A stretch of DNA of 40,296 nt from a virus (lineage: Duplodnaviria > Heunggongvirae > Uroviricota > Caudoviricetes). Under the pieces are notes generated by a model, which ran no database searches, was not told where the DNA came from, and worked only from the letters and a program-made list of their open reading frames with translations. Made by a program: the position numbers and the translations under genes. The stretch lies in IMG/VR virus record IMGVR_UViG_2585427770_000004. One strand, written 5' to 3'. This document shows positions 1 to 40,296 of this stretch, one piece after another (the stretch's first letter is position 1; each line of letters opens with the position of its first letter).

Positions 1-1158
1 ATGCTCACCGTTAAGCAGATTGAAGCAGCAAAGCCGAAAGAAAAACCATACCGCCTACTCGATGGTAATGGCCTGTACCTTTATGTCCCTGTGTCAGGGA
101 AAAAGGTATGGCAGCTTCGCTACAAGATTGACGGTAAGGAGAAAATCCTGACCGTAGGAAAATATCCGCTTATGACTTTGCAGGAGGCAAGGGATAAGGC
201 ATGGACTGCGAGGAAAGAGATCTCGGCTGGCATCGATCCGGTAAAAGCGAAAAAGGCTTCGTCTAACAACAATTCCTTTAGTGCCATTTACAAGGAATGG
301 TACGAGCACAAGAAGCAAGTCTGGTCAGTAGGCTATGCAACTGAACTTGCCAAAATGTTTGATGACGACATTTTACCCATCATCGGCGGTCTTGAGATTC
401 AGGATATTGAGCCGATGCAACTGCTGGAAGTAATCCGCAGATTTGAAGATCGCGGTGCAATGGAGCGAGCCAACAAAGCCCGCAGAAGATGCGGCGAGGT
501 TTTCCGTTACGCTATTGTCACCGGAAGGGCTAAATATAACCCGGCACCTGACCTTGCTGACGCCATGAAGGGATACCGCAAGAAGAACTTCCCGTTTCTT
601 CCTGCAGACCAGATCCCGGCATTTAACAAAGCACTGGCAACATTTTCAGGAAGCATCGTATCGCTCATTGCGACCAAAGTTTTACGCTACACAGCCCTCA
701 GAACAAAAGAGCTTCGTTCCATCCTATGGAAGAACGTCGATTTTGAAAACAGGATTATCACCATCGACGCCAGTGTGATGAAGGGACGCAAAATTCATGT
801 GGTTCCTATGTCAGACCAGGTGGTTGAACTTCTCACTACGCTAAGCTCAATCACCAAACCAGTATCAGAGTTTGTTTTTTCCGGGCGCAACGATAAGAAG
901 AAGCCAATCTGCGAGAACGCGGTATTGCTTGTGATCAAACAAATTGGCTATGAGGGTCTGGAAAGCGGTCACGGATTCAGGCATGAATTCAGCACAATTA
1001 TGAACGAGCACGAATGGCCTGCTGACGCTATTGAAGTGCAACTGGCACATGCCAACGGCGGATCTGTGCGTGGGATTTACAACCATGCTCAGTATCTCGA
1101 TAAACGCAGAGAAATGATGCAATGGTGGGCGGACTGGATTGATGAAAAGGTGGAGTGA
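1..1158 (+). CDS. int: Tyrosine integrase (P4/IntS-like family)
   Basis: 385 aa; N-terminus MLTVKQIEAAKPKEKPYRLLDGNGLYLYV typical of P4-type integrases; C-terminal catalytic region with HGFRHEF (HxxR) and RGIYNHAQY (Tyr nucleophile). Confidence 0.9.
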   Translation: MLTVKQIEAAKPKEKPYRLLDGNGLYLYVPVSGKKVWQLRYKIDGKEKILTVGKYPLMTLQEARDKAWTARKEISAGIDPVKAKKASSNNNSFSAIYKEWYEHKKQVWSVGYATELAKMFDDDILPIIGGLEIQDIEPMQLLEVIRRFEDRGAMERANKARRRCGEVFRYAIVTGRAKYNPAPDLADAMKGYRKKNFPFLPADQIPAFNKALATFSGSIVSLIATKVLRYTALRTKELRSILWKNVDFENRIITIDASVMKGRKIHVVPMSDQVVELLTTLSSITKPVSEFVFSGRNDKKKPICENAVLLVIKQIGYEGLESGHGFRHEFSTIMNEHEWPADAIEVQLAHANGGSVRGIYNHAQYLDKRREMMQWWADWIDEKVE

Positions 1159-1375
1159 TCCACCTTAACCACTATCGAAGAGCACAAAGCCTTGCAATCC
1201 AGTACAAAACTTTGTTTGTCTCATCAACCATAGCAAGTCATCGATCGATTGAGGCCTGGATGATAGACTTCATGCCTTTGATTATTAGCTGATAGAAGAA
1301 ATGTTAAAGCTATTTGCAATAGTACACCTCGATTGGTGTTATCAACACGCTAAAATGTTCTGAGATTAAGTCAAG

Positions 1376-2803
1376 ATGGAGTTAATTATGTTCAGAAATC
1401 AATATGCTATATCAGACGCTTCACTAAGTGGTAACATCAGTCCTGACATGGAATGGCACAGGATGAGCATATACCTAGGAGAGGGGGCAGAGGTTTTCGC
1501 TAATGACAATTGCATTATCATAGGTAAAGTCGTCAATAGCTGCGACCCTAGCATGTCCCCTAATGATATAGCAGACGCTGTATCATCATGCGACAGCATT
1601 GAAAGTGTTTTTGAACTGACTGATGGGATGGCAGGAAGATACATAATCGCTTTCATCATAAACTCAGAGGTATATATGCTCACTGATGCTTGCGGATTCA
1701 AAAGAGCTCTATTTATGAGGTATAATGGTGCTAAAATAATAACATCATCTGAAAATTACGCCGCTCACATATTTGGGTTTAACATTGTCATTAATGAAGA
1801 TATAAAAGATATGATGCGGGATGAATCCTACAGAAGAAAAGAAAGCCCATGGTTTGGTTTGACTTCTCCAGATGAAAGATTCAGTTATTTAATACCAAAT
1901 CACTACCTGTATATAGGTGATTTTACGTTACATCGCATGCCCCCGCCAAAAATTGGTGGTGATGTAATTACCAGCGCATCATCAATGATAAAGAATACAA
2001 TTTTAGCACTTTCTGAAAGGTATAAGTTGATACAGCCTATAACGGCTGGCATTGACAGTAGGATTCTTCTTGCAGCATCTGAATCAGTTAAAGATAAAAT
2101 CGATTATTATGTATTTGGAGACGAAAACTCAAACCACGAAGATGTGTCCGTTCCTAAAGAGCTAGCAAAAATAGTTGGCGTAAATTTTAATGCAATCACC
2201 CCTCCGTCAGCACCAGATGAGTTCAAAAAGAAAATCGAAATGACAGTTCTTAGTGGTAGGGATTTGCCAAAAATAGATAATATATACTATCACTATAAAA
2301 ATTCTAACTTTGAAAAAGTAAACATCAATGGTAATGGCGCAGAGATATTCAGGTCGTATTATGGCGCGTCGATATTAGAGTTTAGCGCCAAGTCACTCTC
2401 TATACTTTCTGGAACTAAAAAATGGCCCATCATGGAAAGAAAGATTTATGATTGGCTAACATTAACTGAAGCCAAAAGATTTTCTCAAGAGAACAACATA
2501 TCAATTACCGACCTTTTCTATTGGGAGCAAAGAATGGCAATATGGGGGTCTATGTTCCCTTTAGAGCAAGATATCGCAATGGATGAGGTGTCGCCATTCA
2601 GCAATAGAAAGCTAATTTTCACAATGCTGAGCGAATCTTCAAGCAAACGTAGATCACCAGACTTTAAATCGGCAACTTTGTTAATTAATTTTATGGATGA
2701 CAGATTAAATAAAGTGCCTGTAAATCCAAAATCATCAAACCATATTATAAACTTTATAAAGGCCCATACAATAACTCAGTTAATTGTTAAGAAAATAATC
2801 TAA
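1376..2803 (+). CDS. Asparagine synthetase (AsnB)-like synthetase-domain protein without N-terminal glutaminase cysteine; cargo gene
   Basis: 475 aa, markedly AT-rich by eye; segment GRYIIAFIINSEVYMLTDACGFKRALFMRYNGAKIITSSE resembles the AsnB GATase-II fold, but the N-terminus is MELIMF with no Cys2; degenerate PP-loop ITAGIDSRILL in place of SGGxDS. Confidence 0.45.
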   Translation: MELIMFRNQYAISDASLSGNISPDMEWHRMSIYLGEGAEVFANDNCIIIGKVVNSCDPSMSPNDIADAVSSCDSIESVFELTDGMAGRYIIAFIINSEVYMLTDACGFKRALFMRYNGAKIITSSENYAAHIFGFNIVINEDIKDMMRDESYRRKESPWFGLTSPDERFSYLIPNHYLYIGDFTLHRMPPPKIGGDVITSASSMIKNTILALSERYKLIQPITAGIDSRILLAASESVKDKIDYYVFGDENSNHEDVSVPKELAKIVGVNFNAITPPSAPDEFKKKIEMTVLSGRDLPKIDNIYYHYKNSNFEKVNINGNGAEIFRSYYGASILEFSAKSLSILSGTKKWPIMERKIYDWLTLTEAKRFSQENNISITDLFYWEQRMAIWGSMFPLEQDIAMDEVSPFSNRKLIFTMLSESSSKRRSPDFKSATLLINFMDDRLNKVPVNPKSSNHIINFIKAHTITQLIVKKII

Positions 2804-2814
2804 ATTTTAAATTT

Positions 2815-2847
2815 ATCAATATCGGGGAATGCAACCCCGATATTGAT
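2815..2847. terminator. Bidirectional terminator: perfect 13-bp inverted repeat between convergent genes
   Basis: ATCAATATCGGGG-AATGCAA-CCCCGATATTGAT with AT-rich flanks, between the AsnB-like gene (+) and the beta-helix gene (-). Confidence 0.6.
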
Positions 2848-2871
2848 TTAGATTGCGTGATTGATATGCAT

Positions 2872-4518
2872 TTAAATTATTGATAGCGTTCTGATTTCAT
2901 TCCCGACCGGTGATGTCATAACTATCCGTGTTACGTTAGCGCCGGACACCGTATACGTCAGAATTATGTTACCAGCGGTTCCTATATTAAAGTTTTGTTT
3001 AGCCCCTGATGAACCTATAGCTTTGGCATTCGTTAAAGTATACGTATTACCTGAGGTAAATCCTGTAGAAATTACAAATTGTTGATCAACTTTAAAAGGA
3101 ACTGTCATTGTTACGGATGTTGACTCGACAGTAACAAATGGCAGGCTAGGCTGTTTAACCCCCGTCACATCCCAGAACTCACAGTCGCGCACCAATGCTC
3201 GACTAATTAAACCGCGAGTTACAGGGAAGGTTGTCTGGTCCTGCGATAAGAATGCCCCAACGATTTGCACGTTATCGAGCGTAATATCGTGTACCGTGGT
3301 CCCATCTATAGGACTTAACGTTGGTGATGCACTCCAGAGTTTACCCCCCTTCATTTTGATACTCACAGGGGCATTTGGGTCTCCACCATAATATGCACGG
3401 ATACGCTCAAATTTACAATCTGTGAGTTCATAGCTGCCGCGTTGATTGGTTTCGAACATTGTGTAAGCCTCGCCAGGCACGCCATGTCTAACATTGCTGG
3501 CAACAACACGGGGGTTATGTCGGAACGATGCCGACGTAACAGAGAAAACCGGCGCGCAGACATCATTGATTATAATGTCCGTGGTATAACGCCCTGTAAC
3601 AGCGTTCTCAGAGTTACTCATATCCGAATATAGCGCTTTAAAACGGGAGAAGTCTATGTTAAGCCCAACCCCTGCGCTTTTCGGGAGGGGGCCAAAATCA
3701 AGCCCGTCAATAACAATTTTCTTAGGGAAGTAAAGAGTATCATCACGGCCCACAGTTATTAAAGTTCCAGGGTAAGTAGACACACTTCCTGGATAAACTT
3801 TAATATCTTTCAGGGTGATATTATTAAATAACGTAGGACTTATAGGCGAACCGCTACTCGGCCCTTGCCCGGCAGTGACGGCAGCATTGATAATGCCGTT
3901 ACCTGGAACGCCGTTACGCAAACCAGTTAGCTTGATATTCTCCATGTATAAATCACCATCAAAGTAACCACCCGCATCTGAGCGAGTTGCAATGATGTTT
4001 CCAGGCATGTCTGGCGATGAATTGAATGTTGAGTTTGTGACGTACAGGTCGCCAATCCCTGTTACAAGAACCCCGCTGCGGCCGATGTTGCAGTCATTGA
4101 TTTTTAAGTAGTTCTGGAATGGCATATGGAAATCAATCCGGCTTAAGTCGCACCTTTCAAATCGCACATTTGCACAATTATTGCTGCCAGTTGCGCCCCA
4201 CCCTTCCCCGTTTGCGGTTGCGTTTTTGATAGTTACATTCATTGAGTTACCCAACCCGATGGTGTAGGAGTAGATATCTCCCGTTCCTGTGAACGAGTCG
4301 GCAACCGAGGGCGCGAATAACCCATCAACGATGACATCGTAGCTTTCGTTGATTTCAAGACGGCTATCGCTGAAGTTTTGTGTTAGCGGCCTATTAATAA
4401 ATGAAGTATTAATCAGGCGAACTCGTGACGCTTGATTAATGTAAATAATTCGATAATTCTTTGTAAGACTTTCATCTATGGTTAGACCTTTAATAGTTTG
4501 CACGATTACGCGAAACAC
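2872..4518 (-). CDS. Orphan right-handed beta-helix protein (tailspike receptor-binding / polysaccharide depolymerase-like) lacking a head-binding domain
   Basis: 548 aa rich in G/N/T/S/V runs typical of pectate-lyase-like beta-helices (e.g. NGVPGNGIINAAVTAGQG); GTG start at 4516-4518 with an in-frame stop 10 codons upstream; no P22-type N-terminal adaptor; lies 78 bp downstream of the UmuD'-like gene on the same strand. Confidence 0.5.
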   Translation of the reverse strand: MFRVIVQTIKGLTIDESLTKNYRIIYINQASRVRLINTSFINRPLTQNFSDSRLEINESYDVIVDGLFAPSVADSFTGTGDIYSYTIGLGNSMNVTIKNATANGEGWGATGSNNCANVRFERCDLSRIDFHMPFQNYLKINDCNIGRSGVLVTGIGDLYVTNSTFNSSPDMPGNIIATRSDAGGYFDGDLYMENIKLTGLRNGVPGNGIINAAVTAGQGPSSGSPISPTLFNNITLKDIKVYPGSVSTYPGTLITVGRDDTLYFPKKIVIDGLDFGPLPKSAGVGLNIDFSRFKALYSDMSNSENAVTGRYTTDIIINDVCAPVFSVTSASFRHNPRVVASNVRHGVPGEAYTMFETNQRGSYELTDCKFERIRAYYGGDPNAPVSIKMKGGKLWSASPTLSPIDGTTVHDITLDNVQIVGAFLSQDQTTFPVTRGLISRALVRDCEFWDVTGVKQPSLPFVTVESTSVTMTVPFKVDQQFVISTGFTSGNTYTLTNAKAIGSSGAKQNFNIGTAGNIILTYTVSGANVTRIVMTSPVGNEIRTLSII

Positions 4519-4596
4519 CCCTGAGAACCGCCATGAACAAGGGTTTCATGATTTGTGATTTTAGTTTGGTACGCAATTTGGTACACAGCACAATTT

Positions 4597-4983
4597 TCAC
4601 TTCAGCGGGTAGTCATCAAACTCACCATAACGAGCATCGTTAATGATGTATGTGATTACGCCAAATATCGCATCAGGGCTCGTTCCGTCATCGTGCAGAG
4701 GTATAGCTTCCCTTCTTCCTGTCTGCAAATCTTCCAGGTGAACCTTGGGTGATTTTCGGTATCGCTTAATCCTCAGCTCACCTTCCATTCTGCAAACAAG
4801 TAATGAGCCGTCGCATGGTGATAGCGAAGCATCCACAACCAGCAGCGCGCCATTCAGGATACCTTCCCGGTAGTGCGTCGCACCCGCTCGCATGAAGTAC
4901 GTTGCCGCTGGCCTGCTTATGATGCACTTGTCGAGCGATATGCGCTCTTCAACGTAGTCTTGTGCTGGACTCGGGAATCCCAT
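4597..4983 (-). CDS. UmuD'-like protein (S24 peptidase fold; HumD-like analogue of processed UmuD)
   Basis: 128 aa starting MGFPSPAQDYVEERI, matching the region immediately after the UmuD Cys24-Gly25 cleavage site (GFPSPAADYVEQRI); the ASGDSM serine motif appears replaced (AGATHY); RBS GGAGGTG upstream. Confidence 0.7.
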   Translation of the reverse strand: MGFPSPAQDYVEERISLDKCIISRPAATYFMRAGATHYREGILNGALLVVDASLSPCDGSLLVCRMEGELRIKRYRKSPKVHLEDLQTGRREAIPLHDDGTSPDAIFGVITYIINDARYGEFDDYPLK

Positions 4984-5000
4984 AACTCACCTCCGATGGA

Positions 5001-5020
5001 TACTGTATATTAATACAGCA
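5001..5020 (-). promoter_or_regulatory. LexA operator (SOS box) upstream of the UmuD'-like gene
   Basis: TACTGTATATTAATACAGCA has a perfect CTG-N10-CAG core with AT-rich spacer, 18 bp upstream of the start codon at 4983. Confidence 0.7.
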
Positions 5021-5118
5021 TTACTGATCGGCGGTGTCGATCAATAGCGTTTGTGGTGCTAAACTTCAGACCTTTCAGAAGCTACTGATACTTATCAAAA
5101 AACTATTATAGGTGTATT

Positions 5119-6216
5119 TTGGAAATCGATAACAGTCCACCAAGAAAGAATAACCTTCAGTATATACAGGCGCTTAGGGCTATTGCAGCTATGCTTGTCG
5201 TACTTTGCCATGCAAGGGATTTTTTGAAAGGAACAGAATATGAATGGCTGGCTCAGCGATTATTTTGGCCTGGTGCATTCGGAGTTGATTTATTTTTCAT
5301 CATTAGTGGTTTTATCATAATTTATACGTCTCATAGCTACCAAAGCAATGATTTGATAAAGTTTATTAAAAAACGTTTCTTAAGAGTTTGGCCTCTATAT
5401 TTCATCATGACTATTGCATATATAGTCATTGTTAAAAATGTTGATTTATCTTTAATGCATGGGTTTTCATATAACCAATCATCTAGCTCATTTGAATTAA
5501 CAAACATAATCAAAGGTTTGCTTTTCATTCCACTAAACACTGAGTCACCTATATACTTTGGGCCTCCATCATTGTTCGTTGGATGGACCCTCAATTATGA
5601 AATATATTTTTATTTAGTTTGCGCCATTGGAATAGCGCTGGGGAAGTTTAGGTATACATTTTATATATTATGGTTTTTCATTACACTGTTAGCTTTGCCA
5701 TCTATTGCGGGTGTATTCGACAGACCAAAAATTGAAGGTTTAGGATATATAAATTTAACCATGCAAAGCCTGATTTGGGAGTTTGTCTTCGGTGCGATTA
5801 TTGCTATCCTATACAAAAGTGGTAACTTTTCAATTAGAGACAAAAGGATTGCAATACCATTAATTTCGATTGGAATCATAATCCCTGTATGGGCTTACAT
5901 AACACAGTTTGATGCTGGGCATGGGATTTTTCATTCAGGGAAATATTTTTGCATAATGTTTGCATGCTTTACTGCATGCTCTGACTACATACAAGACAAC
6001 ATCAAAATACCACGTATTTTCATCATGATTGGTGATGCTTCATACTCTTTGTATTTAGTTCATCCAATTACGTTTATATTATGCTTTAAGATGATAGATT
6101 GGCTTGGGATGGCTGATTTATCAAAAAGCTTCTCGTTTATTTTTATTGTATTTATAACATCTGTAGCTTTTGCACTACTAAGCTATAAATATATCGAGAA
6201 AAATATTCCAAGATAA
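5119..6216 (+). CDS. Membrane acyltransferase family 3 (Oac/OafA-like O-antigen acetyltransferase); probable lysogenic-conversion gene
   Basis: 365 aa, polytopic and hydrophobic; N-terminal motif IQALRAIAAMLVVLCHA typical of Acyltransferase_3; TTG start at 5119 with no in-frame ATG before the motif; AT-rich. Confidence 0.75.
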   Translation: MEIDNSPPRKNNLQYIQALRAIAAMLVVLCHARDFLKGTEYEWLAQRLFWPGAFGVDLFFIISGFIIIYTSHSYQSNDLIKFIKKRFLRVWPLYFIMTIAYIVIVKNVDLSLMHGFSYNQSSSSFELTNIIKGLLFIPLNTESPIYFGPPSLFVGWTLNYEIYFYLVCAIGIALGKFRYTFYILWFFITLLALPSIAGVFDRPKIEGLGYINLTMQSLIWEFVFGAIIAILYKSGNFSIRDKRIAIPLISIGIIIPVWAYITQFDAGHGIFHSGKYFCIMFACFTACSDYIQDNIKIPRIFIMIGDASYSLYLVHPITFILCFKMIDWLGMADLSKSFSFIFIVFITSVAFALLSYKYIEKNIPR

Positions 6217-6223
6217 TTTTGAA

Positions 6224-6246
6224 GCGGCATGTTTGAAACATGCCGC
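6224..6246. terminator. Bidirectional terminator between convergent acyltransferase and tailspike genes
   Basis: Palindrome GCGGCATGTTT-G-AAACATGCCGC flanked by T/A runs in the 36-bp gap between 6216 and 6253. Confidence 0.6.
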
Positions 6247-6252
6247 TATTGG

Positions 6253-8175
6253 TTAGGCAGAAATATTCACAATCCCCCATGTACTTCCATTCCACACCCA
6301 TTGGACAGTAGGGTCGGAAGGATATGTTGCTGGAGATGTTCTGTAGGACACCAAGCCGATTGGGAAAGAACCTGTGTTCTCTGTCACAGTAGGCTTTACG
6401 CTAGATCTCATTTTTACTTTCTCCCATCCGCAGAATACTGGAAGAAAGGTTCCGTTATACGGGCTAAAATACGCTCCTCCAACATAAGCGCTCATTCCGG
6501 ATTCAACTGTAATCCTTAATCTGTATGCTTTACTTTTGTCGTTGGTTGGCGCTGAAACTTTGTATAACTTCCACCCTCCAACACCCATATCGTAGAACTT
6601 ATTAACTGACATATAGATGGAATTAGTACCATCTTGGGCTTCTATAGCTATCTCAAGTGGTGTGTCGCCTTTAAAGTAAAAAGCTCCACGAATGAAACCT
6701 GTCTGTGTTTTAGTTAAATTTAGGGTTATTCTGCAAAGTTGAGATGCGTTAGTGACTCCAAACCATCTACCGCAGCCAGATGGTTCATTAGGGTCAGAAC
6801 CAACCTTTCGTTCGTTCGGTATAATTAAAAGGGAATAGTCAATAGGTGCTCCGTAGACTCCATCAATAACCGACCAATCTCCAGAAGGGCAAAGATTAGA
6901 ACCGGAGACACTGAACGTATCTCCTCCCTGTGCGCCTGCTGTAGGGTCTGTCCCTAATATGGTATTCATGGGGCTCATGGTTGAGGCCCAGTTACCATAT
7001 TGCACACGCGCGCCAAGTATGGTCCACGGCCCACGTATTTTCCCATTGCCCGTAACCTCGCCATACAAACCTATCACAACATTATGCTGATTTGGGGTGC
7101 TATTGTTATAGAGCAAATAATCGCCGCTTCCCGATGTGTCAAGACCTATAAATGTGTTTGCGTTCCCCTCATACGGAGCACCGGTCTGGCGACTAAAACC
7201 CGATCCAGTTATGATCAGACCACCACCGCAAAGCTGCTCAAATGTATTTTGATTTATAGATCCATCAGAGATGTCAATTATGAATCTGCCACCACCTGAC
7301 GTAGTACCTGTTTTGATGCGTACAAATTGATTCCAAAAACTCCCGCCACCCCATTCAACCAACCCAGGCAGAGTGTATGCGTCTGATGATAAAAATCTTA
7401 TATCGCCGGTCGTATCAATGTTCGAGATAATAGAAAACTGTAGCCCTCTAATGTATAACGATTTACATGAAAGGCCAGTTACATTTATAGATTTACTATG
7501 AAGGATTAGGAAATCCCCGTTAGGGATTCGGCCAACACAATCAACGTTACAGCGGATCACAAAGCGACCAGCAGAAGCATGAATGCCAGTCAGCTTGGTC
7601 ATATCAACGACATAATCGCCTGGAGGGATATGCAATGATTTTCTGTTTTTCCCATACTCAACTAATTGTGAATAATCACCGTTAGCATAATCCAATGCCT
7701 CACACAGTTTAGCAGTAACATCTGTACCATCCGGGAATACTCCCCATCCACGCACGTCTAAATCATCACGCCAGCGATAAATCTGCAATGCGGGATATTT
7801 GGTTGCCCCATCAGGGTCTTCAATCTGCTGCCTTAACTGATCTGGATCATACTTCAACACGTTTGGATAGTTGAACTGCTGTGTACCATAAGCATCGTAC
7901 ACAGCCATAGAATGGCCTTGCACGGTAACGAATTTGGCAATCTGTCCGTTATATACAGGATAACCAGCAGCGTTAATGATGATTGGTTGCGAAACAGGAA
8001 CGTGAGAGCCGTCTTCGTTCTCCACATAAACCTGAATCTGGTTTTCAGGATTTACCGGGTCAGTGTCAATTTTACCGATATAAATTTTGCCATTGGCAAC
8101 CGCTTTAAAAGAACGCGCCATAGTGAAGAGTTGCGAAGGCATGCTTACTACAACATTGGCTGTAATGTCTGTCAT
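6253..8175 (-). CDS. Tailspike protein (P22 gp9 family) with conserved N-terminal head-binding domain and divergent receptor-binding domain
   Basis: 640 aa; N-terminus [97 protein letters not shown] matches the P22/HK620/Sf6 adaptor domain as recalled; the remainder is beta-helix-like but unrecognised. Confidence 0.9.
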
Positions 8176-8233
8176 TTAATTTGCTCCAGATACAAGGAAT
8201 CGCCGCAGCGTAGCTACGGTGAATTTTGGGCAT

Positions 8234-8256
8234 AAAAAAACCCAGCCGAAGCTGGG
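8234..8256 (-). terminator. Rho-independent terminator between ant and tailspike
   Basis: Minus strand reads CCCAGC-TTCG-GCTGGG followed by TTTTTTTATG. Confidence 0.6.
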
Positions 8257-8275
8257 TCGTTGCGTTGGTTATCTG

Positions 8276-9154
8276 TCAGTAGTTATGTACTGAAGGAGGC
8301 AATTCTTTATTCTTAAGTCTCATCCATGCGGAAAGATTCGTTGGTCCGTCTGGCTCATTAATATCAACATCTCGTGTGTGGTTTATTAAAACGTCTCTCG
8401 CCATTCCGATAACATACGAGAATTCATGACCGTAGTCGTAGCATCTGCCGGAATAGTTCGATTGAATTTGTTTTAGCGCCGGATACAGTTCGCGGAATAA
8501 TGCCTGTGAGCGGTTGGCATAATCCCATAACCATACAAGGCTGTTTGCTTCTTTTGCAGAAAGCTCGTTGGTTTTCTTCTCTTGTTTGCCAATGAACTCA
8601 CCTTCAAGCACTACCCTGTGGATGTACTCTACGGCCAGCGGGATTTGTTCAATTGAAAGTTCATCAATGCTGTCAATACCAAAACGCTGATGAACCATAT
8701 TGTATGCATCGTCATAGCGAAGTCCTTTCCTTCCTACCAGCATGTTTACTGCATCGCGTAGCGGTGTTCTTTCCTCAACAGTGGTTTTCTTTCCTTTTAC
8801 ATACTCGCCATGTTTGCGAATTGAAGGCAGAACTTCTGCTGTTACCCACTTGCGGAATTTGTGCGGGACTGAACCTTTATTGACTGCATCGCGGCAGCGC
8901 AGAACCAATGTATACATACCTGATTCGCTCACAATGCTTAGATTCTGCTCACCACCAAGGGTGTAACTTAAAGTTACTCCCTTTTCATCGTCATCAAGTG
9001 CAGTAAGCGCCTTGCGTGAGTTAGTCAAATCTAAAGCATCACAAACATCTTTAGCTACAAACCACGGCTCACCGCACTTGTTGATGACGCGGATTTCACT
9101 GTCGCCGAATTTGAAGATGGTGAAATCGTTTTGTGCCTTTGCTATACTTTTCAT
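8276..9154 (-). CDS. ant: Antirepressor Ant (KilA-N/Bro-N type)
   Basis: 292 aa directly downstream of arc on the same strand; N-terminus [30 protein letters not shown] matches the antirepressor N-terminal domain. Confidence 0.8.
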
Positions 9155-9222
9155 GTCAATATTTCCTAATCCGATTTGTTGATGCCGAAGCCCTGACTGT
9201 TACAGCAGTTGGGGCTTCAACT

Positions 9223-9384
9223 TTACGCACCAATGCGCCCTTCCTTCTTAAAGCTTTCCATTACTCGCTGATAAATCTCAGAATTAACAGACCGACCATT
9301 TTCTTCCGCCACCTTGCGTACCAAATCCAATACTTCTTTAGGCCACCGCAAATTGAACTGTGGCATTTTGCTCATTCCTTTCAT
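9223..9384 (-). CDS. arc: Arc repressor
   Basis: 53 aa MKGMSKMPQFNLRWPKEVLDLVRKVAEENGRSVNSEIYQRVMESFKKEGRIGA, essentially P22 Arc as recalled; the track ORF 9223..9447 extends upstream over the operator. Confidence 0.9.
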   Translation of the reverse strand: MKGMSKMPQFNLRWPKEVLDLVRKVAEENGRSVNSEIYQRVMESFKKEGRIGA

Positions 9385-9399
9385 GTTCACCTCACAATA

Positions 9400-9418
9400 T
9401 AGGTCCACGGTGGACCTA
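9400..9418. promoter_or_regulatory. Mnt operator (O-mnt)
   Basis: Perfect 19-bp palindrome TAGGTCCACGGTGGACCTA between arc and mnt. Confidence 0.75.
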
Positions 9419-9426
9419 TTGAGAAT

Positions 9427-9447
9427 ATAGTAGAGTGCTTCTATCAT
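9427..9447. promoter_or_regulatory. Arc operator (O-arc)
   Basis: ATAGTAGAGTGCTTCTATCAT is the reverse complement of the recalled P22 arc operator ATGATAGAAGCACTCTACTAT. Confidence 0.75.
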
Positions 9448-9474
9448 GTCAATACACTAACTTGGAGTGATGGC

Positions 9475-9729
9475 ATGGCTAGAGATGATCCGCACTTTAA
9501 CTTCCGTATGCCTTTGGAAGTAAGAGAAAAATTGAAATTAAGAGCCGAGGCTAACGGAAGGTCAATGAACTCTGAGTTATTACAAATCGTTCAGGATGCA
9601 CTATCAAAACCATCACCGATTACAGGATATCGCGACGAAGCTGAACGCTTGGCTGATCAGCAGGCTGAGCAGTTCAAGGCTATAGTGTTTGAGACACTTA
9701 AAAAGATTTATGAAAAGGATTTGAAATGA
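9475..9729 (+). CDS. mnt: Mnt repressor
   Basis: 84 aa MARDDPHFNFRMPLEVREKLKLRAEANGRSMNSELLQIVQDALSKPSPITGY, near-identical to P22 Mnt as recalled. Confidence 0.9.
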   Translation: MARDDPHFNFRMPLEVREKLKLRAEANGRSMNSELLQIVQDALSKPSPITGYRDEAERLADQQAEQFKAIVFETLKKIYEKDLK

Positions 9730-10061
9730 GATTTCTATCACTGTTCTTGTTAGCAGTTGTCTCTTCTTCCAGTGCTGAGCTGCGCGAGCTTCAAACGGGT
9801 AATGACCTTCTTTACAACATTCAACAAGGTAAAAAGGGTGATGATTTTTCATCGCTTTACATTACTGGATATTTGCGCGGAGTAACTGACTCATTGATAC
9901 TAATTGGTTCTCTATGTCCTCCTGATGGCGTTGACATGTATCAATACACCGATATCGTTGAGAAATATCTAAACAAAAACCCAGAATCAAGAAATGAGAG
10001 TGCAGTTATACTAACCGCCCTAGCAGTAGGAAAAACATTTCCGTGCAAAAAGAATCAATAA
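9726..10061 (+). CDS. Secreted/periplasmic protein of unknown function (signal peptide), translationally coupled to mnt
   Basis: 111 aa; N-terminus MRFLSLFLLAVVSSSSAEL is signal-peptide-like; two Cys; ATGA start/stop overlap with mnt. Confidence 0.5.
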   Translation: MRFLSLFLLAVVSSSSAELRELQTGNDLLYNIQQGKKGDDFSSLYITGYLRGVTDSLILIGSLCPPDGVDMYQYTDIVEKYLNKNPESRNESAVILTALAVGKTFPCKKNQ

Positions 10062-10076
10062 CAATAAGGGCTTAAA

Positions 10077-10466
10077 ATGAAATTGATTATAGCAATGGCT
10101 TTCCTTGTCTTCTCGTTTTCTGTCTCAGCAGAGTGCTGGGTCGTTGGAGATATGCACGGAATAAGCTATTCAGAACGAAATAATTTTCAACCGGAAGAAG
10201 ATGGTTTTAGTGGAACATTCATCATTAAGACAAACGGTGAAGATGCCAGTATCACATATTCTGGGACGGATGCGGGCGGCATGGCTTACAAAGCATTGTC
10301 TAAAAACTCCATCATTGGAATCGGCGCGAATGGCGAAACTCAACGAGTTATCGACTCATGGGTAATACATCCTAATGGAACAGTTTTAATGTCGAAAACC
10401 ATTTCTGGTTATGGGAATATGGATTCAACCAAAGCTTTTGTTGGAAAAGTAAAAAGAAAATGTTAA
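10077..10466 (+). CDS. Secreted/periplasmic protein of unknown function (signal peptide)
   Basis: 129 aa; N-terminus MKLIIAMAFLVFSFSVSAEC is signal-peptide-like; RBS AAGGG upstream; C-terminal KRKC. Confidence 0.5.
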   Translation: MKLIIAMAFLVFSFSVSAECWVVGDMHGISYSERNNFQPEEDGFSGTFIIKTNGEDASITYSGTDAGGMAYKALSKNSIIGIGANGETQRVIDSWVIHPNGTVLMSKTISGYGNMDSTKAFVGKVKRKC

Positions 10467-10490
10467 CGATTGAATCCAATTCCCCATACG

Positions 10491-12332
10491 TTACTGCTGT
10501 GTTGCCTCAGTAGCAAGCAGCGGCCTGATGGCATTTGCAGCGTTACTCAACGCTCTTTCATAGGCTGGCGTTCCAGCTTTAGTGTTTGCCAGACGTAAGA
10601 GAGCATTCCTTGCTGCTTTGGACTCATACAAACGCATCATTGCACCAAAGCCAGCCTCAAGCCCCATTGATACACCAAGAGTCGCAGTTGCGCCAATCGT
10701 CCTTATCCTGTTGGCTTGTGATTGCCCCGTCTGAGTTACTACATTTGCAGTGTCTGACCTTGCTGTTTGCTGTAGAACTTCATGAAGAGCATCAAGCTCT
10801 TTCATGTGCTTTCCAGAAAAAATAGTGTTGTAAATTTCACCGCCTGACTGAGATTTCAGCTTATTAACTTCAGTGATGAACTTGGCTGGAGAGTCACCGG
10901 CCTTTTCCGCTATTTTGCTGACGTAAGCTGCACGCATAGCATCTTTCCCTTTATCATCCAGGGCGCTCCATATTCGTTTCACGTCAGATGGTTTTCTGCT
11001 TAATACAACGGTATTTATAAGTTCAGGACTGGCTTCACTGCTTGCCTTGTTGAGCTTGTTAGCAATGTTTTTATTAAGCACCTTATTATAAACGTTTGCA
11101 TAATCGGAATTTGCTTTAAGGTATTTTGCTGCGTCTGATGCACCGAGGTTTTTAGCAACTGCGTTACGAAGGTCTTTTGACATTGCATTCTCTACCATAT
11201 TGGTAGCTGCTTTTGCCTGGTTGGGGAAGACCATAGCATCTCCCTGAACATTAGATCTAAATGCTGTTCTGTGCTGACGCAAGAGATCAAACGTAACATC
11301 CAAATCAGTTGCAGGGTTTGCTAATTCTTCACGTAGGTTACGCAAGGATGTAAGCAGGCTTTGATTGGCAGACGTCCCAAGCCGTTCCTGTCTTGCGATC
11401 GCTGTATTCAGAGCATTCATGGTATTTGTGGTATCAACTGCGGCATTACCCATTTTATTGGTGACGTCATTGATAACAGCGCCAGCGGCATCCTTCCGCC
11501 CCCTTAACGTGGTGGTAAGAGATTTCACCACATCATCAGGGTTGTACTCACCAAAACGGTCAAAATAATTACTTACCAGCTTACTACGCGTTGCATATTG
11601 CTCCGCTCGCTTTGAGCCTGTCCCTAGCAAAGCCCCCTCGGCATCCTGAGTTAGGCCGCGAGTGAAAGCATTTTTCGGCGGGATAACATCAGATGTCATT
11701 GGTGTCACGCCCATCGATTCTGATGTGGCAATTTTCTTCGCCACTTCTGGCGCAATATCACCTTTTATAGCCGTTATTCCACGCCCTATTCCCTTTGCTG
11801 CTGCGGAAAGAACACCCTGAGTGGCAAGGTTAACTCCGGCATTTTTAGCTGCATTTTGTGCGAAATCGCCTTTCTGATTTGCGGCCTCTGCCAGTGATCC
11901 AATAGCCATGCTTCCTGCCGTTCCAACTCCTGGAACTAAATACCCACCAATTGTTTCACCGGCTTGCGCGTAGGGGTCTGTCGGTCTGTCTACTGGACGA
12001 TAAACATCATCCAAAACCTTGGGTCCACCAAGCCCCTGACTGATTGCATTAATCAGACTTGCGCCGCCCTGCAATACGTCAAATGGTATGTTTACCAGAC
12101 CACGACCAGCCTGTTCTGCAATTTGCCCTGCACTTTGACCACCAGTGAGCCAATCGCCAGCTTGTTGCATCAATGATGGTTCTTCCCGTGTTGGTGCATT
12201 ATTGGCCTGATTAACTGTTTGTTGCTGAACAGCCTGACCAGCAAAATACTCATCAATGGCGGTGCCAATATCTTCGGTGCTCGTACCATCAGGAAAGGTA
12301 AATGTCTTACCGTTTGCAGTTACTTTCATCAT
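10491..12332 (-). CDS. DNA ejection/transfer protein gp16
   Basis: 613 aa; N-terminus [33 protein letters not shown] matches P22 gp16; true start may be the second ATG at 12329 (ATGATGA overlap with the gp20 stop). Confidence 0.85.
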
Positions 12333-13744
12333 TCCACCGTAAATTGAATGCCTGATTTTGAGGTATATGATCCAACCTGATTCCGTGGTTCTCCTGAAGG
12401 TGTCGAATCTTGTGCTGGCGCTGCGTCAGTATTCATTGACATATACCGCTTAACGGCACTCCCCAATGATTCACCTTTTTTAACATCCAACCCCAATATC
12501 TGACCGCCATTACGCGATTGTCCAGGGTTGCCATTCGCGCTCATCCACTCGGCTTTAAACTCATTAAACTGCGCGTTTCGTCGCTCAAGGTTTGCCATTG
12601 CATCAAGCCATCTTGCGACCGTCTCAGGGTTATCCATGTCAGTTGGCGCACCCTGTCGAACGATCTCAACGTCTTTATCCGTTGCTGGGCCGGGAGGTAG
12701 GAATTTAAGAACCTGACTGTTAACAAGGGCATTTTGGCGAATGCGCAAATCACGCAATGTTGTATCGCTTCCGGTAAGTTTTGCGAACATGTTCTGTGCG
12801 TTACCGAACAAACCTGTCGTTGGTTTTTCTGCTCTGAACTGTTGAGCAAGCGCACTCATAGAATTGGCTGAGTTTGATGATGCTGTAGCATTGTTTACAG
12901 CCGTCTCGATGCCTTTTTCCATGTTTACTGACAGCTTAGGTGCTTCGCTAATCAACTGCTGAGCCTTTTCCTGCGCTTGCTGCATCTTAAACCCGAACTC
13001 TTGCTGATCCAGAGCCAAGCGTTGTGCTGCGATATTGTGCCCAGTCATTGCTGACTGATAGGAAAGGTTTTGCCCTCTCGCCTGAAGTGCTTCACCAGCC
13101 TGATTGCTGCGGATTGTCTCTGCCAGCCTGCCTCGGTCAATCTCACGACCAGCCATCTTGTCCTGAACAGCAAACGCCTTTTCTGGTCCAAGCGCACCGA
13201 GAGACATAGTAGTCAGCATGTGTGATAGCTGCTCTGGATTCTGGATACCTGTCTGAATCATCCAGTCAGCATTAGCACCAACGCGATTTAACCTGTCCTT
13301 GTTGTCAGTAATGAATTTACTGTAGGCTTCCGGTCCCTGAGAAAGAGCGACGTTAGCCCTCATGGCTAAATCGCCCATATCGTTGCGTTGCTGATCATTA
13401 AGACCGGAAAACGCCTGTTGTGCCTGTGCAACAAACGCTGGATTTTCCTGGGCAAACTTAAATAGTCCCGATGGATCACCAGAAGCCCATGCATCAGCGT
13501 GAACCTTATTGAACGCACTAATAGCTTTCTGTTGCTTTTCCTGATTGTAAATATCAGCAACTCCAGCCAGACCACGTAACGCGGTCAGGCCAACGTTATT
13601 TGCACCTGAGCGAGCCAGTTCATTGTTTTCGCGGATCAGACCAAGCGTTGCGTTAATGTCGCTTGCCTTTGGCGCATTCTCATTTTGCGTACCGATGCCA
13701 GCCAGAAAACCACCAGAATTAATACCCTGTTGCCACGTAGCCAT
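12329..13744 (-). CDS. DNA ejection protein gp20
   Basis: 471 aa, the size of P22 gp20; Q/A/N-rich; position between gp7 and gp16. Confidence 0.8.
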
Positions 13745-13754
13745 TGATTACCCC

Positions 13755-14450
13755 TTAATAAAGCAGTGAACCAAGCAGACCGATACCAGCACCGATACCA
13801 GCCCCCCACGGAGTTGATGAACCAATTAATTTCGCAAGTCCAGCCCCAGCAATAGCACCAGACGCACCTCCGCCAATAGCAGATTGCATTGCTGATGGTC
13901 TGTTGGCATTTGCCGCTGCAAGAGCCGCACTTTGCTGCGAAATCTGACTCATGTTGTTGGCATATGTCTGCCCGGCGTTTGCCTGACCTTGCAGTGCGCC
14001 AAGACCAATATTTGCCAGATTCTGGTAGTTGTTCATCTGACCAGACAGCCACTGCTGACCAAGCGTTGGTGCGATTGTTGCTAACTGATTACCGGTTGCA
14101 GTGGAACCCAATCCACCTGTTGCTTCCGCTGCCGCCAGACTCTGATAGCGAGCCTGACCAGCAAGATCTTTGTACTGCTGAGAGTTGTAATACTGGTTAA
14201 GTGCCTGACCTTGCCCTTCCAGAGACGATAAGTTCTCGAGGCTGCCGACATACTTATCAGCCAGAGGAGTAAACGGCTTCAGGTTGTTCATGATGGTGTT
14301 GAACTGCTGATTTTGCAGGTCTGCGGCATACTTCTGAGCTTCTGCTGCATACTTTGCGCTTTTATCAGAGCTGCCACCTTTCCCGCCTTTTTCAGGGCAA
14401 TAAGGTTCCTCGCCGCGCAGTTTTCTGCCCAGCTTAAATGCATATAACAT
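13755..14450 (-). CDS. DNA ejection protein gp7
   Basis: 231 aa, Gly/Ala/Gln-rich with glycine-rich C-terminus; P22 gp7 size and position. Confidence 0.75.
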   Translation of the reverse strand: MLYAFKLGRKLRGEEPYCPEKGGKGGSSDKSAKYAAEAQKYAADLQNQQFNTIMNNLKPFTPLADKYVGSLENLSSLEGQGQALNQYYNSQQYKDLAGQARYQSLAAAEATGGLGSTATGNQLATIAPTLGQQWLSGQMNNYQNLANIGLGALQGQANAGQTYANNMSQISQQSAALAAANANRPSAMQSAIGGGASGAIAGAGLAKLIGSSTPWGAGIGAGIGLLGSLLY

Positions 14451-14452
14451 GG

Positions 14453-14908
14453 CTATCTCCCGTGATTCAGGAAGTCGATTAGTTCTTCGCGTGTGGCGCT
14501 GTAAAACGTCACGTCATCCACGCCTTTGAAGTATTTCTTGATGGTTCCTACACGATTAAGGCCAATCATTGCGCAGTACATCTGACCGTGGCGGAATTTG
14601 CGTGCAGCGAACGATGTGACGCACTGAACGGTGGTGTTAGTCAGAATGTATCGCCAGAACGCCAGCCCGATTTCCTTGCTGAATCCACGAACCTCTGGCA
14701 GGTACATGGCGTGGCAATCGAATGTAAGCGGCTGAATTTCCTGATAGTAAACAATGCCGCCAAACTGACCGTACACGTTAACCTCAAAGTAACGGCATTC
14801 AGGCTTGTAGTCGTATCCATCACCGTTGTTGCTTCCGGCAATAATGTCAGGGTGATTTCCGACTGCTTCTATCAGGTCGATGTTTCGCGTTGGTTTGAAC
14901 TGAATCAT
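14453..14908 (-). CDS. Head assembly protein gp14
   Basis: 151 aa; position between tail needle and gp7 in conserved P22 order. Confidence 0.65.
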   Translation of the reverse strand: MIQFKPTRNIDLIEAVGNHPDIIAGSNNGDGYDYKPECRYFEVNVYGQFGGIVYYQEIQPLTFDCHAMYLPEVRGFSKEIGLAFWRYILTNTTVQCVTSFAARKFRHGQMYCAMIGLNRVGTIKKYFKGVDDVTFYSATREELIDFLNHGR

Positions 14909-15756
14909 TACTGCTCCGCGATTATCTTGATGGTTGTGGCAGTAAACGCCGCACCATTTGACTGAATGGTTAACGTGCTGCCATTTGTGGCAAGAAAGCC
15001 GTCTTTATCCACGCTGAAGAACGTAGCTAACAGGATGTTATCGGTCGTTGTCGCCGAGTTGCGACTGCTTACCAGTGTGTCAGGAACAGAGCCGGAAAAT
15101 GTTAGTTGCATTGACCTGTTGTCGGTTCCGCTGGGCCACGTCCCGACGATCGACAGCTTAAAGAACAAGGTTTTGTTCTCGTTGAACACAACCATCTTGT
15201 TGTTAACGGTGTCGAAGAATGGTGCCAACGAGCCTGATGACGGCGTGAGCGTTTTCAGCAGGCTAACAAGGTTGGTCGGCGCTGTCGGGATGGTTACAGA
15301 TACGCCAGAGTAAACAACCTCTGACTTCTTGCGAGTAGTGGCATACTCCAGAGCATCAATGCGCGATTCATGGTCTGAAACCTGCGATTCCAGCGACTGA
15401 ACTCTGGTATCAAGCGACGCAATATCGCTTTCATTCTGAGCGATTCGCGTTTCATGTTCCTGAAGAGTTGATTCTGCCTGGCTGATTCGCTCCTCATGAT
15501 TAACAAGCGTTGCTTCCGCAGCAGAAATTCGCTGCTCATGGTCAGCGAGAATCACATCCTGCTCATCGTTCCTGACCTGTGCATCATAAGCGCCCTGTCC
15601 GGCCTCGTTGGCCTTGTTAGCCACGTTACCAACATCAGTGCCCTGTGCGATAACGTAAAGCAGATACGACTGCGAGAAGATATTGCGTGGAAGAACTGAT
15701 GTATCGAGCCGCGTAGCCTGGATGATTACCGGCACATTGAGATTCGAATCCGCCAT
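14908..15756 (-). CDS. Tail needle protein gp26 with extended C-terminal (knob-type) domain
   Basis: 282 aa; N-terminus [20 protein letters not shown] followed by heptad coiled-coil ([43 protein letters not shown]); longer than the 233-aa P22 needle. Confidence 0.8.
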
Positions 15757-17174
15757 TACTCAATCCTTATCTGAGCACCAGACAGAGTGACAGGTGACTT
15801 CGTGATAACGCGCAATTTGAAGCCAACATTTTTCCTGATGCGCCCTACTCGCTTCCACAAAACGCGTTTGTCGTAAACGAACGGTTCATTCTGCTCAATC
15901 ATCTGCTCACGCCCGTAATTGATGCCGTCAGTGGTTGCAGAGAGGAACAGGCGGTCAGCGTACTGCGCAACGCCAGTTGAAGATTCAACCTCAAGGTCGA
16001 ACACCCGGGCGTTATCCGCTTTGAACAACGGAGTAAACAGCAGGTGTTCCTGTTGCTTGTCGTACTGGCTGCTGATGTCGAATTGCAGTTTCCCGGTAAC
16101 AGATTCCAGCTTATCGCCGCACGTTATCTGATTGCCTTCGTAAATGAAGTCGATAGCGCGGTACACATCGTCATACAGGCCTGTTTTCAGCACACACCAT
16201 TGCGGACCATTAGCGCTTGAAGATGCGTCGTAAACAAGAACATGGCGCGGCAGGTGAATAATCAGCAACTCATGAGCATCAAACCGCAACGATTCCATCA
16301 CGCCATCAGCCAGTTCATCAGCAGTGTAGGAGCGTAGTATTTTCTCAATGCTCGCGCTGGCGATTGGTGACACCTGACCGGAGCCGATGATGTATACAGA
16401 CGGCGCACCTGTTGCCGGATTGCTGATAAACGCATAGGAATCAGCAAACGGCGTTTTGCAGTAAGTCCCGGCGATGCCTTTTTGCACCATCAGTGATGGC
16501 TGTGCGACATACAAAGCGGCACCAACGGTGGTTGCGCCAGTCAGGGAGAAATATTCAATCGTCGATGAACCAAAGCAGACGATGAAGTCTCGCCATGTTC
16601 CGATGCCGATGATGCCGTCCGGCTGCGATTCTGCGCGATATTGTGCACTGTATCGGTCAGGATGCGATTCGTCTTCAAGGTCAGTGATAAACCATGAATC
16701 AGTGCCGTCTTTTGACCACGCATAACGCCCACGTAAGCGCGTAATGTCGCGGACTGAGCCTAACTCATACTGCGTGAATCCGCTGTCTGTAGGCCAGTTT
16801 GAGACGGTTTTAATCGTGCCATCATAGCGATACTCGACCAGTTTCCCGTTAACCCCTACCGCCTGTGATATACGACCATGCGCCATTGATACGCGACCAC
16901 TTCCGGCAACGTCACCGACTTCACTTTCTCCTTTGTACAGCTTGCCACCACACACACGATAAACAGCATTCTGCGCCATGTTGTACTCGACGCCGCGAGA
17001 TACACCGTTCACATCAGAACGTTTTGCAATGCCCGGGAATGAGCGAAGATATCCACTGCTGTTGAGGATTTCTTTTGGTGTAGCCAGCATATTCACTGGC
17101 AGATAGTCGATATAGTCAGCGTTTCGGAAATCTTTGCCGACACCTTTCATAAGCGGAAGTTGCTGAATCGGCAT
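15756..17174 (-). CDS. Tail hub / head completion protein gp10
   Basis: 472 aa, same length as P22 gp10; conserved position. Confidence 0.75.
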
Positions 17175-17183
17175 TTATTCACC

Positions 17184-17645
17184 TCACGTACTCGGATCAT
17201 CTTTCTCGATGTAAAACCGATTCCACGTAAACGCGCTTTTGTTACCACTACCGCGAGGCATGTCATTTCGCCGCTCAAGTGGTGGTATTTTGGTTAAAGC
17301 GATACAGATTGTCTGATATGCACAGTCAGCAGCGGTAAGGAGAGCATCCGACGGCTGAATGACGTTATCCATGCACACTTGCACAGCGAGTTTCAAAGCG
17401 ACGCCATCATTTGCCCATGCAGGGATACCTGAATCATCGTCAGGTAACGGCATGATGCCGTTTTCTGTATCAGCAAACTGATACCCAAGCTCGATACCTT
17501 TCGCCTGCCATGCTGCCATCATGTCTTCGAGGTCATTAATGGCATCTTCAATTGCCTGAGGGTCAGCATCTGTCAACGTGGCATTGGAATACAGCCCGGC
17601 TTTTCGTAAAGCCTTTAGAACGAGATCACCCTTCGTTTTCGCCAT
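17184..17645 (-). CDS. Head completion / tail adaptor protein gp4
   Basis: 153 aa; position downstream of coat and upstream of gp10. Confidence 0.7.
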   Translation of the reverse strand: MAKTKGDLVLKALRKAGLYSNATLTDADPQAIEDAINDLEDMMAAWQAKGIELGYQFADTENGIMPLPDDDSGIPAWANDGVALKLAVQVCMDNVIQPSDALLTAADCAYQTICIALTKIPPLERRNDMPRGSGNKSAFTWNRFYIEKDDPST

Positions 17646-17814
17646 CTTCTTCCGCCTTAGCCACTTTTTGCTTCGTTGCGGTTTCTTCAGGAGTTTTTAC
17701 CCAACCTTTTTTCAGGTGAGATTTAACTTCTTCGTCATCAACAATGATGTAATCGACAGCAAACTGACCACAGGTGATCATGTTGCCAGGCTTATAGAGC
17801 ATTGTTCGTGCCAT
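17626..17814 (-). CDS. Small hypothetical protein between coat and gp4
   Basis: 62 aa from internal ATG at 17814 (MARTMLYKPGNMITCG...), RBS GGGAGAAGG just after the coat attenuator; acidic C-terminus. Confidence 0.4.
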   Translation of the reverse strand: MARTMLYKPGNMITCGQFAVDYIIVDDEEVKSHLKKGWVKTPEETATKQKVAKAEEDGENEG

Positions 17815-17825
17815 TGCCTTCTCCC

Positions 17826-17848
17826 AATAAAAATGGGGCCGAAGCCCC
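17826..17848 (-). terminator. Attenuator-type rho-independent terminator directly after the coat gene
   Basis: Minus strand GGGGCTTCGGCCCC followed by ATTTTTATT, immediately downstream of the coat stop at 17856. Confidence 0.6.
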
Positions 17849-17855
17849 ACCAAAA

Positions 17856-19109
17856 TTACTGCCCGGCAATAACGATGCCCGTATATTCAGGAACCAGTAC
17901 CGAGCAACCGTACAGAGTGGTGAAACGAGCTGTGGTTACACCTTTGATGTGGTCGAAGGCGTAAGACATGATCAGCGTAGCGCCCTGCTCGGTGGTTGCT
18001 GTCATTACCTGTGGACCCTGACCAGTCGGGAACGCCAGTTTGCCGTACATCAGTTCAACAGAACCATCAGCCCAGAACAGGTTAGCCGGTGCGGCATTTT
18101 TGTTGAGAATGGTAATTGCTGCACCATTTGCCGCGTTAGCATCAACGTTTGCATATGGTCGGCTGGCGACATCCGCGTTGTCAGGCGGCAGAATTTTCGG
18201 GGAGATAGTTACTGTCGTTCCGCTTACTGCCAGAACGCGGAATACCTGCGGCTGCCCGGTGGTATCTTTTGTGATCTGGTGTACAGAATTCACGCCAGCA
18301 ATGGTGAACGCATCGCCAACCTGCAACCCAGATGCAGATACCGTAATAGTCCCCTGTCGGTTATCCACTGGCATATCGTTGGCATCTTTCGCTTCAACCT
18401 TGTGCGCAGGTTCAGCCGCCAGCGTCAGGGAAGTTGCTGTACCCTTCGGAACACGACCAGAAATATCGGTCTTGTAGCTATCGAAGGACGCAACCGGAGG
18501 GATCTGCGCTTTTTCGTATGCTGTCAGGGTTGCGCCCTGAGCATAGGCACGGTGACCAAGCTCGCCAGCAAGGTCTTTGTAGTTGAAGGGGTTCCAGAAA
18601 GAGCGGCGGTTGATACCCTGAGGTACACCAATCGCCGTCATGGTGGCATCAATACCTGCCGCACAGTTCCACAAATCACGGCCCTGTGAACCAGTGGTTG
18701 AGTCAGCCATTGTGATCACGTTAGTAGCACGCTGCGTGACCATGGAAATCAGGTCAGAGTCAACCTGTGCAGCAAGGCGCATACCTGCGGCGCGACCAGC
18801 TTCAGTTTTATGTTCCGGGTCACGCATTTCACGCGCATCCAGAGTGTATAGAATGTTTTTCGGCTCCTTGAACACAGAAGGAACAAGGCGCTGAACCAGT
18901 GCTGTTGGCGTTTTGCTGCTGAGGTCGAGGCCTTCCTCAATGTTCATGTGGTAATGCTGCGGACGATACAGAACATCACCTGCTCGCTGCATTGCTGTAT
19001 CACCGGGACGGAATTTTTTAGCGTTACGGGAAACTACGCAGGCGGCCTCAAAGCCTTCAACGTAGTTTTCGAACATGATTTCAAGGTCTTTTGCTAATTG
19101 GTTAGCCAT
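17856..19109 (-). CDS. Major coat protein gp5
   Basis: 417 aa; C-terminal region PYANVDANAANGAAITILNKNAAPANLFWADGSVE resembles the P22 coat [20 protein letters not shown]...FWADD segment; flanked by scaffold and gp4. Confidence 0.85.
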   Translation of the reverse strand: MANQLAKDLEIMFENYVEGFEAACVVSRNAKKFRPGDTAMQRAGDVLYRPQHYHMNIEEGLDLSSKTPTALVQRLVPSVFKEPKNILYTLDAREMRDPEHKTEAGRAAGMRLAAQVDSDLISMVTQRATNVITMADSTTGSQGRDLWNCAAGIDATMTAIGVPQGINRRSFWNPFNYKDLAGELGHRAYAQGATLTAYEKAQIPPVASFDSYKTDISGRVPKGTATSLTLAAEPAHKVEAKDANDMPVDNRQGTITVSASGLQVGDAFTIAGVNSVHQITKDTTGQPQVFRVLAVSGTTVTISPKILPPDNADVASRPYANVDANAANGAAITILNKNAAPANLFWADGSVELMYGKLAFPTGQGPQVMTATTEQGATLIMSYAFDHIKGVTTARFTTLYGCSVLVPEYTGIVIAGQ

Positions 19110-19127
19110 GCTTAATGCTCCGATAGG

Positions 19128-20021
19128 TTATTTTTTTGCCTTTTTAGCGGCGAAATACGGCGTCCAGTCACCAGTTTCCAGCGCCTTGGCTTTCAGTTTG
19201 TCTAGGTTATTGATTACTGCGCCGTTGCTCCCCTTAACTGTCGGGGTTGTGGCTGCTGTGGTTTTTGCTTTTGGCATGATTCTGGCCTTCGATTCGATAC
19301 GTTCCAGCAGACGACCAATTGCTACGGGGTTGGTAGCTTCTGCCAGTTGCTTGCGCAGTTCAGCGTTGCGACCGAGCGCCAGAACAACGATTTCCGGCTT
19401 CTCTGACTCAAACAGGATCGCGTTTTGTGTCTCGATGGGGATTTCCTCGAGTACGGCCTGCTCAGCTTCCTGATAGCCAGGAACTTTGAGAGCCTTAACA
19501 CGTTGCTGATATTTGGATAATCGCTCTTGATAGGCAGCCTGAAGCTCCTGCTCCTTCTGCTTGCGAGCCATCTCCTGTTGCTGGTACTTGCCGTTATCCT
19601 CTGCCCACTTAGCCATGCGTTGCTGGTAGATTTCTTCATCGAAACCGATGTCCTCATCATCCAGTTTTGGCATTCGCGGTGGTTGAGTGATTACCGGCTG
19701 CTGCTCGACGGGTTTCTGATACTGACGCATCAGCTCTTTCAGCTCACGGTCTTTCTCTTTAATCGTCTTGCGCAGGTGTTTTACCAGTCCATGCTCTGCG
19801 CCATCTTCGCTGGTTGGCGAATCCAGCTTTTCGTCACCAAAGTAGAATTCCTGTTCTGATTCGTCGTCATCAGTTTCAGTAGCTTCCTCTGCATCATTGC
19901 CGGAGGACTCACTGCCATCTTCTGTTTCGACTTCTTCAGCCAGTTCGACATCATCAGGAATCTGCTCTGACGCGTCGGTTTCGATTTCAACTTCTGGTGT
20001 GTTTTCTGCCATCTGGTCCAT
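19128..20021 (-). CDS. Scaffolding protein gp8
   Basis: 297 aa, highly acidic, coiled-coil-rich; between portal and coat. Confidence 0.8.
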   Translation of the reverse strand: MDQMAENTPEVEIETDASEQIPDDVELAEEVETEDGSESSGNDAEEATETDDDESEQEFYFGDEKLDSPTSEDGAEHGLVKHLRKTIKEKDRELKELMRQYQKPVEQQPVITQPPRMPKLDDEDIGFDEEIYQQRMAKWAEDNGKYQQQEMARKQKEQELQAAYQERLSKYQQRVKALKVPGYQEAEQAVLEEIPIETQNAILFESEKPEIVVLALGRNAELRKQLAEATNPVAIGRLLERIESKARIMPKAKTTAATTPTVKGSNGAVINNLDKLKAKALETGDWTPYFAAKKAKK

Positions 20022-20111
20022 TTGTTACCCCTGTTTACTCGATGTTCAGCCCATCGGAAGGCAATAGGGTGCCAGGCCTCATAAAGACAGCCATTGCACG
20101 TTATGGGTTAA

Positions 20112-22310
20112 TTACTGCTGTGGTTGTTGCTGAGTTGATTTTTGCAGGATGCTGCTGATGTCCATGCGCTGCGCATGGACCTGTGCCTGACTTTTCAGGA
20201 CAAGCTCTGCATCAGCACGGGCATTGTCTCCTTGCTGTTGCTGGAACTGTCCGAGCAGTTTCAGAGCCTCGCGGATATCAGATTTCTGCTGGCTATCAGC
20301 AGATGCGAGGATTTTCACAACGTTTGCCGCTGCAACCTGAGCATCAGTCTGTGCCTGGAATGCTTTAACCTGAATGGCTGCCTGCTCGTTCTGCGCTTTC
20401 TGCAATTCAGCCTGACCAGCAAGAAGCTGACCTTGCGCAGCAACCATAGCCGGATCTGGCTGACTGGCCTGTTGTTGTTTCGCCTGCTCAACCATCTGCT
20501 GTTCTTCTGGCGTTCTCGGCTTGATAACTCCAGACAGAAGCAACTGATTGCGGTTGTATTCTTTAAGGTCGTCCATCCCTTCGCCGTCCATATTGTCGAG
20601 GATCATCGACGATACAAGGTCGTGTTTCGGCGTTCCTGGCGGGATAAGTGCCAGCATGGAAAGTAACGACTTAACCGTTGCGTCACGGCGAGTAGCGAAC
20701 GACTGACCGACATCGACAGTCACTTCATAGTTACCCTGAGAAAGGTCGTTAAGCGCGATAACCTGCCCTGTCTGACGGTCAACCACTTCACCAGTCATCA
20801 GCGCCACGTCATCGCTGCCGTCCTCATTAACGATACGCATCGGCGTATCACTACCATAGACCTCACGTGCCATAGAAAGCCACACGACGCCAGCGCGGCG
20901 CATGGATTTAGCCATGTTGTCCATGTAGATATAGGACTGCGTGTCCATCCGGTTAAAGATGCTATCAACGGTATCGGTAGCGACGTTGCTCGGCATGTTC
21001 TCAAGCTGCGACGCACCTGTAATTTGCTGAATAGCCGTTCCGGTGTACTGCAATAGCCCGGCAAGAGCAGGAGGCATTTGTGTCGGAGGTGTATAACTGC
21101 TGACCTGAGCCTGCGCAGTAATATCTCCGTTTTTGTTTTTCAGACTGACCATCGGCAGGAACGCCGGGCGCTTTTTGTTGCGCTCCGCCCAATGAGTGGC
21201 AAGAGGACCAGGAATCATGTCAACATCAACTACAGGAATGCCATCACCGCCAGCCTGAGTAGCGTTATCTGCAATCATGGAAACCATCAGGTTCTCAAGA
21301 CGCTGTGCATCCATCGCTTTTGCTGCGTGGCCTTCGATTCGCTCCTGATTATCAACAAATGAACGACGCCCATATACCGGGATGAGAGGAATATGTTCGC
21401 CCGGAATACGCTTAGGTTCTTCCAGCCATTCAGCGCCAGACAGAAGACCGCAATAAACTCGGCGTTTCTTCACCGTTCGCTCGCCAATCAGTTCGAATGC
21501 ACCATCGGTCAGCTCGTCGACAATATCTTTGATTTGCTCTTCATCATAGATTGCCGTTTCTCCGCTGACAGGGTTACGCCATGCTGTGAGCTTCACCTTC
21601 TCTATGCGGACTTCGTAGTAACGTCCAACATAGATAGCGTCAGGCGTTGACCAGTCATACTGAGTACCAGTGTCATCACGAGAAAGACTTGCCGCGATGG
21701 AATCAGGGTATTCAGCCTCGAACGCTTTAGGCGTCATGGAGAACATTTCCATAGCCCACATAGCATCAGAGCGGTCATATTGCTTGCTGTCCTGATCGAA
21801 GAATACGCATGTCGCTGGGTCGTAAACAGGAAGAAGGCTGATGCGGCGCTGCTCGTTACTCGGATCCATTTCATCTTCGTAATCGGCACACATGCGGAAA
21901 CAACCGAATCCGCCCGTTACAGCATCATCAAATGCGTTATCACACGCTTCGCCACCGGATGTTTCCTGATAGTCAGCGCGGAATTTGCCGTTCATCTTTT
22001 CGGCTAACGCTTCCGATGCCTTGTCATCCTTCGGCCTGAATTTAACGCTGATGCGATTCTGTCGATACTCGCCAATGATGCGATCACATTCACGGGCAAT
22101 CTTATTCAGTTCAAAACGCGGATAATGCTCAAACCTGCCTTCATCAAATGAGTAACCAGCGTTTGTGCTGCCTTCCCACTGTGCGCCGGATACCCGGACG
22201 AAACGTTGAGCCTCAATAATCTGCTCACGCATATCCTGCGTTGCTGACCAGGCATTATCAAAGTTGCATAGCACCTTGCGATGCCAGTCAGTCATCTTTT
22301 TTTCTGCCAT
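20112..22310 (-). CDS. Portal protein gp1
   Basis: 732 aa; motifs PGEHIPLIPVYG and PRTPEEQQ match P22 portal AGEHIPIVPVFG and PETPEEQQW; Q-rich C-terminal barrel region. Confidence 0.9.
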   Translation of the reverse strand: MAEKKMTDWHRKVLCNFDNAWSATQDMREQIIEAQRFVRVSGAQWEGSTNAGYSFDEGRFEHYPRFELNKIARECDRIIGEYRQNRISVKFRPKDDKASEALAEKMNGKFRADYQETSGGEACDNAFDDAVTGGFGCFRMCADYEDEMDPSNEQRRISLLPVYDPATCVFFDQDSKQYDRSDAMWAMEMFSMTPKAFEAEYPDSIAASLSRDDTGTQYDWSTPDAIYVGRYYEVRIEKVKLTAWRNPVSGETAIYDEEQIKDIVDELTDGAFELIGERTVKKRRVYCGLLSGAEWLEEPKRIPGEHIPLIPVYGRRSFVDNQERIEGHAAKAMDAQRLENLMVSMIADNATQAGGDGIPVVDVDMIPGPLATHWAERNKKRPAFLPMVSLKNKNGDITAQAQVSSYTPPTQMPPALAGLLQYTGTAIQQITGASQLENMPSNVATDTVDSIFNRMDTQSYIYMDNMAKSMRRAGVVWLSMAREVYGSDTPMRIVNEDGSDDVALMTGEVVDRQTGQVIALNDLSQGNYEVTVDVGQSFATRRDATVKSLLSMLALIPPGTPKHDLVSSMILDNMDGEGMDDLKEYNRNQLLLSGVIKPRTPEEQQMVEQAKQQQASQPDPAMVAAQGQLLAGQAELQKAQNEQAAIQVKAFQAQTDAQVAAANVVKILASADSQQKSDIREALKLLGQFQQQQGDNARADAELVLKSQAQVHAQRMDISSILQKSTQQQPQQ

Positions 22311-22311
22311 A

Positions 22312-23727
22312 TCAACCTACACCACAAGGAATTGAGTAACTGGAATAGTCGGGTTGCGCAGCCGACTCCGGGCAATGCATACACATCATCAGAGCATCAG
22401 CCAGGTTGGGAGATGGAATACCGAGCTTCTGTTTCATTTCGACCTTAGTCATTAGCTCCAGCTTCCCGTTGTTATTGAATTTGCGCTGAATCTGCGTCAG
22501 TTCTGCAAACAGCTTCTCCAGCATATTCTCGCCTATCGCTTCTTTATCGAAACTCAGCATGTCGTCGGGGTCTGCATACTCACCGTGAACAACCGCCCGA
22601 TATGTCAGATACAGCCTGTCAGCCAGCGCGTAATAGAATTGCGCTCGCTTATTGCGGAATACATCGCCAATAGTGCGAACATTGTCGCCCTGTACGACTT
22701 CATCAGCCCATGCTCCGGCCTGATATGGCGCATCTTCATCGAATGGCGATTCGCTGCCCTTGAACATCGTGGCGGTGATTTTCTTACCGGAGAACGCTTC
22801 CGTTGTCTGTCTGCGTAGCCCGGCACCAACACCATCACCATCCCATAGGTAATGGTCAGCGCCGTCTTTAATAGCCAGCGAAGTAGCCCAGTCAGCACCA
22901 TCGTTGATGTCCATCAGCAGACCTTCGGCAATGCGCTTAACCACCGAACCGTGACGCGATGCGTAACCTTTAGCATCTGGCCCTGTATCTGACGGGTCAT
23001 GTGCAGAAACAACCGCGCCTTTCGCTTTCCATCCGAGTTTCTTGTGCGCATCGGTTGCGGCTTCAAGCCATTCACGTTTGATGATTGCCATATCACTTGC
23101 GCTTACTGGCTCACCAAGCCAGATGTGACGATACAGTGTCGGATTTCTGCGTTTACACTCTTCCATCTCCAGACGGAGAACTTCAGGAAAATGCGGGTTG
23201 TCGGTGTAGTTCACCGTCAGCAGACAAATATCATCGGGAGGATTTACAACGAATCGCTGATAGGTATCGTCGAGGATGTTTTTCGGGTTGAAGCTCACCC
23301 ATATTTCGGAAAACGGCTTGCGAATGGTTGGTATCAGAATATCCCACGATTCCTTCGTTACCGCCTCCGCTTCTTCCACCCAGCAGATATCAATACCTTC
23401 GAGCGATTTAATCTTCGTAGGGTTGTTTTTGATGCCGTAGAACATGAATTCAGCATTCGTTCCGAGATGACGAATCATTGAACGCTGAATTTCAAACTCA
23501 GCCGAATACCCTTCACGCTCGATAGTGTCTTCAAGCAACCGGATTACCGAATCACTGATACTGTTTTGCAGTTCACGAGCACAGAGGATGCGCACCGGCT
23601 GCCGACGCGCCGCTTCAACAAGCAGCCTCGCAATTGCCCATGATTTACCGCTACCTCGACCGCCTTTGGCGACTTTGTAGCGATGCGCCTCAATGAACGG
23701 TTCAAAGATAGGATTAATCGAGGTCAT
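22312..23727 (-). CDS. Terminase large subunit gp2
   Basis: 471 aa; Walker A-like KGGRGSGKSWAIARLL near the N-terminus; size as Sf6 TerL. Confidence 0.9.
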   Translation of the reverse strand: MTSINPIFEPFIEAHRYKVAKGGRGSGKSWAIARLLVEAARRQPVRILCARELQNSISDSVIRLLEDTIEREGYSAEFEIQRSMIRHLGTNAEFMFYGIKNNPTKIKSLEGIDICWVEEAEAVTKESWDILIPTIRKPFSEIWVSFNPKNILDDTYQRFVVNPPDDICLLTVNYTDNPHFPEVLRLEMEECKRRNPTLYRHIWLGEPVSASDMAIIKREWLEAATDAHKKLGWKAKGAVVSAHDPSDTGPDAKGYASRHGSVVKRIAEGLLMDINDGADWATSLAIKDGADHYLWDGDGVGAGLRRQTTEAFSGKKITATMFKGSESPFDEDAPYQAGAWADEVVQGDNVRTIGDVFRNKRAQFYYALADRLYLTYRAVVHGEYADPDDMLSFDKEAIGENMLEKLFAELTQIQRKFNNNGKLELMTKVEMKQKLGIPSPNLADALMMCMHCPESAAQPDYSSYSIPCGVG

Positions 23728-24149
23728 TTTCCGAATAGAGTGCTCATCGGTGATGTTTCAATCTGGATTGCGCCGCCGTCTTTGCCGACAAGCTCATTAG
23801 TTACCTTGTCGCCATACTTACGTGGATTCATTCGGGCCAGCGCCCATTTGCGGGTATCAACGCGAAGTCTTGCCTTTGCCACCTCAGCAGCATCTGGAAT
23901 CGCATTGTCAGCAATTTCGAATATCTCTTCGAAAATAGAATCAGCTCGTGCCTCAGTTGCCTTCGCGTACTTGTCTCTAAATTCGTCATGCTCTGACAGC
24001 CAGCGAAATACAGTAGCCTTTGCTGGCATGCCGGGGCGCTTGCAAACCTTAACCAGACTTTCCCCGGAGGCAAGCAGCGCACAGATATCATCAGCCACCT
24101 CCGGCAGGTAATCCGAAGGGCGACCGACGTTCTTTTTCTCAGTCGCCAT
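23724..24149 (-). CDS. Terminase small subunit gp3
   Basis: 141 aa; MATEKKNVGRPSDYLPEVADDICALLASGESLVKVCKRPGMP... matches Sf6-type TerS as recalled; overlaps TerL start. Confidence 0.85.
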   Translation of the reverse strand: MATEKKNVGRPSDYLPEVADDICALLASGESLVKVCKRPGMPAKATVFRWLSEHDEFRDKYAKATEARADSIFEEIFEIADNAIPDAAEVAKARLRVDTRKWALARMNPRKYGDKVTNELVGKDGGAIQIETSPMSTLFGK

Positions 24150-24228
24150 ATTGATTATTTCCCTTCTGCTTGCTTATCCCATTCATCGCGGAATTTGGAT
24201 GGGTTGTCGAAACCTTGAGTTGCCATGT

Positions 24229-24471
24229 TTATGCTCCGGTAGTGAACAGGTCTAACGCTTCCTTCGATTTACGCACCGCTTCGATAGTGCGGGTCGTGAT
24301 ATCCGAATTAGCGCCGCCTGACTGGAAGTGAATTTTGAATAGCTCAAGCTTCAGCTCGTCAGTACCAATGAACTGAAATGCTTCCTCTGCTGCTGCGTTC
24401 TGGTTCATGACCAGTTTGTAAATCTCTAGCTGGAATTTCTGTTCTTCAGTCATGGGAATAATCTCTGCCAT
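24229..24471 (-). CDS. Hypothetical protein upstream of terminase
   Basis: 80 aa ORF with RBS, first gene of the packaging cluster. Confidence 0.5.
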   Translation of the reverse strand: MAEIIPMTEEQKFQLEIYKLVMNQNAAAEEAFQFIGTDELKLELFKIHFQSGGANSDITTRTIEAVRKSKEALDLFTTGA

Positions 24472-24824
24472 TGTTGGCTCCGTTTATCCGTTAAAAGGGA
24501 TATCAGTTAAGTTATCCCGTGCAGGGTATAAGCCATTGTCGAGACCACTCATTGAATGGCCTCTGCAATAACCGATGTCTTTCCATCAGTCCGCCACCAC
24601 AAAGAATCTTTTTTTGCCATAAGGCAGGAGGTTTATCTTTCAGTGGCTGCCAGTGTTATTTCCCCACTTTCTGGCTTGGGTTGTTTCGCTGTACTGCCGC
24701 AACTGGTGGTGCACAGATTTAGTTAAATCTGTTCTCGCCTGAACTATCTTTTACATACCCGGATTGTGGGGATGTAAATCACGGTTTCATTATCAAGCCC
24801 ACCCGTAGATGGGTTTTGGAATGG

Positions 24825-25343
24825 TCACTTTGGCAGTCCGGGGATCGATATTTGCGCCTGCTGCTCAAGCCTTTCGATTCTTGCTATGAGTTGCGGTTTT
24901 TTGATCCTGCCCCAGCGGTTCAGCAAGCGTCCTGACATACTGGCAACATCCTTTTCCTTCATGAACTCCAGCATTAACTCGTTGTGCTCTCTTTGGTATG
25001 AGTGAGCCATCTCCATCAGCCTGTCACGCATCCAATTAAATGCTTTGATAAACGCCTCTTTGATGGCGGCAGCTTTTTTGCCGGTAAACGACATGATGAT
25101 GTACATCGCGCCGTCTTTGGAAATTTCATATTCAACATACTGATTACCCTTGTGTTCATAGGTAACCCGCGAAAAGTTGCTGGTTAGAAATTCATCCGAA
25201 CAGTCTAGCTTTTCGATTTTCTGAATGATGTGGTGATGCTGCTTGTCGAAGTAAGCTGCTACCTTGCGGGAGGTTGTGATCACGCGATCACCAGAAACAA
25301 CCACCATGTCCCGGAAATCGAGATTAGCCAATTGATGATTCAT
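24825..25343 (-). CDS. Rha-family phage regulatory protein
   Basis: 172 aa from internal ATG at 25343 (RBS AAGG upstream); MNHQLANLDFRDMVVVSGDRVITTSRKVAAYFDKQHHHIIQKIEKL matches the Phage_pRha N-terminal domain. Confidence 0.7.
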   Translation of the reverse strand: MNHQLANLDFRDMVVVSGDRVITTSRKVAAYFDKQHHHIIQKIEKLDCSDEFLTSNFSRVTYEHKGNQYVEYEISKDGAMYIIMSFTGKKAAAIKEAFIKAFNWMRDRLMEMAHSYQREHNELMLEFMKEKDVASMSGRLLNRWGRIKKPQLIARIERLEQQAQISIPGLPK

Positions 25344-25542
25344 AGCGTCTTTACCTTTTAGAAAGTGAGCCTGTCTCACAGAAAAGCCGCCCGAGAGAGG
25401 TCGCCACCTATAACGGCATTTCTCAGGCTCGCTTACTGAAAGGCTCTCGTTAATATGCGCGTGAGATGCGCTGTGAAATTCAGATATAAAAAAGCCCAGC
25501 ACCGCGAGGCTCATTAAATGGACTTTGTGATTTGCAAAAAAA

Positions 25543-25980
25543 TTATTTCAGGCATTGCGTCCTGATGTACTCCTGCAGGTAGTTAACCTGCGCGGTTATC
25601 TTGTCGATTCCACTTCTGAGACGGTAATAATTGAGTTCAGCATCTGCTGTAAGTCTTGGGCTTTCTCCATCGCCCATGCTGCTGGCTCCGGTCGTTGACT
25701 TTGCACAGGTGGCAGCGACTTGCAGGCGCTTACGACCAGCAGAAACATCATCACGGAGACTTTCGATAGTCGCGTTAGCATCAGCAAGCTCCTTTGTATA
25801 TCTGGCGTCGAGTTCTGCTACGTCACGTTGACGCTTCTGCATGTCAGCGATGATGGATGTGGCTTTATCGCGCTGCTCCTTGTAGGCGATGGCGTTATCA
25901 CGGTAATGATTAACAGCTCATAACAGGCAGACGATGATGCAGATAATCAGAGCGGAGATAATCGCGGTGACTCTGCTCAT
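25543..25980 (-). pseudogene. Rz: Rz (i-spanin) reading frame interrupted by an in-frame TGA at codon 21
   Basis: ATG at 25978-25980 overlaps the endolysin stop (ATGA); translation [38 protein letters not shown]... where lambda Rz has [11 protein letters not shown]; the stop is at 25918-25920; frame continues to 25543. Confidence 0.6.
25596..25787 (-). CDS. Rz1: Rz1 (o-spanin lipoprotein) embedded in the +1 frame of Rz
   Basis: 63 aa; lipobox LLVVSAC and proline-rich mature region, as in lambda Rz1. Confidence 0.8.
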
Positions 25981-26453
25981 ACCTCAATCTCTCTGACCGT
26001 TCCGCCTGCTTCTTTGAATTTTGAAATCAGACTGTCAGCCTTATGCTCGAACTGACCATAACCAGCCCCGGGCAACGAAGCCCAGATATTGCTGCAACGG
26101 TCGATTGCCTGACGGATATCACCGCGATCAATCATCGGCAAAGCGCCACGCTCTTTAATCTGTTGCAATGCCACAGCGTCCTGGCTTTTCGGAGAGAAGT
26201 CTTTCAGGCCAAGCTGCTTACGGTATGCATCCCACCAACGTGAAAGAAGCTGGTAACGTCCGGCGGCTGTTGATTTGAGTTTGGGGTTTAGCGTGACAAG
26301 TTTGCGAGGGTGATCGGAGTAATCAGTGAATAGCTCTCCGCCAACAATGACGTCATAACCATGATTTCTGGTTTTCTGACGTCCGTTATCAGTTCCCTCT
26401 GACCACGCCAGCATATCGAGGAACGCCTTACGTTGATTATTGATTTCCACCAT
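25977..26453 (-). CDS. R: Endolysin R (lambda-type lytic transglycosylase)
   Basis: 158 aa, same length as lambda R; [39 protein letters not shown] matches lambda R as recalled. Confidence 0.9.
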
Positions 26454-26760
26454 CTTCTACTCCGGCTTTTTTAGCAGCGAAGCGTTTGATAAGCGAACCA
26501 ATCGAGTCAGTACCGATGTAGCCGATGAACACGCTCGTTATATAAGCGAGATTGCTACTTAGTCCGGCGAAGTCGAGAAGGTCACGAATGAACCAGGCGA
26601 TAATGGCGCACATCGTTGCGTCGATTACTGTTTTTGTAAACGCACCGCCATTATATCTGCCGCGAAGGTACGCCATTGCAAACGCAAGGATTGCCCCGAT
26701 GCCTTGTTCCTTTGCCGCGAGAATGGCGGCTAACAGGTCATGTTTTTCTGGCATCTTCAT
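26437..26760 (-). CDS. S: Holin S (lambda class I holin with dual-start motif)
   Basis: 107 aa [39 protein letters not shown]..., essentially lambda S as recalled; Met1-Lys2-Met3 dual start. Confidence 0.9.
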
Positions 26761-27269
26761 GTCTTACCCCCAATAAGGGGATTTGCTCTATTTAATTAGG
26801 AATAAGGTCGATTACTGATAGAACAAATCCAGGCTACTGTGTTTAGTAATCAGATTTGTTCGTGACCGATATGCACGGGCAAAACGGCATGAGGTTGTTA
26901 GCGCAACCCCTTGCCACCCGCTTTCACGAAGATCATGTGTAGAAGGCCGCAGCGTAACTATCACTGATGAATTCAGGATAGCCAGTGGCTACGGCTCAGT
27001 TTGGGTTGTGGCGGCCGGAATCGAACCGGCTTCCATCGGTGCGCTGCCGATTGCAGTACGCGCGGCGGTCAGCTACATGACTAGTATTTTCACTGTCGCC
27101 TATCTGCTAGCTCGCCATTGAGCTTCACCACAACGATAAGAGCACTGCGCGGCACCTTTCACCAATTCCGCGAGGTCTGCGGGTTCAATGCTCTTACCTG
27201 TTGTGCAAACAAAAAAAGCCACCGTTGCAACTTAAGAGTCACTAACGGCAGCTTACCTTCTAATTATGG
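26761..27269 (-). promoter_or_regulatory. Late-operon leader between Q-like gene and S: candidate pR', Q-utilisation site and tR'
   Basis: Minus strand is largely collinear with the recalled lambda region upstream of S (GCACAACAGGTAAGAGCATTGA ... CACAACCCAAACTGAGCCGTAGCC ... CCTGAATTCAT ... ATGAAGATGCC) and has GGTGGCTTTTTTTG about 50 nt after the Q-like stop. Confidence 0.6.
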
Positions 27270-27788
27270 CTAAATGGCTAATTGCATGTCAAGGCTTTTA
27301 ACAGCAACATGCTTAACTTTCTCAACACGTTTACGCATTTTGAAAGCATTTTGCATCGGCTGGTATAAAACAAATAATGACGCTTTCAGGATGTCGTCAA
27401 TTTCGTTTCTACAGGTTGCCAGTGAAGGTTTTCTCCATCCCTCGCCACCACGTCCACACATCTTGCGTGGCTTTGCAGTCGCGTGATAGTAGGATGCAAT
27501 TGCTCGCTTAGATGAACCATGAGCGTAGTAGCTGAGGAGGATGCCAAAGGCTTTTTTGTCAATGTACATGACGGAATCGACGACCTGAGAAATCAACATT
27601 CCATCATCATCATTGCACATTGGCCTTGTCATAACTCTTCCCGGCTCTACGCTCTCCATGAACTTCGCTATTACGCTGCTCATGCGCTTTTCCAGACGAC
27701 CTGAATAAACCCATGCGCCCCACAGTTCAAGCCAGCCATTCAGCCACTCGTGCTGCTCTTTGGTGAGGTTTAGTTCTCTTATGCCCAT
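27270..27788 (-). CDS. Late-gene antiterminator Q-like protein (positional assignment)
   Basis: 172 aa immediately upstream of the late leader and holin and downstream of ninH/ninI; Cys-containing, basic C-terminus; not the lambda Q sequence as recalled. Confidence 0.5.
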
Positions 27789-28450
27789 GCGCCTTCTCCC
27801 TGTACCTGAATCAATGTGAGGTTTCCGCAGAACACTGCGCCGGTATCGATATACATCTGGTTGGCAAACTTGAGTGGTTTCACTGCTGGCGTATGACCAA
27901 AGATGAACGTGTCCGCTCCTTTGATTTCTTTCACGATCCCGTCTTGTGAGTTGCTGATTCGTTCGCGGTTCCAGATTACCTGCTGATGATCAACTGGCTT
28001 TCCAAACTCGTATTCGTCACAAGGATAATCGGCGTGGCAGATGACATATTTTTTACCTTTACTCACCAGTTCGATGATTAACGGAAGTTCATCTGCTTTA
28101 TGGGCAAGAGCTTTAGCCAGAATTTCTTTGTCGTAATCGATATTAAAGAACCAGCCACCGCCATTAAGCAGCCAGTGATTGACGTTTCCACGCTCTGATA
28201 AGCCATCAATCATCATTTGCTCATGGTTTCCACGTACAGCTCTGAACCAGGGGAATGTGATTAATTCCAGGCATTCGACGTTCTCTGTACCGCGGTCAAC
28301 CAAATCGCCAACCGAGATAAGCAGGTCTTTTTTGGTGTCGAATCCTATCGTCTCCAGTTTTTTCATCAGGTTCGTGTAGCATCCGTGCAGATCGCCAACT
28401 ACCCAAATATTTCGGTATTTGCTGCCATCAATTCTTTCGTAATAGCGCAT
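27779..28450 (-). CDS. ninI: Ser/Thr protein phosphatase NinI (lambda phosphatase family)
   Basis: From internal ATG at 28450: [59 protein letters not shown]... with GDLHG, GDLVDRG and GNHE metallophosphatase motifs; near-identical to lambda phosphatase as recalled. Confidence 0.9.
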
Positions 28451-28634
28451 CTCTTTCACTCCATCCGCGATGAACCATGAGAACGTCGTTGACGATGGCG
28501 TGCATTTTCCCGTCTTTATCATCAACGTATTTTCTGACCGTACCGCGACTACATTTCAGTCTGCGTGCTACTTCTGTCTGGTTTCCGTATGCTTCAACGA
28601 GCATGTCTGGAATGGTTTTTACTGAGAACGTCAT
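28428..28634 (-). CDS. ninH: NinH
   Basis: 68 aa [43 protein letters not shown]..., matches lambda NinH as recalled. Confidence 0.85.
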
Positions 28635-29242
28635 GCGGCCTCACTTCTGCTGTTTCGCAGTTTTTTAAGTTTCTGTTGATACTCCGCCTTGATGGCCCTG
28701 CACTCTTCGACAGTCCAGCGATGGCGGTTATGGTTTGATTCGATTTCGTCTACTGCTTCCTGCCCGATGCGGTTAATCAGTTCGACGCGATACGGAACGA
28801 GATTTCCGCTTTTGTGCTGGTTGCACACCACGCATTGCTTGTGAATATTGCGTTCATCAAATCGGAGTTGAGGCGCCGCAGCAGTTGTCCGGTAATGCCC
28901 GGCATCCCACTGAGCAGACGTGAGCGTTCCGCACGAGATACATGGTAAGTCGCGGTCTCTTTCTCTGATGAAGGCGTTTACGGCTTGTTGGGCTTGTTTA
29001 ATCCAGTAACTGCGGGGCTTTAAGGCGAGTTTTCGAATCTTAAGTTTATCTTTCTGTTTCTGCTCCTCTCGTCGCCGTTTCTTCTCTGCTGCTTTTTCCG
29101 CTTTTTCGCGTTCTTTGCTTCGTCGTTCGAGTGCTATCTTTGTTCCACACTCTGGAGAGCACCACCACTGATTAGCGAATGCAGGGTGAAACCATTCCCG
29201 ACATTCTTCGTTTTTACATCGTCTTCGCGCTGGTTTAGCCAT
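28631..29242 (-). CDS. ninG: NinG (Rap-family recombination protein)
   Basis: 203 aa [35 protein letters not shown]..., matches lambda NinG as recalled. Confidence 0.85.
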
Positions 29243-29411
29243 CGTATTCTTCCTCGTACATTGAGCTATTCGGATCGCTCATCAGTTCTGCGCAACAGTG
29301 CTCACACACGTGAACTTCCAGCACATGCAGCTTCTGACCGCAGTTAGCGCACGTTAAAGCTCGCTCGACGCTTTCTTTCTGGTATTGAAGAGATTGGGAT
29401 GGATTAAGCAT
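29235..29411 (-). CDS. ninF: NinF
   Basis: 58 aa [58 protein letters not shown], absent from the ORF track (under 60 aa); matches lambda NinF. Confidence 0.8.
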
Positions 29412-29769
29412 TATTGGCGTCCTGCATCATGAGAAAGACAATCATGGCAGCGCGGAGTGGGTTTTCATCTTGAGTCATATGATATGGGGTACTATCACTG
29501 CCAACTTTTCTATGCACTGCCTTCCATAATCCATTTTCTGGCGCTGGAATAATGCCAATTCTGTTCTCTACGATAATCGGCTCTGCGTCTGATTGGCTTT
29601 TACAGTAATCAACCGTTTTTATTGCATAACCAGTTTCGTCATCCCACTCAACACCAACGATTGATGTTCCCAACTTTGCGATTTCGCAATCTTCGGGAGC
29701 AAATCCACAGCAAATTGCCACTCGCTTGTTAATTTCAAAATCACTTAACTGTGAATAATCCATTGTCAT
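29404..29769 (-). CDS. nin-region protein of unknown function (NinX position)
   Basis: 121 aa from ATG overlapping the ninE stop (ATGA); [33 protein letters not shown]... Confidence 0.5.
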
Positions 29770-29942
29770 TTCCTCGCACGATGTCTTAGCCACCGGATAT
29801 CCCACAGGTGAGCCGTGTAGTTGAAGGTTTTTACGTCAGATTCTTTTGGGATTGGCTTGCGTTTATTTCTGGAGCGTTTCGTTGGAAGGTATTTGCAGTT
29901 TTCGCAGATGATGTCGGTGAAACTTCGTCGCTGTCGTCTCAT
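29766..29942 (-). CDS. ninE: NinE
   Basis: 58 aa [58 protein letters not shown], absent from the ORF track; matches lambda NinE; ATGA overlap with the ninB stop. Confidence 0.8.
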
Positions 29943-30349
29943 TCGTACCTCCTGTCGGTAAATCTGACACCCTGACCAATAGCCCAGGCTGTTGTGTACT
30001 CGATCAGACTTGCCATACGCTTCACGCTCATCTGCGCGCTGCTTTCGCGAATGTTGACGAATTCGCCTTCAAGGCCGCGCAAAACATCAGCTTCCTGTTT
30101 TGTTGCCACTGCATGACCGCTAATCAACAAAACCTTCCACTGTTCCGGTTTTAACCATTTGCCGCACCATTGAACCTGACGAGCGATATCCGCCAGCATC
30201 GCGTGAAATTTTGCGTTCTGGTCAAGATTGCGCTTGTAGTCAGTAATGCGGATGGTGACTGGCTTGTCTTTATCGAGTGGTGTTGCGAGGATGGCATTTA
30301 TTGCGGCTTGCTGTTGTTGCTTACTTCGGAGGAAGATTGTTTGCTTCAT
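29939..30349 (-). CDS. ninB: NinB (recombination mediator)
   Basis: 136 aa; NinB-family pattern [33 protein letters not shown]; first gene of the nin block. Confidence 0.75.
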
Positions 30350-30351
30350 CG

Positions 30352-30672
30352 TTACTCCTTCAATTTGACTCCAGCAGCGCGGATGTTTTCCTCATAAGCA
30401 TCCATTGCATCACCGAAGCCATTGGAATAATCAACAGTAAACCCTTTGGCTAATGCTTCTCTGCTGTCGATAAACTTTGGCGCGGTTATTTCAATAGCTG
30501 ATCGCGATGCCTGCCACGTTTGCCAGTGGCCTTGAACATCGACCATCACGTATTGACCACCAATATCACCACTGCCAATTTCATGGTGATTTTCAGGGTA
30601 ACGGATAAGGTCTGAGGATTCGCCTCCACGTCGCAACCAACTTTCTTCAAACTGCTTTCTTGATTCGTCCAT
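30352..30672 (-). CDS. Hypothetical protein (ren/ninA position)
   Basis: 106 aa ORF tightly packed between the membrane ORF and ninB; no family recognised. Confidence 0.45.
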   Translation of the reverse strand: MDESRKQFEESWLRRGGESSDLIRYPENHHEIGSGDIGGQYVMVDVQGHWQTWQASRSAIEITAPKFIDSREALAKGFTVDYSNGFGDAMDAYEENIRAAGVKLKE

Positions 30673-30689
30673 CGATACTTACCCTCAGT

Positions 30690-30896
30690 TCAACTCACAA
30701 AACGCCACGCCATTTTTGCTACAGCGACAGGCATAACACCGATAATCACCCACAGGAAAATGCTACCGAAAAGCACACCCACCAGGTCTTTACCTTCGCC
30801 TACCAACCGGACAAAACAGCCAGCAACCACAATGAACGTCGCCACCATCCACAGAGCACCGAGAAGCCTCAATGCAGAGAAAATCAACTCAACCAC
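30690..30896 (-). CDS. Small hydrophobic membrane protein
   Basis: 68 aa, two predicted transmembrane helices (LLGALWMVATFIVVAGCFV and LFGSIFLWVIIGVMPVAVA). Confidence 0.45.
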   Translation of the reverse strand: MVELIFSALRLLGALWMVATFIVVAGCFVRLVGEGKDLVGVLFGSIFLWVIIGVMPVAVAKMAWRFVS

Positions 30897-30971
30897 GATT
30901 TACTCTCCCCCAAATAAAAAGGCCTGCGATTACCAGCAGGCCTGTTATTAGCTCAGTGATGTAGATGGTCA

Positions 30972-32423
30972 TCAGAATCCTCCTTTCTTCTTGGACTGCG
31001 GTTCCTCGCGTTCACGGCGGCGCATTTCAGCAGACTGTTGGTCTGTGTCATAAATAGCGCCATTTGCCTGAATGCAATACACCGTGCCGGTATTGCCATG
31101 ACGATTGAGACGAAGGATTAGTTCAGTTTCACCAGGTGGAACACTGTCATCAAAAGCGCCTTCACGATGGATCCCGACCCAATAATCGCAATCCTGTTCA
31201 ATCTGCCCTGTATCTCGTGAGTCACTTGGTAATGGGCGTTTATTGGTTCGGCTTTCCAGTGCGCGGTTAAGCTGTGTCAGAAGCACAACAACGCAATCAA
31301 GCTCTTTGGCAAGGTTCTTCAGTCCTTTGGTGATCATGCCGTAAGCAAGGTCGTTGCGATCGGCCTTCTCAGCGGTCATTAGTGTCAGGTAATCGACCAG
31401 AATCATGCCAACACATCCTTTTTCTCGCTTGATTCGACGGCTTTCGCTGACGATTTGAGCCAGAGATAATCCCGGCGTGTCGTCGATGTAAAGCATGTCG
31501 ATTTCACTCAAGCGATTTGCTGTTTCTATCGCCCTGTTGAAGTCACCATCGTAATCACCCTGATAGCCGTCATCAGCGTCATTTGTCGCCGGAAGGTAAA
31601 AAATATTCGGGTTAACACCTGACTTCTGTCCTACCAGCTTTTCCAGTATCTGGTCGCCTGGCATTTCAAGACTGAACATCAGAGCGGGCTTTTTCTCATG
31701 CACTGCGCAGTTGATTGCCATCTGGCTGTATAGCGTCGTTTTCCCCATCTTAGGGCGAGCGCCAATGACGAACAGAGAGCCTTTCACCAGACCTTTCGGT
31801 GACAGCATCCTGTCCAGCGATGGGATCCCTGTGCTCATTCCTCGTTGTTCGCCTGACGGGTCAAATCGCTTCTCAAGGTCGCTAACCCAGTCTTCCATGA
31901 CCTCACCAAATGAGCGAAGGCCGCGACGCGATCCGGTTTTTGCATGGTCTGTCAGTTGCGTGAAAATCGCCTGAATAGCTTCGTACTTCTGCGTTGCAGT
32001 CATTCCGTTGCGGGAATAGAGCAATTCCGTCGCTTCAGTCATGCGGTTGATGGCGTAGCGTTCCATTGCGGTTTCACGAACCTGCATTGCATAGGCAACG
32101 ATGTTTGCGGCGCTCGGCGTGTTCTTTGCGATCTCAGCGATATAAGCAAAACCGCCAACAGACGCCGTTAACGATTTACGCTCCAGTTCATCGAAAAGCG
32201 TCAGGCCATCTACTGGCTTTTGCTCCCGGTGCATTCTGGTTATTTCTTCGAAAAGGATTTTGTGTGGTCGGCTGTAAAATGAATCAGGCTTCAGCATCGC
32301 CAGAACTTTCCGGACGCGCTCACTGCTGTCATCATCCAGAAGCAATCCACCAATCACCGCCTGCTCTGCCTCGATGCTATGGGGCGGCGCATAAAAATTA
32401 TCGGTCATCGTGTTCACCCTCAC
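30972..32423 (-). CDS. Replicative DNA helicase (DnaB family; P22 gene 12 analogue)
   Basis: 483 aa; Walker A GARPKMGKTT; DnaB-like motifs IDDTPGLSLAQI and LKNLAKELDCVVVLLTQLNR. Confidence 0.85.
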   Translation of the reverse strand: MRVNTMTDNFYAPPHSIEAEQAVIGGLLLDDDSSERVRKVLAMLKPDSFYSRPHKILFEEITRMHREQKPVDGLTLFDELERKSLTASVGGFAYIAEIAKNTPSAANIVAYAMQVRETAMERYAINRMTEATELLYSRNGMTATQKYEAIQAIFTQLTDHAKTGSRRGLRSFGEVMEDWVSDLEKRFDPSGEQRGMSTGIPSLDRMLSPKGLVKGSLFVIGARPKMGKTTLYSQMAINCAVHEKKPALMFSLEMPGDQILEKLVGQKSGVNPNIFYLPATNDADDGYQGDYDGDFNRAIETANRLSEIDMLYIDDTPGLSLAQIVSESRRIKREKGCVGMILVDYLTLMTAEKADRNDLAYGMITKGLKNLAKELDCVVVLLTQLNRALESRTNKRPLPSDSRDTGQIEQDCDYWVGIHREGAFDDSVPPGETELILRLNRHGNTGTVYCIQANGAIYDTDQQSAEMRRREREEPQSKKKGGF

Positions 32424-33297
32424 GAACTTTCAGGTAGGTATTATCGTTAAGCAGGAAATCAAATCCCTTTTTGTGCCAGACGGTTCCGCGTTGATGGTTT
32501 GGGCGCTCTTCGAACATCCATCGGCAATTTTCACCAACGTAGCTCAAATAATTTCTCCAGTCCTGCATCGTGAACCCATGCCCGTCAAGCTGGCGGGTTA
32601 TCACTCCGGCTTTGCGCCAGAACGTTCGGATCTGGTTTTTACGCTTGTCATTCAGTGCGCGGATTCTTGGAGCTTCAGGAAGGATTTCGTGGTAAGCATC
32701 GACAACATCCTGACAGCTGACGGAAGGTTTTTTCTTGTCAGACTTTTTGTCTGCTGTGGCACTCTCTAATACGTCAGTATTAGAGATAATATTATTATAT
32801 TCTTTATCTGTGGTAATTTGCTGGTAATCTGCTGGTACAGCATTGCTTACAGGCATTGGTATTGCTGGCTTTGAGGTGGTAATTTGCTGGTAATCTGCTG
32901 GTACAAAATTTGACTGATAATCGTCATATTTCTCTACCGAGAAAACTGAGAATTTACCATGTGAAACCCAGTCAATCATGCCGAGTTTTTTGAACTTTCT
33001 AAGCAGGTACTGAACGCGATCTGGTTTGAGTCCTGTTTCAAACGCCAGAGAGTTTCTACCGCCAAGTAGCTTCCCTCTGCCTACCAGAATTTCTCCTGCG
33101 TCAGTCATTACATACTCAGGCGTATGCTTTGCTTTGAGGATTAAGTGAACCCACAGATGCGCTGCTTCTGCATCCTTGTAAAACGGCACATCCATAATTT
33201 TACGGTGCAGCAAGGCATACCCCTTACCGCTGCTTTGATGCGGTTGCTGGAGCCTTCTGGCCTCTCTGGCTTCGGCTAGATTAGATATGTTACTCAT
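32398..33297 (-). CDS. Replication initiation protein (lambda O / P22 gene 18 analogue) containing the origin
   Basis: 299 aa; origin iterons lie inside the gene and duplicate the peptide [10 protein letters not shown]. Confidence 0.75.
32810..32905. repeat. Origin of replication: iterons inside the initiator gene
   Basis: GTGGTAATTTGCTGGTAATCTGCTGGTACA occurs twice (32810-32839, 32876-32905), each made of about 11-bp TGGTAATNTGC units, flanked by AT-rich DNA. Confidence 0.7.
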
Positions 33298-33436
33298 GAC
33301 CTTTCTCCTTCTGCATCAGCTTCACTTTTTCCAACTCAGCCCGGAATCGACCAGGCTGCTTGAAGCTGGACAGGAAGCGATCACGTAGTATGTGTTTGTG
33401 AATTTTGTCCTGGTAAGGACTGAGTTGTTTTGTCAT
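33290..33436 (-). CDS. Small hypothetical protein between cII-like gene and initiator
   Basis: 48 aa [25 protein letters not shown]...; stop overlaps the initiator ATG; under the track size cut-off. Confidence 0.3.
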
Positions 33437-33468
33437 AATTACTCCTGTGGATTGATCCAGTAATTCCC

Positions 33469-33765
33469 TCAGAATTGCATATCAATTTGCTTAAAATCCT
33501 CGGTGGCGGCCGGGGATTTTTTCTTTGTGATTTCATCAAGCGCATACTTAAAAGCCCTGCTAATCGGACTGATGTCTGATGCCATTCCGAAAGCACACAA
33601 GACCGAAGCAATAAATCTCCAGTCCGTTCTGCTTATCTTCGATTCATGACAGCCAATCATCTTTGCCAGACCGCGCTGGGTAAGCGTTGACAGGTTGATG
33701 AGTAAATCAGTTTCAGCGCGATCAATTTCTCGCTGTGTTGGCTTGCTGTAGCTTGCTTGTGCCAT
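33469..33765 (-). CDS. CII-like transcriptional activator (P22 c1 analogue)
   Basis: 98 aa; C-terminus [18 protein letters not shown] parallels lambda CII KKRPAATERSEQIQMEF; HTH region [15 protein letters not shown]. Confidence 0.75.
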
Positions 33766-33834
33766 TTGTTAATTTTCCTATATTGATATTGAGTTATAGC
33801 GGCACACCCAATGGATTTGCCGCTGATGTTTGCT

Positions 33835-33874
33835 CACCCGGTTAGAGGTGAAAGGCCAGAACTGTTAAAGAGCA
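33835..33874 (-). promoter_or_regulatory. nutR-like site (boxA plus boxB hairpin)
   Basis: Minus strand: boxA-like TGCTCTTTAACAG, then hairpin CACCU-CUAACC-GGGUG with the same loop as the nutL hairpin. Confidence 0.55.
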
Positions 33875-33880
33875 ATTTGC

Positions 33881-34066
33881 TTATGCCGCTTGGCGGTAAG
33901 CACTTTCTTGATACTTCAGGGCGCCAGCTGTAACGATTTCCAATCGATAGGCGTCTTTCTCTGGGATAACTTCTTTCCACTGAGAGACTGCTGCATCGCT
34001 AATGCCTAGTGCTTTAGCAACAGCACGCTGGGTTCCGAAGTGGTCAATAACATCTTTTTTGTACAT
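33881..34066 (-). CDS. cro: Cro repressor
   Basis: 61 aa MYKKDVIDHFGTQRAVAKALGISDAAVSQWKEVIPEKDAYRLEIVTAGALKYQESAYRQAA, near-identical to P22 Cro as recalled. Confidence 0.9.
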   Translation of the reverse strand: MYKKDVIDHFGTQRAVAKALGISDAAVSQWKEVIPEKDAYRLEIVTAGALKYQESAYRQAA

Positions 34067-34080
34067 AGACTCGCTCCGAA

Positions 34081-34145
34081 ATTAAAGAACACTTAAATTA
34101 TCCACCAAAGGAATCTTAAGTCAAGTTTATTTAAGATGTCTTAAC
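34081..34145. promoter_or_regulatory. OR operator region (three c2/cro operators with pR and pRM)
   Basis: Three ~18-bp sites with TTAAG half-sites: ATTAAAGAACACTTAAAT, ACCAAAGGAATCTTAAGT, ATTTAAGATGTCTTAACT between divergent cro and c2. Confidence 0.65.
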
Positions 34146-34146
34146 T

Positions 34147-34797
34147 ATGAATACACAACTGATGGGTGAGCGTATTCGCGCTCGCAGAAAAGAACTCAAG
34201 ATTAGGCAGGCTGCCCTTGGCAAGATGGTTGGCGTGTCTAATGTTGCTATTTCCCAATGGGAGCGATCTGAAACTGAGCCCAATGGCGAAAACCTATTGG
34301 CCTTAGCCAAGGCTTTGCAGTGCTCCCCTGATTACCTGTTGAAAGGAGAGGATAGTCTTTCAAACATTGCCTATCACAGCAGGCATGATCCAAGAGGTTC
34401 GTATCCTCTAATTAGTTGGGTAAGCGCAGGATGTTGGATGGAAGCTGTAGAGCCATATCATAGGCGTGCAATAGATAACTGGTACGACACAACGGTAGAT
34501 TGTTCTGAAGACTCTTTTTGGCTCGACGTTAAAGGCGATTCAATGACTGCCCCGGCAGGACTGAGTATTCCTGAGGGGATGATTATTCTCGTCGACCCAG
34601 AAGTCGAACCACGTAATGGAAAGTTGGTAGTCGCCAAACTTGAAGGAGAAAACGAGGCGACATTCAAAAAGTTAGTTATTGATGCCGGTAGAAAATTCCT
34701 GAAACCACTCAATCCACAATACCCAATGATTGAAATCAATGGGAACTGTAAAATCATTGGCGTTGTCGTTGATGCCAAGCTAGCAAACCTTCCTTAA
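34147..34797 (+). CDS. c2: C2 repressor (HTH plus S24 autopeptidase domain)
   Basis: 216 aa MNTQLMGERIRARRKELKIRQAALGKMVGVSNVAISQWERSETEPNGENLLALAKALQCSPDYLL..., near-identical to P22 C2 as recalled. Confidence 0.9.
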   Translation: MNTQLMGERIRARRKELKIRQAALGKMVGVSNVAISQWERSETEPNGENLLALAKALQCSPDYLLKGEDSLSNIAYHSRHDPRGSYPLISWVSAGCWMEAVEPYHRRAIDNWYDTTVDCSEDSFWLDVKGDSMTAPAGLSIPEGMIILVDPEVEPRNGKLVVAKLEGENEATFKKLVIDAGRKFLKPLNPQYPMIEINGNCKIIGVVVDAKLANLP

Positions 34798-34820
34798 GGG
34801 GCTTTCGCCCCTTTTTTATT
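34796..34820 (+). terminator. Rho-independent terminator after c2
   Basis: AAGGGGCTTTCGCCCCTT followed by TTTTTATTT. Confidence 0.65.
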
Positions 34821-34859
34821 TCCCGTTAAAAATCAAAGACAAACTAAATTCACGCCCAT

Positions 34860-34920
34860 ATAATTAAGTTTTCTTCAAAAATGCACTTGACCAATAAATT
34901 AAGAAGTCTTAAATTTAAGC
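34860..34920 (+). promoter_or_regulatory. OL operators and pL promoter
   Basis: Operator-like AATTAAGAAGTCTTAAAT and AATTAAGTTTTCTTCAAA; -35 TTGACC at 34887-34892 with a TAAATT -10 candidate. Confidence 0.55.
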
Positions 34921-34961
34921 CATCAGCAGGACGCTGGAAGCCAAACGGAACAGATTGGCAG

Positions 34962-35001
34962 GCTCTTTAACATCGACGGACTCTCAACCTAACCGTTGAG
35001 A
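34962..35001 (+). promoter_or_regulatory. nutL-like site (boxA plus boxB hairpin)
   Basis: boxA-like GCTCTTTAA (34962-34970); 11 nt later hairpin TCTCAAC-CTAACC-GTTGAGA (34982-35001). Confidence 0.6.
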
Positions 35002-35111
35002 CCAGAACTTGAGTGGTTTTGGGGATGGTGCGAATTGCAGCTGCAAGACAGCGATCGAGAAGATAAGCACCTCGACGCGTCATGCGCCAAAGCCACTTAA
35101 AGGAGACCATC

Positions 35112-35384
35112 ATGGTAACCATTGTCTGGAAAGAATCCAAAGGTACGGCAAAAAGCCGCTACAAAGCTCGCAGAGCAGAACTTATTGCCGAGAGACGCAG
35201 TAATGAAGCACTGGCGCGAAAAATTGCGCTAAAGCTCTCTGGTTGCGTCAGAGCAGACAAAGCAGCATCACTTGGCAGCCTTCTCAGCAAGAAGGCAGAT
35301 GAATGCAGTGGAAGTATTTGCCTGCCAAACGTAGCCATTTACTCGGCAGGCTACCGGAAATCAAAACAACTGACGGCGAGGTAA
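35112..35384 (+). CDS. N-like early antiterminator (P22 gene 24 analogue)
   Basis: 90 aa from ATG at 35112 with AGGAG RBS; arginine-rich N-terminus; C-terminus LPNVAIYSAGYRKSKQLTAR parallels P22 gp24 LPGVALYAAGHRKSKQITAR as recalled. Confidence 0.75.
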   Translation: MVTIVWKESKGTAKSRYKARRAELIAERRSNEALARKIALKLSGCVRADKAASLGSLLSKKADECSGSICLPNVAIYSAGYRKSKQLTAR

Positions 35385-35387
35385 GTG

Positions 35388-35612
35388 ATGAATCAGACAT
35401 ACATTCCATCATGCTTGAGAAATCTGCCAAAGCAGAAAGCAAAGCCCCGCAAGCAAGCCATAAAGGGCGCTAAGGCAGAGGTTATTGAACAAGCAATACA
35501 ATTGCTCAGGGAGGAGTTAAGAAGTGGCAAGCTCGAAGGAATGATGATGCCCTATCAGCGCGGATATCTATCGGCGATTAGTAAGTTGGAAGTATTGAAG
35601 AGTGAATTATGA
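35388..35612 (+). CDS. Hypothetical early-left protein
   Basis: 74 aa (GTG at 35385 or ATG at 35388), lysine-rich N-terminus, directly after gene 24. Confidence 0.45.
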   Translation: MNQTYIPSCLRNLPKQKAKPRKQAIKGAKAEVIEQAIQLLREELRSGKLEGMMMPYQRGYLSAISKLEVLKSEL

Positions 35613-35674
35613 ACTATCTGGAATTTCCGGATGGTTCATTGTTTTGGCAGCAAACCACTTATTTGAGGTGAGAT

Positions 35675-36145
35675 ATGACAATATCATGGAGCGTACCTTT
35701 TCCTGAATCAGAAACTGAACATGATGGAATGCCTGTTTTCTGGAGATTCCAGGCGACAGTTGAAGAAGATGGAATCAAAATATTCGCACTTCAATATATA
35801 GCCTTTCATCAGACAGAGCATTATGCATGGTTGGTTCCTGCGCATTGGATTGTTAATTTTAAACCAGCACCAAATCAGTGGTTACAGGAATGGAAACAAA
35901 AGAGAAATAGATATGCAATTAAGAAAGTAGCAAAAAATGCAGAAAGATCTTTTGCATTCCCAACGAAGAAACTTGCCATTGAAAGTTTATTGCGCCGGAA
36001 GAAATACCATTTAATGAGAATCAAACAAGATTTGGCTGTTGTATCAACTCTTGTTGATGGGATGAAGAATATTGATACATCAACACCAGATATTGAATAT
36101 AACTTTGGACACAACCAAGAAACAGAAAATTGGGTATTTTATTAG
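35675..36145 (+). CDS. Hypothetical early-left protein (AT-rich cargo)
   Basis: 156 aa; no family recognised; followed by a hairpin and a terminator. Confidence 0.5.
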   Translation: MTISWSVPFPESETEHDGMPVFWRFQATVEEDGIKIFALQYIAFHQTEHYAWLVPAHWIVNFKPAPNQWLQEWKQKRNRYAIKKVAKNAERSFAFPTKKLAIESLLRRKKYHLMRIKQDLAVVSTLVDGMKNIDTSTPDIEYNFGHNQETENWVFY

Positions 36146-36249
36146 TACAAATAAGCACTGTGTATTCATTCCAACGAGTGAATACACGGAGCAATGTCGC
36201 TCGTAACGAAACAGGAGCCGACTTGTTCTGATTATTGGAAATCTTCTTT

Positions 36250-36277
36250 GCCCTCCTATGTGAGGGCGATTTTTTAT
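36250..36277 (+). terminator. Rho-independent terminator inside the early-left operon
   Basis: GCCCTC-CTATGT-GAGGGC followed by GATTTTTTAT. Confidence 0.6.
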
Positions 36278-36295
36278 CTGTGAGGATATGAACAG

Positions 36296-36664
36296 ATGTC
36301 AAACATCAAAAAATACATCATTGATTACGACTGGAAAGCATCAATAGAAATTGAAATCGACCATGACGTAATGACAGAGGAAAAACTTCACCAGATTAAT
36401 AATTTCTGGTCAGACTCTGAATACCGACTCAATAAACACGGCTCTGTATTAAATGCTGTATTAATCATGCTGGCGCAACATGCTCTGCTTATAGCAATTT
36501 CAAGCGACTTAAATGCATATGGTGTTGTGTGTGAGTTCGACTGGAATGATGGAAATGGTCAGGAAGGATGGCCTCCAATGGATGGTAGCGAAGGAATAAG
36601 AATTACCGATATCGATACATCAGGAATATTTGATTCAGATGATATGACTATCAAAGCCGCCTGA
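36296..36664 (+). CDS. Acidic hypothetical protein (candidate anti-restriction / anti-defence)
   Basis: 122 aa with many D/E (EIEIDHDVMTEE, DWNDGNGQEGWPPMDGSEGIRITDIDTSGIFDSDDM); located in the early-left slot where lambda carries ral. Confidence 0.5.
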   Translation: MSNIKKYIIDYDWKASIEIEIDHDVMTEEKLHQINNFWSDSEYRLNKHGSVLNAVLIMLAQHALLIAISSDLNAYGVVCEFDWNDGNGQEGWPPMDGSEGIRITDIDTSGIFDSDDMTIKAA

Positions 36665-36739
36665 GCGCGGCGTTACCGCATACCAATAACGCTTCACTCG
36701 AGGCGTTTTCGTTATGCAATCAAACAGAAGGAGCATCCT

Positions 36740-36910
36740 ATGCAACAGTTCGCTATTGCAGGGGCGGCATCGGTTCGCCCTTTCAACCCGATTTTATCGG
36801 TACAGCATTCACGAAAGAATATTTTAACCGGAGCAGACTTTAAACAACCAAGAATGAAAAGTTTGCTCGAAAAGCTTTGGGATATTTTGAAACAACAAGG
36901 CCGCCCATGA
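36740..36910 (+). CDS. CIII-like protein
   Basis: 56 aa MQQFAIAGAAS...SLLEKLWDILKQQGRP parallels lambda CIII MQYAIAG...LLERITRKLRDGWKRLIDILNQPG; AAGGAG RBS; under the track size cut-off. Confidence 0.6.
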   Translation: MQQFAIAGAASVRPFNPILSVQHSRKNILTGADFKQPRMKSLLEKLWDILKQQGRP

Positions 36911-37065
36911 GTTTTACAGATAACTGGTCAGACGAAGAATTCATTCGTCAGATGAAAGAATTAATCGGTAACGAAGGAGATATTCATGTCACTTGCAACC
37001 ACAGTGAAGGAGAGCAAGTTACAGAGACGCATGTACACGCAGAAAGCTCTCTGGTATCGCCATAA
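36907..37065 (+). CDS. Kil-position small protein
   Basis: 52 aa MSFTDNWSDEEFIRQMKEL...; ATGA overlap with the cIII-like stop; assignment by position only. Confidence 0.35.
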   Translation: MSFTDNWSDEEFIRQMKELIGNEGDIHVTCNHSEGEQVTETHVHAESSLVSP

Positions 37066-37166
37066 TGGCGACCGCGAAGGAATGCGGGTATGCCTTAATT
37101 TGTCCCGAGTCGAAGTATTAAATCAGCGTTATTTCCTTGGGCCATGTCCATTCTGAGAACAAACAT

Positions 37167-37772
37167 ATGAGCAAAGAATTTTACGCAAGACTGGCAGCTA
37201 TTCAGGAGAATCTGAACGCGCCAAAGAATCAGTACAACTCATTCGGTAAATATAAATACAGAAGCTGCGAAGACATTCTTGAAGGCGTTAAGCCGTTACT
37301 GAATGGCCTGTTTTTATCAATCAGCGATGAAGTTGTGTTGATTGGTGATCGGTATTACGTGAAAGCCACGGCAACTATTACCGATGGCGAAAACAGTCAT
37401 ACGGCAACTGCTCTTGCACGAGAGGAAGAAAGCAAGAAAGGAATGGATTCTGCACAAGTTACTGGAGCTACAAGCTCTTATGCGCGCAAGTATTGCCTCA
37501 ATGGTTTGTTCGGCATTGATGATGCGAAAGATGCAGATACCGACGAACATAAACATCAGCAGAACGCAGCAGCAAAGCAATCAAAACCATCACCTACACC
37601 TGAACAGGTTCTAAAAGCATTCACTGACGCAGCAATGCAAAAAAACACCGTGGAAGAGCTTAAACAGGCGTTCGCCAAAGCGTGGAAGATGCTCGAAGGA
37701 ACACCGGAGCAGCACAAAGCGCAGGACGTTTACAACATCAGACGAGACGAATTAGAAGGAGCGGCTGCTTAA
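37167..37772 (+). CDS. erf: Erf single-strand annealing recombinase
   Basis: From internal ATG at 37167: MSKEFYARLAAIQENLNAPKNQYNSFGKYKYRSCEDILEGVKPLLNGLFLSISDEVVLIGDRYYVKATATITDGENSH..., near-identical to P22 Erf as recalled. Confidence 0.85.
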   Translation: MSKEFYARLAAIQENLNAPKNQYNSFGKYKYRSCEDILEGVKPLLNGLFLSISDEVVLIGDRYYVKATATITDGENSHTATALAREEESKKGMDSAQVTGATSSYARKYCLNGLFGIDDAKDADTDEHKHQQNAAAKQSKPSPTPEQVLKAFTDAAMQKNTVEELKQAFAKAWKMLEGTPEQHKAQDVYNIRRDELEGAAA

Positions 37773-38152
37773 TGGCACATTCGATTACTGTAAGACTAAA
37801 CAAGCCAGCAAGAGAGTTTCAGGCCGGGGAAAATATCGGATTCAACATCCGTGCTGGCGTTCAGTATTACGATCGCCAGACAAAAAAGAAAGAATGGACA
37901 AACTACAGCGCCGTTGTATTTGCCAAGCCGGGAGCGCAAGCGGATTACTACCGTAGTGTTCTTGTTGAAGGTGGCATTGTGGAAATTACCGGAGAAAACA
38001 TCAGGGTTGATGTTTATCAGGGGCAAAATGGTCAATCAATCACTCTTGAATTACTGAATGCAAAGATTGGATTTGCAGCTTCAGGAAATGGCCAGCAGCA
38101 AAGTAGTAACCAGCAGAACACTCCTGAATACGACGATTCCATCCCCTTCTGA
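37772..38152 (+). CDS. Single-stranded DNA-binding protein-like (short OB-fold SSB with canonical acidic tail)
   Basis: 126 aa MAHSITVRLNKPAREFQAGENIGFNIRAGVQYYDRQTKKKEWTNYSAVVFAKPGAQADYYRSVLVEGGIVEITGE... ending NTPEYDDSIPF (compare E. coli SSB DFDDDIPF); TAATG overlap with erf. Confidence 0.6.
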   Translation: MAHSITVRLNKPAREFQAGENIGFNIRAGVQYYDRQTKKKEWTNYSAVVFAKPGAQADYYRSVLVEGGIVEITGENIRVDVYQGQNGQSITLELLNAKIGFAASGNGQQQSSNQQNTPEYDDSIPF

Positions 38153-38175
38153 TTTAGAAAAATAAGGATTTAATT

Positions 38176-38472
38176 ATGCCAGCGCCTCTGTATGGTGCGG
38201 ATAACCCGCGCCGCTGTTCCGGCAAATCCGTATCGGAGGTGCTGGATAAATTCAGAAAAAACTACGACCTGATAATGTCGCTACCGCAGGAAACGAAAGA
38301 GGAAAAGGAATTTCGCCACTGTATATGGCTTGCAGAGAAAGAAGAACGCGAGCGAATTTACCAGACATCAATCCGACCATTCCGCAAAGCCACATATACC
38401 CACTTCCCTGAATATATCGACCCGCGCCTGCGTAATTACCGCTCACGCTATGGCGCTATCAGTAATGACTGA
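38176..38472 (+). CDS. Abc2-like anti-RecBCD protein (assignment by size and position)
   Basis: 98 aa directly downstream of erf/SSB, where P22 encodes abc; sequence identity to P22 Abc2 not verified. Confidence 0.4.
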
Positions 38473-38482
38473 GGAATTTACC

Positions 38483-38650
38483 ATGAGAGGACTTGCATAC
38501 AATCCCGGCATTCTTCCGGCAGAAATGATTATTCGCCAACGCGTAAAGCCAATGCCATCGAGAGAGGAATTGCTTAAAAGAAAGAGTTTCGGTTCTGTTA
38601 ATGACAACAAATATCTGAATGCGATGTGGCGCAAAGGAGGCAAACAGTGA
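38483..38650 (+). CDS. Small hypothetical protein
   Basis: 55 aa from ATG at 38483 with GAGGAA RBS. Confidence 0.4.
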
Positions 38651-38934
38651 GCGAAATTAATTACCAGGCACTGCGTGAAGCGGCAGAAAAAGCAACGTGT
38701 GGTGAGTGGTCGCTCGAATATGGAGAGAGCCGATTTGATTGTGATGATGCGCTAATTCATCGCGAGGCTGCTGGATATATTCCCATTTGCAGAATTGAAG
38801 GAGCGCATCCTGAAAGCGGTTTCGATGAAGATTTCCAAATGGAACAGCAGGCCAATGCTGAATTCATCGCCGCAGCCAATCCGGCTACCGTCTTGGCGCT
38901 GCTTGGCGAGCTGGAAGCAGCAAAAAGCGCATAG
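38647..38934 (+). CDS. Ead/Ea22-like N-terminal domain protein
   Basis: GTG start overlapping the previous stop; [17 protein letters not shown] and [27 protein letters not shown] resemble the Ead/Ea22-like family. Confidence 0.45.
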
Positions 38935-38972
38935 CAGAACTGGAAGCCGAACCTGTAAGCCAAACTTACAAC

Positions 38973-39353
38973 TTGCCAGAATTAATCGAGGGCATGGAAG
39001 TTTCCATTGATGTAAGCACTTGTGATGCTGATTTAGGCAATCGCTATTTCGGCACCGTCACCGAGGCGTTAGAACTTGATACAGCCAAGAATGGTTACAT
39101 CCTCCTGGTTCAGGACGCAGAGACAAACTTCGATGTAAATGGCAACTCTCCGGGAACTCCGGATAGTTGGATTCCGGTAAGCGAAAGGATGCCGGAACCT
39201 TATGAATACGTTCTTGTAACTGATGGTTTTGATGGCTGTGAGGTTATGCGTGTTAATACAGATGGCTACTGGGGGCCAGCAAAGAGTTTATATCCAGGTA
39301 GTATTACCCACTGGATGCCACTGCCAGCAGCACCGCAGCAGGATGGTGAATGA
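38973..39353 (+). CDS. DUF551-like protein
   Basis: 126 aa; C-terminal YVLVTDGFDGCEVMRVNTDGYWGP...ITHWMPLPAAP resembles the DUF551 domain common in lambdoid early regions. Confidence 0.45.
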   Translation: MPELIEGMEVSIDVSTCDADLGNRYFGTVTEALELDTAKNGYILLVQDAETNFDVNGNSPGTPDSWIPVSERMPEPYEYVLVTDGFDGCEVMRVNTDGYWGPAKSLYPGSITHWMPLPAAPQQDGE

Positions 39354-39471
39354 TGCCGCCAGTTAAAGTTGTGATTATCACTTTGGTGATGATAGTGATT
39401 GCGAGAATCATGTCTGGTGAAGTTTGGTGGATATAGTAATGGCTAAGGCAGCAGCAGAGCGCAACTAACAA

Positions 39472-39528
39472 TCCTCGCATTCGCGGGGATTTCTTTTATC
39501 TGAACTCGCTACGGCGAGTTTTGTTTTA
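39472..39528 (+). terminator. Tandem rho-independent terminators
   Basis: TCCTCGC-ATTC-GCGGGGA then TTTCTTTTAT (39472-39499); CTCGC-TACG-GCGAG then TTTTGTTTTA (39505-39528). Confidence 0.55.
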
Positions 39529-39540
39529 TGGAGATGATAA

Positions 39541-39708
39541 ATGTACTTCCGAGTCACAGGTGAATGGAATGGAGAACCATTCAACAGAGTTATCGAAGCC
39601 GAGGACATCAACGACTGCTATAACCACTGGATGATATGGGCGCAGATAGCGCATGCAGACGTAACCAATATTCGATTTGAAGAACTGAAAGAACACCAAG
39701 CCGCCTGA
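39541..39708 (+). CDS. Small hypothetical protein
   Basis: 55 aa MYFRVTGEWNGEPFNRVIEAEDINDCYNHWMIWAQIAHADV..., bracketed by terminators; under the track size cut-off. Confidence 0.35.
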   Translation: MYFRVTGEWNGEPFNRVIEAEDINDCYNHWMIWAQIAHADVTNIRFEELKEHQAA

Positions 39709-39724
39709 TGGCGGTTTTTTTTAT
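39701..39724 (+). terminator. Rho-independent terminator
   Basis: CCGCC-TGAT-GGCGG followed by TTTTTTTTAT. Confidence 0.6.
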
Positions 39725-39736
39725 TTGGGGTAGTAG

Positions 39737-39952
39737 ATGGCTGCAATTCACATTGTATCAATAACATGCAATGCAATTCAGATAGTTGCTTGCATTATCT
39801 TTGTTTTCTCAATCCTTCGCTCCCGACGATATTCTCCAGCAATTAACCGACATCCTGCACAAGTTGAAGCCGTCAGGATGGCTATAGAGTTACGAAATGA
39901 GATGAATAAGGCATTAATTGAGATGGAGAAACCATTCACTGACAAACATTAA
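39737..39952 (+). CDS. Small membrane protein (moron-like)
   Basis: 71 aa; hydrophobic N-terminal helix IVACIIFVFSIL; AT-rich; terminators on both sides. Confidence 0.4.
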   Translation: MAAIHIVSITCNAIQIVACIIFVFSILRSRRYSPAINRHPAQVEAVRMAIELRNEMNKALIEMEKPFTDKH

Positions 39953-40029
39953 GAGTGGAAATAAAGAAATCACACCACCTCACTCTCAATGAGGCATTTT
40001 CATTTATCAAGATATCCAGACCTACCATC

Positions 40030-40053
40030 ACCGCATCAATGCGGTTTTTTATT
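40030..40053 (+). terminator. Rho-independent terminator upstream of xis
   Basis: ACCGCAT-CA-ATGCGGT followed by TTTTTTATT. Confidence 0.55.
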
Positions 40054-40095
40054 GCCTGATTTGCAGGTTCGATTCCCTATTCGGAGATAGCACTC

Positions 40096-40296
40096 ATGCA
40101 ACACGAACTACAGCCTGATTCCCTGGTTGATTTGAAATTCATCATGGCCGATACTGGCTTCGGTAAAACCTTCATCTATGACCGGATTAAGTCCGGCGAC
40201 CTGCCAAAAGCCAAAGTTATCCACGGTCGAGCAAGATGGTTATATCGTGACCATTGTGAATTCAAAAATAAGCTCTTAAGCCGCGCCAATGGGTAA
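40096..40296 (+). CDS. xis: Excisionase / AlpA-family DNA-binding protein
   Basis: 66 aa; LVDLKFIMADTGFGKTFIYDRIKSGDLPKAKVIHGRARWLYRDHCEF fits the AlpA/Xis winged-helix family; immediately upstream of int in the circular map. Confidence 0.65.
   Translation: MQHELQPDSLVDLKFIMADTGFGKTFIYDRIKSGDLPKAKVIHGRARWLYRDHCEFKNKLLSRANG

Follow-up and report, generated by a model that had tools for sequence, protein, structure and literature searches.

The lambdoid accessory region that carries the anti-restriction gene ral also harbors orf184 (AFM76385.1), which triggers gop-beta-cII abortive infection (Silas et al., bioRxiv 10.1101/2023.04.06.535777). We identified orf184 as gp45 of phage mEp213, a 107-aa protein of phrog_1372. 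Because it has been published in the region of ral, the slot that it occupies is an already recognized accessory region. Searches by string and by motif through the 200-gene accessory-gene screen from the same study (bioRxiv 10.1101/2023.04.06.535777) retrieved neither of the two genes considered here, ORF-A and ORF-B, nor motif-bearing relatives of them.

ORF-A and ORF-B were analyzed in a 40,296-nucleotide stretch of viral DNA (hereafter, the window; 46.5% GC) from an Escherichia coli P22-like phage of the HK620/CUS-3 type, the nearest relatives of which are phiv205-1, CUS-3, Kapi1, and HK620. An earlier note on the window had described two unassigned ORFs at 35388-36145, encoding a 74-aa basic protein and a 156-aa AT-rich protein, and had placed them among genes with host-takeover or exclusion functions. 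The coordinates were confirmed, and both ORFs proved to be conserved genes. The description as unassigned holds true for function, but both products belong to catalogued families, and ORF-B corresponds to gp45 of HK97 and L0079 of 933W. The accessory character proposed for the locus was also borne out, as this is the documented region that holds ral and the abortive infection trigger orf184 in other phages.

Layout of the early-left operon

The features of the window that are discussed below are as follows.

34147-34797, c2-type repressor gene
34796-34813, terminator-like hairpin directly after the c2 repressor gene
34836-34864, second promoter-like site (promoter scan)
34887..34915, + strand, candidate pL promoter TTGACC-17-TAAATT, overlapping a palindromic operator-like sequence (promoter scan and sequence)
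34961..35001, + strand, candidate nutL composed of a boxA-like element GGCTCTTTAA (34961-34970) and a 7-bp hairpin (34982-35001), read from the sequence
35082..35384, + strand, gene 24, N-type antiterminator (Pfam N_peptide, E=2.9e-16; phrog_271)
35388..35612, + strand, ORF-A, 74-aa basic protein of phrog_5305 (profile match and homologues)
35609..35645, + strand, 14-pair hairpin followed by UUGUUUUGG, beginning at the ORF-A stop codon and closing the ORF-A cassette on its 3' side (terminator scan)
35609..35671, + strand, 20-codon mini-ORF with an ATGA overlap with the ORF-A stop, sharing the reading frame of ORF-B, with a single TGA between the two
35643..35674, + strand, 5' linker, 32-nt conserved junction GGCAGCAAACCACTTATTTGAGGTGAgat that supplies the Shine-Dalgarno sequence for the next cassette (alignment)
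35675..36145, + strand, ORF-B, 156-aa soluble protein of phrog_1636, homologue of HK97 gp45, 933W L0079, and an H-19B protein
36155..36290, + strand, 3' linker, noncoding block of ~135 nt with a hairpin and a terminator (alignment)
36250..36277, + strand, intrinsic terminator GCCCTCC/GGAGGGC followed by T6 (sequence, terminator scan, and fold)
36296..36664, + strand, Ea10 homologue (Pfam DUF2528, E=1.8e-47), the next cassette downstream

The order of a c2 repressor gene, a terminator-like hairpin, promoter- and operator-like sequences, a boxA-like element with a hairpin, and gene 24 identifies the early-left operon on the plus strand. Judged by its sequence and by its position just past the c2 gene and its hairpin, the promoter at 34887..34915 would be pL. 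The elements at 34961..35001 are regarded solely as a candidate for nutL; the P22 nutL boxB consensus is absent here, and the nut-like hairpin is of another type. The true start of gene 24 is probably the ATG at 35112, which is preceded by AGGAG. The orthologues of gene 24 are annotated with lengths of 90 aa in mEp213 and 87 aa in mEpX2, and the latter phage also has a 'putative Nut boxA site' annotated upstream of N at an equivalent distance.

In the pL operon, ORF-A and ORF-B come second and third, preceded by gene 24. The claim of the earlier note that they occupy its first positions was thus not correct, and its early-left assignment was upheld, as a pL/OL-like promoter, a nutL-like boxA with a hairpin, and gene 24 all precede the two genes. 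A consensus scan, which a weak or non-sigma-70 promoter could escape, detected no site resembling a promoter in the interval from gene 24 to ORF-B. As no separate promoter was found, early N-dependent expression of ORF-A and ORF-B is a reasonable reading, and their position suggests that they are among the first genes expressed on infection or induction. Beyond ORF-B, the operon runs into Ea10, Erf, and SSB. Counterparts of the Ea10 homologue are annotated as ssb/Ea10 in 933W and as ea10 in lambda. An Rfam search of 34700-37200 returned no family. The minus-strand ORFs of 45-93 aa and a 29-aa ORF within the terminator block were rejected as genes because they have no PHROG family.

Two conserved genes bounded by recurring linkers

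ORF-A is a genuine conserved protein-coding gene. It begins at ATG 35388 (alternative GTG 35385), 4 nt past the gene 24 stop codon and 6 nt downstream of a GAGG motif, and ends with the stop codon at 35610-35612. Its match to phrog_5305 (E=7.6e-37) covers residues 2-75 of the 75-aa GTG-start form and profile positions 1-71 of 71. The homologues of ORF-A fall into 41 clusters, mostly of 74 aa and with identity down to 57%. Orthologues with 97% identity occur in mEp213 (gp46), mEpX2 (gp40), ECP1, and phi367; in mEp213 and mEpX2, the gene starts 3 nt after a P22/HK620-type gene 24. More distant relatives (38-55% identity) were found in HK225, in phages of Erwinia and Pseudomonas, and in siphophages of the Sasha type and the BASEL collection; we take these siphophages to be virulent. 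The HK225 homologue is first after an annotated promoter in a phage with no annotated N gene. All seven distinct ORF-A alleles sampled are intact, with variable sites enriched at third codon positions. In the AlphaFold model (pLDDT 85), a disordered Lys-rich N-terminal tail is predicted to be followed by a two-helix hairpin.

ORF-B is likewise a genuine conserved protein-coding gene, with its ATG located 3 nt after GAGGTGA. Its GC content is 35.9% (28% at third codon positions) versus 46.5% for the window as a whole. The phrog_1636 match (E=3e-111) spans all residues (1-156 of 156), and the protein is 98-99% identical to HK97 gp45, 933W L0079, and an unannotated homologue in H-19B. Full-length homologues with 55-85% identity and 40 invariant columns are present in Pectobacterium, Cronobacter, Brenneria, and Rosenbergiella, and a profile search against 1.8 billion representative proteins yielded 87 family representatives at E<1e-3, as counted at 50% clustering. 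All 25 distinct alleles sampled are intact, with third codon positions overrepresented among their variable sites; among close alleles, 17 codons with amino acid changes were observed versus 18 purely synonymous ones. Parts of the ORF-A/ORF-B segment, mostly ORF-B, were matched in 753 of the 5426 complete E. coli genomes (~14%), including many Shiga-toxin phages, and are annotated there as hypothetical.

The two genes are each bounded by short conserved linkers that recur around unrelated genes. The mosaic alignment included 933W, HK97, mEp213, mEpX2, and phi367. Relative to 933W and HK97, ORF-A together with its hairpin (35385 to ~35642) forms a 258-nt insertion, flanked by the conserved N/24 3' end on one side and by the 32-nt junction on the other. 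This junction (GGCAGCAAACCACTTATTTGAGGTGAnnTATG) provides the Shine-Dalgarno sequence and the start codon to different genes across phages, and an exact 26-mer from it was found in at least 120 IMG/VR contigs before at least nine unrelated first genes. On the other side, the 36155-36290 block is 97-98% identical to lambda 33911-34046 (the ral-ea10 spacer) and to hundreds of lambdoid records, and it is near-invariant in lambda, HK97, 933W, mEpX2, mEp213, and phi367 regardless of the preceding gene.

The content between the 5' and 3' linkers is combinatorial and measures 243-1493 nt. In other phages, the slot is occupied by ORF-B/gp45, by orf28-ral (the lambda arrangement), or by a 149-aa phrog_3054 protein with hydrophobic stretches; further occupants include 83-aa, 107-aa, and 98-aa proteins, a 207-aa Nmad5-domain protein, DUF7446 and DUF7167 proteins, and others. 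Besides orf28-ral and mEp213 gp45, the alternatives to ORF-B comprise about ten other small genes, and most occupants of the slot are uncharacterized. ORF-A and ORF-B are contiguous in only 18 of the 5426 E. coli genomes, compared with the 753 that carry at least part of the segment, and in phi367 ral is inserted between them. Because the slot is combinatorial, the two genes are rarely contiguous, and ral separates them in phi367, we consider ORF-A and ORF-B to be separate cassettes rather than a pair. A two-gene ORF-A/ORF-B system was rejected on the grounds of this rare co-occurrence and of the intervening ral. The locus has the variable content of the lambdoid N-to-cIII accessory region, with conserved flanks around its at least nine first genes, and it has published members, namely orf28-ral after the same junction and orf184 at the position of ORF-B. 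The arrangement is therefore an ordinary feature of lambdoid mosaics, an ORFan pair in a known mosaic slot.

Several hairpins accompany the linkers. The structure at 35609-35645 (fold of -25.2 kcal/mol, z=-3.0) is identical in mEp213, mEpX2, and phi367 and could serve as a weak intrinsic terminator or as an RNA-stability element. The mini-ORF that starts at the same position is probably not a gene; the phrog_37429 profile spans both the mini-ORF (positions 1-20) and the N-terminus of ORF-B (positions 23-76). Within the 3' linker, a long hairpin with a stem of ~14 pairs and no U-tract is located at 36158-36190, with the 9-mers GTGTATTCA (36160-36168) and TGAATACAC (36179-36187) as parts of its arms. 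The earlier note had correctly recognized that a hairpin exists here, but had placed it at 36171-36198, whereas its 9-mers lie at 36160-36187, and had given it a 9-bp stem. Its terminator at 36250-36277 was exact. By sequence, this site has the predicted hallmarks of a Rho-independent terminator, a 7-8 bp GC-rich stem (GCCCTCC/GGAGGGC) with a 6-nt loop and T6, and the orthologous site in HK97 carries a terminator annotation. In HK75 and mEpX1, 'terminator' features are annotated under the matches to the 36155-36290 block. Folding of 36146-36295 compared with shuffled sequences gave z = -5.8, and six terminator-like sites were observed in the region versus 2.4 +/- 1.4 expected.

Possible functions of ORF-A and ORF-B

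Searches for function were uniformly negative. Single-sequence searches of Pfam, NCBIfam, and PDB sequences with ORF-A and ORF-B gave nothing significant (in Pfam, no match at E<=1), Pfam and PDB-sequence searches with family alignments (64 ORF-B and 25 ORF-A members) were empty, and the PDB fold search with the ORF-A model retrieved generic helical matches only. PADLOC-DB defense models gave chance-level matches (E of about 0.01 over 14-46 residues), and the PHROG matches of both proteins are to families of unknown function. Neither protein belongs to the Ral family (PF11058) by Pfam and PHROG, and neither is strongly acidic in the manner of Ocr/ArdA-type DNA mimics (pI 9.87 for ORF-A and 8.76 for ORF-B; no fold match). 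No published function was found for any phrog_1636 member in the literature on 933W L0079 and HK97 gp45, and the proteomics paper on Phi24B lysogens contains no entry that fits ORF-B in mass and pI. Homology to a housekeeping-type phage protein, which the earlier note had named as the finding that would overturn its view, was sought for both proteins in Pfam, NCBIfam, PADLOC, PHROG, and PDB sequences, and none was found. Structure prediction, which it had suggested as a check, gave a confident model without a PDB fold match for ORF-A and an unusable one for ORF-B (pLDDT 57.8); because the latter model is unreliable, its fold-search results are uninformative.

We tentatively favor, with low confidence, a reading in which ORF-A and ORF-B are early, N-dependent, dispensable, soluble proteins that modulate the host or its defenses and do not act in membrane exclusion. 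They would be two independent, horizontally exchanged accessory cassettes within the variable stretch from N to cIII in the lambdoid pL operon, silent in the lysogen and transcribed from pL upon infection or induction once gp24 (N) permits read-through. RNA polymerase under the control of gp24 would then pass both the 35609-35645 hairpin and the 36250-36277 terminator. The dispensable, soluble, and cytoplasmic products would act early in the lytic cycle by binding a host or defense component, resulting in counter-defense or host modulation. ORF-A might do so as a small helical hairpin that bears a Lys-rich tail and is possibly a dimer, and ORF-B via its basic core and its conserved aromatic/acidic C-terminal tail. 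The linkers may be used doubly, as expression signals (Shine-Dalgarno sequence and terminator) and as patches of homology through which cassettes are swapped.

Several observations count against this preferred reading. Guilt by location is weak here, as most occupants of the slot are themselves uncharacterized; the basic core of ORF-B is equally compatible with nucleic-acid binding; and PADLOC, Pfam, NCBIfam, PDB-sequence, and fold searches revealed no homology of either protein to any defense system. A bolder form of the proposal, in which the ORF-B family constitutes a new class of immediate-early effector (an inhibitor of a widespread host defense or a host-takeover factor, working via its conserved basic core and aromatic/acidic C-terminal tail) and ORF-A a second, independent small inhibitor, appears rather doubtful.

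Among the alternatives, the one that survives best, although we consider it unlikely, is that ORF-B and possibly ORF-A are nucleic-acid-binding regulators of phage development, acting as early transcription or RNA factors on phage or host genes. The charge profile of ORF-B, with a basic core (+13, residues 61-120) between an acidic N-terminus and an acidic aromatic C-terminal tail, would suit such a role, as would its predicted secondary structure, in which short strands near the N-terminus give way to helices, among them a long one at residues 98-130. The distant relatives of ORF-B point in the same direction: three of them, in unrelated phages or contigs, open a divergent cluster of early genes, where Cro-like regulators typically lie, and a fourth occupies the second position of such a cluster; the cluster-opening genes are followed by genes of the Rha, DNA-binding, or replication type. 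For ORF-A, the Lys-rich N-terminal tail and the place of the HK225 homologue behind an annotated promoter can be cited. However, none of the 64 ORF-B or 25 ORF-A family members matched an HTH, RHH, or other DNA-binding family. Furthermore, ORF-B is missing from many close relatives and is swappable with unrelated cassettes, which would be unusual for a core regulator, and in lambdoid phages it is located after N rather than in the position of Cro or CI.

A supporting role for ORF-A and ORF-B alongside the downstream Erf/SSB module in the metabolism or recombination of phage DNA, for instance by modulating a host nuclease, SSB, or a recombination partner, seems quite unlikely. It would accord with the presence of Ea10, Erf, and SSB in the same operon and with the neighbors of distant ORF-B relatives, which are RecE in one case and RecT, YqaJ, and SSB in another, with a DNA polymerase III beta-like gene nearby in yet another; nevertheless, this linkage may merely reflect membership in early operons. 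The C-terminus of ORF-B is conserved as aromatic/acidic (...ETENWVFY; ...F-D in distant members), which resembles the C-terminal tips that SSB-type proteins use to bind partner proteins. On the other hand, the ORF-B cassette is found with Red-type (933W) and Erf-type (HK97 and the window) modules alike, and no sequence or fold match to Gam, Abc, or other known nuclease modulators was detected.

We regard it as very unlikely that ORF-A and ORF-B are prophage-expressed defense or superinfection-exclusion genes that protect the lysogen. The slot itself offers some encouragement, as lambda has an annotated SieB in its corresponding N-ral interval and the 149-aa phrog_3054 protein with hydrophobic stretches is an alternative occupant, and the AT-rich composition of ORF-B is moron-like. 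In lambdoid phages, however, the repressor shuts off pL in the lysogen, and ORF-A and ORF-B lie behind pL with no promoter-like site of their own in the consensus scan from gene 24 to ORF-B. The maxima of the Kyte-Doolittle 19-residue windows are 0.32 for ORF-A and 0.56 for ORF-B; neither protein thus has a hydrophobic segment as in the SieB/Imm/Cor-type membrane proteins. No PADLOC match reached a meaningful E-value, and both families extend beyond lambdoid prophages, with ORF-A relatives in siphophages of the Sasha type and the BASEL collection and ORF-B relatives heading early gene clusters in unrelated phages. Of the two functions named in the earlier note, exclusion is therefore the less likely half.

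Finally, the suggestion that one or both ORFs are nonfunctional remnants between conserved recombination linkers, to which the lack of a known function and the 17 amino-acid-changing versus 18 synonymous codons in close ORF-B alleles might lend some color, is highly improbable in view of the length-conserved ORF-B homologues across Enterobacterales genera with their invariant columns, the 87-member remote family, the intact alleles with an excess of third-position variation, the strong Shine-Dalgarno sites, and the confident predicted fold of ORF-A.

The hotspot has already been the source of one anti-restriction protein and one abortive infection trigger. If either ORF-A or ORF-B disables or trips a host defense, it would represent a new counter-defense or trigger family and, if true, would help to explain differences in plating and induction among Stx and P22-like phages. 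Based on these results, we consider both genes to be well-delimited and reasonable candidates for anti-defense or abortive infection trigger screens.

Comparison with known systems

SieB of lambda and P22 resembles the present genes in its annotated N-proximal (N-ral) location in lambda; in contrast, ORF-A and ORF-B have no match to a SieB-named family, no hydrophobic segment, and no own promoter that could be found. The anti-restriction protein Ral of lambda (PF11058) is a small, dispensable early protein with no sequence similarity to ORF-A or ORF-B. Its orf28-ral arrangement shares with them the operon and the slot, the 5' junction, and the 3' block. Both ral and ORF-B are present in phi367 and in some E. 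coli prophages, so that these two genes are not simple alternatives to each other.

The lambda ral-ea10 terminator region matches the 3' linker as a 97-98% identical block with a canonical GC-rich stem and T6; it probably belongs to the 'tL2' terminator cluster described by Luk and Szybalski. The abortive infection trigger gp45 of mEp213 holds the exact position of ORF-B, right after the ORF-A orthologue and the 32-nt junction, but its protein is unrelated to ORF-B. The closest counterparts are HK97 gp45, 933W L0079, and the H-19B homologue, with which ORF-B shares the 32-nt junction upstream and the hairpin-plus-terminator block downstream. In HK97 and 933W, the gene directly follows N, 29 nt past its conserved 3' end, whereas in the window the ORF-A cassette is inserted between gene 24 and the junction.

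Conserved sequences on either side of ORF-B

The 156-aa ORF-B (35675-36145) and the 74-aa ORF-A that precedes it (35388-35612) are accompanied in the window by the following elements:

35609-35645: hairpin + UUGUUUUGG
35609-35674: 20-codon mini-ORF
35643-35677: 32-nt junction (GGCAGCAAACCACTTATTTGAGGTGA..ATG) upstream of ORF-B
36155-36290: non-coding block of ~135 nt downstream of ORF-B

Exact copies of the 32-nt junction were found in at least 120 viral contigs, and at least nine unrelated downstream genes take their Shine-Dalgarno sequence and start codon from it. As one junction serves these unrelated genes, it appears to be a recombination linker through which cassettes are exchanged. In some lambdoid phages (L064, L067, L070, L118, and L130), the slot between this linker and the downstream block is occupied, 3' of the anti-restriction gene ral, by a gene for a 207-aa protein that matches PF18757 (nucleotide-modification-associated domain 5, Nmad5; E=7e-72).

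The ~135-nt block is nearly invariant in lambda, HK97, 933W, mEpX2, mEp213, and phi367 despite differing flanking genes, and a search of Rfam returned no match for it. Within the block lies a 14-pair hairpin without a U-tract (36158-36190), which may act as a processing site, as a stabiliser, or as a linker. A small CDS is annotated inside the phi367 copy of the block; its counterpart in the window is a 29-aa ORF (36194-36283) that carries GGAG just 2 nt upstream of its ATG and has no family in PHROG.

The ea10 gene and the 3' ends of cassette genes

The next gene in the window, ea10, is missing from HK97 and phi367 (L008 3100-3165; L003), and their terminator block runs straight into AACGCTTCACTCGAGGCGTTTTCGTTATG. 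In the window, AACGCTTCACTCGAGGCGTTTTCGTTATG comes after ea10 as a terminator-like site at 36688-36707 (region 36665-36720). The ea10 gene is itself a cassette. The C-termini of unrelated cassette proteins read ...KAA or ...EAA (window 36296-36664; loci L017, L015, L009, and L064), an ending that is not shared by ORF-B:

C-terminal residues of cassette proteins
Ral: NNKAA
Ea10: TIKAA
orf184 (mEp213 gp45): VDKAA
83-aa protein: YNKAA
Nmad5 protein: SEAA

These common endings suggest a second conserved junction, which would overlap the coding regions at their 3' ends.

Gene 24 start and the end of ORF-A

For the N-type antiterminator gene 24, the probable start is ATG 35112. This codon is preceded by AGGAG and yields a 90-aa product, in agreement with the 90 aa annotated for the mEp213 orthologue; a start at 35082, which gives the longest ORF, is less likely. 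The stop codon of ORF-A is the exact start of the hairpin with UUGUUUUGG. A ribosome terminating at ORF-A would cover the 5' arm of the hairpin, and we therefore speculate that hairpin formation could be affected by ORF-A translation. The mini-ORF begins in an ATGA overlap with the stop codon of ORF-A. It shares its frame with ORF-B, and one TGA separates the two. They appear to be joined in some database proteins, as the phrog_37429 profile covers both the mini-ORF and the ORF-B N-terminus.

Relatives of ORF-A and ORF-B in other phages

An ORF-A homologue with 49% identity is the first gene downstream of an annotated promoter in HK225 (L011 1676-2213), the annotation of which includes no N gene; this head-of-operon position is unusual for the ORF-A family. 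The relative in Salmonella phage Sasha (L012 1810-2443) is gp03, part of an opposite-strand three-gene cluster; in this Sasha-type siphophage, the cluster is inserted between the genes for the small and the large terminase. In unrelated phages, distant members of the ORF-B family are the first gene of an early gene cluster with divergent transcription, and intergenic gaps of 118-496 nt precede them:

L134: 5001-5462
L137 and L138: 5001-5414
L007: 3001-3477
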